A stretch of 64,000 nucleotides of DNA from a virus, in IMG/VR virus record IMGVR_UViG_3300021594_000641, positions 1-64,000 of that record; one strand, written 5' to 3'. The first letter of the stretch is position 1; each line of letters opens with the position of its first letter. Positions 1 through 64,000 of this stretch are shown here, one piece after another. Under the pieces are notes generated by a model. The model made no database searches and was not told where the DNA came from. It saw nothing but the letters and a program-made list of their open reading frames with translations. The position numbers and the translations under genes are program-made.

Positions 1-78
1 TGCTCCAGCAGTCTGGAGTTTTCCCATATAAGGTTTTTGAACATCCTTTCCCAGTAGAAAGCTGGGTCATTGTCATCC

Positions 79-351
79 TCACTCATCACTCCCCTCCTTC
101 GCCCGGCAACGGGCCGATTGGTCGCCAGTAGTAAGATTTTCGGGATAAGGCAAACTAGGGTCCCAAGACCCGTAAGCCCAATACCCTACAACTTTACCGT
201 TCTCGTCCAAGGCAGCCATCTCAGAGACCGCTCCTCCTATAGTGTCTTTAACAACAAATCTAATCTGCATAAACTTACCTCCTACCTCAGTTGCTACCAG
301 ACCTGTCCTGAACGGCAAGGCTGTCAGCAAAAGCCCACAACTCAATGTCAA
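79..351 (-). CDS. hypothetical protein
   Basis: ORF in the dominant minus-strand gene run; no recognisable motif. Confidence 0.45.
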   Translation of the reverse strand: MTLSCGLLLTALPFRTGLVATEVGGKFMQIRFVVKDTIGGAVSEMAALDENGKVVGYWAYGSWDPSLPYPENLTTGDQSARCRAKEGSDE

Positions 352-550
352 AAAAAGCAGAGTCGTGTTCCTCCATCGCTTTTCTGTGCTTGGCTATAGC
401 CGATATAAGTTCAGAGTTTTGAAGCCCAAGATACGTCACAGTTTCTACAAGGTTTTGTTTCTCCTCTTCCAAGGCGGAAACCCTTTTACGCAAACCGTCA
501 ATAACCCAGCCAGCCTCTCCGCCATCTGCGTCATAATTGTCTTTGCTCAC
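287..550 (-). CDS. hypothetical coiled-coil protein
   Basis: Heptad-like segment LRKRVSALEEEKQNL; GGAG upstream of ATG. Confidence 0.55.
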   Translation of the reverse strand: MSKDNYDADGGEAGWVIDGLRKRVSALEEEKQNLVETVTYLGLQNSELISAIAKHRKAMEEHDSAFFDIELWAFADSLAVQDRSGSN

Positions 551-570
551 AGACTTTCTCCTTTATAGGT

Positions 571-1695
571 TTAAAATATGTACCTGATCTGGCAGTAAGG
601 TAGGAATAAAGAAAGTATGGACTTTAAGTTATCTACGGCTTCTGCCTTAAAATTATTCTTGTATCTAAGGTTGACCATGCCGTTTTGAGACAACTTTCTC
701 TGTTGTATAACAGGAAGTCCAAATTTATTTTTGGACTTGTCGTTCTCGTCATCCCAGTGCCTCCAAAGGTACTTCTCTTCAGCTTGAGGATGCCATTGCA
801 TGTTTAACTCATGCAACTTTTCGTTGTGAGTTAAAAATATTACTTCAGCTTTTAGTTGCTCCTTTGCCTTAGAAGACAAAACGTCGTCGAGCTGTGTAAA
901 CAAATCCGCGTAGTCTCTTTGCCATCCTTCATAGAGTATTACGGGGCTAAGGTTTATGTGTACCTCGTACCCAGCGTCTACGAAATCGTTTATAGCGGAT
1001 ATTCGTTCAGCTATTGAGCTGGTACGAACATCAACTACTTTAGAAACGCTCTCAGGCATGAGGCTAAACCTAACCCTAGTTTTTAGCTGAGGGTCATACC
1101 CAAGAAGTTGCCTGTTTACAAACTTAGTGGCAAAGCTGGCTTTGCCGTTGGGGGTGCTGACAAAAGACTTGATCAAATCTTTTACGTTATCGCTTACAAG
1201 ATCATCGACAGAACAATCATTGTTCTCTCCGATATCCCAAGTCCAATAAACGGGGTCACACTGGGTGTTTTCAGGCGTAAGTATTTTTGCGCCTAGCTTT
1301 TCACACTTACGCCTTATGTGCGCTATAACTTTGCATATATTAGCGAAAACGGCTATAGGGTTAGCGTAGCCTTTACGCCTAGCTACGTAACAATAAGAAC
1401 AAGCCATGGCGCAGCCAGAGCTGTGAGACGGGGCGATCCAGTCCGTAGACCTGGAGTTGGGCCTAGAAGCTATAGCAGTCTTTACGCCAAGAACAAGAGT
1501 TTGAGCTTTTGTCTTGTTCCACTCTCTAACCATGTCTGGGTTATTGTTGAGTTCTTCGATACGCCAATGGCTATCTACAAGTATTTTGTTTTCTACGTCT
1601 TTGTACTTGTTGAATATTTCTTTTCCCCTAGGAAAGTTTAAAGCTTTAGCGTCATAGTAAAGGGTGTTGATATTCAAAAGGCTAGCGGCATCCAT
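571..1695 (-). CDS. splB: spore photoproduct lyase family radical SAM protein
   Basis: CxxxCxxC motif SGCAMACSYCYV; TKFVN and RVRFSL motifs typical of SplB-like proteins; start moved to MDAAS (1695), which follows AGGAG. Confidence 0.85.
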   Translation of the reverse strand: MDAASLLNINTLYYDAKALNFPRGKEIFNKYKDVENKILVDSHWRIEELNNNPDMVREWNKTKAQTLVLGVKTAIASRPNSRSTDWIAPSHSSGCAMACSYCYVARRKGYANPIAVFANICKVIAHIRRKCEKLGAKILTPENTQCDPVYWTWDIGENNDCSVDDLVSDNVKDLIKSFVSTPNGKASFATKFVNRQLLGYDPQLKTRVRFSLMPESVSKVVDVRTSSIAERISAINDFVDAGYEVHINLSPVILYEGWQRDYADLFTQLDDVLSSKAKEQLKAEVIFLTHNEKLHELNMQWHPQAEEKYLWRHWDDENDKSKNKFGLPVIQQRKLSQNGMVNLRYKNNFKAEAVDNLKSILSLFLPYCQIRYIF

Positions 1696-1715
1696 GTCAG
1701 TGTCTCCTTGTAAAA

Positions 1716-1767
1716 AATAAACAAAAAACAAAAGGTTGGTACTTAGCGATAAGTACCAACCTTTTGT
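1716..1767 (-). terminator. intrinsic terminator with 18-bp perfect stem
   Basis: ACAAAAGGTTGGTACTTA-GCGA-TAAGTACCAACCTTTTGT (1728-1767), followed by a U-rich tract on the minus strand. Confidence 0.75.
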
Positions 1768-1782
1768 ACGTAAAAGTTTTAG

Positions 1783-2262
1783 TTACTGCGCCTCCTTCCG
1801 TAAACGCCTGATTTCTTCAATAAGCCTGGGTATAGCGGCTTTAGCCTCACATATGAACAACAGGTTGCTGTCATGGGTGTCAGCTGTATCCGCTAGCCTT
1901 GGAGACTGCAGCAAGGTTATCGCCACAGTCTTGGTGGAGTCCTGGTCATAGATATACCCGTCGTGTTGAAACCCTTTACCGGGGTCAACGCTTATCCAAC
2001 GGGCGTTCATGCACATGTCATCGTCACCAGCCCTGGGATACCACAGGCCTGGCGTTGTCTGGTTGTGCAGCTTTTCCAAAAGAACCAAGTAATCCTCGTC
2101 CATCTTGTCTCGATGAAATTGGATGTTAACCTGGTCTGTCTCTTCTGGTGTTAACTTTAAAAAATCATTGAAGTCGCCACTGACCCAGCCTTTAGCTTCA
2201 TCTTTACTAATTGGGTCGTCTACGTTGTATTCAACTTTCAAATAAAGCTTATCGTTGCTCAT
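1783..2262 (-). CDS. hypothetical phage protein
   Basis: 159-aa ORF ending in ...AIPRLIEEIRRLR, a common phage-protein C-terminus. Confidence 0.65.
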   Translation of the reverse strand: MSNDKLYLKVEYNVDDPISKDEAKGWVSGDFNDFLKLTPEETDQVNIQFHRDKMDEDYLVLLEKLHNQTTPGLWYPRAGDDDMCMNARWISVDPGKGFQHDGYIYDQDSTKTVAITLLQSPRLADTADTHDSNLLFICEAKAAIPRLIEEIRRLRKEAQ

Positions 2263-2316
2263 GCCAGACCCTTCCTGGTTCTGATTAAACCTTTTTGAAA
2301 GCCATAGAAACTTATA

Positions 2317-2432
2317 AAGCCCTGGAGGGACTCAAACCCTCATTTCCCCTTACGCACTGGGGGTGTCCTCGTTGCAACTATTAAACGGTGCGCACGCTTA
2401 TTTGCAACAGGCCTCAATTAGACGACAGGGCG
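2317..2432 (-). pseudogene. tRNA-like element with a hairpin insertion in the D-loop
   Basis: Minus strand: acceptor GCCCTG/CAGGGC, D-stem GTCT/AGGAC, T-arm GAGGG-TTTGAGT-CCCTC; about 40-nt insert in the D-loop; enlarged non-canonical anticodon loop. Confidence 0.6.
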
Positions 2433-2438
2433 TTTTGG

Positions 2439-2630
2439 TTATTCTTCGGTAGCGCAGACTACCTTGCGCACCCGAAACTCAGAGCGGTACAGGCCTGTTA
2501 GCCGTTCCAAGTCCGACAGTGCTTTTTTCTCAGCATCTTCGGGGGAAGCCGCTTTTAAAAACAAAACTTTTTGAGGGTTTTGCACAAAAGGCATTCTTTG
2601 CCACACAACCTTCCATTCTAAGTCACCCAT
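2439..2630 (-). CDS. hypothetical protein
   Basis: ORF in the minus-strand run. Confidence 0.55.
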   Translation of the reverse strand: MGDLEWKVVWQRMPFVQNPQKVLFLKAASPEDAEKKALSDLERLTGLYRSEFRVRKVVCATEE

Positions 2631-2640
2631 CAGGATCCTC

Positions 2641-2967
2641 CTAAAGCATAGAACAATACTCTGGCTTTAGACGCCATTCCATAAGCCGCCTTGCGTGATT
2701 TGAAACACGGGAAGACTTTAAGAATCGACCTGTGTGTTCAAACTCACAAGAACGGAATAAAGACCCCGCAGCTGGACCGAGGGTCTTTATTCCGTGTCTT
2801 TCAAAAAGAACTTCGCCAACATCGTCTGCGGTGCATGAACCTCTGCTTCGACATAGCTCCATGGCTATAGCTCTAGCTAGCTGAAGGGGAACAACGCTAT
2901 TAGCGGCTCCGGCTCTCATTCCTGAAATTTTTAAAGATTCAGAAACGCCAGCGTCGAACATAGTCAT
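2641..2967 (-). CDS. hypothetical phage protein
   Basis: ORF with GAGG RBS upstream. Confidence 0.65.
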   Translation of the reverse strand: MTMFDAGVSESLKISGMRAGAANSVVPLQLARAIAMELCRSRGSCTADDVGEVLFERHGIKTLGPAAGSLFRSCEFEHTGRFLKSSRVSNHARRLMEWRLKPEYCSML

Positions 2968-3020
2968 GGTACTTACCTCACGCCAGGGTGTGCCCGTGAC
3001 ATGATAGTAGAAACAGCACG

Positions 3021-3578
3021 TCAGTCAAGCGCTCGGAAAAGTTGATTGATGGCTTCCTCAAAACCATCAGACGAAAAGTCTGACAAGATCTGCTCTTCTT
3101 TAACAGAAGGCAGGTACGTGTCTTCAGCTGGCGAAGACACAACGGCTTCTTGCTTTGGTGCCTCTGTTTTGCGGGGTCTTCCGCGCTTTCTGGTCAAAAC
3201 TGGGAGTTGAGTCGGTTTTTGTTTAGGGCTCGAGGAAGGTCGTGTTTTGCAAGACCCCGTGAGGGCCGCGTGCTTTGCCATAAGCAAAGATGCGAGCATG
3301 TCGTTCATTACGATGACATTCCTAAGACGAGAACCGTTTGGCTCCCTCAAGGAATGCAGCACAGGCTCTGGAAGCATGACTCCGCTGGATTTCAAAGCAT
3401 TGAACCTTTTGATGACTGCCGTCCTGGTCATGTGTAAAGCCTCCGCTACAGCCTCAATACCAAGGTCGTGGAATAATATCCAAGCCGCCGCAAAGATACC
3501 AACCGGCTTTGTCTTTTCTTTCTTATCTGGGTAATAACCAAGATAAAGACAAAGGTCTTGGTAAATCTTCTTACTCAC
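3021..3578 (-). CDS. putative DNA-binding protein (HTH plus AT-hook)
   Basis: HTH-like IEAVAEALHMTRTAVIKRFNAL; AT-hook RKRGRPRK; AGGAG RBS. Confidence 0.6.
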   Translation of the reverse strand: MSKKIYQDLCLYLGYYPDKKEKTKPVGIFAAAWILFHDLGIEAVAEALHMTRTAVIKRFNALKSSGVMLPEPVLHSLREPNGSRLRNVIVMNDMLASLLMAKHAALTGSCKTRPSSSPKQKPTQLPVLTRKRGRPRKTEAPKQEAVVSSPAEDTYLPSVKEEQILSDFSSDGFEEAINQLFRALD

Positions 3579-3632
3579 GTTCGTCTCCTTTCAAAAAGGG
3601 GATGAAAGACCTAATCCAAAAGATAGTAGTTT

Positions 3633-3854
3633 ATATACCCGGTATCATGTAGACCTTGTTCGTCTCTTTCTTCTTTTTAAGAAGAAAGAATACACCTAAA
3701 AAAAAATTTACTCTAAACAAGTTAACTTTCTAAACATTACTTATTTGATAAACATTAAATTAAAAAAGCATTTTTGAGTAAATTTTTTTTTGAGTATATT
3801 CTTTCTTCTATAAGAAGAAAGAAACGAACAAGGTCTACATGATACCGGGTATAT
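3633..3854. repeat. about 80-bp long inverted repeat around a 62-bp AT-rich core
   Basis: Arms 3633-3713 and 3776-3854; outer 31 bp (ATATACCCGGTATCATGTAGACCTTGTTCGT) are perfect reverse complements; each arm contains an inner palindrome TCTTTCTTCT...AGAAGAAAGA. Confidence 0.95.
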
Positions 3855-3927
3855 CTTAACATATACTTAGTTTAAACAAAATAACCCGCGTGAAAACTTT
3901 TACGCTCTCACGCGGGCTATTGTTTGT

Positions 3928-4215
3928 TTACGACTCTAGAACTTCTAGAAACTTCCAGAGGACTTTCTTTAGGTCTTCGATCTCAGCGTCACCGTTCAAC
4001 CTTATTGAGACGGTGTCGACAGGGCTGGCTTTGAAAGCCGAGTTATCTGCAGGAGGAAAAGCCCGCACGTAAGAAGCTGCCGAAGACCCAGGGTGAAAGA
4101 TAAACGTGATCAACGTAGCAGAGTCTTCTCCGCCGGTCTTTCCGGTTGTCTGGATCCTTGCTCCTAGGACGTCTCCGTCAAAGTGCCCCTTCTTTATCAG
4201 CTGGTTTATCCGCAC
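3928..4215 (-). CDS. hypothetical protein
   Basis: ORF in the minus-strand run. Confidence 0.6.
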   Translation of the reverse strand: MRINQLIKKGHFDGDVLGARIQTTGKTGGEDSATLITFIFHPGSSAASYVRAFPPADNSAFKASPVDTVSIRLNGDAEIEDLKKVLWKFLEVLES

Positions 4216-4402
4216 TGCTGGGCTCCTTCCTCTTTAAACTTTTTTGCTTTGACTTTGGTAAAGTCACGGTCATTAGTACCTCGACCTTTACTTTTAACTC
4301 TTCTACCTCCTTTTCCAGAATTATTATCCTTGCCAGCGCCGAGTGTAACCTTTCTGTCGCATCCAGAGCCAACTTGGCTGCATCCAGGTTCGTCGTTGCC
4401 AT
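4178..4402 (-). CDS. hypothetical coiled-coil protein
   Basis: Heptad pattern ILEKEVEELKVKVEVL; AGGA upstream. Confidence 0.55.
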   Translation of the reverse strand: MATTNLDAAKLALDATERLHSALARIIILEKEVEELKVKVEVLMTVTLPKSKQKSLKRKEPSSADKPADKEGAL

Positions 4403-4649
4403 TTCTTTCCTTTATGACTACCACTTTGCTATCCGTTTCAACCCAGACAGTAGCCCCGCAAGACAGCGGTTTGTCAGGGCTGTACACAACGACAGAAGGG
4501 CCAAGTATAGCCACTTTTTTGGCGTATACGTTGGCCCCTTTTGACTTGACTGTTATTACTGGCTTACTTTCCCCTTTCTTCTTGTTTGACCTTATCACGT
4601 GCTGATTCACATGAATCTTGGTCACCACTTCAACTCCTCCTTGTCGCAC
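4206..4649 (-). CDS. conserved phage protein (IHVNQH...VYSPDKPLSCGA family)
   Basis: IHVNQHVIRSN...PVITVK...VYSPDKPLSCGATVWVET matches a widespread small phage protein; the last ~65 aa overlap 4178-4402 and may be spurious. Confidence 0.7.
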   Translation of the reverse strand: MRQGGVEVVTKIHVNQHVIRSNKKKGESKPVITVKSKGANVYAKKVAILGPSVVVYSPDKPLSCGATVWVETDSKVVVIKERNGNDEPGCSQVGSGCDRKVTLGAGKDNNSGKGGRRVKSKGRGTNDRDFTKVKAKKFKEEGAQQCG

Positions 4650-4816
4650 TCGTCCAAAGCTTTTTCAAGCTTGTCTACCTTTTCCAAAAGAACCTCTATC
4701 GCGGCAATGGCTTCACTCCTGTAGTAGGCGTCTATAGACGGCCAGTTACCAGAATTGTCCACCTTGGCGTCTTTCAAACTTTGCAAAACTTTTTTTGGGT
4801 CTGTTCCTGCAGGCAT
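4622..4816 (-). CDS. hypothetical protein
   Basis: ORF preceded by GGAGG RBS. Confidence 0.6.
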   Translation of the reverse strand: MPAGTDPKKVLQSLKDAKVDNSGNWPSIDAYYRSEAIAAIEVLLEKVDKLEKALDECDKEELKW

Positions 4817-4827
4817 GTGGTTCCTCC

Positions 4828-5130
4828 TTAAACTTTTAGCCCTACTTTACTGGCTACCTTCTCTAAGGTCTTCCAGTACTCGCCCTGCTTCTTCCTTATA
4901 CTTTTGTCCACCTCCTTGCCTATCTTGTTAACTGTCCTGTCATCAAAGTCCGCGTCCTTCACGGCTGTGACAGTTTCAGTCAAGTCTTCCATGACTGTAG
5001 GGTTCGCGCCAGAAAACACGACAACCGTGAAAGCTACTTTTATTTCACGGTTGTCGTGATACACCCAGGACTTTATTCCTTTCTTATTGTGACTGGTCCT
5101 GTGCAGTCTCTGCCACTTTCCGCTTAGCAC
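4828..5130 (-). CDS. hypothetical protein
   Basis: ORF in the minus-strand run; true start uncertain. Confidence 0.5.
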   Translation of the reverse strand: MLSGKWQRLHRTSHNKKGIKSWVYHDNREIKVAFTVVVFSGANPTVMEDLTETVTAVKDADFDDRTVNKIGKEVDKSIRKKQGEYWKTLEKVASKVGLKV

Positions 5131-6826
5131 GCAATCTCCTTTTAAGTATCAAAGTTTTGTTTGTTTTTAGTACCTGTATAAGTTCTTTATAAGCTTCCCA
5201 GTCGCTGTTTTCCATACCGATAACTAGCATAAAATACTCTATCTGTTTGTTCCTTTCAAAAATGTAACTAAATGGACGAGTGGAAACGACCTGCTTTATC
5301 AAAGGCTCAGCCGTGTCATAAAAAGTTTTTAGCCTTCTCGCCACAAGAACGGTCAACGTGTGCCTTTCTCCTTGTTGTTCTGAAGTGGCTGACGCTCCAT
5401 TACCTATACTCTCTTCAAACTTTTGAAGCTCTGTCTTTTTTTCTATATACTTAGATAAATTTTTTGATGCTCCTTCTATAGCTGCTTGCAAAATTCTTTC
5501 TTTAAAACCAAAACCAAAATCTTCACCATCGATCTCTGCGCAGCTATTGTCGTAAAAGCCTAAGCCGTCTCTAAGCCTTCTTTCTGCTTTTTCTAGTTCT
5601 TCTAGAACGCTTTCTCTAAACTTTGGATTCTCTTCAAACAATTTTTTTATTAAAATTCGTTCTTGCCTGTTGTTGTCTATAAACAAGTTGTGCAATAAAA
5701 ATATGCTCCTCTCTCCTTCTTGCTTCAACTTGCTGTGAACCAAATACCATCTAGCGTACGCCAGCGTACTTTCTTTGTTTTCTTTTTTTCCATTTTCTGA
5801 CAGCCAGGCTCTTCTGAAATAGAAAAGCATGTCATGCAACTCAGACTCTATACGGTTAATAACATTTTGTCTTTCTGTCTTGTAATTTTCAGGGACAGAG
5901 CAGCTGACTATTTTTTCTATGACTGAGTCCAAAATATTCTTGTCAAAGAAAAGAAAAACTTGGATAACCAAATGACTAAACACACAGCTGTGCCTAGTCT
6001 TTTCTATGTAGTTAAACAACGTGTTAAATTGTGCAAGAAAACTTGACCTGTCATCGTCGTTTTCTTTTACCCAAGCATATTTATCTAAAGCCTCTTTTAA
6101 CTCCTGCAGCTTTTCTTCAATAACCTGGTTTTGAAATTTAACTAAAACATTTGGTCTTATGCAATCAACACAGGTTATTAAAATTTTTAGTCCTTCTATG
6201 TCGATGTGGTTTTCTATTCCAAAAATTTCTCTTATTGCTTTTTCATCTCCAATCACTCCTTTGTTGTGAAGGTATTTATGCACATCCGACGTAGTTATAC
6301 CTCTGTATTTATACTCAAATCGACTATAGAAAAATTGTTTTATAAGAGACTCAAGGCCTGGCCATCTTTCTTTTATTACGTCTATGCCATATTCCACGGC
6401 CCCGCTTTCAAACTTTAAGATTACTTCTTCTATCTCCTCTAAACGACTTCCTGTTTTTTTGGCGTACTCTGTAGCCGCTTTTATAAGAGGCCAAGGAACG
6501 TCAAATACAGTTTCGTTTTTATCCATAACTTCCTTTATTCTTTTTACTATCTCTTCTTTTATGGCGTTTGACCCTTCTTTACCCATTCTTCTTAAAACAA
6601 ATTGATACAAACCTCTTGGTAGGTATTCATTCCTGTTTTCTTCTGTTGCCTTTGTCATACCTAAGAGCCTTAGAAAATCTTCTCCAGACATGATCATATT
6701 TTCAATAAACGTTTCAAACTCAAATATCCCCATTTCTTCAAATTTTTCTTCCATTACCTCCTTGGGTTTTTGCGCCTTCTCAAGCTTTTCCAGAAACTCC
6801 ATACCCTGGCTTGTTATCTCCAACAT
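5084..6826 (-). CDS. large alpha-helical hypothetical protein with YA-x-R(W/L)-x-E repeats
   Basis: 580 aa; ATEYAKKTGSRLEEIE and AVEYGIDVIKERWPGLE; GGAG RBS. Confidence 0.75.
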   Translation of the reverse strand: MLEITSQGMEFLEKLEKAQKPKEVMEEKFEEMGIFEFETFIENMIMSGEDFLRLLGMTKATEENRNEYLPRGLYQFVLRRMGKEGSNAIKEEIVKRIKEVMDKNETVFDVPWPLIKAATEYAKKTGSRLEEIEEVILKFESGAVEYGIDVIKERWPGLESLIKQFFYSRFEYKYRGITTSDVHKYLHNKGVIGDEKAIREIFGIENHIDIEGLKILITCVDCIRPNVLVKFQNQVIEEKLQELKEALDKYAWVKENDDDRSSFLAQFNTLFNYIEKTRHSCVFSHLVIQVFLFFDKNILDSVIEKIVSCSVPENYKTERQNVINRIESELHDMLFYFRRAWLSENGKKENKESTLAYARWYLVHSKLKQEGERSIFLLHNLFIDNNRQERILIKKLFEENPKFRESVLEELEKAERRLRDGLGFYDNSCAEIDGEDFGFGFKERILQAAIEGASKNLSKYIEKKTELQKFEESIGNGASATSEQQGERHTLTVLVARRLKTFYDTAEPLIKQVVSTRPFSYIFERNKQIEYFMLVIGMENSDWEAYKELIQVLKTNKTLILKRRLRAKRKVAETAQDQSQ

Positions 6827-6829
6827 GGC

Positions 6830-8029
6830 TCACTCTCCTTTTTTGAATTTGACCAGGTGCCTGGCGTAAACTTCCGCCAGGCTAACACGACCAGACGCCA
6901 CTATCATTTTCTCTACGTACTCTGTTCCTCCTTTTGTGGCTTTGATGAATTTTTCAATTGTCCAACCAAATTGCCAGCGATAGAAAGCTGTACAATTATC
7001 AGCTTTCATGGCCTGGACCATCCAAAAGAAACATTCTTCTTTGTTTTCTTCTTTTATGTCGTGACCTTCCGCTATAAGATCAAACAAAGTTGACATAAAA
7101 GCATAAGGATGTTTTTCTAGTTCATCCCTGTACTCTTGCCAGTTTCCTTCTTTGCAATTTTCTTCATACCTTCCATAAAGCCACTCGTTAGTCAAAGAGT
7201 TGCTTCTAGGTATTTCTATCTCTCTCCCTTCTTCCCTAGCTTTTAGAATTTTATTCTTCCTAATAGCTTCTTCTTTTAAACCTTTTATAAGAACAGTCTC
7301 TATCCTTTCATTAGGCTTTCTTATAACTTTTACGTAATAAAAAAGAATTGCGGCTATTTTTTTGTCATAAACTTTGTCTTCATGATTTCTATAGCTTTCT
7401 AGATTTAAGCTAAGAACTATTGTTTCTAAAACACTTAGAAACTTGTTTTTAGCTTCGACGCTATTAATCGACTCAACGTAATCTTCCAAAAACTCTAGTA
7501 TAATTTCAGCGGCTTCTAGCTCGTTTATCTGTAGATTATTATTCCTAACCTCCAGTTGCTTACTTAAAAACAGCTCTGTTGTCCTTACAAGCTCTGCTTC
7601 TAACTCCTCCCATCTATCTTCATTTTCTGAGTTCTCGTCGGCATGTTTAAGAACCGAAGTGTATCGCGTGGCGTGCGCTACTGTACTCTTAAACGCTGTT
7701 TTATTATGAAACATTACTTCATAGTCAATTTCTCTAAGCTCTTTTATGATGAGGTCTTCTACAGGCTTAAACCTTTTATGCAAGATATAATTTGCATAGT
7801 CTGTAGCTATGTTTATAGACGTCAGAATTAATTCTTCGTAATGCGGATTTCCTACATAACTTCTGTTTTTATGGATTCGTCTATAGGCTTCGTACGCTGA
7901 CATGCCCTTGTCTGGTTTTTTAGCTTTAAATCTGCTTTCTCCTTCTTTGACAGCAACTTTTGGTTTGTACTTTTTAGCCTTATCTATGATCTGAGCCGCC
8001 TCGATCATCTTGTCAGCTACGTCTGTCAT
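6830..8029 (-). CDS. alpha-helical repeat hypothetical protein
   Basis: 399 aa; ATDYANYILHKRFKPVE, ATRYTSVL...RWEELE and LFYYVKVIRKPNERIE resemble the repeats of the neighbouring ORF. Confidence 0.75.
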   Translation of the reverse strand: MTDVADKMIEAAQIIDKAKKYKPKVAVKEGESRFKAKKPDKGMSAYEAYRRIHKNRSYVGNPHYEELILTSINIATDYANYILHKRFKPVEDLIIKELREIDYEVMFHNKTAFKSTVAHATRYTSVLKHADENSENEDRWEELEAELVRTTELFLSKQLEVRNNNLQINELEAAEIILEFLEDYVESINSVEAKNKFLSVLETIVLSLNLESYRNHEDKVYDKKIAAILFYYVKVIRKPNERIETVLIKGLKEEAIRKNKILKAREEGREIEIPRSNSLTNEWLYGRYEENCKEGNWQEYRDELEKHPYAFMSTLFDLIAEGHDIKEENKEECFFWMVQAMKADNCTAFYRWQFGWTIEKFIKATKGGTEYVEKMIVASGRVSLAEVYARHLVKFKKGE

Positions 8030-8322
8030 TTCTTGCTCCTGTCCTTGGTTAGTTCAAACTCAATCCTTGCCTTGATCTTGTCTACAACTTTTGAGATAGT
8101 CTCGGCATTTGGTGACTCATCTCCTTTAGGGCTTTCTCCTGGAATGACCCCAAGCTCTCTTAAGATCGACATGCAAAAATTCAAATCGTAATAGAGCTCA
8201 AAAAGATACTTGTCAGTCTTGCCTGACCCTATAGTTCTTCTTAGATACACCTCCTTCAATCTTTCTCTTATGTTTGCCAGCCGTTTGAACGGGTCTTTTA
8301 TGTGATTACGACCTATCGCCAT
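8026..8322 (-). CDS. hypothetical protein
   Basis: ORF with ATGA overlap to the next gene. Confidence 0.6.
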   Translation of the reverse strand: MAIGRNHIKDPFKRLANIRERLKEVYLRRTIGSGKTDKYLFELYYDLNFCMSILRELGVIPGESPKGDESPNAETISKVVDKIKARIEFELTKDRSKK

Positions 8323-8788
8323 CTTCGCTCCTCCACCAAAAAGGTTTTTCCCTGCCCTTCCAAGAAGCTATATTTTTCTTTCCTCCTATGTAATAAGCCC
8401 TGTATGCCTCTATTACACTTTCCCTTTTGTACTCGTCAGGCATAGCCTGAGGAGGTTCGGAGAAAGGGAACTCCGGAAGAAGAACCGACTGCTTTTTGCA
8501 ATCGTCTAGCACTTCTAAACACTTGTGTGTTTTTCCGTACCTGTATTGGTACTCAGAACACAAAGAAAACCCGAGAGCCACCAACCAATTAAAATTGGCC
8601 TGTGACTCTCGGGTCCATAAATTGCACGGATGGTTCTTATGAGCTTTTTTGTAGAGGGGCTTACCGCCGTGATACCACAGCGCCGTGCAAAGCAACTGCG
8701 CGGTTTCAAGCGGCATCTTGACTACATGTTTATCAAGATGCCACTTGGCGCATTCCTCTACGTCATAAGAAAGAACGAATATATTCAT
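8306..8788 (-). CDS. pyrimidine dimer DNA glycosylase / endonuclease V family protein
   Basis: MNIF...DKHVVKMPLETAQLL...HKNHPC.LW...N..WL......L..EY..RYGK.HK...PQAMPDEYK pattern. Confidence 0.8.
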   Translation of the reverse strand: MNIFVLSYDVEECAKWHLDKHVVKMPLETAQLLCTALWYHGGKPLYKKAHKNHPCNLWTRESQANFNWLVALGFSLCSEYQYRYGKTHKCLEVLDDCKKQSVLLPEFPFSEPPQAMPDEYKRESVIEAYRAYYIGGKKNIASWKGREKPFWWRSEDGDRS

Positions 8789-9006
8789 TCGTCTGTCGGC
8801 TTCATCTTCTCCTCCATGGTCTTCAAATACACCATCACAAATTCGTCAACCACTTGAGTGCTGTCAGAACCCTCGTATTTCTCCTTCATTCTCTTAAGCG
8901 TCTTAATCGCTTCGTCTCTGAGCTGCTCGTATGTCACAACCACTGTCAGCTTGACCATATAAACTCTCCTAGTCGCAACTAAGCCAACGATCCAGAACCA
9001 AAACAA
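8785..9006 (-). CDS. hypothetical protein
   Basis: ORF; probable start at MVKLTVV after a GGAGAG RBS. Confidence 0.5.
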   Translation of the reverse strand: MFWFWIVGLVATRRVYMVKLTVVVTYEQLRDEAIKTLKRMKEKYEGSDSTQVVDEFVMVYLKTMEEKMKPTDE

Positions 9007-9241
9007 AATTGTTGTTAGAGTCTTTCTTGTCCATAGCCTCGGACATGTATCCGCATGGCGGATACCAGCTCAAGAAAGCTTCTTTTATTTTCTCTTTGTT
9101 TTCTTCTACTCCTTGTCCCTGCATGGAAACTGTCGACTTTGAGCTGTCTCTGTACTCAAAAACCTTCCAGTCTTTTGTTTCTTCCGGCGTGAAAATTTCG
9201 TTGAGATACCCAAGGCTTTTCAACTGTATAGGTAAACCCAT
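8969..9241 (-). CDS. hypothetical protein
   Basis: ORF in the minus-strand run. Confidence 0.55.
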   Translation of the reverse strand: MGLPIQLKSLGYLNEIFTPEETKDWKVFEYRDSSKSTVSMQGQGVEENKEKIKEAFLSWYPPCGYMSEAMDKKDSNNNFVLVLDRWLSCD

Positions 9242-9255
9242 GACTCTTTCCTTTC

Positions 9256-9504
9256 TTAAAACAACTCTGGAAAATTAGCCTTGAGCGTGTCGTCTGATAC
9301 ACTTTCAAGTCTGTCAGTTCCAACTAAGAAATCTTCCATCTTGTCTTCTGAAAGTTCTATTCCTGGCACCAACCTTTCTGTTTCAGAAATCTTTCTCCAA
9401 CATTTTTGTTTTGCCTCTAGCGCTTCTCTTAATAATCGAAGCTTCTCTTGGGACATACGATAAAAACCCTCCTGGGAAACTGTAGTAAAATTTGCTGCAG
9501 CCAA
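9256..9504 (-). CDS. hypothetical protein
   Basis: ORF; probable start at MSQEKL (9456). Confidence 0.5.
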   Translation of the reverse strand: MAAANFTTVSQEGFYRMSQEKLRLLREALEAKQKCWRKISETERLVPGIELSEDKMEDFLVGTDRLESVSDDTLKANFPELF

Positions 9505-9838
9505 GTGCGGTCATCATCTTGGTGCAAGCAGCACAGGGCTTGCTTATTCGCAAATCCCCTTGTTTGTTCATCCTCACGTTCACTATTTGAAAAGGAGGTT
9601 TAACTGGAGACTTTCTATAAGCCGCCAGTTCTGAGTGCCACTTAGGTCTAAACCCTTTGTCCCAGTTTCGGTGATACCCGTAATGCCTGGGAGGTTCTTT
9701 CTTTGAGTTGGTTGCCCAACTTACCAAAACACCGTCTTTTATTACGAAACTGTAATGCGGGAAATTTTTTAGCTCTGGATGCTTACTTAATTTTTTTAAA
9801 CAAGTAGACAGTATCTTATCCACAAGTTTCTTCTTCAT
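9383..9838 (-). CDS. zinc-dependent deaminase (cytidine/dCMP deaminase fold)
   Basis: HxE (WHSELAA) and PCxxC (SKPCAAC) motifs; start set at MKKKL after AGGA. Confidence 0.8.
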   Translation of the reverse strand: MKKKLVDKILSTCLKKLSKHPELKNFPHYSFVIKDGVLVSWATNSKKEPPRHYGYHRNWDKGFRPKWHSELAAYRKSPVKPPFQIVNVRMNKQGDLRISKPCAACTKMMTALGCSKFYYSFPGGFLSYVPREASIIKRSARGKTKMLEKDF

Positions 9839-9874
9839 AGCGTTCCTTTCTTTAAACACAAACTTAGCTAGGTT

Positions 9875-10037
9875 AAATCGCTTGTCTTTTTTGAAAAAAG
9901 TCAAGTGATTGGCTTTGCTAAGAAGTTTAGTAAAGAAAAGTTAACTAACTTGTTTTTAAATTTTTGTATAAAAAATTTACAAAAATTATAGCAAATGCCA
10001 AATCGCTTGACTTTTTTAAAAAAAGTCAAGCGATTTG
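9875..10037. repeat. two copies of a palindromic element
   Basis: 9999-10037 CAAATCGCTTGACTTTTTT-A-AAAAAAGTCAAGCGATTTG is a perfect 19-bp-arm palindrome; 9875-9911 is a near-identical copy. Confidence 0.9.
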
Positions 10038-10071
10038 AACTCATACAACTTTGCGTGACAGCGTGACAAAC

Positions 10072-11325
10072 TTATTGTATTAACACGGTTATACTAAAGT
10101 CGTTAGCAGCGTTAATTAGCCTGTTAAGCATGTTAGACCAGTTCCAATCGTACTGACCTATTGTCCTTTCGGCCTTGTTTATTACAATTGTTCCGCAGTC
10201 TTCCTTAACTGCCCAGTCTACCAATCTTCTTACCCAAGCCTTGTTGTAGTCTTCTATCACCCTTTCTCGGTTTAAAGTATTCCTGTCTCGTACAGCTTGG
10301 TGCCTAAGCCAGGCTCTCCTGTGTCCCCAAGGTCTTGTCTTACTACCGCAGGCTGACACCCTCTTGTCTAAAGCTTTAGACCTTTGTTGATGCTGAGCCA
10401 GCCAGGCCAGCACAGCCTCCTGGTCTATGAGTAAAGGCTTTATTTTTTTCTCTCCTTTCATTTCAGTCTTCGCTGAAATTAAATACTGTTTATTAGTTTC
10501 TAGCTTGTTGTTTATATCTATTCTTAAAGTGTTAGGCCTTTCTGTTGTATCCTTTTTGTTTCGCTCATAGGCTATTCTTAAACAAAGCTGGTCAGGCTTT
10601 GAATCCTTTCTCTTGTAATTTATGTCCACAGACAAAAACTTGTACTCTGGGTTCTCCTGGTTCCAACCTTCTTTTATTTTCCTCCATACCGCGTTCCTCA
10701 TGCCGTCAAGGTTGCCTATTTTGAAAGCAACCTCTCCAACGTCTTTACGCCAAGACAAAGTCAAAGTCCTTTTTACGAAAGCTTTTTTCTTCAAATGAGC
10801 CGCGAACATTGTTATTGGTACTCTCTCCATCCTAGGCTCTTTTCTAACGGCCTGAAGATGCAGAAAATTTCTTTTAGCGTTATAGACCGGATCGCCGGAT
10901 TTATAAGCTTTTGTCACCTTTTCCCTGACGTCATCAAACAGAAGCGATTTGGCGTTTCCAGCGTACAAGTCTTCAAGAACTACGCTCCTGAGCTCGTACA
11001 TAGTCATTCCGGACTTTCCTCCAAACAGGGATTTTAAAGTATCACTTGTAGCTTCCTTGTTTGGCACAAGGACTATGTTAGTGTCATCTCCGTTGGAGAC
11101 GTGCCGTATAGTAGCTCCCGACAGCAGAGCTTGACCGTATATGGCTGACACTTTCTTGCATACTTTTCTGTGGTCATCTATTGAAGTTATGACTCTTCTT
11201 TTAAGAGCGCGCTCAGCCTCAATTATTTCTTCCTTTGTGGCTTTATCGTCCACTTCAGGAACTACAAAAACATCGAGGCCGAGCGTCAAAATTACCTTGT
11301 TGCTGACAACTGTCTCAGTAGCCAT
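10072..11325 (-). CDS. Cas12f/TnpB-like protein, predicted nuclease-dead and C-terminally truncated
   Basis: WED-like RKIKEG..EYK..DINY..LRIAY; RuvC-I position RIDIN (canonical GxDLG); bridge-helix region SACGSKTRPWGHRR; RERVIEDYNKAWVRRLVDWAVKEDCGTIVINK (canonical ...A.k..cGtI.mEdL, E replaced by N); ends WNWSNMLNRLINAANDFSITVLIQ, before the TSqrC Zn ribbon and RuvC-III. Confidence 0.75.
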   Translation of the reverse strand: MATETVVSNKVILTLGLDVFVVPEVDDKATKEEIIEAERALKRRVITSIDDHRKVCKKVSAIYGQALLSGATIRHVSNGDDTNIVLVPNKEATSDTLKSLFGGKSGMTMYELRSVVLEDLYAGNAKSLLFDDVREKVTKAYKSGDPVYNAKRNFLHLQAVRKEPRMERVPITMFAAHLKKKAFVKRTLTLSWRKDVGEVAFKIGNLDGMRNAVWRKIKEGWNQENPEYKFLSVDINYKRKDSKPDQLCLRIAYERNKKDTTERPNTLRIDINNKLETNKQYLISAKTEMKGEKKIKPLLIDQEAVLAWLAQHQQRSKALDKRVSACGSKTRPWGHRRAWLRHQAVRDRNTLNRERVIEDYNKAWVRRLVDWAVKEDCGTIVINKAERTIGQYDWNWSNMLNRLINAANDFSITVLIQ

Positions 11326-11335
11326 TGGAATCCTT

Positions 11336-11668
11336 TCAGTCAGTTACAGCCTTGAACCATAAGACCCCGGCTATTGCGATGGTCAAGGCTATCCATCCTT
11401 GCCACCCTATGCTCTTTTCTTGCAGCATCGCCGGTATTACTGCATATAGAGCTACGATTATTATGTCCCACGCCATCGAGAAGGCGATTATCTTATCCGT
11501 GTCGTTCATTGTCTTTACAGTGAAGACCCAGAGAAGAGAGGACATAATACTTACAGACATGCTGATAGGAAGAAAAAAGTTAGAGTCTCGAATCTCTTGT
11601 TTGTAAGTAGCCATTGAAGCAATGGAGTATATCAAAGTAACCATCAATAAACTCACTATTGCTACCAC
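11336..11668 (-). CDS. small 4-TM membrane protein (SMR/DMT-like size and topology)
   Basis: Four hydrophobic segments in 110 aa. Confidence 0.6.
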   Translation of the reverse strand: MVAIVSLLMVTLIYSIASMATYKQEIRDSNFFLPISMSVSIMSSLLWVFTVKTMNDTDKIIAFSMAWDIIIVALYAVIPAMLQEKSIGWQGWIALTIAIAGVLWFKAVTD

Positions 11669-11720
11669 AGCGCCTCCCAGCTTTTAAAAAGCAAAGGCTC
11701 GAAGCGAGCCCTTACTGATT

Positions 11721-12104
11721 CTAAACTGAGTGGCCTTCCAACTCTATAGCTACGATCTGCTCAACTTTTCTAAGAGCCTCAGTCCTTACCCCGGCTTTTC
11801 TTGCCTGATCAGCAAGCTCTTTTGCTGTCTTAAGCAAATCGACCATTTGATCAGAAATATTTTCCATAACGCCTACAGACTCTTCCATTCTGTCTATCAA
11901 GCTGTTGTAACTGTCGGAATATTCCTTCAGTAGCAATTTTGTTTTTATTACTTCATCCACCAAGTACTGGACTGCTTTTTCTTCAGTCACGTCCCCTTGG
12001 TTGAAAGCCTCTACAGTCTTTTTTATCTCTTCGTGCTTCTTTAAGTCTTTGGCTTTTATTTTTTCTTCCAGCCCAGGAACTCTGTAAACAATATTCCTTG
12101 CCAT
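11721..12104 (-). CDS. hypothetical coiled-coil protein
   Basis: Start MARNIV follows an AAGGAG RBS. Confidence 0.65.
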   Translation of the reverse strand: MARNIVYRVPGLEEKIKAKDLKKHEEIKKTVEAFNQGDVTEEKAVQYLVDEVIKTKLLLKEYSDSYNSLIDRMEESVGVMENISDQMVDLLKTAKELADQARKAGVRTEALRKVEQIVAIELEGHSV

Positions 12105-12123
12105 ACTTGTCTCCTTGTAAAAC

Positions 12124-12153
12124 AAAAACCCCAGCTGCTACTAACAGCTGGGG
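12124..12153 (-). terminator. intrinsic terminator after the tRNA cluster
   Basis: CCCCAGCTG-7nt-CAGCTGGGG followed by TTTTT on the minus strand. Confidence 0.8.
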
Positions 12154-12156
12154 CAT

Positions 12157-12230
12157 TACTCTCGGCGGGAATCGAACCCACAACCTGCGGAGTAGAAATC
12201 CGCTGCTCTATCCAGTTGAGCTACGAGAGC
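12157..12230 (-). tRNA. tRNA-Arg (UCU)
   Basis: Cloverleaf GCTCTCG...; anticodon arm GCGGA-TT TCT AC-TCCGC; GGTTCGATTCC T-arm; no encoded CCA. Confidence 0.95.
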
Positions 12231-12233
12231 TTA

Positions 12234-12305
12234 AGCCACCGGAGGGACTCGAACCCTCAACCCCTGGTTTACAAAACCAGAGCTCTACCGTTGAGCTACA
12301 GTGGC
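12234..12305 (-). tRNA. tRNA-Thr (UGU)
   Basis: Anticodon arm CTGGT-TT TGT AA-ACCAG; canonical D and T arms. Confidence 0.95.
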
Positions 12306-12309
12306 TAAT

Positions 12310-12381
12310 TGGACTCGGAAGGGATCGAACCTTCGACCGGACGTATATAAGACGTCTGCTCTCCCGCTGAGCTACGAGTCC
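12310..12381 (-). tRNA. tRNA-Ile (UAU)
   Basis: Anticodon arm GACGT-CT TAT AT-ACGTC; acceptor GGACTCG/CGAGTCC, A73. Confidence 0.9.
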
Positions 12382-12383
12382 TT

Positions 12384-12420
12384 AAAATAACGCAGGAGAG
12401 TTTAAGCTCTCCTGCGTTAT
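12384..12420 (-). terminator. hairpin terminator
   Basis: ATAACGCAGGAGAG-6nt-CTCTCCTGCGTTAT, 14-bp stem with a short U tract on the minus strand. Confidence 0.7.
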
Positions 12421-12441
12421 CATCTGGTCAGTTAAACTGAC

Positions 12442-12816
12442 TTAGTAACGGCAGCAGGCGTAGAACATGCCGTTGCTGCCTTGGGCAATACCCACTTCAC
12501 GGGGTTGCCAGCGATTGCGGAAGCAGCAGTTCATCTCTGCTGCGTACGGCGTGGATCCGCATCCAACGCCTTCATAGCCAGAATTACCACCGAAGTGGCC
12601 AATCCTTAATAGGCTGGCCATGTGGTTGGCCACGCCTTGAGCTGTTGAAAACGTTCCAGCAGCTACTGTCCTTACTGGTCCTTGGTTAGTTCCTCCGCCT
12701 TGCCCTCCGTTCCCGCGACGGTTGAACAGTCCAAAAGGACCAGCCTGCACGGTTGAGGCAACAGTGGCGACCATGCCAGCGGCTAGGACAGTCTTCAAAA
12801 TCTTACTACGCATCAT
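12442..12816 (-). CDS. secreted protein with a minimal CAP/SCP-like domain
   Basis: Signal peptide ending VQA; AQGVA..MA.....H......EGVG...G.A.G.NG.FYAC pattern. Confidence 0.6.
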   Translation of the reverse strand: MMRSKILKTVLAAGMVATVASTVQAGPFGLFNRRGNGGQGGGTNQGPVRTVAAGTFSTAQGVANHMASLLRIGHFGGNSGYEGVGCGSTPYAAEMNCCFRNRWQPREVGIAQGSNGMFYACCRY

Positions 12817-12836
12817 GCACCTCTCTTTTTTTAAAC

Positions 12837-13118
12837 TTACTTACCTGCAGGCACTGCGATGTCAGGACCGTGCTTTTGATGCACAGTCTTGACAGCTTCC
12901 TTTTTAGGTGAGGCTACTAGGCCTTCCTTGCCCTTTGTTACTGGACTGATTGATCCATCAGACCAGCGAAGAGCGGGCGTTCCGTCCTTCTGGACGATGA
13001 TCTCAACCTTCTCCGTATGACGAGCCTCTCGGCGCTCTTTAATCCTTTCAAAAACTCCGGCTGTCGCCGTGCTACCTACTACCAAAGCCGCGCTTGCTGC
13101 CAAAACGATTCTCAACAT
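12837..13118 (-). CDS. small secreted protein
   Basis: Signal peptide MLRIVLAASAALVVGSTATA. Confidence 0.65.
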   Translation of the reverse strand: MLRIVLAASAALVVGSTATAGVFERIKERREARHTEKVEIIVQKDGTPALRWSDGSISPVTKGKEGLVASPKKEAVKTVHQKHGPDIAVPAGK

Positions 13119-13140
13119 GTCAAAACCCTTTCTTAAGAAA

Positions 13141-13272
13141 ACAAAAACAGGAACTTCCTGTCTTACTGAAAATACGAGTTTCTGAGAAACCCGTCAGACC
13201 CTTAACCATTACTGGTTCGCCTCTCCTGGCGTTGCGTTTCATATTGAAACACTCAGGCTTAAGGGTAAGCCT
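13141..13272 (-). ncRNA. putative structured ncRNA sharing its 5' motif with the CRISPR leaders
   Basis: Starts AGGCUUACCCUUAAGCCU (identical 18 nt to 13845-13862); ACCCUUAA/UUAAGGGU encloses three small hairpins; then a long hairpin and a terminator ACAGGA-AGU-UCCUGU-UUUU. Confidence 0.55.
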
Positions 13273-13282
13273 TTTGATTGAT

Positions 13283-13319
13283 ACCCCTAGAGGCCTAGGT
13301 TGGCAAGGCCTCTAGGGGT
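13283..13319. terminator. 14-bp GC-rich hairpin
   Basis: ACCCCTAGAGGCCT-9nt-AGGCCTCTAGGGGT; no clear U tract on the minus strand. Confidence 0.45.
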
Positions 13320-13487
13320 TTGATGCCTTTAAGTTGCTGCAGCATCGTTCCCGGTCCTGAAACGATTCTGGTGGTTAAGTGTCCTTAAGACGGTTGGAGT
13401 TATTACCATCAGACACTTCGTATGAGGTCTCGTACCGTTCCCTCCCTACCGCAGCAAAAGCTCCGACAAAGCTTTCCTCAAAGGCCA

Positions 13488-13560
<73 letters not shown>

Positions 13561-13578
13561 TTTTATTTTTACTGCCTT

Positions 13579-13793
13579 TCTCTTATCCACGCACACGTGG
13601 GTGAGACGCCCTGGTGGACCTGGCCGACTATTCGTCCGTACCCCTTATCCACGCACGCGTGGGTGAGACGATGAGTTGGACAACTCCAACATTCCTCAAA
13701 TCCCCCTTATCCACGCACGCGTGGGTGAGACGATGACGCGGATGAAGCTTGGCTGGAAACGGTTCCCCTTATCCACGCACGCGTGGGTGAGAC
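13579..13793 (-). CRISPR. CRISPR mini-array 1: 4 repeats, 3 spacers of 33 bp
   Basis: Repeat (minus strand) GTCTCACCCACGCGTGCGTGGATAAGGGG at 13579, 13641, 13703 and 13765; 62-bp period; the degenerate repeat is at the low-coordinate end. Confidence 0.95.
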
Positions 13794-13856
13794 CCTAAAG
13801 TCTCACCAGTCCATCCGGACATTACAGTTCGTTACGAACTGTTTAGGCTTAAGGGT
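13794..13856 (-). promoter_or_regulatory. conserved structured leader / cis anti-repeat of array 1
   Basis: 63 nt; differs from the leaders of arrays 2 and 3 by one substitution and one 1-nt insertion. Confidence 0.9.
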
Positions 13857-13862
13857 AAGCCT

Positions 13863-14399
13863 CTAACGTATGAAGTTATAGTAACAAAGATATTTGTCAA
13901 GTTTGGTGCAACCTACTTTGTCGTATATTTTTTCTGCGAGTATTCCGTCAGCCGCATACGCGCTTTCATGAAAACGAAAGTTCTTCAAAATTTCCCAACG
14001 AATCATAAAGCAAGCCGTGTCTATTATGTTAACCCTTGGCTCAGTCACTGGCTTTAGTCTTATTTGTCCGTTCTTATGCAACTGACCCCAAACTATAAAG
14101 TTATTATTTTTTAAATGATCAGAGACCCCTTTCAGCCATTCTGGATGTACCACGTTGTCATCGTCCAAAAAATACACCCAGTCTGAGTCATCCGCCTGTA
14201 GATTTTCCATGACGTAGTTTCTAGTCATGTTTCCAAAATTTCCAGAATACGGCGACTTTACAATCTTGGCTTTTTCTACTATTACTTCTTTTTCTACTTT
14301 GGCGTCCAAGCCTATCCACCAAAGACAAGTCTCTGGTATAGATTTTTTTATTATCTCTAAGTTCTCAGGCCTAGAGCATGGTGTTATGATATGTATCAT
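13863..14399 (-). CDS. glycosyltransferase family 2-like (GT-A fold)
   Basis: IITPCSRP, WVYFLDDDN (DxD), IDTACF and ADG motifs. Confidence 0.75.
   Translation of the reverse strand: MIHIITPCSRPENLEIIKKSIPETCLWWIGLDAKVEKEVIVEKAKIVKSPYSGNFGNMTRNYVMENLQADDSDWVYFLDDDNVVHPEWLKGVSDHLKNNNFIVWGQLHKNGQIRLKPVTEPRVNIIDTACFMIRWEILKNFRFHESAYAADGILAEKIYDKVGCTKLDKYLCYYNFIR
13873..13900 (-). promoter_or_regulatory. candidate sigma70 promoter for array 1
   Basis: TTGACA-16nt-TAACTT inside the 3' end of the upstream gene; would start transcription just before AGAGGCTTACCC. Confidence 0.45.
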
Positions 14400-14475
14400 T
14401 TTATTTACTAGCCTAAATGAAGCTGCAGGGACTAAGCTAATTAAACTTAATCCCTGCAGTTCACGCTAGTCCATA

Positions 14476-14823
14476 CTAGAACTCAGTCTGAGCGGCCTCC
14501 TCAAAATGTGACAAAGTTTTCTTGACCTGTGCTACCAGATTAAGAACTTTCTGGTTAACCTCATCCTGGGCTACTATGCCCTGTAGGATGTTAATCTTTG
14601 ATTCAAGCCGATCTAGGTCTGCTTGAATCGATTCAAATTTTTTAAGCTTCTCTTCCAAAGCTATAAACTTCCGAGAAAGATTGGTGTAGTCTTGCTCGGC
14701 CTGCTCAACTTTTAGCTTGAAGTTGTTCTCAAGAACTACTAAGTTCTTTGAGTTAAACGCGCAAGCTTCTGAGAGGTCTGATAGCCTCTCCAAAGTTTCT
14801 TTGCTCTTTTTTGTTCCAAACAT
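14476..14823 (-). CDS. coiled-coil protein
   Basis: Extended heptad pattern. Confidence 0.6.
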   Translation of the reverse strand: MFGTKKSKETLERLSDLSEACAFNSKNLVVLENNFKLKVEQAEQDYTNLSRKFIALEEKLKKFESIQADLDRLESKINILQGIVAQDEVNQKVLNLVAQVKKTLSHFEEAAQTEF

Positions 14824-15179
14824 TAGCAGCAGCCTCCATTATTTTTGAGCATTTCCTTTTTGACCTGCACAAATTGTTTAATTTTGTTCAGGTACTGCTC
14901 GTATTCCTTCTTTCTCATTTCATTGCCTTCTCTCACGGCTCTAGGGATAACACCTCCAATACGTGAGTTGAGAAGGTTCTTCCTCCACCGAATTTGGTGC
15001 TTTGGCCATTTCAAAATCTTTGCTGCTTCAGAATATTTGAAGCCAGCTTTGAACCAAGCGTTGATGAGTTTTACCTCCCAACGCATTTCTGAGCCTCTCA
15101 TCTGAGGCAAGTTTATTTTTGCCTCTACTTTCAGCTTGTAAGCTGACTTGTAAACTGACTTGTACGTAGCCTTGTACAT
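14823..15179 (-). CDS. basic protein, possible HTH
   Basis: GFKYSEAAKILKWPKHQIRWR is HTH-like; GGAAGGA RBS. Confidence 0.5.
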   Translation of the reverse strand: MYKATYKSVYKSAYKLKVEAKINLPQMRGSEMRWEVKLINAWFKAGFKYSEAAKILKWPKHQIRWRKNLLNSRIGGVIPRAVREGNEMRKKEYEQYLNKIKQFVQVKKEMLKNNGGCC

Positions 15180-15199
15180 AGGATCCTTCCCTCTCTCAA

Positions 15200-16624
15200 T
15201 TAGTCAAGTTGAAGACGCCGGTTGGTCGTGACTTGCACCGCTGTGGTCAAGCCACTTCGATTGTTAATGAGGCGCATGGAATTGCGCAACTCATGCATAT
15301 AGTTCAGTTCGACAGTTTGCGTTATGCCCGCAATCGTGTCGTTAACGTGAACTACGTCCCGAGTCTCTTCTGTGCTGATTAGCAAAGAAAAGAACTCGAA
15401 GTCCATTCGTTTACGCCCTTCAGAGGCGATAAACGTAATAGGTCTAAAGTCTTCGTCAAGAAGCATGATAAACACTTCGCCTGACGGTTTTCCCATCTCA
15501 GCGAAAATTATCGACCGGTCTCCAGATTTCTTGACGTCAACATTAAGAAGCCTGCTTTCTCCGAAACTACACAAAGTCATGTCTGGCTTTGGCAATTTCT
15601 TTTTTATGAACCTAGACTTTCCTTCAAAAGTTTTGATAGGGTCTAGCTTTTTTATTTCTTCTAGAAAACTTAATCTGCTTTCTGCAAACTTAATATCCCA
15701 ATCATTATAAACATGCAGAAACTTATCAGTCGCTAGGTAAAGCTTTTTACCTGTAAAAGCAAAATCTCTTACCTCCCCTCCTTCCTCTTTGTCTAGATAA
15801 AAAGAAAGTCGGTAGCCAGACTTGCTGTTATATTTTGAGCTATACTCGTGGAAATAAATCTGGTTGTCAAACGCTACAGCCTGACTGACCCCTCCTGACT
15901 TTACACGTACTGTGTAATCAAAATTCAACATCTCTCTTTGCGTTACAGCGTAAGTAGAAGAAACTCCTTTTACGCTGTTGCCGGCTATTACTCTGTCCCT
16001 AGAGGATGTCTTAATGCTTTTAAACTCAACAACCCCGGACACTCCAGTGGTCTGGTCTGTAAAGACTGAGGCTGTTCTCAAAGTGCTGTGACCCGTTTCA
16101 GCTCCTGAAGAATCAAAGCCAATATACCTATTGTTCCAATCCCCTTCGTTGACCAGACCGGCTCCTCGAAAACATGAAGTTATAAGGGTATGGAACTCTA
16201 ATTTACTTTTTGTCCATTCTTGGACATACTCTGAAGGAAACATTACTTTTGACATGTCTTTTTTTGCCACCGACATGTTAGTTGGCGACAAAAACAACAG
16301 CACCATGTCAAAACCGTCTTCAGGGTTTGTCGGCTCAACTATAGCTATAATCTGCCGGTTGTTCTCAAAATTACTGCTTTGTATCAAAGACAGTATTTTG
16401 TTCTTTAATGCTACAAAGTAATGGATCTCGCCAGTCTCTATGTTTCCAAAATGTACCCTGTTGTCTCCACGCATAGAGACAGCGCAGTTTACTTTTGGCC
16501 ATGGTGAGAAAGCCTGGTAGCTCAACCGGGTCTTGTTTCCAGGACCAGGCAACTCTTTCCTAAAAACTAGAAGATTATCTAGCTTGGTGTTGCCCGTTTT
16601 AGTCTCAAATTTAATTGCTCTCAT
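15200..16624 (-). CDS. hypothetical beta-rich protein
   Basis: 474-aa ORF with GGAG RBS. Confidence 0.7.
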   Translation of the reverse strand: MRAIKFETKTGNTKLDNLLVFRKELPGPGNKTRLSYQAFSPWPKVNCAVSMRGDNRVHFGNIETGEIHYFVALKNKILSLIQSSNFENNRQIIAIVEPTNPEDGFDMVLLFLSPTNMSVAKKDMSKVMFPSEYVQEWTKSKLEFHTLITSCFRGAGLVNEGDWNNRYIGFDSSGAETGHSTLRTASVFTDQTTGVSGVVEFKSIKTSSRDRVIAGNSVKGVSSTYAVTQREMLNFDYTVRVKSGGVSQAVAFDNQIYFHEYSSKYNSKSGYRLSFYLDKEEGGEVRDFAFTGKKLYLATDKFLHVYNDWDIKFAESRLSFLEEIKKLDPIKTFEGKSRFIKKKLPKPDMTLCSFGESRLLNVDVKKSGDRSIIFAEMGKPSGEVFIMLLDEDFRPITFIASEGRKRMDFEFFSLLISTEETRDVVHVNDTIAGITQTVELNYMHELRNSMRLINNRSGLTTAVQVTTNRRLQLD

Positions 16625-16940
16625 TGATCTGCTCCTTCAGAGACCTTATCCTCTCAGCCAGCTCTCCTGCCAGCTTGTCGGTTCTATACAGCATCTCTTC
16701 AAGATGCTGTACTTGATGTGACAGCATTTTAGTTGTCTGCTGGGTTATTGCCATAAGGCTACCAGGAGCTATGCTGTCTCCTTCCCGGCTAACCATAAAC
16801 CCAAAACCCAAATCGTTGTTAATCGCTTTCCACGACGTTATAACTGCCACCGTGTCTAGATATTCATCAACCGAAAAAGCCGCCTCCACCGCTTGATGGA
16901 TCATCTCCGCTACTTTCTGCGCCGGTAATGACATTACCAC
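16611..16940 (-). CDS. hypothetical protein
   Basis: ORF in the operon. Confidence 0.6.
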   Translation of the reverse strand: MVMSLPAQKVAEMIHQAVEAAFSVDEYLDTVAVITSWKAINNDLGFGFMVSREGDSIAPGSLMAITQQTTKMLSHQVQHLEEMLYRTDKLAGELAERIRSLKEQINESN

Positions 16941-17250
16941 TCCCTTCTAGGTTTTCTTCAAGTATGTCCAGGAACCTTGCGGCTGTTCTTGCCGCCAGCC
17001 ACCACGGCGGCATAAGCCACCATGACGGCATAAGCGGCAAACAACATAAGGTAAGCCAAAGAGAGGAGTGGTAGCTGAAGCAGAACTTACAAGTGAGTAA
17101 CTCACCTAGTTTTCTGCTTAGCCACCAACTCCCCTCTTCTCGGATAAGCTCAGCCCAAGCTCTGTACCATGAAAATATTGAACCTAAAAACCAGCAGTCT
17201 ATTATGGCTTTAGACCCAAAAGCACACAGAACAAAAGCTAGGGCTAACAT
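16867..17250 (-). CDS. DUF1360-like membrane protein
   Basis: LGELLTCKFCFSYH matches the GELLxCxxCxSxW pattern, flanked by TM segments. Confidence 0.65.
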   Translation of the reverse strand: MLALAFVLCAFGSKAIIDCWFLGSIFSWYRAWAELIREEGSWWLSRKLGELLTCKFCFSYHSSLWLTLCCLPLMPSWWLMPPWWLAARTAARFLDILEENLEGSGNVITGAESSGDDPSSGGGGFFG

Positions 17251-17261
17251 TCTTATCCTTT

Positions 17262-17699
17262 CTAGACAGCGCTCTTAGCGCCGTCTCTCACATCCTGATA
17301 CAGGTGCTCCCGCGATCCGACAAATATTCTTTCGTGAGACTCTGGCTCAGGGGCCAAAAGTAAATCGTACACCCTGAAGTTGTAAAGAAAAAATTCATAG
17401 CTGCACATCTTTATCCACGCGTTCTTCAACTCGTCAATAAAGCTATCCCAGCTTATCTTTTTGTCTTCTGTCAGGTCAGAGCAGATTGTAAATATATCTG
17501 CTTTTGACGCTGTTGCAAACATCTTCCGCATAAAGATGTCAGCCCAGGAGACGCGGATTTGAAAAAGATTGTCTAGGATATCTTCCGCCTCTTCCTTTTC
17601 TTTGATGGCGTTGGTGACGTGTCGGAGCATCTCGTCAACGCCAATGGTGTAAGACACCCTTGTGTTGTACTCCTTAACTGTGTCGCTAGCTTTAATCAT
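17262..17699 (-). CDS. hypothetical protein
   Basis: ORF with ATGA overlap from the upstream gene. Confidence 0.6.
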   Translation of the reverse strand: MIKASDTVKEYNTRVSYTIGVDEMLRHVTNAIKEKEEAEDILDNLFQIRVSWADIFMRKMFATASKADIFTICSDLTEDKKISWDSFIDELKNAWIKMCSYEFFLYNFRVYDLLLAPEPESHERIFVGSREHLYQDVRDGAKSAV

Positions 17700-17875
17700 T
17701 GCTTCCTGATTCCTTTCTTGTTGTCGTATTTTGGAACTTCTTTAGAAACGAAGTTCCCGGCCATGAAAATCATAACCCATGCCGCTAATGGAACCATTAC
17801 CGGCACCCCGACTTTTGTCATGACTAAAAACAGTCCGACAAGCATCAGGTTCAATGCTGACAAACAGCCGCCCAT
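17696..17875 (-). CDS. small membrane protein (59 aa, below the ORF-track cutoff)
   Basis: MGGCLSALNLMLVGLFLVMTKVGVPVMVPLAAWVMIFMAG...; AAGGA RBS; stop overlaps the next ATG. Confidence 0.6.
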   Translation of the reverse strand: MGGCLSALNLMLVGLFLVMTKVGVPVMVPLAAWVMIFMAGNFVSKEVPKYDNKKGIRKQ

Positions 17876-17887
17876 AGACTTTCCTTG

Positions 17888-18091
17888 TCATGAGGGCCAA
17901 ACCGTAGATTTTCCTCTGTCTGGAACAGGGAAGCCTTGGGTATAACCAATCTTCTCAGCCGACGGGAAAGGGGGGTCTAGTGGATATTCTCTAATGCGAA
18001 GTGCATTGAGATTCACTGTAGGCATGGGCCTACGATAAGTAGGCACAATACCCCGCCTCTCGAGGAATCTTTTCGGTGATTTTGATACCAT
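17888..18091 (-). CDS. hypothetical protein
   Basis: AGGAGG RBS. Confidence 0.6.
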   Translation of the reverse strand: MVSKSPKRFLERRGIVPTYRRPMPTVNLNALRIREYPLDPPFPSAEKIGYTQGFPVPDRGKSTVWPS

Positions 18092-18102
18092 GGTCAGCCT
18101 CC

Positions 18103-18135
18103 TGTATAATGCTTAATCGCTTAAGCTATTATACA
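18103..18135. promoter_or_regulatory. palindromic bidirectional promoter/operator
   Basis: TGTATAATGCTTAA-TCGC-TTAAGCTATTATACA: TGTATAAT on both strands between divergent genes. Confidence 0.6.
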
Positions 18136-18137
18136 AA

Positions 18138-20006
18138 ATGAGGCCAAGAGAAACATCAATGATTGATCAAGCTAAACTTAGAGATCAAGTCATAGAAAAA
18201 ATCGATGACATGTCTGAGCTTGATCGCTTAGAGCTGTTTCTAAAACTTGTAAAGGACGGGCACTTTCCTAACTTTGCTCCTCTTCTTCCATTAGTGCTTA
18301 CCTTAGACGGAAAGCCTTACAGTTTGGAGAACCATTTTCAGTTTGAAACCTTGTTTTATACAAGGATGCCAAAGGCTATGGTTCTGAAGACTGGCCGTCA
18401 GGTGGGCAAGTCTACCGTAGGCAGCGCCCACGGCGTTATAACTTGCACGTCAATCCCTTACTTCCGCACACTCTATGTAACTCCGTTGTTTGAACAGGTG
18501 CGACGTCTTTCAAACAACTACGTTCGACCCTTTGTCGAACAGTCTCCTATCCGGAATCTTTGGATCGGAAACAGTACTGAGAACTCAGTGCTTCAGCGAT
18601 CGTTCCGGAATTATTCAATGATGCAGTTTTCTTTCGCCTCTCTTGACGCCGATAGAGTGCGCGGTGTACGCGCAGACAAGATCGTCATAGACGAGGTTCA
18701 AGACATAGACCAAGACCATATCCCTATCATCAAGGAAACGATGTCAGCGTCTCCTTGGGCCTTGAGCCAATTCTCTGGAACTCCCAAAACTCCTGAGAAC
18801 ACTATCGAAGGATTATGGCTTATGTCTTCTCAGGCAGAGTGGTGCATACCCTGCCGAAACTGCAAGAAGTTAAATGTATCGGCAACAACCCACGATCTAG
18901 AAAAGATGATAGGCCCGTACCGAGACGACATTTCAGAAGCTAATCCTGGCACGGTTTGCGCCAAGTGCCAAAAAGTAATACACCCAAATGACGGTCGCTG
19001 GATACACAAGTACCCGGAGCGAAGGTTTAGATTCGCCGGATTCCATGTTCCGCAGCCAATCATGCATATCCACTATTCTGAACCTTCCAAATGGACAGAG
19101 CTAATAGCCAAGAGAGAAGGCTACGGCAACTACACTCCTGAAAAGTACATGAATGAAGTACTGGGAGAGAGTTGCGGAGTTGGTGTTCAGCTTGTCTCTA
19201 TGGATGAACTGCAAAAAGCCTGCGTTCTAAACCATGAAAACAAACCCAAGCAACCAGAAGATTGTATGCAAGATCTTGCCAAGTACAGGTATAGAATTCT
19301 TTCTGTGGACTGGGGAGGCGGCGGAGAAGAAGGCATAAGCCTGACAGTAGCTACCGTGATGGGCATAACACCTACGGGAGTTGTACATGTCATTTGGGCC
19401 AGACGCCTAATGACTCCACACGATCACCTAGCCGAGGCTAGACAATGTCTACATTATTTCAATCTTTTTAAATGCCACTTTGTATCTCATGACTTTACAG
19501 GCGCTGGCGTCTTGAGAGAGACTCTCTTGTGCCAGGCCGGAGTAGAGTACAAGAGGCTTATACCTATAAGGTACATAAGAGCGTCTGCCGCTAAGATAAT
19601 GACTCACATCAAACCTACCTCGATAAACCCCAGAAGTTTTTATCAGGTAGACAAGACACGGTCTCTTCTAACCACCTGCGCGGCTATTCGCTTGATGCGA
19701 ATTAGATTTTTTAAATATGATTACAAATCCACAGACGACCCAGGCTTGATTCATGACTTCCTAGCTTTGACAGAAAGGAAAACAGAAACAAGACTGGGGT
19801 CTGACGTTTATACTATCGGGCGAAACCCTCACCTTAGTGATGACTTCGCCCAAGCAGTTAATATAGGATGCTGCGCCTTGTGGCACATGACAGGCGCTTG
19901 GCCTAACTTCAACGTTCCTGAAAAGTTTCAGCTTTCCGAGGAGGTCGAGAACCATTTACAAAACGGTTCATGGTCTCCTGTCGAGTCCGAGGACGGTCCA
20001 GGCTAG
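18138..20006 (+). CDS. terL: terminase large subunit
   Basis: Walker A KTGRQVGKS, Walker B RGVRADKIVIDEVQD, GTPK coupling motif, CxxC...CxxC insert, nuclease SVDWG. Confidence 0.9.
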   Translation: MRPRETSMIDQAKLRDQVIEKIDDMSELDRLELFLKLVKDGHFPNFAPLLPLVLTLDGKPYSLENHFQFETLFYTRMPKAMVLKTGRQVGKSTVGSAHGVITCTSIPYFRTLYVTPLFEQVRRLSNNYVRPFVEQSPIRNLWIGNSTENSVLQRSFRNYSMMQFSFASLDADRVRGVRADKIVIDEVQDIDQDHIPIIKETMSASPWALSQFSGTPKTPENTIEGLWLMSSQAEWCIPCRNCKKLNVSATTHDLEKMIGPYRDDISEANPGTVCAKCQKVIHPNDGRWIHKYPERRFRFAGFHVPQPIMHIHYSEPSKWTELIAKREGYGNYTPEKYMNEVLGESCGVGVQLVSMDELQKACVLNHENKPKQPEDCMQDLAKYRYRILSVDWGGGGEEGISLTVATVMGITPTGVVHVIWARRLMTPHDHLAEARQCLHYFNLFKCHFVSHDFTGAGVLRETLLCQAGVEYKRLIPIRYIRASAAKIMTHIKPTSINPRSFYQVDKTRSLLTTCAAIRLMRIRFFKYDYKSTDDPGLIHDFLALTERKTETRLGSDVYTIGRNPHLSDDFAQAVNIGCCALWHMTGAWPNFNVPEKFQLSEEVENHLQNGSWSPVESEDGPG

Positions 20007-20252
20007 ATCAAACATCTCGCTGTTCTTTTCTGCTTCTTCATAAAAGCAGTTAAAACAACAAGCGTATATAATCATTTTTTCTTTTTTTACTTTTTTTGCA
20101 GAGCTAGGAAAAATTTCTTTTTTGCAAAACGCGCAATGGCAAGGTTCTTTTGAATTTAAAAGAACATCTATTTTTGAAAACCACATTCGGAAGACTTTAA
20201 CTTTCTTCCTTTTTGTTTCCATGTAGCTCATTATTCTTTCCTTCGGCAGCAT
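19968..20252 (-). CDS. hypothetical Cys-rich basic protein
   Basis: CHCAFC...CCFNC. Confidence 0.45.
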   Translation of the reverse strand: MLPKERIMSYMETKRKKVKVFRMWFSKIDVLLNSKEPCHCAFCKKEIFPSSAKKVKKEKMIIYACCFNCFYEEAEKNSEMFDLAWTVLGLDRRP

Positions 20253-20469
20253 CTTTCTTCTCCTCAGTCTCTATTAGTTTCTCGATAAGCCACTTGGCTT
20301 TTTTCAAGTCGATTAACTTTCCTTTCTTAGGCCACCTCCATAAGTACTTTGTTATGTTGCCCCAGATGAAACCCCTGTACTCGTCCGAGGTCATCATGTT
20401 CCTTATAGAATCAAGGCAAGTTATTCCTTCACTTCCCTTATAGTGATCTGGGTTTTCTGGCCTGCTCAT
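20197..20469 (-). CDS. DUF3310 family protein
   Basis: NPDHY...CLDSI...F..GN..KYLWR...KG...DLKKA.W; start MSRP overlaps the upstream stop (ATGA). Confidence 0.8.
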   Translation of the reverse strand: MSRPENPDHYKGSEGITCLDSIRNMMTSDEYRGFIWGNITKYLWRWPKKGKLIDLKKAKWLIEKLIETEEKKDAAEGKNNELHGNKKEES

Positions 20470-23099
20470 ATTGATATCCTCAGGATTCTGCTTTCTGTTG
20501 ATTTCATTACCAGGTCCCACCACGCTGGAGAAACTGCCCAGTAATCTTTTTCTAAAGATTTGTCTATGTCAGCTCCTACGCCTTCAGAGTCTAAAGCCTG
20601 CTGAATCTCTGTACCTACAAGTATTTCAAACGTACCGTAGATTCCAGCAGAGTAAAAATTTTCTTTTTTTATTTTAATTGCCGTAGCTGACTTTATTACC
20701 GAGCCACGGACTGATTCATTTATGTAACCTGACTCAACGGCAGCAGAACATAACTTAAAGAAAGCTTTTGTTATATTTTTGTTTCTAGAGTCTTTTGAAC
20801 TATAGACAATTGTTTCTCTAGCTTGTTGAATTACTTCCGAGCATACAGCTGACTCGTTTAACCATTCTTCAAATAAGCTAAAAACGGTTTCAAGCAGTGT
20901 TTCTTTTCTGTCAAACTTTAAACCGTATTTTGTTAACAACCATTTAGTAAAGGCGGGAACTATTTTACTTATTTCTTTTTCTTGTTTATGCACTAAGGCG
21001 CTTACGTTTACATGCATACAATCTAAATCTTGAGATAGCAGCATGGAAGCGGCTTCTAGTTCTGACGTTTCCATCATGTACGGTTTCTTTTCGTTACTAG
21101 CCATCCACTTTTGCAAAGACGTTTGAATGTCTTTTCTTTTTCTATAAGACAGCACTTCTGTCCACCTTACCTTTATCTTTCTATTTTTGCCGTGCCTAGC
21201 TTCTTTACAGCCAAGATACGACAAAGGTAAGTCTGCAGCGTCTGAACCTCTTCCGTAATAAAGCATTTTTCTATAGTCTTCTCGCAGAGCCGGGGCTAGC
21301 ATGTTCGACAGCACGAACGCGGCCATCGCCCATATGCTTTTATTTGTTTCAATTTTAGTAGTCAAACGGTCAAAGTCTTCAGACGACATAAACAAACTAG
21401 ACTGAGTGAACACATCCGTAGGTATTTCTTTTTTTACCTTAAGAAGACCATGATTCTTACATAAGTTGCCCTGAGCGTCCAAAGCCATCCTGGCAAACTG
21501 GAAAACTTTTTGATCTGAGTACCAGCCTATGGTTGAAGTTCTGTTTATTACTTTGGGGTCATTAAACTTAAGAGCTATCTCCCAGCTTTTTGACTCATAA
21601 CTCTTATCGTAAAGACAAACTTTTTTAAACCGTTTCAAAACAGTACTAGCTATGAACTCCAGAATCTTGTCCTGAAGTTTTTTCTTAGGCACAAAAACCT
21701 TTACTCTTTTTTTCCTGAACCTAACATAGCCAGAATAAACTGAGTAGTTTTTGGAGAAGTTATACACTTCGTATATTTTTAAAGTTCCCTCGCATATGCA
21801 GTTGTTTCCTGACCACCAGCCCGTTTCTTTTTCTTGTATCTCTTCACCTCTCACTGTTATTGTTTTTCCTACTTGGTTCCTTATGCTTTTTAAAACACTT
21901 TTTATTTTTGGATAAACTTCTTTGTTAATAGCCTTCTCTTCTTCCAGGCTAAACTCCAACTGTCCTATGACTGATTGAGCCAAGTACAAGTTATCCTGTT
22001 CTGCCCACTTCTCGATAACGTCTATTGGCTTTATGGCATTATCAGAGGCAAACCTACACCAGCTCTTAGGACTCATCTTCCTAAAAGCCGATTCACTGGT
22101 CAAAGGATTGGGCTCGTCTATACGGACGTCTATTTTTGAATTGTGTATTGCTTTCAAAGTTTTTTGACTTACCTCTGGGTTCCAGATTACAAGTTTGTTT
22201 GATAACAATTTTAATAAAAATTTTATTTTAGTAACGTCAGATATGGCTACTAATGGAAGTATATCTTTTGAATCTCTAAAATTAGAAGCGTGCATCATCA
22301 AAGCTTTTTCTAAATTTTCCACCAAAACCAAATTACTTTCCTTGGAATACTTGATTATCGAATCAAGGAAAGACAACGAGCAGCAATCGTCGTATATTTT
22401 TCTGTGAGATAAAAACTTTCGGCTTGTTCTAAGCTGTCCGTCGACATAGCCGTAAAACACAAATTCTCTTATTCTTCCTGGAAGGTCATAGAAAGGAACT
22501 ATTACTACGTTCTTCCAGCCTCCTACAAAAGGTCTATGCGCTCCGGTTAGCTTTTCTTCAAAACCGTGAGATACCGCTATAGCTCTTTCAGTGTCTTTCT
22601 TTGAAGCAAACCCCATTAGTTTGCCCATGCCTTTTTTCCATGTTTCAACGTTGCTAGGCAACGGGATTCTTAGTTCTCTTAGACAGTCTCTTAGATCTGG
22701 GTTTTCGTAATGCATCATATTGCTGGTAGCAGCTTTCCAAAATTCATTATGTTTTTTTCTTTGATCTAAGCATTTATGTTTGTATATCTTGAATAGATCT
22801 TCGTAGTAATAGTATTTTTGAATTACGTTCTTAACCAGTAGAAGGTCTGAAGCTACTCTGTCTTCTACTTGCCACACCTGGCTTGCTATATTTATTGGAT
22901 CTCCTGAGTTGCCACAGCTGATACAATGGAACCAGTGAGATTTGTAAAAACTGTCTGGATATACCGTCATTGTTTTCTTACAATGGCAAAACGGACAGGT
23001 TAGACTAGTTGGTACAGAGTCTTCAGAGATATCCAGGTCTAGAAGGGATATTAAAGACTTAAAGTCGATAGCTTCCAATATCGAAGAGGTAGGACGCAT
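20466..23099 (-). CDS. large primase-like protein (N-terminal Zn-binding domain, degenerate TOPRIM-like segment)
   Basis: CPFC...WFHCISCG..GD.I is typical of primase Zn domains; LVLVEN resembles the TOPRIM Glu strand; no DxD seen. Confidence 0.5.
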   Translation of the reverse strand: MRPTSSILEAIDFKSLISLLDLDISEDSVPTSLTCPFCHCKKTMTVYPDSFYKSHWFHCISCGNSGDPINIASQVWQVEDRVASDLLLVKNVIQKYYYYEDLFKIYKHKCLDQRKKHNEFWKAATSNMMHYENPDLRDCLRELRIPLPSNVETWKKGMGKLMGFASKKDTERAIAVSHGFEEKLTGAHRPFVGGWKNVVIVPFYDLPGRIREFVFYGYVDGQLRTSRKFLSHRKIYDDCCSLSFLDSIIKYSKESNLVLVENLEKALMMHASNFRDSKDILPLVAISDVTKIKFLLKLLSNKLVIWNPEVSQKTLKAIHNSKIDVRIDEPNPLTSESAFRKMSPKSWCRFASDNAIKPIDVIEKWAEQDNLYLAQSVIGQLEFSLEEEKAINKEVYPKIKSVLKSIRNQVGKTITVRGEEIQEKETGWWSGNNCICEGTLKIYEVYNFSKNYSVYSGYVRFRKKRVKVFVPKKKLQDKILEFIASTVLKRFKKVCLYDKSYESKSWEIALKFNDPKVINRTSTIGWYSDQKVFQFARMALDAQGNLCKNHGLLKVKKEIPTDVFTQSSLFMSSEDFDRLTTKIETNKSIWAMAAFVLSNMLAPALREDYRKMLYYGRGSDAADLPLSYLGCKEARHGKNRKIKVRWTEVLSYRKRKDIQTSLQKWMASNEKKPYMMETSELEAASMLLSQDLDCMHVNVSALVHKQEKEISKIVPAFTKWLLTKYGLKFDRKETLLETVFSLFEEWLNESAVCSEVIQQARETIVYSSKDSRNKNITKAFFKLCSAAVESGYINESVRGSVIKSATAIKIKKENFYSAGIYGTFEILVGTEIQQALDSEGVGADIDKSLEKDYWAVSPAWWDLVMKSTESRILRISI

Positions 23100-24251
23100 A
23101 TGGTTACTCGCTTAGACCAACAAGGCGATGCAAACGGCCAAACACTGCACAAGCTGATCAAGCTATACGACGCGCCAGATTTTGTTAAGTCAGCGTCGTC
23201 TGACTCAATCAACTACACGTCTGAAGAACGAAACCCTAACGTTTTTGCAGACGTTACCGCCTTGTCTTTTCCTTGTCACACCGCTCCAGCCACTTACGTC
23301 TCAATGCTCTACTGCCTTGAGAATCAGGGCCAGCTCGGTAAGAAAGCATCTCATATACAAGGTAGAATCGTCAAGGCCGCAGAGTACTTCGGCATCAAGA
23401 AGCACATAGACAGTCTTCTTGAAAAACACGCTCAGATTCACTCTGTCAGCCTTGACGCTCTACCAGATGACATCTTTGCTTTTGTTGTTGAATATGAAAA
23501 CGGAGTAAAGGAAAGGCACCTTCCTTTACGTAATTCATCAGAGACAAAACAAGCTTGTGAGTATCTTAGAAAATATCGCGGAGAGTTTGGCTACTACGAT
23601 CGTGTTAAAATCGCTGAGCGTATTCTCAAGAAAGGCGACATTTCTGAAATCAGTTCAGAAGACCAAGACTATTTGTACAAGCAGGCCGGAGCTGCCGTAG
23701 GTACAGCTAAGAAAGCGGCCCGAATGCTTCTAGACAGGGCTATGTGCCTAAAGACCTTGGGTAAAGATATTGATCTTCAAGCCGGTCTAGCCAAAGCAGC
23801 CCAAGCTTGTTTACAAGACAAGAACTCAGTACACAGCATAAGTGGAATGAGAAAGATAGCCTCTATAATTGACAGAGTCGATAGAGACTATAAGTTGAGC
23901 AAGTTTGAAACTTTAGGCAACGCTGAAGACCTGTTTGTTTTCACAATCAAGCAGGCCAGCGAATTTGCCGAAGATCACGTTCAGCTAACTTCAGGGTCTG
24001 TTTACAAAAAAGCAGACCTTGAGAAGATTTCAGCTGATGCAATAAAAGACCTCCTGGGAGATTCCTTTTTGGACAGGGTCTCCGCAGGAGGTCTTATTCT
24101 TGACGCCGAGAAATTTGCCGAGGAGCTTAGAACGCTACCCAGGCGAGACGCTCAGCTGTTTGACAAACTGGCAGAAAGCGCCAGGCTGTCTCCTGTTGTA
24201 AAGCAAGCAGAGTCTATAAGAGAGCTTGCTGCTATGTACAAGGCTAAATAA
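23100..24251 (+). CDS. hypothetical phage protein
   Basis: 383-aa ORF with GAGGTAGGA RBS. Confidence 0.75.
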   Translation: MVTRLDQQGDANGQTLHKLIKLYDAPDFVKSASSDSINYTSEERNPNVFADVTALSFPCHTAPATYVSMLYCLENQGQLGKKASHIQGRIVKAAEYFGIKKHIDSLLEKHAQIHSVSLDALPDDIFAFVVEYENGVKERHLPLRNSSETKQACEYLRKYRGEFGYYDRVKIAERILKKGDISEISSEDQDYLYKQAGAAVGTAKKAARMLLDRAMCLKTLGKDIDLQAGLAKAAQACLQDKNSVHSISGMRKIASIIDRVDRDYKLSKFETLGNAEDLFVFTIKQASEFAEDHVQLTSGSVYKKADLEKISADAIKDLLGDSFLDRVSAGGLILDAEKFAEELRTLPRRDAQLFDKLAESARLSPVVKQAESIRELAAMYKAK

Positions 24252-24501
24252 CCTTGGACATAAATATCGGAGTGGCGTCTCCAACGAAAGACCCTACTAT
24301 GTTGAACTCATAGTATTCTAGGGCTTCCTCTCTGGACATGCCGTTTTTTTCTTGCAGTATACTTATGACTTTTTCTTCGTCATAAACAACTGCAGTTTTA
24401 TTGAACTGCCTTCCTATGCCTATGATGGCTTGGTCAAAGCCGTCGGCAAACAGAAGAAGTTCTCCGGCGTCAGACGCCCATTCTTCTATCTGCTCCCTCA
24501 C
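24244..24501 (-). CDS. conserved small phage protein
   Basis: ADGFDQAIIG...VYD...EALEYYEFNI.G..VG..TPIF pattern, common in large phages. Confidence 0.7.
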   Translation of the reverse strand: MREQIEEWASDAGELLLFADGFDQAIIGIGRQFNKTAVVYDEEKVISILQEKNGMSREEALEYYEFNIVGSFVGDATPIFMSKVI

Positions 24502-24746
24502 TCTTCACCTACAAGCTCTTCCACTTGCTCGATGAGGCCATCGTCTTCTAGACCCTCCGACAGCTCAAGCACCATATCCCTAAGTTGGTGCGTGTGTCCT
24601 AGAATCTTTTCTAGGGCGTCTTTGTCTCCCTCCCTAGCAGCTTCGCACAGAGCTTCAAATTCAGAGTCATTCATCGCTAACCTCCGTGTTATAGACAAAT
24701 CCGTATCCATCATTGCCTGGACCGAACTTGTCTTTCTTGATGTCAA
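24498..24746 (-). CDS. hypothetical protein
   Basis: ORF with ATGA overlap. Confidence 0.5.
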   Translation of the reverse strand: MTSRKTSSVQAMMDTDLSITRRLAMNDSEFEALCEAAREGDKDALEKILGHTHQLRDMVLELSEGLEDDGLIEQVEELVGEE

Positions 24747-25146
24747 CGCCTTTGAAATTCAAACTCCTGAAAAATTTCTGAGCTTGAACATTCAACTCAG
24801 GCACAAGCACTGAGATCGACGTTTTGATTCTGAAACGCTCGTAGGCGTCTACCAGAAACTTAACCATGGACGTGCCGCCACCGTTCCTCCTGAAAGGGTG
24901 GTCTACGTGCAACAGAACTATGGTTATGTTAGGTACACTATGCTTGTACATAAGCATACCTACAATCTCTCCGCCAAACTCAAGGCAGAGAGTGGAATAA
25001 CCTGAACCTTTCCTCAGGCGGTTCATAAACCTGGAGATAGTCTTCTTTTTCCTCATTACTTCCGAGTACATAAACAACAGTGCCGCTTTGTCAGCGTCAT
25101 CGTTGTTTATGAATCGGACTTTTAAGTCCAGAACCTCCTCTACCAT
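24667..25146 (-). CDS. GNAT family acetyltransferase (RimI-like)
   Basis: LHVDHPFRRNGGGT (R/QxxGxG/A) and N..AQKFF.SLNF motifs. Confidence 0.75.
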   Translation of the reverse strand: MVEEVLDLKVRFINNDDADKAALLFMYSEVMRKKKTISRFMNRLRKGSGYSTLCLEFGGEIVGMLMYKHSVPNITIVLLHVDHPFRRNGGGTSMVKFLVDAYERFRIKTSISVLVPELNVQAQKFFRSLNFKGVDIKKDKFGPGNDGYGFVYNTEVSDE

Positions 25147-25391
25147 TTTTCGTCACCAAACCTATTCTGCTCAAGCCAAGCCACCTCAGCGGACAAGGCG
25201 TCGGCACGGTTGTCAAACGGTCCCAGAATAGGACCGCCGACCCTAGACAGGTCGGCGGTCCATTTTCCAGAGTCCGTTGGTTCCACTTCAGAGGCCCTCT
25301 TTATTTCTGACTTACCTTCCGCCATAAGACATCGAAGGGTGTCGTCATAAATAAATTTCAGGCCGCCGTCGGGTCGGACTTCTATCAACAT
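25140..25391 (-). CDS. small conserved protein of the AAA cluster
   Basis: RASEVEP...WTADLSRVGGPILGPF..R..AL.AEVAWL. Confidence 0.65.
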   Translation of the reverse strand: MLIEVRPDGGLKFIYDDTLRCLMAEGKSEIKRASEVEPTDSGKWTADLSRVGGPILGPFDNRADALSAEVAWLEQNRFGDEKW

Positions 25392-25397
25392 TTAACT

Positions 25398-25583
25398 TTA
25401 TCCCCTTGTGTGTATACGGCTGTTCTCTTCTTTCTCGTAAAATTCTTTCTTTAGGGCAGACCCAGTTGTCTTGCCCAAAGCCTCCTGCAGGCTGTCTGTC
25501 AGACCCTGACAAGAGGAGCCTTTGACGCCGTTGACGTCAAACTCGACTTGCCCGTCACGACCGATGTTCACAATAATTTCCAT
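25398..25583 (-). CDS. DUF2997 family protein
   Basis: I.V.I..DG.V...V.GVKG..C..LT..L..ALG......K.EFY. Confidence 0.75.
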   Translation of the reverse strand: MEIIVNIGRDGQVEFDVNGVKGSSCQGLTDSLQEALGKTTGSALKKEFYEKEENSRIHTRG

Positions 25584-25595
25584 GACAATGTCCTC

Positions 25596-25964
25596 CTAGC
25601 GGGAAAACCTTAGTTGAATAGTCCCATCCTGGTTGAGCTGTCGACCCAGAAGCCGTAGGCCTTGCTGCTGAGCCTTGTTGACAGTGACAGCCTCAGCATA
25701 CCCTTGCTGAAGTGCGTGCATCTTGGAGATGTCTCCCCAAGAGCCGTTGTAATTGTCATAGGCGACTGTTCCGTCCTCCTTTACAACCAACGGATATGAC
25801 CATCCTGGAATGTCAACCCTTGTTAGATTCTCTCCTCTCTCAGTGTTCTCAAATAAGCGTACCTCTTTCAGGCCGGTTGTTACCTTGTAACCCAAACCCT
25901 CAGCGACCTGCCGCAGAGTGTCCACGTCCTTGATCTCAGTCTTAACCGTTGCCGTGTGGCTCAT
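25596..25964 (-). CDS. DUF1257 (Ycf35-like) protein
   Basis: MSH...VKTEIKD...L......LG...; YDNY.G.WG; L.Q.YA; AAGGAAGG RBS. Confidence 0.75.
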   Translation of the reverse strand: MSHTATVKTEIKDVDTLRQVAEGLGYKVTTGLKEVRLFENTERGENLTRVDIPGWSYPLVVKEDGTVAYDNYNGSWGDISKMHALQQGYAEAVTVNKAQQQGLRLLGRQLNQDGTIQLRFSR

Positions 25965-25980
25965 CGGAATCCTTCCTTTC

Positions 25981-27147
25981 TTAATCCAAAGACAAAGTAC
26001 GAACGAACCCACCAAAGGCTCGCTCATGGGTCTCAACGGCGGTCAACTCTTCCCGCACGTTCTTCAGTGAAGCAGACATGGCTTTAGCCATGTCAGAGTT
26101 GCTGTTCAAGTCTTTAAGGTTTATACCCTCAAGACTATTACGGATGTTGGCTAACCTCTGCTGGAGGTCGCCAGTCGCCATGAACGAAAAGGCTTGCAGC
26201 TTGTCGTAAGCCTCTTTCACTGCATTGAAAGAGGAGCTACGAAGCTTAGCCCCATTGTTCAAGGACTCTTCAAGGTGGGCCAAAGTCTGAGCAAACTCAG
26301 TCAATGGCTCCTGGACCATTTTCTTGACTGCTTCTCCGATGGCCTCGCTAGTGGCCCTCTGAGCTTCAGTCAACCACGCCGAGCCCGCTGTGAGGTCTGA
26401 GAGAGCCTCACCCGCGTTCTCGTTGCACACCTCTTTGATGGCAGCAGTCAGGTCAGGCAAAAGCCTTTCCATCATGCTTGAGTCGCCAGCTGTCAGGCCC
26501 ATACCTTTTATCTTTGCAGATATCAAGGTATCGAAGTTAGACGGGAGGCCTCCTCCCATCGGAAAAAGGATTGCCGAAATCTTGTGGCGATTTACAAACT
26601 CTTCGCCAGATACGAGGAAGCCTTTAAGCACCTCGTACTCTACCGGAAAGTCTGTTTTTATCCTTTCCACATGCTGCTCCCACATAGGCCGCAGCTCTTC
26701 GGCTTTCGCCCGGTATTCCTGGCGAACCTCTTCTATCGAGGATAGTACCTGCTGAACAGGTCTTACCCCATGACGGTTTGGCGCTACTGGAATCAACCAG
26801 GAGCCGCCAACAAAAGGAGTACCTACCGTGAGTAGGTTCCTGGCACGGGCTCCTATCCGCGCCATTTGGTTTCTGAGATTCTGCGGCAAGACTTTGAATC
26901 TTGCGCCGGCAACCAGGTCTTTTGGTACTACCTGGTCGCCGGATCTGATCTCAGCATCCGGGATAATCTTCTCCATAGGCGGAGACTCTACGGTAACTTT
27001 TACCGCAAGAAACCTTTCCCTCAGAGAACGGAGCATAACCGAAGATGGATACCTAGAAATATCTACAGATATTTCAGGCGTCTCCACCCTTATTCCGGTT
27101 GCCGTTGCCGTGGCTGCCTCTTCTGCAGTTTCAATTTCTTCTGACAT
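25981..27147 (-). CDS. DUF3150-like helical protein
   Basis: LL..GTPFVGGSWLIP segment followed by long helices; position in the AAA/DUF1257/DUF2997 cluster. Confidence 0.5.
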   Translation of the reverse strand: MSEEIETAEEAATATATGIRVETPEISVDISRYPSSVMLRSLRERFLAVKVTVESPPMEKIIPDAEIRSGDQVVPKDLVAGARFKVLPQNLRNQMARIGARARNLLTVGTPFVGGSWLIPVAPNRHGVRPVQQVLSSIEEVRQEYRAKAEELRPMWEQHVERIKTDFPVEYEVLKGFLVSGEEFVNRHKISAILFPMGGGLPSNFDTLISAKIKGMGLTAGDSSMMERLLPDLTAAIKEVCNENAGEALSDLTAGSAWLTEAQRATSEAIGEAVKKMVQEPLTEFAQTLAHLEESLNNGAKLRSSSFNAVKEAYDKLQAFSFMATGDLQQRLANIRNSLEGINLKDLNSNSDMAKAMSASLKNVREELTAVETHERAFGGFVRTLSLD

Positions 27148-27159
27148 GTCTTCCTCCTG

Positions 27160-27192
27160 AAAAAAACCAGGGCAGCGATGTGCTGCCCTGGT
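27160..27192 (-). terminator. intrinsic terminator
   Basis: ACCAGGGCAGC-5nt-GCTGCCCTGGT followed by a T run on the minus strand. Confidence 0.8.
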
Positions 27193-27206
27193 GTCCTGTC
27201 AATCAA

Positions 27207-28850
27207 TCAACGAACCAGGTTGGGGTCTCCTATCTCCGCAGACAAACTGCGGGTTTTGACTTGAGCCGATTCGGCTCTGCGTCGAGAAACCGGAAGGGCG
27301 TGCTCTTTGCCGAACTTTCGGATTTGAGCAATACCTTCAGGGTTTCTTCTGGTCAAAGGAACTATTCCTTTGAGCTCGGTAACCAGAAGCTCTGGATCAA
27401 AACGCCAACGGTTCTCCTCAGAGATAGCCATGGCCTTGAACACGACGTTCCTCACGCCTTGCTCGATCTCAGCACCGACAAATCCGTCGGTGACTGATAC
27501 TACTTTATTCCAGTTAGACTCGGTGAAATGGTCAAACTGGATGTTTCGTTTCCTCATGTGGATCTCGCAAATTTTCCTCCTTTCTAAATCTGCAGGAGTA
27601 TCCACGAAGAACACTTCGTCGAACCGGCCAGAACGAAGCAGCTCGGGAGGCATACCGTCCACTCTGTTCATGGTCATTACCACGAACGTTTTGGACTTCT
27701 TCTCGGCCAACCATGTTAGTAGGTTGCCGAAGATACGCCGGGTAACGCCGCTATCACCAGAGCTTTCATGCGCATTGCCGAAAGCCTTGTCGGCCTCGTC
27801 AATTAGCAAGACACAGCCGTTCATCGCGTCTACCTTCCTGAGGGCATCGCGCATACGAGCCTCGGACTCACCAACAAGCGAGTTGAAGATAGCGCCTACG
27901 TCAAGGCGTACCAGGGCGATACCTAGCTTCTGCCCGATGACAGAGCCGCAGACTGACTTGCCAGAACCGGGCACGCCGACTAGGGCACAACCCTTCGGCT
28001 GCTCGATCTGGAATTCTTCCGCCTTGGCCGTGTAAGCGATCAGGCGGTAGTTCAGCCAGTCCTCGAACTCTTCATAGCCAGCCAAGTCCTCCAGCTTGGC
28101 GATCTTGTCCCTAGAGGTGTAAGTAAGGGTCTGGCTCTTTTTAAGCAGCTGGCCCTTCGTTTCTTCGATGTACCTAAGGGCTGGGGAAGCCAAGCCCCTT
28201 GACCTAATGAAAGCCTCGCTCAAAGCTTGGTGGGCCTCGGAGCCTGTAAGACCGCCCAAAGACGTCAGCAGCTGATAATTAAAGTCAGCTGTTGTGTCCA
28301 CAGCGCTGGAGTCTCCGCCAGCTTGTATCTCCTCCCTCACTTTGTTTACAGTCAGCTGAAGTTCATCAGCTGTCGGGTAAGGCATCTCTACCTGCTTAAC
28401 GTAAGGCAGGCAATCGGGGTTGAAATTAGACTCCGTGGGAGTCATGATGACTACCAGCCTTGTCGTGCCTTTGCTGATAAAGGCCGACTCAGCTACCGCC
28501 CTGTTAAAGGCTGACACTACCGCTGGGTTTGAACCCAGCTCGTAGTGGAAGTTTAACAACACGATGATGGCATTAGCCTTAGAGTCCACCGGGTCGTTCC
28601 GGTTTGGATCGGCTATTGCCTGTACTGCTTGTACAGGGTTCATCAAGTTGTTTTGACCGAAACCCCTAGCCGCGTCCCATATAGCCAGAAACCATTTCTT
28701 GTTCTCTTTGTTGGTAGCCTCCAGTTCTTGTGTTAGTTCCCGAAGCATGTGAATAGCCTCGGCCTGTTGACCTCCTACTATCAAGTGCAGGGCCTGCACG
28801 TTCGCCTTGATGTAAACCTTGATATCCTGAGCCAGCTTAGTCACGCTCAT
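27207..28850 (-). CDS. Ycf46-type AAA+ ATPase
   Basis: Walker A GVPGSGKS, LDVGAIFNSLVGESE..MR.AL, Walker B LLIDEADK, SRH LPPELLRSGRFDEVFFVD; degenerate N-terminal AAA module; GGAGG RBS. Confidence 0.9.
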   Translation of the reverse strand: MSVTKLAQDIKVYIKANVQALHLIVGGQQAEAIHMLRELTQELEATNKENKKWFLAIWDAARGFGQNNLMNPVQAVQAIADPNRNDPVDSKANAIIVLLNFHYELGSNPAVVSAFNRAVAESAFISKGTTRLVVIMTPTESNFNPDCLPYVKQVEMPYPTADELQLTVNKVREEIQAGGDSSAVDTTADFNYQLLTSLGGLTGSEAHQALSEAFIRSRGLASPALRYIEETKGQLLKKSQTLTYTSRDKIAKLEDLAGYEEFEDWLNYRLIAYTAKAEEFQIEQPKGCALVGVPGSGKSVCGSVIGQKLGIALVRLDVGAIFNSLVGESEARMRDALRKVDAMNGCVLLIDEADKAFGNAHESSGDSGVTRRIFGNLLTWLAEKKSKTFVVMTMNRVDGMPPELLRSGRFDEVFFVDTPADLERRKICEIHMRKRNIQFDHFTESNWNKVVSVTDGFVGAEIEQGVRNVVFKAMAISEENRWRFDPELLVTELKGIVPLTRRNPEGIAQIRKFGKEHALPVSRRRAESAQVKTRSLSAEIGDPNLVR

Positions 28851-28870
28851 CGAACAACCTCCATGAAAAT

Positions 28871-28898
28871 AAAAAACGGGAGGAACCTTCCTCCCGTT
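28871..28898 (-). terminator. intrinsic terminator closing the array 2 transcript
   Basis: AACGGGAGGAA-GG-TTCCTCCCGTT then TTTTATTT on the minus strand, 35 nt beyond the last repeat. Confidence 0.8.
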
Positions 28899-28933
28899 AC
28901 CCAGTAAAACACCTTACCGAGGATCAACCCGCA

Positions 28934-29084
28934 CCCCTTATTCACGCGAGAGTGGGTGAGACGATCTAGGGGCGTCCACCACACAAATGCTCTCACCCTT
29001 ATCCACGCACGCGTGGGTGAGACGCCTTGAGTATTAGGTCCTCAAAGCGCTTTTTCCCCTTATCCACGCACGCGTGGGTGAGAC
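28934..29084 (-). CRISPR. CRISPR mini-array 2: 3 repeats, 2 spacers of 32 bp
   Basis: Same 29-bp repeat at 28934 (degenerate), 28995 and 29056; 61-bp period. Confidence 0.93.
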
Positions 29085-29146
29085 CCTAAGGTCTCACCGT
29101 CCATCCGGACATTACAGTTCGTTACGAACTGTTTAGGCTTAAGGGT
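29085..29146 (-). promoter_or_regulatory. conserved structured leader / cis anti-repeat of array 2
   Basis: 62 nt, identical to 30491-30552. Confidence 0.9.
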
Positions 29147-29738
29147 TGTCTCCTGTTCTAGAAGACTGCATATCGTAAACAGCGTTGAACATTTCTGGGT
29201 CATCGCTGTAATCGTATTTTACTTTCTCAAGTATCTTACTGAACTCTTCTTTCATGCCAACCTTTAAAACATCAGGCGGAGTAAGTAAACCTTCTGATTT
29301 TAAAGTTTGGGCGATGTAGTTAACTATGTCTTCAGAGAAGGGATTTTCTTCGTCGTCCTCTGGAGGACTTATGAGCATACCTTCTGACATTCCCCACGCT
29401 ATCTCAGCCGAGTCAGCTGGGTCGAAAACTGCTGGGTCGTAAGAGTCTCCAGCTAAAACGTTACAAAGAGCTATAAAGTCAGGCAGAGACTTATAGAAGC
29501 TATCTGTGGTCAAAATGGCTATTCCAGCCATAAGCCTATCAAATACACTTCTTTCTACCTTTACTCCGAAGTCTTGTTCTATCTCTGACTGGATCGTCAT
29601 AGGATCCCAGTCGAGACCTTCCGTCCCGTATGTGTCTATGAACAAAGCCAAAAGAGTCGTGGCAAAACTGTCTGGGTTTTGCCACACCCTTTTTCTAGCT
29701 TGAAAGCTATCAGACACATTAGAACGGGAGTCGTCCAT
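29139..29738 (-). CDS. hypothetical phage protein; stop codon lies inside the CRISPR leader motif
   Basis: 199 aa ending GDNP*, where CCC TAA comes from ACCCTTAA. Confidence 0.7.
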   Translation of the reverse strand: MDDSRSNVSDSFQARKRVWQNPDSFATTLLALFIDTYGTEGLDWDPMTIQSEIEQDFGVKVERSVFDRLMAGIAILTTDSFYKSLPDFIALCNVLAGDSYDPAVFDPADSAEIAWGMSEGMLISPPEDDEENPFSEDIVNYIAQTLKSEGLLTPPDVLKVGMKEEFSKILEKVKYDYSDDPEMFNAVYDMQSSRTGDNP

Positions 29739-30034
29739 TAGAAGCCCGCTTGGATTGGGAAGTGAGCCCTACATTTCTTAACAGGAGAATTTTTGAAAGC
29801 TTCTCCAACCAAAACATTACCAGAGTCGTCTACCCACTCAACCCAGGGAGAGCCGTTAAAGCCCGGTCTGTTCAACCCTAGCTTAACAGCATGATCCAGA
29901 GCAGCTTGTCTAGCTTGGAGGCTGTAAACCTGCTCAAGGTTGTCTCCCTCTACTGCAACCTCTGCCCGATCTCCGGTTCTTTGGCTGGCCGCTTCTGCAA
30001 TCTTCATAACTTTCCTTTCTTTTATAAAAAACAA
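29738..30034 (-). CDS. hypothetical protein
   Basis: Probable start MKIAEA after a GGAAAG RBS. Confidence 0.6.
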   Translation of the reverse strand: MFFIKERKVMKIAEAASQRTGDRAEVAVEGDNLEQVYSLQARQAALDHAVKLGLNRPGFNGSPWVEWVDDSGNVLVGEAFKNSPVKKCRAHFPIQAGF

Positions 30035-30161
30035 AAAGACAGCTTTATATTACTAACAACGTTATGTTTTGCCAATAGCTAAGCAAATAGCCTCGGTTAC
30101 CCACACCGTTAAAGTAGGCGTGGGAAGGTTTACTTTTAATATAAAATTAAATTAAATTTTT

Positions 30162-30212
30162 AGTTTTAAAAGTTTAAGTTCTGAACAAGCCAGGACTTAA
30201 ACTTTTAAAACT
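30162..30212. repeat. long AT-rich hairpin at the trailer end of array 3
   Basis: AGTTTTAAAAGTTTAAGT...ACTTAAACTTTTAAAACT, 18-bp perfect arms. Confidence 0.8.
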
Positions 30213-30217
30213 TATAT

Positions 30218-30490
30218 ACTCACGACCAGGGTCGCGAGGGTGAGACCCTGAGGCCCCACGCTGCCGGATTTCATCCACCCCTTATCAACTCACGCGTGGT
30301 TGAGACAGGTGAGCATGGATGGTGAAAGGCCGGACTATCCCCTTATTCACGCACGCGTGGGTGAGACTCCTCAAAAGCGCCATTTCGCGATTTTCCAGGT
30401 CCCCTTATCCACGCACGCGTGGGTGAGACGATGGTAGAACCTCACGCAACTCGCCCTAATACCCCTTATCCACGCACGCGTGGGTGAGAC
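30218..30490 (-). CRISPR. CRISPR mini-array 3: 4 full repeats plus 1 partial, 4 spacers (31, 32, 33 and 32 bp)
   Basis: Repeats at 30278, 30339, 30401 and 30462; partial repeat ending at 30246; decay increases away from the leader. Confidence 0.93.
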
Positions 30491-30552
30491 CCTAAGGTCT
30501 CACCGTCCATCCGGACATTACAGTTCGTTACGAACTGTTTAGGCTTAAGGGT
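30491..30552 (-). promoter_or_regulatory. conserved structured leader / cis anti-repeat of array 3
   Basis: 62 nt, identical to 29085-29146. Confidence 0.9.
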
Positions 30553-30566
30553 AAAAACAAATTACA

Positions 30567-30575
30567 ACTATATCA
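30567..30575 (-). promoter_or_regulatory. candidate extended -10 promoter for array 3
   Basis: TGnTATAGT ending 14 nt upstream of the leader in an AT-rich gap. Confidence 0.4.
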
Positions 30576-30610
30576 ACATCGTATTATGACAGAACTTTGT
30601 TATTTATTAA

Positions 30611-30910
30611 CTAAAGAGTTGTTTGTACTATTTTTCCGTTGTCCGTCCTTTGCAGTATCCTTATCTTGTCTGCTCCTATGTGTTCTTTGAACTTAGCCAG
30701 ACTCTCTCCTCTAAGGTTCGATATAACTGTCTTTACTTTTGAGTAGTCAGCGATTTTATCCCTAGCCCTCATTGCGCAAGGTTTGCAGCCAGGCTTTGAA
30801 GACTTAGAGGCTGCCGCCAGCTTTATGCTAGGCAAGTCAGCCAGCAGCTTAGGGTTAGACAGAATTGAAGCTATAAGGGCTTCTTCTATGATTACTATTT
30901 TTTCTGCCAT
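30611..30910 (-). CDS. hypothetical protein
   Basis: ORF with a CxPC motif. Confidence 0.6.
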   Translation of the reverse strand: MAEKIVIIEEALIASILSNPKLLADLPSIKLAAASKSSKPGCKPCAMRARDKIADYSKVKTVISNLRGESLAKFKEHIGADKIRILQRTDNGKIVQTTL

Positions 30911-30917
30911 CTTACAC

Positions 30918-31385
30918 CTAGCCTATGGAAGAAGACGAGTCTGCTGGAGGAGGGTCTCCAATTTTCAAATTATCAGAAGGCTCCATTACGTCCATGATAT
31001 TTAAAGTTGATACCAGGTTTGTTACTTCTTCTACTAAAATTTGCCAAGCGTCTTCGGCTACTGACTGGGACCTGAACACAAGGTCTACATAGTCCAATCT
31101 GCAAAACTGAGGAAAACCTTCAGGGTTTGGCTCGTCCTCAGGATACTCTTCTATATCTGAAGGAGAACAAACTCCGTCAAAGGCCAGTCTGTAAGTTGCC
31201 TCCCTTGCGTTCAAATCTTCCTTGGCGTATCTAAATATTTTATTGGGTATGTTGTTACCGCCGTAAGCTTCTACCTTGAACCTAAAGCCGTCTATGCTGT
31301 TTGCGTTAGTCCTTGTTTGTGTGTACCTCTTCAAATAGAGTCCACGACCGTAGTCGCCTATTGAAATGCTGCTGCTATCAGGCAT
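30918..31385 (-). CDS. hypothetical (probable virion) protein
   Basis: ORF continuous with the structural operon. Confidence 0.65.
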   Translation of the reverse strand: MPDSSSISIGDYGRGLYLKRYTQTRTNANSIDGFRFKVEAYGGNNIPNKIFRYAKEDLNAREATYRLAFDGVCSPSDIEEYPEDEPNPEGFPQFCRLDYVDLVFRSQSVAEDAWQILVEEVTNLVSTLNIMDVMEPSDNLKIGDPPPADSSSSIG

Positions 31386-31392
31386 GATTCAC

Positions 31393-33399
31393 CTATATGT
31401 TAAAGATAGGCTGGTTAGCGCCTCTTCTAGCGGTGCTTGACCAACATACTATTTTTTTGTCACCGTTCCAGCTTTTAAGATTATATCCATTTTGCCAGAC
31501 TTGTTCACCTATGCAAATGTCTCCACCGTTGTGAGACAGCCTTTCGTCGGGCACGTCGGCTTTCTTTAAAGCTTCTGTCTTCAAAGCCCAGAAGCTGCCG
31601 GTAACAAAAAATATCTTGTTGGCATTCACAGACTCTTTTCCTGACTTGTCTCTGAACTGCCTTCCTTTGTACCACTTTCCTTGCTTGATCCAATTAGCGT
31701 GTCTATCTTGTAAAGCGTAATGATAGATAGGTCCTAGCATACCAAAGTTAGAGTCTGCTATACTTGTAGAATTTATTACAGAGCATAGCTTGTCAAACCA
31801 CAGCGGGTCTGTGTCGCACATGGTATCGTCATCAAACCATAGAACCCATTTTGTTTTTATTGGAAACTTTTCGTCGTGGAACATTTCTCTCATGCACGGG
31901 TATTTGAATTTATTTTTGTCCGAACTGTAAATGACACTGACTACTCCATCGTTGAATAGTTTTTTGCAAAGCTCTTGGGTGTCAAGACAAACGTTGTTGC
32001 AGTAAACCCTGAGCTCTACAGAATCTCTGGTAGTCGTGTTTTGAATTGCTGTAAGACACCTTCTGTGCATGTCAGGAAAGTTTCCATAGAGCAGAACAAA
32101 CATTGTTATCTTTCCGCCTATGTGCGGAGAGTCTACGAGCCTGGTACCGGCGGATTGTCTGACCACAGGTCCGTTGAAAGCATCAACCATCAAGTTAGTT
32201 CTTGGAGACGCCAGCTCTGGGGTCACTAGCTTTGGAGGACCTGTGTCTATTGTTTCCTTCTTGTTTACCGCCAAAGACAATTCAGTCACTGCGTAAGGTG
32301 TTTCATTTATGGGCATGTCCAACATCTGTTCGCTCATGGTAGGTTCGCCTCCTTCCCTTAAAACGAACAAGCTGAACCTTTCCTCGCCTTGTTTAAAAGT
32401 TATAGGCTGGGTTACATCTGGAAGCACCATACCCTCCAATAACGGCAAAGTGCCGTCTAGGTAATAACTCAAAACAGAACCTACCACTTTTTCAACAGTT
32501 ATCATGTCCATGCACAGCGGAACCATCTGACCTTTTTCCGCCTGCACTGGATACGAGCAAAAACTTCTGTCTCCTTCAGCCCTTTGTACTTTATTTTTCC
32601 AGCAGCCTTTCTTGGCGCAGCAGTCAAGCTTTCCTATGGTGTGAAGATATCTATGGCTTACAGGCAACAAATTTTGAACCGGCACCAGAGCGGGATTTCT
32701 TTGGTGATACGCTTCCCACCACCATTCTTCCCTGCCAGCACCTGTTACTACGCAAGGCTTTCCAAAGGCTGCGGCTATGTGCATCGCTGAAGTGATTGTG
32801 CAAATAACTCCGTCTGCGCTGTTTATCAGACGCATCATTTGTCTGATGTCTGTTTTTCCCACCATGTCTAAAACGTTGTTCAGTTTAGGGTGAGCGTGTG
32901 TAGGATGACTTCCTTTACCGCCTACCTGAACAAACTTTATTCCAAAGGGCCTTAAAGAATCCACAACCTTCTGGCACCTGTCGTATATCCAGTGCTTTGT
33001 TGTAAAGTCGTTCTTACCCCCAGCCACTATTACCCAATAGCGTCCTTCTATCAAAGACTCTTGCTCTTCTTCGTTTAAATGTAAATCTGGATGAGGCTGA
33101 AGCAGAGACACTTTTATGTTAGTTTGTTTTTCAAAATCTTTATGGAAAGAGCTTATGAAATGAGTATGTTCTGTAGCCGCTTTTTTTATGTAAGCTCCGT
33201 ACGTTAGGTTTACTATCCTGGCGTTCTTCTTGTCAGGCATTGGCTTAACGTAAGGATTGTTAAGCCACACGTCTCTAAACGTAGTGTCTACATTTATGTG
33301 AAATCTTCCTGGGTAACTCTTCTCAAGATCGCGTGCAAGGGCGGTCATTACGACTATGTCGCCTAAAGCCCTTTGGTGCCTTAATATGATCTTTTCCAT
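31393..33399 (-). CDS. two-domain glycosyltransferase: GT9 (heptosyltransferase-like, GT-B) plus C-terminal GT2-like (GT-A)
   Basis: ALGDIVVMTA, GKTDIRQMM.LI..ADGVI..ITSAMHIAAAFGKP; C-terminal WVLWFDDD. Confidence 0.8.
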   Translation of the reverse strand: MEKIILRHQRALGDIVVMTALARDLEKSYPGRFHINVDTTFRDVWLNNPYVKPMPDKKNARIVNLTYGAYIKKAATEHTHFISSFHKDFEKQTNIKVSLLQPHPDLHLNEEEQESLIEGRYWVIVAGGKNDFTTKHWIYDRCQKVVDSLRPFGIKFVQVGGKGSHPTHAHPKLNNVLDMVGKTDIRQMMRLINSADGVICTITSAMHIAAAFGKPCVVTGAGREEWWWEAYHQRNPALVPVQNLLPVSHRYLHTIGKLDCCAKKGCWKNKVQRAEGDRSFCSYPVQAEKGQMVPLCMDMITVEKVVGSVLSYYLDGTLPLLEGMVLPDVTQPITFKQGEERFSLFVLREGGEPTMSEQMLDMPINETPYAVTELSLAVNKKETIDTGPPKLVTPELASPRTNLMVDAFNGPVVRQSAGTRLVDSPHIGGKITMFVLLYGNFPDMHRRCLTAIQNTTTRDSVELRVYCNNVCLDTQELCKKLFNDGVVSVIYSSDKNKFKYPCMREMFHDEKFPIKTKWVLWFDDDTMCDTDPLWFDKLCSVINSTSIADSNFGMLGPIYHYALQDRHANWIKQGKWYKGRQFRDKSGKESVNANKIFFVTGSFWALKTEALKKADVPDERLSHNGGDICIGEQVWQNGYNLKSWNGDKKIVCWSSTARRGANQPIFNI

Positions 33400-33408
33400 T
33401 TAAGCCTT

Positions 33409-33936
33409 TCAAGACACCGGCTCGTACTTATCGCATTCCGTGCATACGGCTATATCTTTATAGTCACCAGCGCGCCTACATTTTTCAAACAAATTACACT
33501 TGTGCGTTACTGCGCCATTGCAACCGCAGCTTGAAGCTTTTTCTAGCGGTGGTCCTAGATGTACGCAAGGCACTCTAAGCCTTTGAATTTTTTCGTTAGC
33601 TGTTCCTTTGACGTTTATAGTTTTGGGTACTGGTACAGGGTTAGTGTAAGAGCTGCTAAGCTCAACGGGATGTCCCACCATTTCTGGATGGTTTTCTTGA
33701 ATGTATTTAATCAATTCTGCTTTGTAGGGTATGAAAGAAGCGCTAATCTTTAAAAAGTCCAAGCTGACGCTTCCAACAGGTGTCAGCTTGCCGTCGATTA
33801 CTCGCATCTTAACGTTGTGCTCTGCGCACTTAGCTAATATTTCTTGAGGTGTCATCGGCACTCCATTTGGTACGTTTGACCTTCTGTCGGATACGGTGAA
33901 AGTGTAGCAGGGTCTGGAGGAGACGGACAAGAGCAC
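33409..33936 (-). CDS. Cys-rich hypothetical protein
   Basis: C-terminal CVHLG...CGC...HKC...C...C..C. Confidence 0.55.
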   Translation of the reverse strand: MLLSVSSRPCYTFTVSDRRSNVPNGVPMTPQEILAKCAEHNVKMRVIDGKLTPVGSVSLDFLKISASFIPYKAELIKYIQENHPEMVGHPVELSSSYTNPVPVPKTINVKGTANEKIQRLRVPCVHLGPPLEKASSCGCNGAVTHKCNLFEKCRRAGDYKDIAVCTECDKYEPVS

Positions 33937-35279
33937 GTGTAACCCATGTTACTGTGACAATTAGACGAATCCAAAACCCAAGCCTCAAACAAAGAACTGA
34001 AAACGTAAGTGCATATACCAGAACAGATATACTGGTTAACGCTTACGGCATTAGTACCAAAATTTCCGCAACTTGGAGTTGTGCCTGTGCCCGTGTAGCA
34101 CAATTCTGGAAGAATGTCTGGGTTAGGAAACTTCATCGCGTAGATAAATACGCGAGCTTGTAACATAGCAAAATCAACTTGCATAACGTATGGAGTAGCG
34201 TCAGAAACAACAGTTACGGAGCTAGCTACCTCGTAGGCGTATGGGAAACTCGTAGCCCTAAGCACAAAGCACAAGCTACCGTTACCAACATCTTTAGCTA
34301 TAATCTCATAGCCTGCGCTAGAAAACACTCCTAACTGCACTTTTTGATAGACAGTATCGCCTTCACCTGGACAACCTAAATTAAAGTAGTTGTCTAAGAC
34401 TAAAAAGTGATCTGCCGTGACACTGTTTTGTCCCGTCTTCTTGCCGTAAAGGCAATTACACTTTAGTTGCGCGCCTGAGCTGGCGCAGCCGCTGGTGTAA
34501 GTATCTCCGTTTTTTAGTCCTGGAACCGTCCACCAAGGAGGAGGCCCAACACAAGCGCAGTTGTTGTAGAACAAAGCTCTAAAGCATGTAAACATCCTGG
34601 TGCCGTCAAAAAACGAGCAGACAGGACCCGTCACAGACAAACCAGGCAAAGACTCCACTTCTGGCCCACAGCCTTCAAACCAAGGAGACGTTCCAGCGTT
34701 TATTTTTACGAATCTAAGATCGCCGTGGCAAACTACAGAAGATGGACTGACTGGTATAAAATCACTAGCGTAGCTTCTTCCGCAAGGTAGACACAGGTCG
34801 GCATCTTTTCTAACTAACGAAGTACTGACGTTAAAATAAGGTTGCCAGTACGAGCCGACTAAAACATTGAATTGCAGGTCTACCTGCGCTGTCGTGTTGT
34901 TTATCTGAGTAAACTTAGCCAAAATTTCTAAGAGAATAGAGCCGCCATCGCTGGTAGGCCTGGAACTTCTCTCCGCTCTACCTACCCAAATGTTAGCTGC
35001 GTACTCTTCACCTTCGCCTACAGGTGGGCAGGCTAGTTGTATTTCTGTTTCTTCAAAACCCCAAAACCAACTAGGAGACGGATAGTTGGAGTTCTCGTTA
35101 ACATATGTTTGATTGCCGGTGTTCAGACGGCAGGGGACGGTATAGAACGAAAAAGATATTCGGCCTGTTTTCATAGGCCAGCCAGCATTGCACAAAGAGC
35201 ATTCAAGAAAAGTACCGATTACTTCGTAGTAATCTTGTTTGCACAGATTGTATGCTACGGACTGAGTTTCTTGCGGCAT
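33852..35279 (-). CDS. Cys-rich putative tail-fibre-associated protein
   Basis: Many Cys; located in the tail module. Confidence 0.55.
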   Translation of the reverse strand: MPQETQSVAYNLCKQDYYEVIGTFLECSLCNAGWPMKTGRISFSFYTVPCRLNTGNQTYVNENSNYPSPSWFWGFEETEIQLACPPVGEGEEYAANIWVGRAERSSRPTSDGGSILLEILAKFTQINNTTAQVDLQFNVLVGSYWQPYFNVSTSLVRKDADLCLPCGRSYASDFIPVSPSSVVCHGDLRFVKINAGTSPWFEGCGPEVESLPGLSVTGPVCSFFDGTRMFTCFRALFYNNCACVGPPPWWTVPGLKNGDTYTSGCASSGAQLKCNCLYGKKTGQNSVTADHFLVLDNYFNLGCPGEGDTVYQKVQLGVFSSAGYEIIAKDVGNGSLCFVLRATSFPYAYEVASSVTVVSDATPYVMQVDFAMLQARVFIYAMKFPNPDILPELCYTGTGTTPSCGNFGTNAVSVNQYICSGICTYVFSSLFEAWVLDSSNCHSNMGYTCSCPSPPDPATLSPYPTEGQTYQMECR

Positions 35280-36520
35280 TACGGCACCAGATAGGCAGCG
35301 AAGTTACCCATGCTTATAACTCTTTCTACAGTTTCGTTTGAGTTTAGAATTTTCAATTTTAAACGCGCTCCCCAATCACCTCTAGGTGAACCGCAAAGAA
35401 AATAGGTTTTGTCTGGAAAACATATGCCCCTAATCTGCGGATTCCAGGTGTTTCCAATAGTGTTGTTCGGCCTCCAGAATCTTTTAGAACATATCCTTGG
35501 AGACTTAAGAGAACCAGGGCTTGCAGGGCTAGCTACCATATAAATGTGAACGTCAACGCTGTGAGCGTCCTTCCATCGCTTAACTGGCGGTTGAGGGTTT
35601 TCTGAAGATGTCCAGTCTATAGGCAGGTTTCCTGGGTCTGCCGCTGTCTGCGCTCCTTGGTCATTAGCTCCAACATAAAAGTTATTATTGAAAAAAATCA
35701 TATGACAAAGCCCGATGTACTGCCCTAAAGGCGTTCCGCTACTGTTGTAAGCGGTTATAGGCGTACAAAACGGTATCAGCCCTTTACCTGTGGGCAACCA
35801 GGTAGTAACTGGTGTCGCGCCCGAGTCTTCCCACCAGTCAGTTGCTTGAAAAGGTTGTGGTACGTCTGCATTCGTCCATATGTGTTTTGCTGGATAGCTG
35901 AATCCAAGGCTGTCTTTAGGACAGTTTGGTTCGCCGTCCGTAGTCATGTCCGTAACGCCTTCATCCGTAAAACACCAGTTAAGGTAGTTAGAATACTGCG
36001 CATCGCAAGACGTTCTTCTTTTAACTGTGTAATAAGCGTGATAGTTAGCTATACCAGGACCAACAGCGTACATTGGCGGGTCAAGCGGGTTTTCTATTTC
36101 TGGAGGGTGCGCGGCTGCTGAGTTAAGCTGTGGTGGGCTAAAAGGCGGGTGAGTTCTTCTAAACTTCCATTTGTCCAAGTCTGCGCTTGAAAAACGCAAA
36201 GTCGGCAAACTTTTAACTCTGTAAGGATTATGCTGATTTATTAAGTTTTCTCCAGAATGCCCGTAGACTGCTCCTGTTTTTTCGCTACCTATTCTCGAAG
36301 AGAGCGGAAGAAACAAGTCTTGTATGTAGCCGCTTTCAAGGGACTCAGGGTAAAACTGAGCTGAAGCACAGTTTCCTAAGTTATAAACTATAGGGTAGCT
36401 GCCTGTTTGAGAGCTGTGAAAAACATGTACGGTAGCTGTCTTGAAAGGTTCACAGACATATGACTGCTGAGAACCCCCACCACATTTGGCTAACAGTCTA
36501 TGTGCTGATCTGCCTCGCAT
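35279..36520 (-). CDS. Pro/Cys-rich putative structural protein
   Basis: ORF tightly coupled in the tail module. Confidence 0.6.
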   Translation of the reverse strand: MRGRSAHRLLAKCGGGSQQSYVCEPFKTATVHVFHSSQTGSYPIVYNLGNCASAQFYPESLESGYIQDLFLPLSSRIGSEKTGAVYGHSGENLINQHNPYRVKSLPTLRFSSADLDKWKFRRTHPPFSPPQLNSAAAHPPEIENPLDPPMYAVGPGIANYHAYYTVKRRTSCDAQYSNYLNWCFTDEGVTDMTTDGEPNCPKDSLGFSYPAKHIWTNADVPQPFQATDWWEDSGATPVTTWLPTGKGLIPFCTPITAYNSSGTPLGQYIGLCHMIFFNNNFYVGANDQGAQTAADPGNLPIDWTSSENPQPPVKRWKDAHSVDVHIYMVASPASPGSLKSPRICSKRFWRPNNTIGNTWNPQIRGICFPDKTYFLCGSPRGDWGARLKLKILNSNETVERVISMGNFAAYLVP

Positions 36521-36533
36521 AAATCAACTCCTA

Positions 36534-37625
36534 TTAACCTTCAGGAGGTGGTGGTTCTTCTGTAGTGGTTGTAGTGGTAGGTTCCTCAGTTGTAGTAGTT
36601 GTAGTTGTAGTGCCGCAGTTGTTTAAACAGTTCTGCATTGTTGAGTATCTTTGACTACTACTAGACGGTGTTCGCATAAAGTAATCACAGCCAACCACAG
36701 ATTGCTGCAAGGTCGGGTTGTAATAATTGTGGCAGTAAAATCCAGGACCTTGATTAATGTAACAAGCGGCTAAACAAGCTTCTTGAGTTGGATAAGCGTC
36801 CTTCGTTGATCCCGATGGTCGGGCGTCTGATTGAACACAGTTACCAGACACACACCACCACGGGTTAGGCGTATTACCGCCTCCTGCGCAAGCCGAATTA
36901 CAGTCGCTTGTTGATGCGTAAGGACCGCTCAAAACCGTCACAACACCGCTAACCCCTGGGAAAAACCAAGAGGTAACGCAGCCATACGTATCACTTTGCT
37001 CGTAGCGTACGCACCAGGTGGGTGGGCGGTCGTTGGGTCCTGGCTCGCAGGCGCCCGTGACGTAACCTCCCCACGAGGTTATTTCAAAAGGCATTTGGCA
37101 TATGCCGTTGTTGACTATTCCACTCATGTTGAATGTGACGTTTCCAGACCCATCAGTAGAGCACGAGCCTGTAACAGACGTAGCATTAGTTACTTTCCAT
37201 CTGTCAGTAAACGCTGAACCAGACAGGCTAGAGCCTTTACAAATGGGATAAAAGTCGTTTGCAGTGCTGGCTATAAACAAGCCAAAACTGTTTATGCCTG
37301 GAGCTGAGTAACTTATGCTTGGGCACGGACTCGTACGCCACAATGTCACAGGAGTTTCGCTTAATGGCCAATTTAACGAAGACTGACAAAATGAGTTAGG
37401 AAAAAAAGGATTAATGCTTGTAGCTGGGCCTATAGTGCCACTGAAATACAGAGGAAAGTCACAACAAAAACCGCAGCATAACCTAGACTGAGGAGCCGCG
37501 GTATCTAATGCTTCGGAACCTGTGCAATTAAAAGACTGCGTTGTCATGATTGGTACTGCACAATCAGTTGGTTGCCCTGACAATAAACACCAGTAACTAT
37601 AGAACCATAATAGGTTTGAGGGCAA
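36534..37625 (-). CDS. Cys-rich repeat protein with a Thr-rich C-terminal linker
   Basis: Three Y-x-(S/T)-x3-C-x3-C repeats; TTTTTTTTEEPTTTTTTEEPPPP. Confidence 0.6.
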   Translation of the reverse strand: MPSNLLWFYSYWCLLSGQPTDCAVPIMTTQSFNCTGSEALDTAAPQSRLCCGFCCDFPLYFSGTIGPATSINPFFPNSFCQSSLNWPLSETPVTLWRTSPCPSISYSAPGINSFGLFIASTANDFYPICKGSSLSGSAFTDRWKVTNATSVTGSCSTDGSGNVTFNMSGIVNNGICQMPFEITSWGGYVTGACEPGPNDRPPTWCVRYEQSDTYGCVTSWFFPGVSGVVTVLSGPYASTSDCNSACAGGGNTPNPWWCVSGNCVQSDARPSGSTKDAYPTQEACLAACYINQGPGFYCHNYYNPTLQQSVVGCDYFMRTPSSSSQRYSTMQNCLNNCGTTTTTTTTEEPTTTTTTEEPPPPEG

Positions 37626-38356
37626 CAGGCCATAGGTGTCTCTGTGCCGTCGCTGCCGTCCGCTCCGTCTGAACCATCGTCTCCTTTTATATTTGTATCA
37701 CGAGGCCCCCAGTTTCCATTCTTTTTCTTATAAACATCACCTCTACCAACATTTCCGTAAACTCCTGACCCTAGATAAGTTTCTCCTCTGTTTAGGTAAA
37801 AGTCGTTGTCTCTACCTATTGAGTTTGACGGAGGACCGTAACCGGATAGCCAGATACTTGGCTTGGGCACACCAAATTTAAAAGTAAGTACGCTGCCACA
37901 CTTGTCTTCAGACGGATACTTATCTCTTTTCTTAACAGAGGCTGTAGGTATCTCAGCAGCTGGTAGAGAAGAAGCTGAAGCTTCAAAGTCAAAATCTGGA
38001 CAAGGCAGCGATAGGCTTATCTGAAAATCATTGTCGTATTCGCATATGGACGAGCTAGAACTTTTATCAAGATTTACTATGAATCTTGGATTTGTAGCTT
38101 TCTTGGAGTATTCAATCTTTGACCCTGTGACGTTTAGATTGACTCTAGGGCAGGGTCCGTCCAGACCAGGCAAGCCTGCAACTCCGGCTGGCCCTACAGG
38201 GCCTATCTGCGGAAGGTCTATGTCTAAAACAGGGCAGTCCATTATAGGGGGCGGAATAAACGGTATTTCGCAGTCATCAACATAGGCAAAGGCATCAGCC
38301 GGTATTGCTGCTATGGATGAGATGCTGCATTTGCTTGTGTCAAAAATAGCTGGCAT
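37544..38356 (-). CDS. collagen-like tail fibre protein
   Basis: GPVGPAGVAGLPGLDG; WLSGYGPP...G.DNDFYLN...GDVY.K..G.W...NIKG fibre motif. Confidence 0.65.
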   Translation of the reverse strand: MPAIFDTSKCSISSIAAIPADAFAYVDDCEIPFIPPPIMDCPVLDIDLPQIGPVGPAGVAGLPGLDGPCPRVNLNVTGSKIEYSKKATNPRFIVNLDKSSSSSICEYDNDFQISLSLPCPDFDFEASASSLPAAEIPTASVKKRDKYPSEDKCGSVLTFKFGVPKPSIWLSGYGPPSNSIGRDNDFYLNRGETYLGSGVYGNVGRGDVYKKKNGNWGPRDTNIKGDDGSDGADGSDGTETPMACCPQTYYGSIVTGVYCQGNQLIVQYQS

Positions 38357-38376
38357 GTCTGGTTTCCTCAGGATAC

Positions 38377-39393
38377 TTACGCAGGGCAGCCAGCTAGTCC
38401 GTGACTGTCGCCTGATATGATTATCGTGTGCGCGTCGTTTCCTGGTTTTACCTCAACTCCTTGTCCGCCCACTATCCGCACTACCTTACCGCTAACTCCG
38501 TTTATTGATTGAAATATTTCTTTGCAGGCGGGTCCGCCTGTGTAGAACAAGCCTCCGTCTGGAGAAACTTCTTCTGGATAAAATTTAAACTCAGAACAAG
38601 GCTCTCCTTCTCCTGCGCCTACTTCTCCACCTATTGTCATGGAATTATCGTTAGAGTTTAACCTGAGGGTGCAGTTGAATCCTGGTTTTATTTTAACGTC
38701 TCCAAACAAGCACTCAGACTGCACATACACTAAATCGTCTACAGGCTCTACGTTGTCGCATCCAGCGACATTTGTTACCACGGTCCTAGACCTGTTAGCC
38801 ACGTTTATTGTTCTAACGTAGCCATCTGACAAATTTTGAATCAAAGCAGGCTCTACGTATATACCTTTAGTATTGTCAGCTACGGATTCTCCGTCAGGAG
38901 CCGCGTCAGCATAAAGAATAAAATTTTCTCCAGACTTGTGCAGCAAACCGTCATACACGGTTTTCCAAGTCAAAATAGTAGTGGGTATAAAAGAAAGATC
39001 GGCATAAGCCAGCTTTCCTATAACCATGAAGCCTTCCCATTTCACATCGTCGTTGCAGTACCCTTCCACCTGCGACTGCGTAAGATACTCTTCAGAAACA
39101 ATCTCGTTTGAAAATTGAGTAGCGTATTCAGGATCGCCAGTTCTGAACCTAAAAACCAAAGACTTACCAACTAATCCTGGAGCATCGCATTTAAAATGAA
39201 AAGTATAGTCGTCAGAAACTTTAGTTATTTGGTACAGCCATACTTTATGCGTTCCTGGAACAAACCCAGAGTTAGCCCGCATGGTACAGCCAAAGTCCAC
39301 TATGGCTTTGTTTGATAGAACAAAAGCTCCAGAGTCCTTTACAAAAGGATAAGCCCTAAACTCGTTATCAGAATAAAAACCTGCTCTGCTCAT
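38377..39393 (-). CDS. structural protein (N..R.YP paralogue family)
   Basis: FYSDNEFRAYPF; SINGV. Confidence 0.65.
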   Translation of the reverse strand: MSRAGFYSDNEFRAYPFVKDSGAFVLSNKAIVDFGCTMRANSGFVPGTHKVWLYQITKVSDDYTFHFKCDAPGLVGKSLVFRFRTGDPEYATQFSNEIVSEEYLTQSQVEGYCNDDVKWEGFMVIGKLAYADLSFIPTTILTWKTVYDGLLHKSGENFILYADAAPDGESVADNTKGIYVEPALIQNLSDGYVRTINVANRSRTVVTNVAGCDNVEPVDDLVYVQSECLFGDVKIKPGFNCTLRLNSNDNSMTIGGEVGAGEGEPCSEFKFYPEEVSPDGGLFYTGGPACKEIFQSINGVSGKVVRIVGGQGVEVKPGNDAHTIIISGDSHGLAGCPA

Positions 39394-40163
39394 TAGTTTC
39401 CTCCCAGCTGCTGACCGGCCAGTTCGATTCTTATCGAGTTTCCTCCGGCTTCTGGGTAAATCCTAAGAATAGTGTCTGCTGCTATTTCGTTATTAACAGA
39501 TAGCTGGAAGTCTCCGTAGCTGTTTGGCGGTATGTTATTTATTGTCTTTACAAAATTAGGAGTTGTGAAGAACTCTGTGCTTGAGCACAGCTTTCTTTTA
39601 AAGAGCGGATCACCTATCAAATCTATTCGTATAGAGTCGTCAGTGTCTTGCCTGACAGCTACTCCATTTTCTCCAACAAGCCAGATGTCGCCTGTAACCA
39701 CCGACCCGTCTGGAAGCAAAAATCCACTAACGTGATTTTGTGGCATAGGTATTACGGTAGAAGCCACAAACTCGGCGTTTATACCAAAGTCATGATCTCC
39801 GCTTTGCCAACTTTGAAAAACAGACAGTCTTTGTTCATCACTAACTATTATTCCCGCAGACCTTCCGTGTTTGTCGTAGAGAGGAACTTCTCCCACATCT
39901 CCAAGAGGGTCGAATGTTCCTGTTATTAAAACAGTGCCTGACGAGTTTCCTATAGTTAATATAACTTCCCGTATTTGAACTGATATTTTTTTAAGATACA
40001 TAGGAGACGCTAACCCAGCAGGGTATATGGCAGCGTCCAAAAAAATATCTTTGGGTAGGTCGTATCCGGTGTCTGCTTTAAGGCTTGAGGAGTCAGAAAA
40101 CGGATATCTGGTATCAGCCAGCTCGTCCCTATACTCAAGACCAAAGACTCTTTCTACTGACAT
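39393..40163 (-). CDS. structural protein (N..R.YP paralogue family)
   Basis: EYRDELADTRYPF; KTINNIPPNSYGDF. Confidence 0.65.
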   Translation of the reverse strand: MSVERVFGLEYRDELADTRYPFSDSSSLKADTGYDLPKDIFLDAAIYPAGLASPMYLKKISVQIREVILTIGNSSGTVLITGTFDPLGDVGEVPLYDKHGRSAGIIVSDEQRLSVFQSWQSGDHDFGINAEFVASTVIPMPQNHVSGFLLPDGSVVTGDIWLVGENGVAVRQDTDDSIRIDLIGDPLFKRKLCSSTEFFTTPNFVKTINNIPPNSYGDFQLSVNNEIAADTILRIYPEAGGNSIRIELAGQQLGGN

Positions 40164-40175
40164 GGCTGTCTCCGG

Positions 40176-42410
40176 TCATGCCTTCTCAATGTGAAAATAA
40201 GAAAACAGGGCAGGGCTCTTGTCTGACCCTACGCCAGAAACACCAACAGCTTTACCGTAAAGTGACGTTTGCGTAGTGACGGTCATCAGCCTTTCTGCTG
40301 AGGATGTATCTTCAAGAGCTACATTTATTTTTGCAGACTCGCTGTCTTCTCCAGGCTTTACTGACACAGACAGCCTGTACCATTTGTTCTTTTCTATCTT
40401 TATTTCAGAGGACGAACTTATTGGGTAAGCAGACTCCCCCGATATCTTTGAAATATTTACCTTTCCGTTCTCTTGGTCTAGTTCTACAAAAATGAACTCG
40501 TTATTTTTTGTTTCCAAATTAAACTTACTGTTAAGGACTATTCCGGCGTTGCTGCCTTCTTCAGGTATCAATATTTCTGAAGATATTAGTAAATTACTTG
40601 AAGATGTGTAACCGCAGTCGTGCCACAATGCTGAATTGAAATAAGTTGTGCTCAAAGCTCTATAGACAGTCTCCATAGACAAGAACCCAGAGTCTATCTC
40701 TGGAGGCTTTACTGTGTTGAATTCTCCTGAGTCTATGTACCACTTATCCGCAGTGTCATTGTTGAAATACAAAGTCACAGGTAAATCTTGACAGTCAAGA
40801 GTTATTACAGAAACACTTTCGTCTAACAAAGCGGCAGGTGTTGGAGTTGTCGTAGGCTTAGGTTCCCACTCTATGCTCATCTGGCCAGCAGGGTCGCAAG
40901 GCTTGGTCATGTCTGCAATAGCCGGGCAGTCATTATGAGTTGATAGCCTGACAGAAAGAGAAGTGCTGTGGTCATTTATAGCGTAAAGCTCAACTTTAAA
41001 AGTGCTGTTAGATTTAAAAGCGGTTCCTCCAAATTTTTGATTTATTTCTGTACTCTTTCCGTATTCAAGTTTAACTTTTTTAGAAGTAAAAATAAGCCTT
41101 TCTTTTAATGAGTCAAACAAGACTCTGTAGACCTTAACGTATATACGAACTTTTTTATATATTTCCAGAAGAGTCCCAGACGGTAGACTTACTTTAAAAT
41201 AAAAAAACCAATTACTTACAGGTAAATTAAAATCATGAGGAATAGGGTTAGGATCGCAAGGCACGTTAGAACAAAACTGTAGAAAAGGGACATCCCCGCA
41301 ATCAGTGTATGTATGTACATACGTTTCTAACTTTATTTCTTTTTTGGGGGCTATAGCTTTTTCGTAATAGCTTGGACCTCCCGGACAACAACAGTCTGCC
41401 CCAGGAGGACAGTCGCATCCGTGATAGCTTACTCTGCCATATTCGCCTATATGCCCAAAAGGCCTACCGGGAAGAAGTGGATAATAATGTCTGACTAGTT
41501 CACACTGAGGGTCTTTACTTCCTCCAAAATCTCCTGCGTCATCTGGAAGTCTGTTGGTAGCCGCGCAAGTATCTATAAGACCCAGCGGGTAATCTACGGC
41601 TATTCCTCCTATTTCATTTTCATCTTCATCAACATATTTGGCTGTTTCAAAAGGTTCTTCAAATATTATGTTTATATTCCCTGCGCAGTCTGGCACAGCA
41701 GAGTTTATGAACTGAATACCTTCCTTGTTGCACGTGTTGCTTTCAGGTCTTCCAGAGCAACTACCTCTGTACTTATCAAATACGTTAGTGTTAGGGTCTT
41801 CTTTCAATGCGACGACTATGGCTTGCCTTTCTATCCCGTCTATTAACTTTGTTTGTTTTGTTATTGATACATTGGTTCCTTCCTTTAGCTCTATCAGACC
41901 TTTAAACAATATGGAGCTATTTACTTTAGACAAAGAAGTCACGGGAAAGTTAGAATAGAACCTAGAAGTTTTTGGATTCAAAGACGACTGGCTAGAACTA
42001 CTAAACCTTCCGCTATACTCAGTGTTGGTGCCTTCTCCAAATACTATCCAGCCGCCAACTCCTTCGCTGAGAGGATTGACAGAATAAGGCTTACCTATCT
42101 GAAGAGGTTTTTTTACAGTCACGGCACAAACAGGAGAATACGTTTCTACGGCTACAGGTTGATCTGTGTCTGAATAGTTGGCCGGATGCTTTACTGCCAC
42201 AAGAGTAACTGTTACTAAAGTTTTAGTTACGTTTACGCCGCTGACCATTACCAGTGAGCCTAAAGACTTCGGCAGCCTAAGATTTATATCTGTAATTATA
42301 GTGTCAGACATGTTGACGCCGTTGTCGTCAACGCCCGTGACTCCATCGTCCAGAGGATACTGCCTGGTCGAATTAAGGTTATACCAGTTGTTGTTTACAA
42401 CCGAACCCAT
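40176..42410 (-). CDS. structural protein (N..R.YP paralogue family) with a C-terminal beta-sandwich
   Basis: NWYNLNSTRQYPL; FINSAVPDCAGNI. Confidence 0.65.
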   Translation of the reverse strand: MGSVVNNNWYNLNSTRQYPLDDGVTGVDDNGVNMSDTIITDINLRLPKSLGSLVMVSGVNVTKTLVTVTLVAVKHPANYSDTDQPVAVETYSPVCAVTVKKPLQIGKPYSVNPLSEGVGGWIVFGEGTNTEYSGRFSSSSQSSLNPKTSRFYSNFPVTSLSKVNSSILFKGLIELKEGTNVSITKQTKLIDGIERQAIVVALKEDPNTNVFDKYRGSCSGRPESNTCNKEGIQFINSAVPDCAGNINIIFEEPFETAKYVDEDENEIGGIAVDYPLGLIDTCAATNRLPDDAGDFGGSKDPQCELVRHYYPLLPGRPFGHIGEYGRVSYHGCDCPPGADCCCPGGPSYYEKAIAPKKEIKLETYVHTYTDCGDVPFLQFCSNVPCDPNPIPHDFNLPVSNWFFYFKVSLPSGTLLEIYKKVRIYVKVYRVLFDSLKERLIFTSKKVKLEYGKSTEINQKFGGTAFKSNSTFKVELYAINDHSTSLSVRLSTHNDCPAIADMTKPCDPAGQMSIEWEPKPTTTPTPAALLDESVSVITLDCQDLPVTLYFNNDTADKWYIDSGEFNTVKPPEIDSGFLSMETVYRALSTTYFNSALWHDCGYTSSSNLLISSEILIPEEGSNAGIVLNSKFNLETKNNEFIFVELDQENGKVNISKISGESAYPISSSSEIKIEKNKWYRLSVSVKPGEDSESAKINVALEDTSSAERLMTVTTQTSLYGKAVGVSGVGSDKSPALFSYFHIEKA

Positions 42411-44209
42411 TACGGCACCTTGAGGTACGTAGTGTTTGAAATTATTCCTTTAGGTATCACAGTTCCGTTTGTTCTAGCTGTCAGCTGTATAGTCACAAAA
42501 TCAGAATCAGTTATAGGATGCCCAGGAGTGTGCGGTATTTTATAATCCGCGTACAGAGGACCGCTGTAAACTATTTCTTGTTTTCTTTTGTAATTAGTCG
42601 CGTAATAGTCCGTGTTGTTCTCATACTTCACATGCAATGACTTCATGTTCACAGAGTAAGGGTTAGGATCGTCGACTAGTTTTATTGAGAAGCTGCCTAT
42701 ATCTGTAAAGGTAGTACTGTTTAATGCCCCAGCAGCTCCTGTTGTGCTTTCAGACGGTATGTAGGTAACGATTCCCTTGTCGGCAAATCTTGCTTGATCT
42801 ATGAAACCTATCCAAGCTCCAAAGTTTCCTCCTATTAGTCCTATGAAAGCTTTAGTGACAAAGTTTCCGTTAGGAGCGTCTAGTAGAGGAATTTCTCCTA
42901 TCCAAGTAAGGTCTTGGCTCTTGTAGAAAGATATATCGAATTTTACTTGAGCCAACCTTTGTTGGTTTATGGCGTTCCACTCCACATAATGGTTTGGCCA
43001 CTCTCCTCCTATGGAATAGCTAGTAGGTTTGTTGCCTTTACCGTCATATATAAAAAGGCTGTCTGGATTAATTCTTCCAACCAAGTCAGTCGACCCTGAA
43101 AAGTCTAAGTTTACTTTTACTGTACTTTTGCAAGCTTCTGAAGAGTTACACAGACCAAAAGCCACTTTGGCGCAAACGCTGTCTTTGAACCTGTACGGTA
43201 TTACAGATATGCTCAAAGGGCTGTAGCTGTCTCTACATAATTTAAATTGCTCAAGCCTGGCCACATTAGACGAATGATTAGTCCGAACTCTAGCCGCTGC
43301 CTCGCTTATTGTTTTATATATCTCATGAACTTTCTTTAGAGCTCTATACGTGTTAACGAAATCGTCGCAAGAACAACAAGGCAGGCAGTTGTTTCTAAGG
43401 CTGAATCCGTTGTTGTTTCCTATAAGTATTTTCTTGTTTTCTCCTGTTCCAGATGTTGTGCCAGTTCTTGCTGTCCAAAAGCAGTCTTTAGCTTGAACCA
43501 CGAAATTCCCATTAGCGTCTGGTCCAACACCGTTTATTCTTTTCAACTCAGCGTAAGTATCTACGCATCCTGGGTATTGTCCTTGCCCGTACCCTGGCAC
43601 AGCTTCAATGTATACTTTGTTTACCCTAGCTTTTCCTGCGGTTGTTACTGTTTCGGTATTATCTAGTTTGAAGTTATAGCCTGCTACAAACTCAACAGCG
43701 TTTTTTATAGTGTTACCGTTTACTATCAGACTAGTTACAGTTTTTGGTAAAAGCTCAGAAACCCTTTCGTCCAATATCGCGTTTTCTGGCTCTATGAATG
43801 AAGGGTAAGAAATTACGTCTTCCAAGTCATGTTGGCCATTATGCTGCACTATTCTGCATATTGCGTCTTCTGCTTTCCACTCGTGAATTGTAAAACGGTC
43901 TGACCAAGTATCTACTCTATATTCAGTCTCATCTGATACGAATACCGTAGAGCCGTTAGCGTCTACTACCCAGACCTCCGCTCTTTCTTCTGAAGGAGGC
44001 TGAGTTATATTTAGTACTGTTTTTATTTTTAAAGGTAAGACCGCGCTTTCTACGTTATGACACAAGTACATATCGGCCAAAAGCCGTGGCATCTCTGCGA
44101 CTTCATGAATAAATGGAAAGTGCTGCCCGTAAGGGTTAACGGCTATTCCATATCCTCCTTCCGCAACGACGCCCATTACTTCTCCTCGTTTGTATACCTC
44201 TTGAGCCAA
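42410..44209 (-). CDS. structural protein (same paralogue family)
   Basis: KRINGVGPDANGNF; PCCSCDDF. Confidence 0.65.
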   Translation of the reverse strand: MAQEVYKRGEVMGVVAEGGYGIAVNPYGQHFPFIHEVAEMPRLLADMYLCHNVESAVLPLKIKTVLNITQPPSEERAEVWVVDANGSTVFVSDETEYRVDTWSDRFTIHEWKAEDAICRIVQHNGQHDLEDVISYPSFIEPENAILDERVSELLPKTVTSLIVNGNTIKNAVEFVAGYNFKLDNTETVTTAGKARVNKVYIEAVPGYGQGQYPGCVDTYAELKRINGVGPDANGNFVVQAKDCFWTARTGTTSGTGENKKILIGNNNGFSLRNNCLPCCSCDDFVNTYRALKKVHEIYKTISEAAARVRTNHSSNVARLEQFKLCRDSYSPLSISVIPYRFKDSVCAKVAFGLCNSSEACKSTVKVNLDFSGSTDLVGRINPDSLFIYDGKGNKPTSYSIGGEWPNHYVEWNAINQQRLAQVKFDISFYKSQDLTWIGEIPLLDAPNGNFVTKAFIGLIGGNFGAWIGFIDQARFADKGIVTYIPSESTTGAAGALNSTTFTDIGSFSIKLVDDPNPYSVNMKSLHVKYENNTDYYATNYKRKQEIVYSGPLYADYKIPHTPGHPITDSDFVTIQLTARTNGTVIPKGIISNTTYLKVP

Positions 44210-44682
44210 TTACAGTTAGCGCACAGCAGCTGATAGTTTTCAGGATTCTTGAGCACCTTTCTATACCTTTGCAGAGAGTTAGCATTCCTTCTTTCCTTGG
44301 AGCCTCCTCCGGCTATGTGGTCTATGTGCAGCACGTCTCTTAACGATATTCCGCAAGACTTGTTTGCACACTTTCCTCCCAACAGCTCTATGACTTTTGC
44401 TCTCTCTGCCGCGCTCCTTTCCCTGAACGACTTACTCTCTACCCTTCTTTTTTCTTGCCTAATTTTTTTAAAGTCTTCCAGCTGCGTTCTCTTTAAGATT
44501 GCCCTGCTCCTGTCTGACATGCCTCCTCTTCTTTTTGGTATTTTCTTTATGCTCAAGCATACTTTGCATGTCTTCTTGTAATTGATTACTCCCCTGTATG
44601 TAAAAGTATCAAACTCAGACAGCGGTTTTTCTTTATTGCATACATTACAACGGGGCGCTGGAACTTTCGCATCCTGTGTCAT
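44176..44682 (-). CDS. HNH endonuclease (free-standing, homing-type)
   Basis: CNVC..EKPLSEF...CKVC; LGGKC...C...LHIDHI.GGG...YQLLCANCN. Confidence 0.8.
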   Translation of the reverse strand: MTQDAKVPAPRCNVCNKEKPLSEFDTFTYRGVINYKKTCKVCLSIKKIPKRRGGMSDRSRAILKRTQLEDFKKIRQEKRRVESKSFRERSAAERAKVIELLGGKCANKSCGISLRDVLHIDHIAGGGSKERRNANSLQRYRKVLKNPENYQLLCANCNWLKRYTNEEK

Positions 44683-45613
44683 TTAGCTTGCTCCCCAGGA
44701 CTGTGGTAGTCATGGCTGTCACGCTACCATCAAGCCTGCTGATGTAGTTACTTAGACTCAGGGCAGAATTTTGCAAAGACTGCAAGTCATTTGTTACGGC
44801 CTCCAGCTCTTGACAACCACAACAAGGTTTTGAGTAAAGATCGTTTACTTGAAGCCCGTTAACTTTTGCGTCTAGGCTTACATTCGTGTCAGTCTGGAGA
44901 GTAAAGTTTCCTTCTGGAGTAGGCGCTATTCCGTTTATTGTTCTTATGCAAGGAGATTGAGATGCTTCATCGGTACAGACGCAGTCTTTTGTAAGACCCT
45001 CTCCGCTAACGGCATCAAATCTTATTTTTGGAGCATCTGTTCCTTGCTGAGAATAGGTTAAGGATACATTCGTTCCAGCTATAAGTTCTATTGCCCCAGT
45101 AAGCTTTTCTGATCTGTCGTTTCCATTCACTAAAGTTATTGAAGTGACGCCTCTTATTATTGGCCGGATACAGTCTGTATCTAGCTTACCGCCAGAGTAG
45201 TCAAAAAAGTATTGCCCAGCAGGCAGAGCTTTTATTTCTTCTAGTTTTCCAAAAACTATTTTACCAACAGAGTCTGAATAACTATCTATTCCTACTAACG
45301 CGTAGCTCTTGTTTTCTGTATGCGCGGAAAAAGCCATAGACGTGCTGGCTACGGCGGTTACTGAATTGTTGCTTCCTAAGTATCCCAAAACCAAAGTAAG
45401 CCCTGTGCTGAACATGGACATGGAGTAAATAAAGAAATTTTCAGGAACTACGTTTACGCCGGCATTTACAGGAAAGTATAAAGATAAAATTATCGTGTCT
45501 GGGATACGAAATGACGAGCTCTGATCTAGCTTTGTGGCGCTGTCAGCTAAAGGATAACTTCTTAGGGCATTGGCATTTAGCCACTCTAAACCCCATACTG
45601 CTGGTGATGGCAT
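44645..45613 (-). CDS. structural protein (N..R.YP paralogue family)
   Basis: EWLNANALRSYPL; RTINGIAPTPEGNF; PCCGC. Confidence 0.7.
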   Translation of the reverse strand: MPSPAVWGLEWLNANALRSYPLADSATKLDQSSSFRIPDTIILSLYFPVNAGVNVVPENFFIYSMSMFSTGLTLVLGYLGSNNSVTAVASTSMAFSAHTENKSYALVGIDSYSDSVGKIVFGKLEEIKALPAGQYFFDYSGGKLDTDCIRPIIRGVTSITLVNGNDRSEKLTGAIELIAGTNVSLTYSQQGTDAPKIRFDAVSGEGLTKDCVCTDEASQSPCIRTINGIAPTPEGNFTLQTDTNVSLDAKVNGLQVNDLYSKPCCGCQELEAVTNDLQSLQNSALSLSNYISRLDGSVTAMTTTVLGSKLNDTGCESSSAPL

Positions 45614-45621
45614 TTGGCACC

Positions 45622-47418
45622 TTAAGCTGAGTACAACACGGCTACGGCATCAATTATTCCTATCTCTCCCAAATACCCGTCTGTAGCACTTCTCTCTACA
45701 GTAAACAGTACTTCAGCCGACTCTGTTACCACAATAGCCGCAGTTTCAACTTCCTTGTATTGTCCTGAGGTTATTGTCACAGAGACGCTGCCGTGAATAG
45801 TGTCAGAGGTTGGAAGAGCCGTGGCAGCCACAGGCCTGGGCAGTAGCCTATAAGATACATTTAGACTTGGAGAGCCTGAAGCGTCTCCATATAGCCACAG
45901 TCTTAGTTTTATCCTAGGGTTGGTTGGAAAGTTGCTAGCGCCAGGCATTCTAAACTTATACCTGACTGATGATGTTTTTTCGGCTTGAAACCCTAGGTAC
46001 ATTATTTCAGATTCATATCTTTCCTTAGCGTCTATTACTCTGACTACTTGAGGAGTTATGAATCTTTCAAGGCCTTCAACATCAGCACGTATGCTGACTA
46101 CCCCTTGGTGAACTGTGTCTGAGTCTCCATTTACAAAAGAGTGAGTGCTGGTGATGACCACAGAGTCGTCAGCGGCTATTAGCCCTTCTGTGACGTAACC
46201 CCTTTTAAACTTATTGTTAACTATGTTTTTTAGCGCCAAGCTACCAGATACATTTTCCTGGTCTATCTGATAAGTGCTATCAAACTTTAATATTACGTCG
46301 CCAGCGGTGACGTTGTTTCCGTCTTGATCTACTACCCTTATTGGAGTGGCGTCGTTGTAAGGCCTTATGCTTGTTACTACAGAGCTGTCGTTACCGTATC
46401 TAACTTTAGAAAAATAAAGTACAAGCTTGCTCTCAGCGTTTCTTGGACACTCTGGGTAACTTGTAGCGCTTTGAACAGAAGAAGAGCTGTAGTATTCTTG
46501 CCACGGAGCCTCTCCGTTACAGTTGCTCATCCACCATATGCCATTCCTGTCGACAATAACTAAACCGTTAGGTCCGGTAGGCACCTCTAATCCAAAATTT
46601 TGTAACGCTGCTCCTATCTCTAAATCCATAAAAACAGTCAACGACGCACTAGATTCAGGAAGAGGCGGCCAGAGTGGAGCCAGCTTTGTGTCCTTATCTA
46701 GGTTATAACCGAAAGCCGATCCGTACGGAGCCAGGCCATTAAAAACTTCATGGTCTGCTGGCAGCCAACCCATTAAGTCAGGGTCTGGAGATGTGATTAC
46801 AGCCCTATCCGCTCCATTAACGTTTTGTACGGTAGCCGTACCGGCTGGCTTCATGTAAAGCTCAGCCTTGTAATGAACATGCGCCTCTAAAAGATTTTTA
46901 GATTGAATGCTTACGTAAACAACGCCATTTCCGTCAGCGTACAGTACTGATATTGATAAGCCTGGAGACTGTTTTAGTATTTTTCCAGCTTCCTGTCCTG
47001 ATAAATAATACCTGCCTGGAGTTACAGACCCTACTACCGCTGGAGATATGTCTAACGATACTTTTCCTGAAAGAACAAGCGTGGCAACAGTAGCTGAAGC
47101 CTTGCTGTACACAACTCCAACAACTTCAGTTCTGGAGGTTGTTTCGAACGAGCCGTTTGTTGTTGAGTAGACCTCAGCCAGAGCTTTCTCAAACCTCTGG
47201 TTGGCCACATTCCAATAAACAGCGTTGCCTACAACAACGGTCTCGTCCACGGCCACATCAAACGCAAACGTAGCTTGTCCGTTGTCTATGGCGTCTATTC
47301 TATCTTTAAGATATACAGTCCTATCTGCCAAAGACCTGTCTGGACGCCCAGAGATATTTGCGTCTACGCGTTCGCCGTCTTGAATAAATTTTACGTTGTC
47401 TGTCCAGTTTCCAGCCAT
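45622..47418 (-). CDS. putative tail/baseplate structural protein
   Basis: GERVDAN...RP...L..RT.YLK N-terminus, typical of tail-fibre attachment proteins. Confidence 0.6.
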   Translation of the reverse strand: MAGNWTDNVKFIQDGERVDANISGRPDRSLADRTVYLKDRIDAIDNGQATFAFDVAVDETVVVGNAVYWNVANQRFEKALAEVYSTTNGSFETTSRTEVVGVVYSKASATVATLVLSGKVSLDISPAVVGSVTPGRYYLSGQEAGKILKQSPGLSISVLYADGNGVVYVSIQSKNLLEAHVHYKAELYMKPAGTATVQNVNGADRAVITSPDPDLMGWLPADHEVFNGLAPYGSAFGYNLDKDTKLAPLWPPLPESSASLTVFMDLEIGAALQNFGLEVPTGPNGLVIVDRNGIWWMSNCNGEAPWQEYYSSSSVQSATSYPECPRNAESKLVLYFSKVRYGNDSSVVTSIRPYNDATPIRVVDQDGNNVTAGDVILKFDSTYQIDQENVSGSLALKNIVNNKFKRGYVTEGLIAADDSVVITSTHSFVNGDSDTVHQGVVSIRADVEGLERFITPQVVRVIDAKERYESEIMYLGFQAEKTSSVRYKFRMPGASNFPTNPRIKLRLWLYGDASGSPSLNVSYRLLPRPVAATALPTSDTIHGSVSVTITSGQYKEVETAAIVVTESAEVLFTVERSATDGYLGEIGIIDAVAVLYSA

Positions 47419-47426
47419 TACTCACC

Positions 47427-48029
47427 TCACTTGAATTTTTCAATCCAGCTAACGCCTATTTGGCTGGAAGCCTGCTTGGCTACCTGGTTTGCAGTAGCGT
47501 AATATTTTCTAGCGAATACTACGTCTCTAGTGCTGTCACTCCAGGAAGGAGTGGCCACAAGGGCAAGACCGTATACTTTGCTGTTCGAGCCATTTGAAAA
47601 AGTTTTGCCGTGTACTCCTTGAGTACCGGCTGTCTGGGCTAAGAAAGTTAATTGATTGAAAGCTATGCCGTGATACCCTGAGGCCAAGCCTTTGGCCGGA
47701 CTTGAAAGCAGAGGCACTCTTAAAAAATCTTTTGTTGCCGACATGTACAAGGTGTCGTAATATTCTTTTCCTTCGTCTCTCGTGTAGCTTGGAGTTGTTG
47801 GAGTTCCAGAAGTGTTCTCAAACTCTACATACATGGCTGAGATTTTATAGTCCGGGTTTCCGTCACCAAAAAGATGACAAGCTATTTCGCCCCAGCTCCA
47901 CTGTATTTGGTTGCTTTCAGTAGATCGGATAGTCCACAAGCCGTGCTTGTTGATATCGTAAAGTGATACTGTTCCCTGCACTTCTGCGTTCATCGCTACA
48001 AGCACCTCACAGCAAATTTCCCCGCACAA
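47427..48029 (-). CDS. putative baseplate/tail protein
   Basis: Position and beta-rich composition; true start likely downstream of the annotated one. Confidence 0.55.
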   Translation of the reverse strand: MCGEICCEVLVAMNAEVQGTVSLYDINKHGLWTIRSTESNQIQWSWGEIACHLFGDGNPDYKISAMYVEFENTSGTPTTPSYTRDEGKEYYDTLYMSATKDFLRVPLLSSPAKGLASGYHGIAFNQLTFLAQTAGTQGVHGKTFSNGSNSKVYGLALVATPSWSDSTRDVVFARKYYATANQVAKQASSQIGVSWIEKFK

Positions 48030-49503
48030 CGCGTGCGACTATTGTGTCTGACACATCGGTTGTGGTTATTTCTGTTTCAAAGGTTGTTCCCATACCTGTG
48101 AACGACCCTATCTCTTCAGTATCCTCGTAATCAGCTTGCAGCACTTCTTCTTCAATGTCTTGCAAGTCTATTAGAAGAAACATGGTTGTGTGAGGCGGTA
48201 TCAGGTTTCTTAAATAAGTAATATTTTCTATTCCAGCGAAACCTGGCCTAACCGATCCTGCCTTTATTTTTACCAAAAAAGCGCCGTTTCTTAAAACGTT
48301 TTCGGCCAAAAATTTCAAAGGGTTGATTACTGAAGGTACGTTAGTGGGTCCTGGCTCTCCGTATTTCACAGGCCTATTATCGAATGCGTCTGCAAGGGTC
48401 ATGGCCATAGCCAAGCCCCTCTTGTGCGTGTCATCCCAGAAAGCTTCCACATCAAAAGGATGCCCGCCAAGATAAAAGCTCATCTTGGCTTTTCCATTAC
48501 TGTCGTACTCAAAATCTACCGGCACTTCTTCGTTATTAAATCCTATGTCGCCTATGTATTGTATTCCCATGTATCTTTTTGAAAGGTTTAGACCCTTCAA
48601 AGATTCTGGCACCTCTCCTCTGTTAAACTCATGCACTAAAATTCCATCAGTCATTTCCTGGTCTACTCTTAACGAGTCACCGATAGAAACAACGGCTTGA
48701 GAATTTTTGTTAAACTTGTAAACATTTTTATTTGTAATGACAAGTAAGTTATTTCTGTCGTAAGTTATGTCTTCTACGGTTTCATTTCCTTTTGCCAGAG
48801 GTATGCCGGTAGTGGCGGCTATCCCGTCCAAAGTTTTTCCCATGGACGTGCCTAAAACCATTGAATCGTATACGTTGTTCAACAAATCTTTGTATGGCTG
48901 ACTAGACTTAGCCCACAGTCCTATAACGTAGCCAAAATGGCTGTACAGGTATTCTTTGTCTATTCTTGGCAATTGAAGCCATAAAACTATCTCTTCGTCT
49001 CCTTCTGTGGTTTGATGCGCAAAACTGTCATTATTGAAAGGGTTCTCAGCGAAGAATAAACGATGATTGGCTGAGTCTATATAAAAATCAAGGTTTCTAA
49101 ATAGAACAGTTGAAGGGCTGGATATTCTATTTGTGATTATGGGGCAATCTACTATTTCTTCAGGCAGAGGATAAAAAAAAGAAAATCCTGAAGACCTTCT
49201 TCCGTAACTGGCAGCGGTTGTTCCGTAATAGCTTTCTTCGCCATAATTATTAGCCAGGCCGGATATTACTGACTTTTTCATAGTCAGCTCTAACCAGTAT
49301 TCTTTTCTAAATACTGGAATGTCCAATCTGCTTCTGCAATCTATGGCTTCTTGAAGCCTTTCAAAAGTTTGCTTTGTTAGATTGCATCGTCCTTTTAATG
49401 CTTCGGCCAGGTAGTCGTTGCCGGTATAAACTTCCTCCCAGAATCCTCCAAGGAGTCGGAGGATCTGACCCTTGTCATCCAGCTGGGTAGGAAAATTTAT
49501 CAT
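48007..49503 (-). CDS. putative baseplate wedge protein
   Basis: Position after the baseplate J-like gene; ...LRNLIPPHT tail resembles P2 gpI-like proteins. Confidence 0.5.
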   Translation of the reverse strand: MINFPTQLDDKGQILRLLGGFWEEVYTGNDYLAEALKGRCNLTKQTFERLQEAIDCRSRLDIPVFRKEYWLELTMKKSVISGLANNYGEESYYGTTAASYGRRSSGFSFFYPLPEEIVDCPIITNRISSPSTVLFRNLDFYIDSANHRLFFAENPFNNDSFAHQTTEGDEEIVLWLQLPRIDKEYLYSHFGYVIGLWAKSSQPYKDLLNNVYDSMVLGTSMGKTLDGIAATTGIPLAKGNETVEDITYDRNNLLVITNKNVYKFNKNSQAVVSIGDSLRVDQEMTDGILVHEFNRGEVPESLKGLNLSKRYMGIQYIGDIGFNNEEVPVDFEYDSNGKAKMSFYLGGHPFDVEAFWDDTHKRGLAMAMTLADAFDNRPVKYGEPGPTNVPSVINPLKFLAENVLRNGAFLVKIKAGSVRPGFAGIENITYLRNLIPPHTTMFLLIDLQDIEEEVLQADYEDTEEIGSFTGMGTTFETEITTTDVSDTIVARVVRGNLL

Positions 49504-50591
49504 TATGCATGTTTACCTGGCTTAGCGTTAATATCCATGGCCAGCTCTACTATAACCCTCGAGCCTTCACCAAAGAGTTGCCTAAATTTAAGCTTGCTGG
49601 CGCTTACAAAGTCTTTTTCTTCTATGACTACTTGAGTGCAGTTTTTCTTTTTTACTAAAGCTACTTTAGGCTCTTTTAAAACCAGCCTCTTAGGGTTTAA
49701 AAGACCCCAGCCATAGTCATTGTCAAATCCGTTTGTTCCGGCATCTGTAGCGCTGGCTTTGACTGCTTCTATGAAATCTCTTGAAGACTTCAAAGAGCGA
49801 GACTTTTTCTTCCGGTCATACTCTAAAGCCAAAGCGGCTACGCCTGCAACAAAAGGAGTAGCCATAGAAGTACCAGAAAGTTTGGCGTAGTTCTTAGGAG
49901 GGTATGCTGACAAGATGTCTACCCCAGGGGCCGCTACGTCTACTTGCGGACCTCTGCTTGAGAACTTAGCTATTCTGTTGTTAGAGTCTACAGCGGCTAC
50001 GGATAGAACCGTCTCATACCTTGCCGGGTATCCAACAGTTTCAGGGTCAGGGCCTTCGTTACCAGCAGCTGCGATTAGGATAACTCCTTTACTAGCCGCG
50101 TATTTCAAAGCTGCTTCAATGTCAGGGCAAGAAGACGGAGAGCCAAAACTCATAGAAATTATGTCAGCCTTTTGAGACACGGCCCACTTGATACCAGCGA
50201 CTATATTTTTGGTAGAGCCTCCTCCTGAGTCAGACAAAACTTTTCCAACTATAAGGCAGGCATCAGGAGCCACTCCTACTATTCCTACCCCATTCTTCTT
50301 AGCCGCGATTACTCCACAGCAGTGTGTGCCGTGTCCGTTTGAATCTCCAGGGCCTACAGGACTTTTTGTAAAATCTTTATGGGCGCATATCTGTTCTTTT
50401 AAATCTGGATGCAGCATGGCGCATCCGGTGTCCAGAACGGCAACCTTTATACCTTTGCCTGTGGCGTGCTGCCACAATTCAGGTATGCCAAAAGCCGTTA
50501 AACTCCAGTCCATAGTTTCTGAGCACGTCGATACGAAATGCTCAACCGAAAAGGATGGAATTTTAAAATCTGGAACACCGGGCCTAGCCAT
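49503..50591 (-). CDS. subtilisin-like S8 serine protease
   Basis: Catalytic VAVLDTG, HGTHCCG and GTSMATP; oxyanion AAAGNEG. Confidence 0.92.
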   Translation of the reverse strand: MARPGVPDFKIPSFSVEHFVSTCSETMDWSLTAFGIPELWQHATGKGIKVAVLDTGCAMLHPDLKEQICAHKDFTKSPVGPGDSNGHGTHCCGVIAAKKNGVGIVGVAPDACLIVGKVLSDSGGGSTKNIVAGIKWAVSQKADIISMSFGSPSSCPDIEAALKYAASKGVILIAAAGNEGPDPETVGYPARYETVLSVAAVDSNNRIAKFSSRGPQVDVAAPGVDILSAYPPKNYAKLSGTSMATPFVAGVAALALEYDRKKKSRSLKSSRDFIEAVKASATDAGTNGFDNDYGWGLLNPKRLVLKEPKVALVKKKNCTQVVIEEKDFVSASKLKFRQLFGEGSRVIVELAMDINAKPGKHA

Positions 50592-50601
50592 TTTGCTTAT
50601 C

Positions 50602-50922
50602 TCACTTTTTGGTAAGCCAGATAGTAATCAACTTAACTATCACGGGCAGCAACCAAAGAGGAATGGCTTTGGCGGAATGACCGCCGTCCAACACGCCTTG
50701 CAGCGCATCGGCAACCTTCTTCTTGGTAACTCTTCCTTCAGGAACCTTGTTTTGCAGGGTTACTTGGGAATCACCAAAAGTTTCAACTAGCCATTGGGCT
50801 ACCTTAAGCCCCAAATTAATAGCTTTCCACTTATCGAATCCGTCCTTGCTATTGAGAAGGTCGATGAACTCTTTTATGAGTTCTGTTGGAATAGCCACCT
50901 TGGTCTCAAACTCTGCTGACAT
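50602..50922 (-). CDS. hypothetical protein
   Basis: GGAGG RBS. Confidence 0.65.
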   Translation of the reverse strand: MSAEFETKVAIPTELIKEFIDLLNSKDGFDKWKAINLGLKVAQWLVETFGDSQVTLQNKVPEGRVTKKKVADALQGVLDGGHSAKAIPLWLLPVIVKLITIWLTKK

Positions 50923-50998
50923 AACTAACCTCCCTATTCTGCAGCTAAAGCTGCTTTACAATCCTAGCACAGCCAGCAAACGATTTCTAGCCTTGTTA

Positions 50999-52651
50999 TT
51001 ACGCTAATGAAGTATCAGAGTTTTTAATGTAAATACCTATGTCGTCTGGACTTAGAATAAAAACAACAGTTTTAGCCGATATCATGTTTTCATGATCTTC
51101 AGGAATTATTAGTGATTCAAAGCTTCTTAAGTATTTTTTTGTTAAGTCAGACTTTTGTATTGCGCCAAACATTTCTATAGCGCTAACCGTTTGGTTTTGA
51201 GCCAAATAACTATGAATGGTGGACTGGAGTATTGAAGCCGATAGTTTTCCGCAAAACCCCAGCTTGTTAACTCTATTAGCTAAAGCGTTTTTAATTGCTG
51301 ATTCGTCTATGTTAGAGTCGGTTGACTTTTTAAATATTGTAAAAGATAACTTTAGATCGCACGGTATTGCAGCTTTTACTAGAACGTCTCCTCCGGCAGG
51401 CCTAACATCACGACTGCTCAAAAAACTCTGTATGTTCTGTAAAAGATTCATTCCCCGAGCGTATATTGAATATTCAGCAGTAGCGCCTTCTGTTAAGCCA
51501 GGCGCAGTCTCTAAGTCTATAAACCTTATAATTGCAGTTTGATAAGGAGAATAGGCAGCCTCCTTGCTATTAACTATGTCAGGCACAAAAGAAGAACCGT
51601 CTTCGGATATGTCGTAACCTCTGATGTCTTCGTACACCCCTAAACCTGTTTCTGAAGCACTGTCTACCACAGTTGCTTTTATTATTTTTTCTATGTTGTA
51701 AAACCCAGGCACGTCATTCCTGGATATGGATACTTGCCACAAGCCTCCGCCGCCTTCTCTTCCTATTAGAGTAGCCGTCTTTGTTATTTTTCTTGAGGTT
51801 GGCAGCTGTTGGCTTCTTATATAAACATCAAGTCTGTTGCCAGTAGCCGTGGGAAGAATGCTGTGGTAGCGAATTTGTTCTGGATCACCAAATCCTATAG
51901 TCGATACGTCTAGAACCGTTTTGAAAGAAGTGTTTTCTTTTATGCAAGATTCTATTGTTGCCCTGTTTGACAAATCCCTAGCAGATATCCCTGTCTGAAG
52001 TCTCTTTACAAAATCTGAGTTAGACTCATAATCTGAACCGCCTGAAAAGTCAGACTCTGCATAGGCAGTTAAGAAGTAAGGTATAGCCGAGTCTGACTCT
52101 AAAGAAGTGTTTCTTTTTATGTTTGCCGTTACAGAATTAGTAGTAGACACGGCGTCGATCACATAATAGTATGTGCCGTCTCCAACAGGCTTTATAAGCC
52201 TGTCGTTGAAATTAACTACCTGGTCTGCAGAAGTCCTAGCGAAGAAAGACTGCAGAGGCGCATAAGTGTTACCCAGAGATGAAAAGGTATTTGATGTAGA
52301 CACACTAGACGGTACTAGCGCGCTTATCACTATGACTATTTTTCCTGAAGCCGGAGAACCTTCAAACCTTACTGCTCTAAAGTTTGAGGCCAGTTGATCA
52401 ACAACGTCGTCAACAGCGAGAGTTGGGTCGTTGTTTATAGCTAGAAGAGAGCCTGACTTCCTAAGCCTGTCAGCATACTCGTCCTGAGCTGTTTGCAGTA
52501 TTGCCTCAAAATGAAAAAGGATATCGTGCAGAACGCCTCTCTTGCTGTCTATGCTTGGGGCGTACTCAGTAATTTTTTGCGCTATGTAAGCGTGCGCCTG
52601 GTTTACGGCATCTGAGTTTAAAGTTGTCAGATCAGGTAAAGTTATAGCCAT
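50999..52651 (-). CDS. baseplate J-like protein
   Basis: ...SGGSDYESNSDFVKR motif (GG.D.Es...l..R); adjacent to the gp25-like gene. Confidence 0.7.
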   Translation of the reverse strand: MAITLPDLTTLNSDAVNQAHAYIAQKITEYAPSIDSKRGVLHDILFHFEAILQTAQDEYADRLRKSGSLLAINNDPTLAVDDVVDQLASNFRAVRFEGSPASGKIVIVISALVPSSVSTSNTFSSLGNTYAPLQSFFARTSADQVVNFNDRLIKPVGDGTYYYVIDAVSTTNSVTANIKRNTSLESDSAIPYFLTAYAESDFSGGSDYESNSDFVKRLQTGISARDLSNRATIESCIKENTSFKTVLDVSTIGFGDPEQIRYHSILPTATGNRLDVYIRSQQLPTSRKITKTATLIGREGGGGLWQVSISRNDVPGFYNIEKIIKATVVDSASETGLGVYEDIRGYDISEDGSSFVPDIVNSKEAAYSPYQTAIIRFIDLETAPGLTEGATAEYSIYARGMNLLQNIQSFLSSRDVRPAGGDVLVKAAIPCDLKLSFTIFKKSTDSNIDESAIKNALANRVNKLGFCGKLSASILQSTIHSYLAQNQTVSAIEMFGAIQKSDLTKKYLRSFESLIIPEDHENMISAKTVVFILSPDDIGIYIKNSDTSLA

Positions 52652-53127
52652 TAGATAATACCTGCCGTTACTTTTATGGGTAGAGTCAACTTTCTTGAAA
52701 AACCCATCAAGTTAAATAACGAGACGTTTAAAACCAAAGACACTCCAGGTCTTACGGCAAAACTATCTAAGTGAGCGTCTCTATACCTGTCTTCTGGGTC
52801 GTCTGTCTCTGACTCTTCTATAAGCAGATTAGTTGCTACCTGTGACCTAGCTTCAGCAAAATAAGTATTTACAGCCAAGTCGTTTCGTATGAATCCGGCA
52901 GAGAAATTGTTTATGAAAGAAGATCCTCTGTTTGGCAGATAGGGTATTGAACCTCTTGGCGTCAAGAATTCTATAGTCCATCTTTGCGCCAACTTTTCTA
53001 TTCCAGTACAGATGTAGCCGCTATTGGTATTGTCCGACAACACTTGGCTCAGCTGTCTGTTTGCGGCAGAAGGCTGAAAAGCCAATATGTCTATGGTCTT
53101 ACCGACATAGTCAGCGACTGTGCTCAT
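52651..53127 (-). CDS. baseplate wedge gp25/GpW-like protein
   Basis: KLAQR....FLTP.GS.P..P.RGS.F. Confidence 0.6.
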   Translation of the reverse strand: MSTVADYVGKTIDILAFQPSAANRQLSQVLSDNTNSGYICTGIEKLAQRWTIEFLTPRGSIPYLPNRGSSFINNFSAGFIRNDLAVNTYFAEARSQVATNLLIEESETDDPEDRYRDAHLDSFAVRPGVSLVLNVSLFNLMGFSRKLTLPIKVTAGII

Positions 53128-53129
53128 TC

Positions 53130-53564
53130 TTACTGGCCTCTAGCGAGCTTTTCGTTTGCGTACTCTATGGAAGACTCTCTCAACACATACTTTGCCGCGT
53201 TCTTCCTTCTATTAGCCGCAAATAGCTCAGCCCTTATTGAGTTAGCGTGCCTTGTTCTAAACGCTCTGTCCATGGCAGCCATGTAGTCGTTTTGAAACCT
53301 TAAAACCATAGACGAGGCTTTTGTTCCTGGATCGTCTATGTCTAAAGCTTTTGAAAATAAAGAGTTTGTATGCTCCCTGTTAAAAGCGCTTTTCATTCCA
53401 GATACATCAGACATGTCTCCTTCCCAGCTGCCAGACATCCACACCCTGCCAACTCCCGTCAGGCTAGCCTCGTAACATTTCTGGTTTTGTTCTGACAACT
53501 TATCTATTTGATTAACCAAGTCCTGGCTAATAGAGCCCACGTTGGTGCCTGTTTTTGAAGACAT
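53130..53564 (-). CDS. hypothetical protein
   Basis: ORF in the operon. Confidence 0.6.
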   Translation of the reverse strand: MSSKTGTNVGSISQDLVNQIDKLSEQNQKCYEASLTGVGRVWMSGSWEGDMSDVSGMKSAFNREHTNSLFSKALDIDDPGTKASSMVLRFQNDYMAAMDRAFRTRHANSIRAELFAANRRKNAAKYVLRESSIEYANEKLARGQ

Positions 53565-53571
53565 GCTATCC

Positions 53572-54441
53572 TCACATGAGTCTTATGTCTGATTGCTTGT
53601 CTAGTTCAGCTTGAATCTTTTTCTTTCTAATGCTTACAGCTGCTGGCGTCACTCTAAGTTTTTTAGCTATAGCTTCATTAGACAACACAGGACTTCCGAA
53701 CATTCCAAAAGCGCCTTCCATAATTATTTTATCAGTATCAGATGCTCCATAATAAACTAACTGCCTCCACCCATCCGCGCTGCTGGTATCCTTCATTAGC
53801 CTTACGCCTGGATCGTTGAAGTCTTCGCTTTCTGATCCGGCCATAGGCTTCAAAACTGTTCCTTCGCTAGAAGGCATCCTTAACTTTCTTACGTACTCAA
53901 TTCTTTTTGGAGAAAGCCCTGTCTTGTCAGCCAGCTCACTTAAAGACGGGTGTCTTCCCAATTCTTCTTTTAATTCATCCTCTGCTTTGAAAAGACCTAC
54001 GTAGTCTAACTGCACTTGTTCAGGAATACTTATTATCTGATTGCTTTGCAGAGTAAATCTTTTCAATCCTTGCAGCTGATTAAACACAAATGTTTTTAAC
54101 TTAGTCTTTGACGGGTCGTACCTGTGAAGAGAGTCTATGACTATTTGTTTAGCCTTGCTCCCAACCATAGGGTTTGACGAGCTTCCAGCGTAAGTTTTAA
54201 CGGCTGTATCTATTACGGGTTTCAAAGCCTTTAAAACTCTGTCGTTGTTAGCTATGTCAGGATTTCTTTTCCAATCTTCATATATTTTATTATATTCAGG
54301 CTCAAGGCTTATAGTCGGCTGAGCGGGCGCAGTTCCAGGAGGCCTAGGTCCGCCTGTTGGCTGACTAGGGTTACCTACTCCAGGTATGTTGTACATCCCA
54401 GGCATAGGTCCATCCTTTAAACAAGAGAAGTACCGCTCCAA
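53572..54441 (-). CDS. sigma70-family RNA polymerase sigma factor (regions 2-4)
   Basis: YDPSKTKLKTFVF (region 2), ELGRHPSLSELADKTGLS (region 3), SNEAIAKKLRVTPAAVS (region 4 HTH). Confidence 0.8.
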   Translation of the reverse strand: MERYFSCLKDGPMPGMYNIPGVGNPSQPTGGPRPPGTAPAQPTISLEPEYNKIYEDWKRNPDIANNDRVLKALKPVIDTAVKTYAGSSSNPMVGSKAKQIVIDSLHRYDPSKTKLKTFVFNQLQGLKRFTLQSNQIISIPEQVQLDYVGLFKAEDELKEELGRHPSLSELADKTGLSPKRIEYVRKLRMPSSEGTVLKPMAGSESEDFNDPGVRLMKDTSSADGWRQLVYYGASDTDKIIMEGAFGMFGSPVLSNEAIAKKLRVTPAAVSIRKKKIQAELDKQSDIRLM

Positions 54442-56066
54442 ACCGTATCATAAAGCGGATTGGAATCAAAAACTAGATCCGTGTCGTTATTCTCTGATTC
54501 TGTCCTTACGCTACTTAAAGAAAATGAAGTCATTGCCGTAGCTGAAGTTGAATCAAGGATAAGATTCACTTCATTGACCATACCTAGAAAGTCATTAACG
54601 TTAGTAGTATCGTTTTGTATGCCTCTTGCTCCTGAAGCTTCAATCTTAACTATGGAGCCTGGAGATATATCCATTCTAAACTTTCCAGAAAAGGTGCCGG
54701 CTCTAAATTTAAGAACTTCATTGCCATAAGACAGTTTGGCGAACCTAGCGGCTGTAGACTCTATAGCTTGTAGGTTATTTTTTATTCCATCGTTATTTAT
54801 TTCAGGAGCAGACCCGTCTATTCTAACTTGACCAGGTCCTTGTTTAGTTGCTTCAGCTGGATCTACTATGTTGTCTAGCCAAGTAGGTCTCTTGTGTATT
54901 ACGAAAGTTCCTGTTCCCTTATCTGATTTAAAGTGAGCAGCTCCTAATAACCTTTCTCCTAAAAAAGCTCCAGCTTCGCTAACGTGGCTTACTGGCATTA
55001 GCACGCCTCGTATAAGCCTAGGCATTGATGTAGTTATATCAAAGTTAGTTATTTCTGTAGCTTTTACGGTTATAAGAGAATTTTTATAATTTGGAAGTTT
55101 GGGCGTCAGTACAGCTCTAGACACTAGAGGAACTACATTGAACATGAAAGAAGCGCCCGCAGACACCAGTATGTCCCAAAAAGTTTGACCGTCTATTCCG
55201 CCTATGGCTGTTTTCTTTAAAGTGTTTACTATATTTATTTGAATTTGTTGAGACGTAGCAGTTTTTGAAGATAAGCTCAAAGCCACATATCCGTCTTCTC
55301 CTGGCTTTAAAAATCTTTCTACAGCTTTAAGCCCTATGTTGTTTACATCCGTATTAGCGGGAACGGCAAACAACGCGGCTAAGTCAGGAGGTAAGCTGCT
55401 AGTAGCTGTATAAAAGTCGTTTTGACCGATTATTACACTTCCAGCTATTCCATTGAAAAACCTATACAGGCCCTTAGCCCATAAGTCAGAAGGGGTCTCG
55501 CTTATTGAAAAATACTTGTCAGCCCTGTTACTGAGCACTCCAGCGCTTGAAGCTCTTGTTTCACAAGGGAATAAATGAGTGAAAGGAGTTCCAGGCTGTA
55601 GTTCTGGCGTAAGAGCTGTAGAAGCTGTCATGTCAGACAGCCAGTGTTCTAAAGATATAGTGTATTCTACGCTAGCAGAGCCTCTTCTATACCCAGCTCC
55701 AGAAGTATAACCTTCAAAAGCAACAAAATATCCTATGTCAGTTATCTTGTCTTTTGTAACGTCTAAACCAGCTGACTCGTATCCCTTATTCAGTTTTACA
55801 AAAACTTTAGCTTTTTTCTTGTAAGTAAGGTTTTGAAATACCTCATGTATCTTTGCCGTCTTACTGGGGTTCGACATGTCCAAACCCATGGACACGCCGC
55901 ATGACGCTGTAGGTATTCCGTTCAAAGAATAATTAGCCGTAAACCTTATTATGTCTAATTGAACTAAGTTAGGCGCTGGAGCAGCTCCGCCTATGGGATA
56001 GTCAGCCAAGTCTATTTCTAAGTAAGCTTCAAATAGTACTTGTTGAATTGCTTGATTACTTGACAT
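54417..56066 (-). CDS. putative baseplate hub-like protein
   Basis: Position; C-terminal GKFRMDISPGSIVKIE resembles hub/late-D proteins. Confidence 0.45.
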   Translation of the reverse strand: MSSNQAIQQVLFEAYLEIDLADYPIGGAAPAPNLVQLDIIRFTANYSLNGIPTASCGVSMGLDMSNPSKTAKIHEVFQNLTYKKKAKVFVKLNKGYESAGLDVTKDKITDIGYFVAFEGYTSGAGYRRGSASVEYTISLEHWLSDMTASTALTPELQPGTPFTHLFPCETRASSAGVLSNRADKYFSISETPSDLWAKGLYRFFNGIAGSVIIGQNDFYTATSSLPPDLAALFAVPANTDVNNIGLKAVERFLKPGEDGYVALSLSSKTATSQQIQINIVNTLKKTAIGGIDGQTFWDILVSAGASFMFNVVPLVSRAVLTPKLPNYKNSLITVKATEITNFDITTSMPRLIRGVLMPVSHVSEAGAFLGERLLGAAHFKSDKGTGTFVIHKRPTWLDNIVDPAEATKQGPGQVRIDGSAPEINNDGIKNNLQAIESTAARFAKLSYGNEVLKFRAGTFSGKFRMDISPGSIVKIEASGARGIQNDTTNVNDFLGMVNEVNLILDSTSATAMTSFSLSSVRTESENNDTDLVFDSNPLYDTVWSGTSLV

Positions 56067-56941
56067 TATCGTTGCTCTCTTTCTTCTTCAATTTTATAAG
56101 CGAGAGCTAGTGACACGGCAGCAACTCTATTTACGAACGAGTCGTCTTTAAACCATCTGGTTTTAAACTCTTCGTACTCAGGGTATTTTCCAGAGAATAT
56201 GTAATTTAAAGATTCAAGCGGCAGAGCGTCTAAGTTAGCTACGACTGAGGCTATGTTTATTAAAGGTTTTGAAAAAACGTCTAAATTCCAGGTAGTATAA
56301 TCGTACTCTCTTATCTTAACTGTCAAATCTGATTGTCTTAATGGTATAGCTTCAGATAACCCATTTTGAAAAGTTACAGTTCTGTTCTCTTCACTTACAG
56401 GAGCAGTCAAGCATTCTATGGTCATATAGTCAGAAGATTGGTAATACAAACGCCACTTATTTAAAGCTATGCCTTTGCCGTCATTAGGCTTAAAGTTTCC
56501 TGTGATAAATATAGCCAGGTCTTCTTCGTTATTTGCTCGTAAGAAATTTTCTTCGTTAGAGCTAAATACAAATGTGTTTTCTTTCTTTGTGTACGTTCCT
56601 TTTTTAGCCGTATTGTTTTGAATCTTGGTTACTTCTACTGAATCAAAACCCTTTATAAATTCTGACGCCTCGTAAGGGTCGTAAGTTATTCTTGAATCAA
56701 ACTTAGTAACGTGTTGGGAAAGGTCACTGGTATCCAGGCATCTGACTATTTCAAAAAGCCTGTAGTTCAAATAAGCTCTATCCGGTTCTTTTCCAAAAAT
56801 TGTCTGCCAAATGTTCTTACACAGGCCTGACATCTTTGCCGGTCTAAACCCTTCAGGCACGTATTCTTCTAGAGGGAAGTCTTCTCCAAAAGAGTTACTT
56901 CCAGACTGGTTTAACAACAATGTTCTTATGTGGTTTATCAT
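56066..56941 (-). CDS. hypothetical structural protein
   Basis: ORF in the operon. Confidence 0.6.
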   Translation of the reverse strand: MINHIRTLLLNQSGSNSFGEDFPLEEYVPEGFRPAKMSGLCKNIWQTIFGKEPDRAYLNYRLFEIVRCLDTSDLSQHVTKFDSRITYDPYEASEFIKGFDSVEVTKIQNNTAKKGTYTKKENTFVFSSNEENFLRANNEEDLAIFITGNFKPNDGKGIALNKWRLYYQSSDYMTIECLTAPVSEENRTVTFQNGLSEAIPLRQSDLTVKIREYDYTTWNLDVFSKPLINIASVVANLDALPLESLNYIFSGKYPEYEEFKTRWFKDDSFVNRVAAVSLALAYKIEEEREQR

Positions 56942-56950
56942 GTCCGCGCC

Positions 56951-57601
56951 TTAAACCTGATTTGTTGTCTTGTCTTGGATGTAATACATGGTCAGATTGA
57001 ACGACCCAAGCATTTGTCTAGGATCCGTGATGCTTTGATTCAAGCTGCACAAGAAACATTTAAAGACTACGGTTTTGCCTCCTACAGAAGTAAGAGTTAG
57101 CGTGAGAGGATAATTGTAAGTTGAAATTCTGTAGGCTTGGTAGAACTCGTATACCCTATGGAAACCTGTAGTTGCAGCGGCAGTCGCGCTATTAGCGCAA
57201 CCTACTAAAAAGCATATACCGCTAACGCTCATCTGCCCTATTTTTTCACCGAAGGTGTATATGTAGTGCGTATTTCTCAGCGACGGCATGAACTGAACGT
57301 TGCATTCTTCATTTAAGTTTATTCCTGTGACGACAGAGGCCATTGTTCCAAACGCGCCTTCATTGCTAGAAAATACTACGTTGTTGTTTCCTCCTCCTCT
57401 ATCTGCTGTGATCGTTATAGTTAATACTTTGTCTTTTTCAGATACTGATCCTTGCATTACGCTACCTGGAGAACTAATAAATATATCTCCAGAAGGCTGA
57501 GCCTCTAAAAGACCTAGCAAAGTTTCAGCTACTTGTGCTTCTCCAGCAAGTACCTCTTCTATACCTCTTTGATTTATTTGGGCAGCGTCTAGAACAGCCA
57601 T
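56951..57601 (-). CDS. putative tail tube initiator-like protein
   Basis: Follows the tape measure; YIYTFGEKIGQMSVSG beta pattern. Confidence 0.4.
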   Translation of the reverse strand: MAVLDAAQINQRGIEEVLAGEAQVAETLLGLLEAQPSGDIFISSPGSVMQGSVSEKDKVLTITITADRGGGNNNVVFSSNEGAFGTMASVVTGINLNEECNVQFMPSLRNTHYIYTFGEKIGQMSVSGICFLVGCANSATAAATTGFHRVYEFYQAYRISTYNYPLTLTLTSVGGKTVVFKCFLCSLNQSITDPRQMLGSFNLTMYYIQDKTTNQV

Positions 57602-57611
57602 GGCTTTATCC

Positions 57612-60600
57612 TCACATAGCTCCTAGTTGAGCGTTTTCTAGATTTAGAGTTACTACTCCAGTGGATAACGCCAGTGAGCCAGTCAGGCCTCCAGACATTT
57701 GGAATTTTTGAGCAGACGCTGTGGTGGTAGCTGCTTTTTCTTGTTCTTTTAGTTTATTTAAATAATCTGTTCCCACCGACCTTCCTTCCATCTTCAATTT
57801 TATTAACTGATTTTCTTTTCCTCCCAGCTCTTTTAACGCCGACTTCTTTTCTTCGTCGCTGCCTTTTTCTATAGCGTCCAGCTCGGCATCGGATAGCTTG
57901 TCTTTGTCTCCAAAAACTTTGCTAACCAAATAAGCTTCTCTAGCCAACCGGCCTTTTGAAACCGGGTTCAAGTCTGTCCATTCTTTGCTACTTTTATCTA
58001 TATCCTGCAGCAAACTTTTAGCCGCTTTGTTAGACACTTCCTTAGGGTCTGCTTCCATCTCTCGCATCAGATGGTCTATAGCGCTATCTCTTTCTCCTTG
58101 CTTTCTTATTTCTTCAGCTGTGCTGGCTGTTCCCTGGCTCTGCATTTGTCCAACAGCTGACGCCTCTCCTTCGGCAGTTCTAAGCATAGCTTCAGCCGCT
58201 CTTCTTCCTATTTCTCCGCTAGCTTCTCCTAGCCTTGAGTTAGGATCATTTATAGACCTTATCAAATTATTTTGAGCATTAACTAGTTGTTTAATTCCTA
58301 CTCTAGCTTCTTCTTGTTGCTTTTGCGTTAAACTGCTTTTAAACCCAGCTTCTAGAGACTCTACGTTGTAACCTCCCTCTTGAGCTCTCTTTCTTAGCCT
58401 GCTTTCTACGTCTCTATACTTATTTTGTAATTTTTTCCTTTCTTCCAAAGACGCTGGGTCTGTTTTTTCTCTAAGAGCCGCATCGGCTTTAAGTATGTTT
58501 TCACGCTCTGCTAAATCAGCTGCTGCCTCTGCCTTTTGCGCGTCTGTCGCCCCTATTTCTTTTAGTATGTCTCCAATACTTCCTTTCTTTATACCAGACA
58601 AGTTTTTTTCTGCTCTTTCTACTTCAGACACTAAAGGCGCAAAAGCAGCTGTGCCTGCGTCGGTCTTGTTAGCATTTAAATAATCTTTTCCGGTAACGGC
58701 TTTCTCTCGGTCTGAGCCTGTAAATATCTTGGCTATCTTATCCAAAGCGGCTGCAGTCCCTGACAGCCTTTCCTGCGCTTCTTCTCTCTTTGCTTTAGAC
58801 AGAGTAGTTCTAGCGCCCACAGTTCCTTCAGTAAACGATCTAGCCAAAGTGTTTATAAAGTCTACGCTTCCTCCGCTTTTTCTTTGTATTGAAGATATAA
58901 CGTTATTAACTGCAGCTGGGCTTACTGTTGCTGCGTTATCTTCTAGTACAGACAATACTCCTGCATCTACTTTACTTAAAGCTTCTGCAAAATTTGTGCT
59001 AGCTCTTGTTCTTAAATACCTAGAAATATTGTCTATAGATTTTCCTTGAATGTTCTTGGCGTATTCTTCTGGAGATACTCCGTATTTTTTCATTAAACCT
59101 TCGTCTTGAACGTCCTTCAGCTTTCCAGCATCTTGAATTAAATCTGATGTAGAAAACCTGGCTTTTATAGTACCGTCAGCTTCCAAGAACCCTGAGAAGG
59201 CTTGAGTAACGTATTGAAGCTGAGAAGCTGGTATTTCTCCTATGCCTCCTCGAATCAAATCTTTCAGGTTAGCTTTGGGTCCAGCGTTCATCAAAAGGTC
59301 TGCTGCCCTTTGCATAGCAGTTCCGCGACCAAGCCTTGAAAAAGCTTTTTGAACATTAGCTTCAGCGTTTCTTACGCCTTCTTCTGCTCTGATCGCGTCT
59401 GCTGCTCTGGCGTTGTACTGAACTAGGAACGCGTTTCCGCTTTCATACCTGTTGTTTCTTGCAAAAGTGTCTATGTTTAATCTTCCAAGCGCCATTGAAG
59501 ATTTAAATGTGTCTACTTGGTCTTGTTTTATTAAGCCAGCCTTCAATGCCTCATCTGCCAAAAATCCAAAATCTCCTTTGTTATATCTCTGCAGCTGATC
59601 ACTATTCATGTTCATAACTTGCCCAGCGACGAAATCGCTAAGCTGTTTTGACTTTGCAGTTATTGCCTCTGTTTCTTGCTTTGTAGTTCCTTCTCCAAAA
59701 AGTCTATTGGTAAGAATGGCGTTAGCAAGCTGGCTAGATACTCTACCCTGAGCTTCTCTTCCCTGGAACAGGGAAGCTACTTTTCCTCCAATGTTGTATT
59801 TCTCTGTGTATTCTTGAAGACCTTTATCGTTAGCTTTAAAAGCGTTAAATTTTACGATGTTGTTTCCTAGCTTTGATTTTATTTCATCTTCGCTAAGCAT
59901 GACATCTGGGCCTGATGCCGTTTTTAGCTTTTGAACATAAGAAGATAATTCTGGACCGAGATCTATGCCTGCTTCTTGCATGGCTATCAAAGCAGAGTGA
60001 TTCTTGGCAAGATCGCTGCCTGCTGCGGAGGCTTGCGCTCTCATCTCGGTCATTGCCATGTTTTGCTTGGTAGGCATTCCAAAACCTTGGACGCCGCCAA
60101 ATAGTTCTCCTCTTACTGAAGCTCCAGTAGCTGCGGCTATGCCTATTTGAGGAGCCAGGTTTCTGTTCAAACCCATCTGGTCAGTAAGTTGACCGGCGTT
60201 TGCCATGAGCGTAGTCATGGCTTGCATACTCATGCCCGCTCTCTTGGCGGCAAGACCCGCATTCCTTACAAGCATCTCTACTTCTTGAGGAGACTTCGAG
60301 GCTAATCCGTTTTGAGTAAGCAGCTCCAGGGCATTCATCAACTGACCTATTGGAGCGTCCGGTTGACCGGCTTCCCCAAATATGTCTTTCATAGCTGAAA
60401 TAGCCCCAGCCATTCCTTCTAGCTTTTGAGATATTCTTTCAGCTTCAAATCCTTGTACTTTTGTGCTGAACTCAGTACTGGACATCTTAAGCAAATCATC
60501 TACAGACTTTCCTGTAGACGCTGCCATGGCCTGCATGTTTACTCCGCCACCGCCCATCAGTCCTCTTGAAACCATCTCAGAAAACATTGAACCAGCTTGT

Positions 60601-61247
60601 CCAGCGGTTATTCCGCGCATCCTAGACACGTCCGCTGTTTCTCCAAACAGCCTGTCAAATACTTGCTGCTGTATTCCTTTGAAGTTTTCCTTACCCATAC
60701 CCAACATTCCTGAAGTTGGGTCCATGGCAAACCTAGCGCCTTCAGCCATCCTCTGGGCCATGATGACTGCAGAACCTCTTGACCCGTGCAAACGGTCAAA
60801 GAAGTCAGGATCAGCCATGGCAAAAAACGGCATCATTGCCGACAAGTCTCTAGACATTGTCGCAGCGCCGGCTCTTTCTCTGTCTCCAAAGTTAGCGCCT
60901 GTAAGATTGGCCGCGCCTTGAAAAGCTTTTAAATAAGCTCGTTGATCTTGAGCTGCGGCGGCTCGCATAGCTTCTTGCTGCATCGCAAATGCTGCATTGT
61001 TTTGCAGTTGCGTGTGCAAGTTCATTGTTGGATTGAATTGCCCGAACACGCCTCCCTGCATGTTGAACACGCTAGGGATTATGCTCTGAACAGCGCTGTT
61101 GACCATCATTGCCATGGGGCCTTGAATACCAAGGGCTCCGGCAATGTTGAATGTAGGTACGGGCTGTATTGGAGGAGCGGCGAACAGATTTGAGTTCTGG
61201 GCCGCTAATCCGAAAAACCCTTGGTCTAATGGTCCAGGCACATTCAA
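57612..61247 (-). CDS. tape measure-like protein
   Basis: 1211 aa; Ala/Gly/Met/Gln-rich, alpha-helical; downstream of two chaperone-like ORFs. Confidence 0.7.
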   Translation of the reverse strand: MNVPGPLDQGFFGLAAQNSNLFAAPPIQPVPTFNIAGALGIQGPMAMMVNSAVQSIIPSVFNMQGGVFGQFNPTMNLHTQLQNNAAFAMQQEAMRAAAAQDQRAYLKAFQGAANLTGANFGDRERAGAATMSRDLSAMMPFFAMADPDFFDRLHGSRGSAVIMAQRMAEGARFAMDPTSGMLGMGKENFKGIQQQVFDRLFGETADVSRMRGITAGQAGSMFSEMVSRGLMGGGGVNMQAMAASTGKSVDDLLKMSSTEFSTKVQGFEAERISQKLEGMAGAISAMKDIFGEAGQPDAPIGQLMNALELLTQNGLASKSPQEVEMLVRNAGLAAKRAGMSMQAMTTLMANAGQLTDQMGLNRNLAPQIGIAAATGASVRGELFGGVQGFGMPTKQNMAMTEMRAQASAAGSDLAKNHSALIAMQEAGIDLGPELSSYVQKLKTASGPDVMLSEDEIKSKLGNNIVKFNAFKANDKGLQEYTEKYNIGGKVASLFQGREAQGRVSSQLANAILTNRLFGEGTTKQETEAITAKSKQLSDFVAGQVMNMNSDQLQRYNKGDFGFLADEALKAGLIKQDQVDTFKSSMALGRLNIDTFARNNRYESGNAFLVQYNARAADAIRAEEGVRNAEANVQKAFSRLGRGTAMQRAADLLMNAGPKANLKDLIRGGIGEIPASQLQYVTQAFSGFLEADGTIKARFSTSDLIQDAGKLKDVQDEGLMKKYGVSPEEYAKNIQGKSIDNISRYLRTRASTNFAEALSKVDAGVLSVLEDNAATVSPAAVNNVISSIQRKSGGSVDFINTLARSFTEGTVGARTTLSKAKREEAQERLSGTAAALDKIAKIFTGSDREKAVTGKDYLNANKTDAGTAAFAPLVSEVERAEKNLSGIKKGSIGDILKEIGATDAQKAEAAADLAERENILKADAALREKTDPASLEERKKLQNKYRDVESRLRKRAQEGGYNVESLEAGFKSSLTQKQQEEARVGIKQLVNAQNNLIRSINDPNSRLGEASGEIGRRAAEAMLRTAEGEASAVGQMQSQGTASTAEEIRKQGERDSAIDHLMREMEADPKEVSNKAAKSLLQDIDKSSKEWTDLNPVSKGRLAREAYLVSKVFGDKDKLSDAELDAIEKGSDEEKKSALKELGGKENQLIKLKMEGRSVGTDYLNKLKEQEKAATTTASAQKFQMSGGLTGSLALSTGVVTLNLENAQLGAM

Positions 61248-61663
61248 TTACCTCGCGAGTATGCCTGTTTAAGTATTTCCTCTACAGCTGCCTTGAACTT
61301 TGGATCCTCCATTCTTTTCATGCCTTCCTTGTATTGCTCAATCAAACTCAGGTTATTAGGCCTGCTATCACTTTCAATATTCTTTTCTTTCCAAGGCAGA
61401 GTCAATTCTTCAAATAGCTCTATTGCGGCTGTGGAGTTCTCCCAAGCCTTTCCAAACAATTCGGAAGACGAGGTGGAAAGGGCAGCTATGAATCTATGCA
61501 AATATAGCTTGGCCATCTCTGCATTTTTCAAAGCCCTATACTGCTTCGATATAAGAAGCAGCCTTGCGTCCCATTTGCGATCAAATAGCCTTGTTTTCGA
61601 GAAGTCGATAACTCCTTCGGTTGCAAGGCTAACCAAAAGAGAGGCTATCCGATCGCTTTCCAA
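61244..61663 (-). CDS. putative tail assembly chaperone (distal)
   Basis: Position immediately before the tape measure. Confidence 0.4.
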   Translation of the reverse strand: MESDRIASLLVSLATEGVIDFSKTRLFDRKWDARLLLISKQYRALKNAEMAKLYLHRFIAALSTSSSELFGKAWENSTAAIELFEELTLPWKEKNIESDSRPNNLSLIEQYKEGMKRMEDPKFKAAVEEILKQAYSRGN

Positions 61664-62706
61664 AAATCCCGTGATTCCGCCATAGTCTGCAGTTTATCAC
61701 ATAGGGACTGGAACTCGGTATAGAGATGACTAATTGTGTTACGCATAACTTCGTTAGGCATTATCTGACTAACTAAGTCATCAAATAACGGAAACAACTT
61801 AGTATCCGGAATTTTATAAGAGTCTTCTGGAACGTCTATTTCGTCTATAGTTGGTACTTCAATGATATCTTTTTCTGTCTCTATCCTTTCAACAGCCATT
61901 ACGCATCTGTAAGACATCAGCGTTCTCCAGTAGAAGCTGGTGTCTCCAATAATCTTAGATTGAACGTCTTTTTGCGCGTCTACCACTAGCTGCTTGTAAG
62001 CCAGGTCTGACTCTTTGGTAGTCAAAGACCTAAAGGTGACGATCATCCTTCCGCCAAAGATGCTGTATTTCTTTTTAAATCTGACATCGCCCAAAAGGCA
62101 TTGGACAAAATTTACTTTGTCTTCTTCGTTTATTTCAACTAAGTCTTCTTTGGCCAGGTCCCAACCGCAATGCGGACAGGCCTTTGGTTCTTGTTTTGTT
62201 ATTCCTGACTCAGACTTATTTTCGTCTACAGGCGGAGCTGGCTCTTCTACAGGAACAGCCGGAGCAGCCTTTGCCGCTTCTACAGCCTGAGGCTCTGGTA
62301 AGTCGTCTACTACAAACGTATCGTTTATTGTTTCTTTAAAGTTAGCGGAGTCTAAAGCTGCTGCCGGGTTCTTAGCTGCGTTTAAAACTTCTGTTACTTT
62401 TTTACGTTGCTCCTCCGACAGCTGGCTAATGTCAACTGGCTCTGGAAGTTTCATGTTCTGTCTTGGAACTTGAGGCAAAGCTTCAGGAACAGCTTCGCTT
62501 ATTCTCTGAGCTATGTTTGCCGGAAGAGTAGAAGGGTCTGCAACTACTCCGAGCTTCATCAGCCCGTCTCTTTCCATTTCAGTCAGAACTGTACCTGGAG
62601 GCATACTTCCTGGCGAGTCAGGAAGCTGGCTTATCGTAGGTTTGGCTGGTGGAGGAACTGGAGGAAGTTTTTTAAAAGATCCAACCCGTTTGATCGGTTT
62701 ATCCAT
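61645..62706 (-). CDS. putative tail assembly chaperone with a Pro-rich N-terminus
   Basis: CPHCG knuckle; GGRMIVTFRSLT..E...DFWK pattern. Confidence 0.45.
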   Translation of the reverse strand: MDKPIKRVGSFKKLPPVPPPAKPTISQLPDSPGSMPPGTVLTEMERDGLMKLGVVADPSTLPANIAQRISEAVPEALPQVPRQNMKLPEPVDISQLSEEQRKKVTEVLNAAKNPAAALDSANFKETINDTFVVDDLPEPQAVEAAKAAPAVPVEEPAPPVDENKSESGITKQEPKACPHCGWDLAKEDLVEINEEDKVNFVQCLLGDVRFKKKYSIFGGRMIVTFRSLTTKESDLAYKQLVVDAQKDVQSKIIGDTSFYWRTLMSYRCVMAVERIETEKDIIEVPTIDEIDVPEDSYKIPDTKLFPLFDDLVSQIMPNEVMRNTISHLYTEFQSLCDKLQTMAESRDFWKAIG

Positions 62707-62716
62707 GATCGCCCTT

Positions 62717-64000
62717 TCACTGAATCACTGGGTAGTTTCCGTTTGGAGACTCTGGACTTTCTTCTTCTATCGTAGCAGACGCGTATTCTTCTCCAGGCTT
62801 CTTTGCCATAAAGCCGTTAGATCCTTGTGCAGTGTACAGTTTGCTATTTAATTTTCTATAGCTAGTTCCAAGCCAAGCGTCTCTTCCTGGATACGGATAA
62901 GTCTCGTTTGAGTTTGTTACTACAGGCTTTTCTTTCCACTTATACGCTGTAAGCCCTGAAGCCCTAGCTCTTTGCGCCCATCGGCTCTCGAACAGCATGA
63001 ACCCTTCTGCTTCGCATTGCTTTGTTGTTCTAAAAGAAAAACCTGCTCCTTCAGCTACGCCTATTCCCTTATAAACTCCGTCAGCAAAATGATTTGAAAA
63101 GTTTTGAATCTTTTCTTCTTTTAAACCAGCGCCTAGATTCGATATGTCGTCCGCGTATTGATTTAAGATGTCCTTACCTTTCTGGTCTATTTCCCCGACA
63201 TATTGAGTTCCGGCAGTAGTAGCTATATGACCATTATTTATTTGAACTGAGCTCTGAAATACGCCGCCTCCCAAAAAGTCTCCTCTGCCTGTCACGTACA
63301 GGCCTCCAGAGATGTATGTGTTGTAAGCTGTGTACTGGTTAGTGGCTATCAGTTGATCTCCAGGACCAAAGTTGTCTGATATGTAAGAAGAAACATAATT
63401 GTTTATAGCTTGGCAGCTGGTAGTTATTGAGTTTGACGCTTCAAACGTCATTTTCCCGTTTCCGACAGTGCCAGCTCCTGACTTTATGTAAACTTCTCCG
63501 GCAAACACAGCAGCTTGATTTGCTGACTTTATTATCACACCATTTGATACGGTATCCGTGCCTATTTGCCCAAAGTCTTGAGTATCTCCTTCTCCTCGGC
63601 TTTCCAGAAGAAGTCCGCCTGTCTTTGAGTTTCCAGCTAGAAGCTGCATGTTCTTTTCAGCTTTTAGCCTAACATCGTTTTCTGAAGCGGATATTTCTAC
63701 AGACTTCCTTGCCCTTACTACAGTGTCTTTTCCAGTCAGAGCCACTAGGTTTCTTCCAGGCCTTAGCTGTATATCCCCAGGACAGCTTATTTCTATACTG
63801 CCTCCTCCCATTCTTATTTCTTCGCCGCCAGGGCCTGCAATAACTACAGTACCGTCCCTAAGTATCGATATAAAACTTAAAGACGGATGGTAGTTTGCTG
63901 AAAACCTGTGGTCTACATCTTTTTCTTTAGCCTCTGGCCTAGGCAAGTAATGATTAGAAGAAAGGTTGGATATAGCGACAGCACTTTCTTTCTCCGGGTC
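62717..64000 (-). CDS. baseplate spike (gp5/VgrG-like) C-terminal region, partial
   Basis: Beta-helix-like GEEIRMGGGSIEISCPGDIQLRPGRN...VEISA; the frame is open to the window edge. Confidence 0.55.
   Translation of the reverse strand, partial: DPEKESAVAISNLSSNHYLPRPEAKEKDVDHRFSANYHPSLSFISILRDGTVVIAGPGGEEIRMGGGSIEISCPGDIQLRPGRNLVALTGKDTVVRARKSVEISASENDVRLKAEKNMQLLAGNSKTGGLLLESRGEGDTQDFGQIGTDTVSNGVIIKSANQAAVFAGEVYIKSGAGTVGNGKMTFEASNSITTSCQAINNYVSSYISDNFGPGDQLIATNQYTAYNTYISGGLYVTGRGDFLGGGVFQSSVQINNGHIATTAGTQYVGEIDQKGKDILNQYADDISNLGAGLKEEKIQNFSNHFADGVYKGIGVAEGAGFSFRTTKQCEAEGFMLFESRWAQRARASGLTAYKWKEKPVVTNSNETYPYPGRDAWLGTSYRKLNSKLYTAQGSNGFMAKKPGEEYASATIEEESPESPNGNYPVIQ

Follow-up and report, generated by a model that had tools for sequence, protein, structure and literature searches.

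The window, a stretch of 64,000 nucleotides spanning positions 1 to 64,000 of the 189,675-bp virus record of a freshwater phage (~190 kb), carries a gene for a 417-aa dCas12f-like protein and three short CRISPR arrays, each preceded by a conserved leader. The effector gene is single-copy in the phage genome. The features are the following:

10072..11325, minus strand: dCas12f-like effector of 417 aa, WED-REC-RuvC core, Asn383 at RuvC-II, without Zn finger/TNB and without RuvC-III
13579..13793, minus strand: mini-array 1, four repeats (the last with 3 mismatches) and three spacers of 33 nt
13608..13640, minus strand: spacer A1s3, matching a secreted SNase-family nuclease gene
13794..13856, minus strand: conserved leader and putative scaffold of array 1, 63 nt, starting at ACCCTTAAG
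28875..28898, minus strand: intrinsic-terminator-like hairpin with a T-run, 36 nt past the last repeat of array 2
28934..29084, minus strand: mini-array 2, three repeats (the last with 4 mismatches) and two spacers of 32 nt
29085..29146, minus strand: conserved leader and putative scaffold of array 2, 62 nt, identical to the leader of array 3
30233..30490, minus strand: mini-array 3, four repeats and a degenerate fifth half-repeat (30233-30246), with three spacers and a possible fourth
30491..30552, minus strand: conserved leader and putative scaffold of array 3, 62 nt
30583..30610, minus strand: weak match to a sigma-70-like promoter (TTAATA-16-CATAAT, preceded by a TG), roughly 30 nt upstream of the leader of array 3

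The effector protein gave no meaningful match in Pfam, PHROGs or NCBIfam, and PADLOC returned weak matches to Cas12f and Cas12u3. A preliminary description had recognized in it the order of motifs of Cas12f1 and TnpB proteins, and RPWGHRR (G-H-R), AVKEDCGTI (A-x-K-x-x-CGTI) and IVINK were all found in the 417-aa ORF. The non-canonical RuvC-II reported there was also recovered: in a phmmer alignment, CGTIVINK pairs with the RuvC-II strand CGTIQIENL of SpCas12f1, which places Asn383 at the position of the catalytic Glu. The RuvC-I motif had been called degenerate. Its flanks are indeed non-canonical (LRIDIN vs GVDMG) but the Asp of the catalytic column is kept as Asp270, the sole Asp in this column when 78 family members were aligned. 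Asp270 alone is unable to make a catalytic triad, and the RuvC D-E-D triad is not intact, with Asn383 at RuvC-II and the RuvC-III segment missing.

The predicted fold of the protein was compared with those of Cas12f and TnpB, a check that had been proposed earlier. The AF2 model has a pLDDT of 94.5; Foldseek matched it to AsCas12f with an E value of 1.6e-13, and VIA-align gave Z scores of ~19-21 with Cas12f and dCas12f versus 14-15 with TnpB. With Cas12f nucleases, Z was ~19-20 over 320-350 residues (20.4 for AsCas12f), and the dCas12f structures 9n9c and 9n9m aligned end-to-end with the model (Z 21.4 and 21.3, residues 6-417 of the model against 1-365 of the chain). Cas12m and Cas12k scored 10-16, compared to 20-21 for Cas12f and dCas12f. 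The predicted stop before the Zn ribbon and RuvC-III was borne out, as the alignment of the model ends at residue 363 of 422 in AsCas12f, 367 of 500 in SpCas12f1 and 368 of 433 in OsCas12f; the C-terminus thus falls where the Zn-finger/RuvC-III segment of the active enzymes starts. The bilobed WED-REC-RuvC fold of the model, a confident call, and the sequence homology confirm the assignment to Cas12f. Judged from its sequence and predicted structure, the phage effector is a Cas12f with the architecture of dCas12f, naturally nuclease-dead and truncated at its C-terminus, having lost the catalytic parts.

A word-indexed homologue search, with the single query or with a profile, returned only the effector itself; the family, of about 110 sequence clusters, came from an exhaustive search. 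Its profile matched the PDB sequences of OsCas12f (8e-27), SpCas12f1 (9e-23) and Fta dCas12f (1e-17), with E values of 8e-27 to 1e-20 for the nucleases AsCas12f, SpCas12f1, OsCas12f and Un1Cas12f1. Scores were higher with the active Os, Sp and AsCas12f (97-76 bits) than with Fta dCas12f (67 bits). Over the 78 members used for counting, the catalytic columns show no conservation (D in 1/78, E in 10/78), the tail past the last conserved helix is 10-30 aa long in most, and weak TNB matches were seen in only four. By these alignments, the missing C-terminus is a trait of the whole family and not a one-off. A tblastn search of 50,697 isolated-phage records, a collection from which the Lalka genomes are possibly absent, found no relative of the effector. 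In one lake study, contigs from RNA libraries are perfect matches to four places in the effector gene, with DNA carry-over possible; none of them lies on the arrays, an absence that such contigs are unable to demonstrate.

The three mini-arrays described at the outset proved to be real, with 11 repeats of 29 nt and spacers of 32-33 nt, all on the minus strand. In this phage they do not adjoin the effector gene, their distances from it being 2.3, 17.6 and 18.9 kb. Four independent assemblies carry array 1 in identical form, and a tRNA-Met gene follows it 18 nt downstream. The geometry of the repeats is type I-E-like: 29 nt with a 5-bp stem and tetraloop, a AUAAGGGG tail and 32-33-nt spacers. 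Scans for promoters and terminators, which gave the two signals listed above, found sites in numbers no higher than in shuffled sequences. The 20-nt exact core of the repeat occurs in no other viral contig.

Sequence conservation begins sharply at the 5' end of the leaders. The leader together with the repeat folds stably (z -4.4 to -4.7), as compared with z +0.5 for an internal repeat-spacer-repeat unit, and the leader contains a split anti-repeat: in array 1, the 5' end of the repeat pairs with GGTGAGAC(U) at the 3' end of the leader, and CCCUUA at the 5' end of the leader stands opposite UAAGGG at the 3' end of the repeat. When leader-repeat duplexes were tested in the related loci described below, the phage, L016 and L022 reached nominal significance and L028 was borderline; leader-repeat complementarity was absent in L011, L014, L023, L027, L029 and L031. 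Since it is missing or borderline in most loci, a tracr-like scaffold is not a trait of the family.

The proposal that the effector is loaded from the mini-arrays gained support from comparison. The same type of array follows the effector gene, on the same strand and directly behind it, in 10 diverged relatives (among them L011, L014, L016, L022, L023, L027, L028, L029 and L031), seven of which are on viral contigs. These arrays have 28-30-nt repeats and a period of 61-63 nt, and lie mostly 120-350 nt downstream of the gene. In L011, the array is placed after cas1-cas2, and the relative P0006 lies in an operon with type I-E Cas1e (374 bits) and Cas2e (66 bits). Comparative genomics thus supports the putative loading of the effector with guides from the arrays. 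In the phage itself, the earlier report that adaptation genes are lacking near the locus was extended to the whole 189,675-bp record, from which Cas1 and Cas2e are absent. Models for Cas6e and Cas7e found no match in the phage genome and were equally silent on the E. coli control.

The genes around the effector bear on whether it works with a partner. It could use its guides to locate targets and then recruit a second enzyme (a nuclease or helicase of host or phage, or a recombinase, for example), with cleavage, degradation or integration as the outcome in place of simple repression. RuvC-III-less Cas12 proteins are catalogued in hybrid Cas12m-Cas3 and CasMu-V systems (PMC10910872), and a tyrosine integrase recurs within 4 kb of the effector in three relatives. 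However, no protein partner recurs across 15 loci, the sole Pfam match among the ten ORFs around the phage gene is an AAA ATPase, with no match to a nuclease or helicase, and the large terminase of the phage is lambda-like (GpA_ATPase) and does not point to a Mu-type life style. We consider recruitment of this sort quite unlikely. Among other neighbours, a single HTH gene was seen in L014 and a single distant sigma gene in L018.

One spacer has a located target. Spacer A1s3 matches a gene for a secreted SNase-type nuclease on metagenome contigs L035 and L036 at 33 of 33 positions, or 34 of 34 when the last G of the repeat is included. The 5' flank of the protospacer is AAG, the G of which is shared with the end of the repeat; as no other spacer has a located target, the AAG motif rests on a single protospacer. 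The protospacer lies in the middle of the ORF, with the guide in the sense of the coding strand, and the product of the gene has an SNase domain (PF00565, E 5e-27) and a signal peptide. The target contig, which shows no similarity to the phage, also carries an ECF sigma gene and a Ser/Thr-kinase-WD40 gene. From this gene content we infer that it is cellular, as it looks like a bacterial chromosome, and it probably belongs to the host. The suggestion that the module is used against host genes has thereby acquired one concrete case.

Searches with the remaining spacers were negative. The 5' 20-mers of six other spacers had no target in IMG/VR, all eight spacers of the three phage arrays were without a match in INPHARED, as were the spacers of the arrays of three relatives, and matches of the spacers to the phage's own genome did not exceed 12 nt, which is chance level. 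Contigs L032-L034, considered as further targets of A1s3, share only 21 nt with it (the codons for YGRIVGQ) without AAG, and were set aside as chance or motif matches.

The three arrays could also be viewed as classic viral mini-arrays that feed the type I-E Cascade and Cas3 of the host, for instance against competing elements, with the dCas12f-like protein acting independently, on another guide or on none. Host Cascade could also use the phage repeats because they are type I-E-like; the geometry of repeats and spacers, the AAG flank with its G carry-over and the 2.3-19 kb between arrays and effector gene in this phage would agree with such a use, and viral mini-arrays exploiting host CRISPR systems are documented (PMC11656645). 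It accords poorly with the 10 diverged relatives, where the array stands behind the effector and the fetched flanks hold no Cascade genes, and with the operon of L011, in which the only cas genes are the effector, cas1e and cas2e. Furthermore, none of the arrays in 185,579 species genomes contains the exact repeat core (one chance site was found), and with Cascade-Cas3 the targeting of a cellular chromosome would end in cleavage and degradation. On this balance, supply of host Cascade appears unlikely. The mimicry of type I-E repeats could also serve an anti-CRISPR decoy, in which the repeats, the protein or both sequester host Cas6e, Cascade, Cas1-Cas2 or crRNAs and so shield the phage; repeat-based RNA anti-CRISPRs are known from phages (PMC11656645). 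A decoy would have no need of real, unique 32-33-nt spacers, one of them with a perfect, PAM-flanked protospacer, and both the leader scaffold and the family-wide cassette of effector and array suit use as guides. We judge a decoy very unlikely.

The position of the target also speaks to the sign of any effect on transcription. An RNA-guided activator, similar to the dCas12f associated with sigma-E and bringing a sigma factor or phage RNA polymerase to its targets, would share the truncated architecture of the effector, which is that of Fta dCas12f (end-to-end, Z 21.4). However, the domains Sigma70_r2 and Sigma70_r4_2 were found nowhere in the phage genome, no relative has a sigma gene in an operon with the effector, and no sigma or HTH neighbour recurs. 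The sole known target, hit in mid-ORF by a guide of coding-strand sense, suits a roadblock and not a promoter. Activation is the most improbable of the alternatives considered.

The cutting-deficient effector, the arrays and the exact match to the SNase gene indicate that RNA-guided DNA binding is probably used to switch off genes without cutting them. We put at roughly two in three the probability that the locus is a phage-borne, type V-F-derived module without adaptation genes that acts as natural CRISPRi, the binding and repression being what we infer. In this CRISPRi module, the three static, same-strand mini-arrays would supply guides to the dCas12f-like protein. The guide unit would most likely consist of the 3' part of the 29-nt repeat and the spacer, in line with other type V systems, and a tracr-like scaffold may arise by pairing of the conserved 62-nt leader with the first repeat. 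The ribonucleoprotein would bind matching DNA beside a 5' AAG-like motif without cutting, and its action as a roadblock or repressor would thus come from binding without the ability to cut. At least one guide would target a cellular gene, probably of the host, for a secreted SNase-type nuclease, and its crRNA would pair with the template strand within the ORF. The spacers appear to bear the mark of acquisition by type I-E Cas1e-Cas2e; because the phage is without genes for these proteins, they would have been acquired earlier or by host enzymes in trans.

A bolder version, which we hold to be possible rather than probable, is that many phage lineages carry a distinct, self-contained CRISPRi cassette of dead, truncated Cas12f and array, obtain spacers through their own or host Cas1e-Cas2e, and silence host genes without chromosome breaks, here a secreted nuclease possibly harmful to phage DNA. 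Each array of this phage would then start with a natural single-guide scaffold, and the cassette would represent a new type V subtype with a role in counter-defence or host takeover. Nuclease-dead Cas12f has so far been known from cellular gene regulation in Bacteroidota, and a widespread phage-borne form with real arrays would show a natural use of CRISPRi by viruses. The Cas1e-Cas2e operon of a relative, together with the AAG flank and the G carry-over, suggests that class 1 adaptation machinery serves a class 2 effector here. The one located target, a cellular gene for a secreted nuclease, offers a directly testable case of host-gene silencing by a phage, and the effector would be a very compact programmable DNA binder, with 417 aa, a repeat of 29 nt and, possibly, a motif as simple as AAG.

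Among known systems, the natural nuclease-dead dCas12f of Bacteroidota is associated with sigma-E (PDB 9n9c and 9n9m; Hoffmann, Wiegand et al., Nature 2026, PMC13472631), and a CRISPR-array-linked dCas12f cluster with a proposed role in gene repression has been described in the same work (PMC13472631, Extended Data Fig. 1a,b). The phage effector resembles dCas12f in its Cas12f-like fold, which aligns end-to-end with 9n9c, and in the truncated C-terminus, through which part of the RuvC site is lost; it would be expected to share RNA-guided DNA binding without cleavage. Unlike dCas12f, the module is phage-borne, is not in an operon with rpoE or an HTH gene, has Cas1e-Cas2e in one relative, and has genuine CRISPR arrays, of 29-nt type I-E-like repeats, in place of the chimeric single guides of dCas12f. 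With the type V-F1 nucleases (AsCas12f, SpCas12f1, OsCas12f and Un1Cas12f1), it shares homology in sequence profile and fold, an array downstream of the gene and possibly a tracr-like partner RNA; it differs from them in lacking the Zn finger/TNB and RuvC-III, in its unconserved RuvC-I and RuvC-II, and in the 28-30-nt repeats of type I-E geometry found in its family. Repeats of V-F1 systems are about 36-37 nt long, and Cas12f acts as a homodimer with a single guide RNA.

Cas12m (V-M), Cas12k (V-K CAST) and TldR also bind DNA under RNA guidance without cleaving the target, for silencing or recruitment (PMC11656645, PMC10691335). They belong to other branches and have other sizes than the phage effector: Cas12k works with Tn7 proteins, and TldR is derived from TnpB and has a single guide at the 3' end of its gene, whereas the phage effector is nearer to Cas12f than to TnpB and has its guides in CRISPR arrays. 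Cas12r-CRISPR, a type V system encoded by the Thermus 'Lalka' phages, has 29-bp repeats that are degenerate and type I-E-like, 31-33-nt spacers and a 5' ARG PAM; adaptation genes are missing, and host type I-E Cas1-Cas2 have been proposed to serve it. Its Cas12r has 564 aa, works without a tracrRNA and depends on an active RuvC, as interference is abolished by D238A (bioRxiv 10.64898/2026.04.20.719267). Both systems are phage-borne, with 29-nt type I-E-like repeats, spacers of similar size and no adaptation genes, and the ARG PAM overlaps AAG; in contrast to the larger Cas12r with its active RuvC, the phage effector has 417 aa and a dead RuvC. With type I-E arrays themselves, the phage arrays share the 29-nt stem-loop repeat, the 32-33-nt spacers and, at one protospacer, an AAG whose G is carried into the end of the repeat.

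Pfam, PHROGs and NCBIfam did not recognise the effector, and a plain phmmer search against PDB sequences matched its residues 331-415 to SpCas12f1 (E 0.008). The features concerned are:

10072-11325, (-): effector gene, 417 aa
13579-13793, (-): array 1
28934-29084, (-): array 2
30233-30490, (-): array 3

In the phmmer alignment, AVKEDCGTIVINK of the effector faces the RuvC-II strand CGTIQIENL of SpCas12f1, so that the catalytic Glu is replaced by Asn383, and the altered RuvC-II reported in the preliminary description was thereby recovered. An exhaustive phmmer search of 1.84 billion cluster representatives returned 111 relatives (68 at E ≤ 1e-10), most of them 360-440 aa long. A family profile built from 78 full-length members was run against solved Cas12f sequences, and the effector structure was predicted with AlphaFold2 from the family alignment (pLDDT 94.5, pTM 0.87).

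Matches to known proteins (family profile match; VIA-align Z of the effector model; extent of the structural alignment)
OsCas12f: 8e-27; Z 19.5; ends at 368 of 433
SpCas12f1: 9e-23; Z 19.9; ends at 367 of 500
AsCas12f: about 1e-20; Z 20.4; ends at residue 363 of 422
sigma-E-type dCas12f of Flagellimonas: 1e-17 (9n9c); Z 21.4 / 21.3 (9n9c / 9n9m); end-to-end, model 6-417 against chain 1-365 of 365
Un1Cas12f1: 7e-7
Cas12k: Z about 15-16
TnpB: Z 14-15
Cas12m: Z about 10-12

AsCas12f was the top Foldseek match of the model (E 1.6e-13) and scored above TnpB in VIA-align, in keeping with the proposed Cas12f-like fold. The model retains the strands and helices of the RNase-H core; the Zn-finger/TNB segment and the RuvC-III helix are absent from it in the structural alignment, and the points at which AsCas12f and SpCas12f1 cease to align bear out the earlier claim that the protein stops before the Zn ribbon and RuvC-III. 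The RuvC-I column contains Asp in only one of the 78 aligned members, which is the effector itself (D270), and E, A, S, K or T in the others; the earlier description of RuvC-I as degenerate holds only in part, since the effector retains the Asp. Glu occupies the RuvC-II column in 10 of 78 members, and in most of them the tail beyond the last conserved helix is 10-30 aa. As these columns are unconserved and tails are short across the members, the loss of the catalytic site is, judging from the alignment, old and common to the whole family rather than a local truncation.

The virus record (189,675 bp, 91% complete according to IMG/VR), the first 64 kb of which form the window, derives from a freshwater/lake phage. 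The effector gene with its surroundings, 3.9 kb in all, was recovered in 18 DNA runs (96-98% of sampled words), and the runs containing it span 11 studies dated 2019-2025; RNA-library contigs cover only parts of the effector gene and may be DNA.

The phage carries three arrays and three leaders in total, all on the effector's strand, and no further arrays or leaders were found elsewhere in it. The 29-nt repeat comprises a 5-bp stem, a tetraloop and the tail AUAAGGGG; spacers are 32-33 nt long, and the terminal repeat farthest from the leader is degenerate. Array 1 had the same sequence in four independent assemblies, which fits a static array. The same array type lies directly downstream, on the same strand, of effector relatives of only 20-37% identity.

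Arrays beside effector relatives on other contigs
L011: gene (P0006), cas1, cas2, leader of about 120 nt, array of at least 5 repeats reaching the contig end
L014: at least 12 degenerate repeats downstream
L016: 2 repeats downstream
L022, L023, L027, L028, L029, L031 (6 of 10 IMG/VR loci, contigs of 4 to 208 kb): arrays downstream, 61-nt period, gene-array gap 120-350 nt

In place of 29-nt repeats, many copies of the 11-nt motif GCGGGTGAYGG, spaced every 30-35 nt, flank the relatives on L018 (2950-3700), L024 (5690-5920) and L025 (1745-1975), where the repeat seems to survive only as its G-rich 3' portion. The viral contig L031 has two different arrays past its own effector gene, at 7079-7228 and 7948-8380, with 28-nt repeats of 61-nt period and 36-nt repeats of 66-nt period.

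Cas1 and Cas2 beside P0006 are unambiguously of type I-E (Cas1e scored 374 bits and Cas2e 66, where the cut-offs are 216 and 33), and were seen in no other fetched locus. Model searches found neither Cas1 nor Cas2e in the phage, as expected from the earlier remark that adaptation genes are not nearby. The main rival explanation is that the phage arrays are used by a host Cascade; against it stands the family-wide occurrence of an effector-array cassette devoid of Cascade genes within the sequence fetched around it. Models for Cas7e and Cas6e had no match in the phage and were equally silent on the E. coli control. Apart from a tyrosine integrase in three loci, no protein partner recurs beside the effector relatives, which argues that the unit is effector plus array and speaks against recruitment of another enzyme to the target. 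Activation of the sigma type is unsupported, since searches of the whole phage genome found no sigma factor, and nothing specific points to a decoy role.

From ACCCTTAAG up to the first repeat (62-63 nt) the three phage leaders are identical, and further upstream they are unrelated. Leader and repeat are predicted to fold into four stems with the spacer exiting at the 3' end; stem GGUGAGACC/GGUCUCACC would join the 3' end of the leader to the 5' end of the repeat, and CCCUUA of the leader lies opposite UAAGGG of the repeat. The fold has z of -4.4 to -4.7, versus +0.5 for an internal repeat-spacer-repeat unit. That of array 1 has one extra U between stems and a C-to-U change retaining a G-U pair. 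The leader-repeat duplex was only nominally significant for the phage leaders (9-17 of 500 shuffles, 7 of 400 control windows), L016 (8 of 500) and L022 (8 of 300 shuffles), borderline for L028 (21 of 300) and not significant at six other loci in the same test. A tracr-like scaffold is likely in this phage and unproven across the family. Cas12r is a type V effector served by a 29-nt repeat without tracrRNA (bioRxiv 10.64898/2026.04.20.719267).

The 5' 20-mer of A1s3 (spacer 3 of array 1, 13608-13640, (-)) was scanned against JGI metagenome contigs and five were returned, two of which (L035 and L036) contain the full 33 nt between flanks that are not repeats. GACAAG precedes the match on the 5' side, and the blastn match reaches 34 nt because the last G of the flank is also the last G of the repeat. 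For this one protospacer, the AAG flank and the G common with the repeat end read as a signature of type I-E acquisition, with AAG as the PAM. The targeted ORF is 477 nt long and the protospacer occupies its nt 262-294; the 158-aa product is a homologue of staphylococcal nuclease (PF00565, E 5e-27; PHROG 'endonuclease') that begins with a signal peptide. A1s3 is in the coding-strand sense; the crRNA would therefore pair with the template strand, and dCas12a roadblocks are most effective on that strand. At 178-2874 of the 19.8-kb contig L036, a gene for an ECF sigma factor (PF07638) is directly followed by one for a 700-aa WD40-repeat Ser/Thr kinase, a gene pair typical of Planctomycetota; TPR, metallophosphatase and NucS-like genes are also present. 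The contig shows no similarity to the phage by tblastx and looks cellular. The remaining spacers gave no matches in the phage's own genome, in INPHARED or in IMG/VR (5' 20-mers of six spacers). The best-supported reading is that the effector would act as a guide-directed DNA binder that keeps chosen genes from being transcribed, probably including at least one gene of the host.

Other features were observed in and around the arrays. Spacers A2s1 (29024-29055) and A3s2 (30368-30400), from different arrays, have GCGCTTT(T)GAGGA in common, possibly reflecting neighbouring or related target sites, and ATC forms the last three nucleotides of four of the eight spacers, directly ahead of the following repeat. 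Clustered tRNA genes (Arg-TCT, Thr-TGT, Ile-TAT; 12157-12381, (-)) lie between effector and array 1. A tRNA-Met (13488-13560, (-)) begins 18 nt past the last repeat of array 1, and given this spacing the array may be cotranscribed with it, its 3' end being set by tRNA processing. A near-perfect palindrome of 36 nt (AAATCGCTTGAC-T/A run-GTCAAGCGATT) occurs twice, at 9875-9910 and 10000-10035 (125 nt apart), on either side of a 47-aa ORF that lies immediately downstream of the effector. The next gene begins about 140 nt closer in L020, another assembly of the phage, so this spacing varies among phage variants. A downstream 173-aa protein (9383-9904, (-)) without a Pfam match shows an H-x-E ... 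P-C-x-x-C arrangement (HSELAAY ... KPCAACT) reminiscent of the zinc sites of cytidine/dCMP deaminases. A 124-aa protein (12442-12816, (-)) has a signal peptide and a Gly/Gln-rich stretch within a local GC-rich patch (50% versus 43%); its gene is matched perfectly by RNA-library contigs from two lake metatranscriptome runs belonging to a single study.

We found no account in the literature of a truncated, dead Cas12f accompanied by type I-E-like arrays and Cas1e-Cas2e, or of its spread in phages. Loss of RuvC-III has been described in the dCas12f lineage (PMC10691335), and the architecture of the effector, known here from sequence and model, equals that of the published dCas12f (PMC13472631). 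The latter report also refers, giving no details, to a cluster of dCas12f located close to CRISPR arrays, which could be the present family or another. Cas12r of Thermus phages resembles the present system in its phage context, its 29-bp type I-E-like repeats and its proposed dependence on host type I-E adaptation; unlike the effector, it is an active nuclease of 564 aa.

Follow-up and report, generated by a model that had tools for sequence, protein, structure and literature searches.

Three mini-arrays of CRISPR type are carried by the phage analysed here, and on the same strand lies a 132-nt element that opens as an array leader does and has no array of its own. The question raised by this locus is what such an orphan element does, and whether the segment at its 3′ end can be a guide. 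The window, which is the whole stretch of DNA that was analysed (64,000 nucleotides), is the first 64 kb of a 189,675-bp IMG/VR phage record, and the phage was found again in many freshwater and lake metagenomes. The orphan element, the arrays and the gene of a presumed effector protein are all on the minus strand (Table 1). The genome has a total of 11 repeats, each of 29 nt and with a period of 61-62 nt; the first repeat alone of each array is fused to a leader, and the leaders of arrays 2 and 3 are near-identical. A blastn search with positions 12400-14400 against deposited phages returned tRNAs as the only matches. An earlier note on this DNA described the element as a scaffold RNA with no spacer, and proposed that it is an ancestral omegaRNA-like scaffold, a trans-acting tracrRNA or a guide-less decoy. 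We conclude that the guide-RNA scaffold of the phage's non-cutting mini-Cas12f very probably has a fourth copy here, one without an array. The reading that we prefer, at a probability of roughly 0.5, goes further: the element would be a stand-alone, array-less single-guide RNA gene of the phage's putatively nuclease-dead Cas12f system, carrying one fixed 3′ segment.

Table 1. Features of the locus and of the orphan element (positions are those of the window; R1 is the covariance model described in the text)
Feature	Position	Strand	Basis or remark
Mini-array 3	30552-30278	minus	
Mini-array 2	29146-28934	minus	
GT2 gene	14399-13863	minus	
Leader and array 1, four repeats	13862-13579	minus	
Leader of array 1, a paralogous scaffold fused to the full first repeat	13794..13862	minus	model R1, 22.6 bits
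tRNA-Met	13560-13488	minus	
Structured 215-nt stretch	13487-13273	minus	
Orphan element, 132 nt	13272-13141	minus	
hp0, the self-pairing 18-mer AGGCUUA-CCCU-UAAGCCU; loop and 3′ arm, ACCCUUAA, are the anti-tail	13255..13272	minus	identity to the start of the array-1 leader
hp1, 8 bp, 3-nt loop, 2 nt past hp0	13234..13252	minus	folding; aligns to hp1 of model R1
hp2, 4 bp CGCC/GGCG, after the conserved AA linker of the family	13218..13231	minus	folding, model R1
hp3, AACCA-GUAA-UGGUU, at the place of the repeat's internal hairpin in a normal unit	13204..13217	minus	folding
Tail UUAAGGGU, counterpart of the repeat 3′ end and second pseudoknot partner	13198..13205	minus	8-nt perfect complement of ACCCUUAA
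33-nt segment in the spacer (guide) slot, begins CUGACGG	13165..13197	minus	distance from tail to last terminator
Terminator-like site 1, 9-bp hairpin then U-run, inside the guide slot	13174-13194	minus	
Terminator-like site 2, 9-bp stem then U-rich run	13134..13164 (called at 13164-13144)	minus	
ORF, 93 aa, N-terminus like a signal peptide	12837..13118	minus	begins 16 nt past the end of terminator-like site 2 (13134)
Second small ORF, 124 aa, signal-peptide-like start	12816-12442	minus	
Three tRNAs and two further small ORFs, before the 417-aa ORF		minus	
417-aa Cas12f-family protein, presumed binding partner	10072..11325	minus	1.8 kb downstream of the orphan, same strand

With regard to the effector, Pfam returned nothing for the 417-aa ORF, and an exhaustive HMMER search with this ORF recovered 111 remote homologues. 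A profile of 40 homologues matches Cas12f structures with E=3.6e-24, and the same profile matches an entry deposited as 'nuclease-deactivated Cas12f' (2e-12). When the phage protein is aligned with SpCas12f1, for which the residue numbers were taken from PMC12255294, the catalytic Glu (IQIEN) faces an Asn (IVINK), meaning that the RuvC-II glutamate is absent, and the phage protein stops before RuvC-III. Judged by the profile and these residues, the effector appears to be Cas12f-like and catalytically incomplete (nuclease-dead). Homologous loci, to which L numbers are given below, came from looking up contigs and from scanning viral and metagenome contigs with an alignment. A single-protein effector scan of viral contigs gave no homologue, a word-indexed homologue search with the effector returned the phage's own cluster only, the A2 scan of GTDB genomes for the effector family gave no match, and the alignment of 40 effector sequences was too diverse to be used for a locus scan. 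Just 3′ of the effector gene there are two 36-nt palindromic copies, 92% identical, at 9875-9910 and 10000-10035, which look like bidirectional terminators.

The 5′-end of the orphan element is shared with the array-1 leader over 18 nt, as the earlier note had stated. This sequence, AGGCTTACCCTTAAGCCT, is present exactly twice in the window (13255-13272 and 13845-13862), and 0.12 chance matches are expected even with three mismatches allowed. Just the final 12 nt of the 18-mer, ACCCTTAAGCCT, are shared by the leaders of arrays 2 and 3, and this shorter string has four copies in the 189,675-bp genome, all of them on the minus strand: one in each of the three leaders and one in the orphan. A scan of viral contigs for TTACCCTTAAGCCT gave 93 single matches, none of which extends past 16-21 nt. 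No sigma-70-type promoter was called upstream of 13272, and a hand-picked TTGCCA-17-TATCAA in the upstream sequence is missing the final conserved T; the orphan may therefore be just the tail of a longer transcript.

All of the hairpins that had been named from the sequence are reproduced by folding, with hp1 formed by GUGUUUCA/UGAAACGC, hp2 by CGCC/GGCG and hp3 by AACCA/UGGUU, and the same is true of the closing helix ACCCUUA(A)/(U)UAAGGGU, which overlaps hp3 by UU. Compared with shuffled sequences, the folding z-score is -3.95 for the 132 nt and -4.25 for a 69-nt core. In addition, the 18-mer can form a hairpin by itself, with 7 bp and the loop CCCU, and this self-fold, hp0, is nearly isoenergetic with the closing helix (-26.9 versus -25.3 kcal/mol). 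The geometry of hp1 is the same in leader and orphan, at 8 bp with a 3-nt loop placed 2 nt after the motif. Past the 18-mer, the similarity of orphan and leader in primary sequence is not significant (local alignment score 16, shuffle mean 14.8), and because of this the description of the two as having the same order of hairpins with different sequence is right: the geometry is common to both and the alignment is at the level of shuffles. Comparable three-hairpin modules are found at about 7e-5 of genome positions, a frequency obtained with parameters that were picked after the fact. The loop and 3′ arm of hp2 read GGAGAGGC, which has a weak likeness to the leader anti-repeat GGUGAGAC.

That the orphan is a paralogue of the leader scaffolds, and thus part of an RNA family that is tied to the effector, is borne out by a covariance model, by loop/tail complementarity and by conservation among strains. 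In most of the homologous loci the array repeats are likewise 29 nt long and recur every 61 nt, and they are often divided among several mini-arrays that each have a leader. The leader start that is shared by 11 scaffolds from seven loci consists of hp0, 1-4 nt, hp1 (7-8 bp), an AA linker and hp2, and compensatory changes were detected by RNAalifold in 10 of the 12 pairs of the family's hp1 and hp2. Covariance model R1 was built from 11 scaffolds of seven unrelated metagenomic loci, all beside homologous dCas12f-like genes and with no phage sequence included, and was run over the window with filters off. Its top four matches in the window are leader 1, leader 2 (19.5 bits), leader 3 (15.0 bits) and 13218-13272 of the orphan (14.3 bits), and all four are full length and in register. 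The match to the orphan has E=0.18 for 128 kb and is just 0.6 bits higher than the best presumed false match, at 13.7 bits; the score is convincing only because the location was named beforehand and the register is exact. Over the other 126 kb of the genome R1 gave no additional scaffold, and it found scaffolds in the held-out loci L121, L122, L125, L127, L116 and L131. A scan of viral contigs for the array-repeat pattern found nothing.

Two elements of the earlier description are not supported. The first is the word ancestral: there is no sign that the orphan predates the leaders, and its appearance is that of a leader joined to a repeat of which the hairpin and the 3′ tail are left. The second is omegaRNA-like in the sense of family membership, since the match to the Rfam family IS605-orfB-I (RF03065) has 17.8 bits against a gathering score of 94.2 (E=0.1-0.5) and is taken as chance. 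At the gathering score, Rfam gave tRNAs only.

The hp0 loop covaries with the repeat tail in seven other loci of the family. The loop/tail pair of the phage is CCCUUA/UAAGGG, and its counterparts are CCCUCG/CGAGGG in L119 and L105, CCAUCA/UGAUGG in L117 and L132, CCUUCA/UGAAGG in L123, CCAUCG/CGAUGG in L130, and CCCACAU/AUGUGGG in L106. Of the repeat, the orphan retains just the last ~11 nt: its string UGGUUAAGGGU is identical to the repeat end UGGAUAAGGGG, or to the -U form of that end, at 9-10 of 11 positions. The 5′ half of the repeat and the matching anti-repeat of the leader are missing from the orphan, and a genome-wide search for the full 29-nt repeat, with up to 7 substitutions allowed, finds the 11 array repeats only. 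The orphan thus has ACCCUUAA together with a repeat-like tail, so that both partners of a pseudoknot are present. The solved guide RNAs of Cas12f and TnpB have a conserved core of stem 1, pseudoknot, stem 2 and 3′ guide (PMC12255294), and on this model the pairing of hp0 loop and repeat tail would be the pseudoknot in front of the guide.

Strain comparisons set the orphan apart from the genes around it. Two diverged strain lineages have changes at 21/657 and 24/651 sites of the flanking ORFs (3-4%), whereas the counts are 0/369 and 2/369 for the non-coding stretch 13119-13487 (Fisher p=1e-4 and 1.4e-3 against the flanking ORFs) and 0/132 for the orphan itself. The two lineages share many differences and are therefore not independent, and the conservation of the orphan could partly reflect a recombination block. 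Contigs with an identical effector are all identical across the orphan. As all available phage strains are identical at the orphan, no covariation can be scored within it. Another strain has a GT2 gene that is 97.8% identical; when its L112:905-1025 is compared with window 13740-13862, the array-1 leader shows three changes, of which one disrupts a base pair in the anti-repeat/repeat helix, and spacer 1 of array 1 is a different one. The content of the array thus turns over between strains while the orphan stays constant.

Stand-alone units are a normal form in the dCas12f scaffold family, as is seen in L125, L105, L122 and L132. At L125:1988-2388, three tandem scaffold-tail-guide units follow the effector gene on a contig that has no ordinary array, and in the last of these units a terminator hairpin begins in or at the tail. 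In L105 there is one unit after the gene, with a guide that starts with CUGACGG and has no U-run terminator behind it, and a repeat-less scaffold with a terminator upstream of the gene. This upstream scaffold is directly before an ORF, and its hp0 loop can pair with the Shine-Dalgarno sequence of that ORF. In L122 the scaffold, which is closed and has a terminator, is encoded upstream of the gene and apart from any array, and in L132 the scaffold is joined to mini-repeats that consist of the tail only. These mini-repeats (L132:820-1560; CGGGTGATGG) are 10-11 nt long, spaced ~10-25 nt, and located on both sides of the scaffold, which suggests that the repeat can shrink to its pseudoknot-forming end. 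With regard to adaptation, L130:4001-6767 is on a MAG contig by a phage-type integrase, and encodes a dCas12f-like gene, cas1, an I-E-type cas2 (PF09707), a scaffold and an array; from its gene content, the locus would combine a dead type V effector with an adaptation module of its own. In L130, cas1 and the I-E-type cas2 are located between the effector gene and the array, which accounts for the resemblance of the repeats to those of type I-E.

The earlier note held that the orphan has no spacer, and that a self-paired hairpin and a terminator are found where a spacer would be. The hairpin and U-run are there, starting 3 nt past the tail and leaving the slot largely self-paired (9 bp, -9.8 kcal/mol), but the slot is still of spacer length, with 33 nt between the tail and the last terminator, as in the spacers of the arrays. 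To say that there is no spacer was too strong, and was an interpretation, not an observation, because a 33-nt segment fills the guide slot. A stand-alone guide RNA needs an ending, and a terminator stem that is built on the guide can serve as one; the hairpin is thus no proof that the guide is missing. Such an ending is workable and recurs in L125. The self-paired slot is nonetheless unusual for a guide and fits the look of a guide-less RNA, which counts against the preferred reading. The stem core of terminator-like site 2 resembles, by eye only, the terminator at the end of array 2.

Searches for a target were made with the slot sequence and with the spacers. The slot sequence has no match elsewhere in the phage genome and none in viral contigs, and a search of the phage genome with every spacer and with the pseudo-guide, in which as many as 4 mismatches in 20 nt were allowed or shorter seeds were used, gave no self-target. 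Against GTDB genomes, the slot gave one 20-nt match, in an ORF of a gammaproteobacterial MAG; the match ends at 20 nt, and about one is expected by chance.

If the orphan is a single-guide gene, its RNA would start at or just 5′ of 13272 and would fold into the 5′ module of the family (hp0, hp1, the AA linker and hp2), followed by a small hairpin that replaces the hairpin of the repeat. The hp0 loop would pair with the tail UUAAGGGU to give a pseudoknot of Cas12f/TnpB type directly before the guide. The helix between anti-repeat and repeat 5′ half that the three array leaders can form would be absent, and the RNA would for this reason be a naturally minimised single guide. The guide would presumably be the first 14-20 nt of the slot (starting CUGACGGG), one fixed sequence whose 3′ complement and U-run could also end the transcript, with the second terminator as a back-up. 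A loaded dCas12f would be expected to occupy DNA that matches the guide and to leave it uncut, and this DNA would most likely be a host promoter or gene.

After the single guide, the other readings rank in the order of guide-less regulator, trans-acting scaffold, cis-acting leader and remnant, which places both the decoy and the tracrRNA proposed by the earlier note below it. A guide-less scaffold that is used as a regulator or decoy is a possible but clearly less probable alternative: the RNA would bind dCas12f, its self-paired 3′ end could not invade DNA, and it would titrate the effector, hold an inert pool of it or time its activity during infection. The position of the hairpin and U-run, from 3 nt past the tail, is consistent with such an RNA, as are the empty target searches (phage genome, viral contigs, and GTDB above chance), the last tandem unit of L125 with its terminator hairpin at the tail, and the strong conservation of the orphan next to array spacers that vary among strains. 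However, a 14-16-nt guide fits inside the terminator stem, the slot is exactly of spacer length, and the guide of the L105 unit has the same first 7 nt without a U-run terminator after it; nor is it obvious what the phage would gain from titrating its own effector. Held with similar reserve is a broader version, in which the orphan is not a guide but a self-closing scaffold, and dCas12f acts as an RNA-binding regulator, with the RNA being either a decoy that adjusts how much free effector there is in infection or a cis leader where binding of the effector gates read-through of the two terminators into the secreted-protein operon.

We regard a trans-acting tracrRNA as unlikely. In this role the hp0 loop of the free scaffold, with a weak contribution from GGAGAGGC, would pair with those array repeats (2 to 4) that are without a cis scaffold. 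The fusion of leaders to first repeats only would leave room for such a role, and scaffolds separate from arrays are found in L122 and upstream of the L105 gene. The predicted duplex of orphan and repeat, which uses CCCUUA:UAAGGG and GAGGC:GUCUC, reaches -27.0 kcal/mol against -20.1 +/- 2.9 for shuffles, of which 1.7% are as good; the statistic is weak. However, the orphan's own tail competes in cis with a better match of 8 bp, and the anti-repeat match to the 5′ half of the repeat has 5 bp including a G-U pair, compared with 8 bp in the leaders.

The RNA evidence counts in favour of the single-guide reading and also bears on a role in cis. A contig from an RNA library (lake metatranscriptome, single study) covers 13090-13263 at a depth of 3.2, and bridges the orphan, both terminators and the start codon of the 93-aa ORF; it indicates presence in an RNA library only, with no strand, ends or level, and could be DNA carry-over. 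None of the contigs from the two metatranscriptome runs covered array 1, tRNA-Met, 13264-13487 or the effector gene, an absence that is weightless at a depth of 3-5. The contig would suit a 5′ leader that acts in cis on the operon of the two secreted proteins (93 aa and 124 aa), where the fold, with or without dCas12f, controls read-through of two terminators. A Shine-Dalgarno sequence and ATG directly after the second terminator would agree with this, and the terminator-bearing scaffold of L105, with its possible hp0 loop/Shine-Dalgarno pairing, is likewise directly before an ORF. This function is nevertheless improbable, as phage genes are packed so tightly that nearly any small RNA gene adjoins an ORF, leaky terminators are commonly read through, and no alternative anti-terminator pairing is evident.

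The least probable reading is an inactive remnant or recombination scar, in which the 18-mer is a direct repeat from insertion or duplication of the array-1/tRNA cassette and the rest is ordinary 3′-UTR hairpins and terminators: identical 18-mers do flank a 590-nt segment (leader 1, array 1, tRNA-Met and the 215 nt) and the leader-array cassette is present three times, but this would leave unexplained why the orphan has an 11-mer like the repeat tail, why an hp1-AA-hp2 module typical of the family is found at the right offset, and why there are no substitutions beside ORFs that are 3-4% diverged. From its appearance, the 590-nt segment between the two 18-mers may have entered a stand-alone guide gene, or have been duplicated from one, through recombination at the motif.

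Several known systems share features with a single-guide gene of this kind. Published dCas12f proteins use chimeric single guides in which the 3′ guide is 14-16 nt long, their stand-alone guide genes occur beside vestigial arrays, and an array-associated dCas12f cluster is thought to repress promoters (PMC13472631). Like the phage, the rpoE-dcas12f and CRISPR-array-associated dCas12f systems (Hoffmann, Wiegand et al., Nature 2026, PMC13472631) have a C-terminally truncated, RuvC-defective relative of Cas12f and a one-piece scaffold with a 3′ guide, and their guide genes are located by short or vestigial arrays, the repeats of which resemble the 3′ part of the scaffold. The system described here differs from these in that it is phage-encoded, with no sigma-E gene seen in the window, and in that it has 29-nt repeats with a 61-nt period and three scaffolds that are fused in cis to arrays; the related locus L130 has cas1 and I-E-type cas2. 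In the orphan, moreover, the guide slot is a terminator-like hairpin, and the likeness to the published scaffolds is drawn from their description.

The profile of the phage effector matches the effectors of type V-F, namely Cas12f1 (SpCas12f1, AsCas12f1, Un1Cas12f1; PMC12255294), and the guide RNAs of these enzymes, like the orphan, have stems and a pseudoknot beside a 3′ guide. Stem 5 of the Cas12f1 RNA, which is the anti-repeat/repeat helix, is peripheral (PMC12255294) and is absent in the orphan. In contrast to Cas12f1, the orphan scaffold measures ~75 nt from hp0 to tail as opposed to ~150-200 nt, it is in one piece and not a tracrRNA plus crRNA, and the phage effector is predicted to be dead. 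The stand-alone omegaRNAs of TnpB (RF03065) also have a scaffold, a pseudoknot and a 3′ guide, and these RNA genes can be away from the protein gene; the orphan differs in scoring far below the Rfam threshold, in being without transposon ends and in its association with CRISPR-type arrays. Among RNAs that are derived from repeats and are located outside of a normal array, as the orphan is, there are the crRNA-like regulatory RNAs from mini-arrays or stand-alone repeats (PMC10120712) and the phage RNA anti-CRISPRs from solitary repeat units (PMC10651486), both of which regulate or block an effector instead of giving immunity. Those RNAs mimic the whole repeat of a host system, whereas the orphan has the 3′ tail of the repeat and a full scaffold, and would be used with the phage's own effector; no partial match of the orphan to a cas promoter was found.

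Stand-alone single guides of dead Cas12f are a recent description from bacteria, and what is probably the same design is seen here in a widespread freshwater phage, beside three scaffold-fused mini-arrays. Comparison of the loci defines a compact scaffold of ~75 nt that seems to need just the last ~8-11 nt of the repeat, which bears on how CRISPR arrays collapse into fixed guide genes and may aid the design of very small guide RNAs. A single invariant guide would imply that there is one function of the host or of a competitor that the phage lineage must always control, and the target of this guide would reveal the purpose of phage-borne dCas12f systems. If the orphan has no guide, it would be an RNA regulator of a CRISPR-type effector that is encoded by the effector's own genome, and if it is a regulator or cis leader, the scaffold of a CRISPR effector would have been re-used as a regulatory RNA switch.

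Some minor observations concern the surroundings of the element and the guides of the family. The 215-nt stretch next to the orphan has a very stable fold (-88.8 kcal/mol, z=-6.15) with a 14-bp hairpin at its end, matches no Rfam family, and shows 0 and 1 differences in the two strain lineages in which the neighbouring ORFs are 3-4% diverged. As a hidden tracrRNA it was rejected, its duplex with the repeat being no better than shuffles, and it is possibly an unknown small RNA. The start region GGTTTTGACATG, together with a hydrophobic N-terminus, is common to three small ORFs (13094-13127, 16282-16315, 11659-11692), which suggests a paralogous family of small secreted proteins. Among sequences that follow a tail, 4/98 distinct ones start with YTGACG compared with 0.19 expected, for a pattern that was chosen after seeing the data; the four are window 13165-13197 (minus strand), L105:1548-1570, L119:4453-4475 and L123:4943-4966, and the longer string CUGACGG is common to the orphan slot and the L105 unit. 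YTGACG resembles a -35 box, with the orphan slot reading CTGACG-17 nt-TATTTT; some guides of the dCas12f scaffold family may copy promoters, which is a lead and not a result. Finally, the tRNA-Met is 100% identical over 75 nt (window 13487-13561) to L114:7926-8000 and L115:4675-4749, where it is directly upstream of a GT2 gene in phages that are distant relatives (GT2 protein 47% identical).
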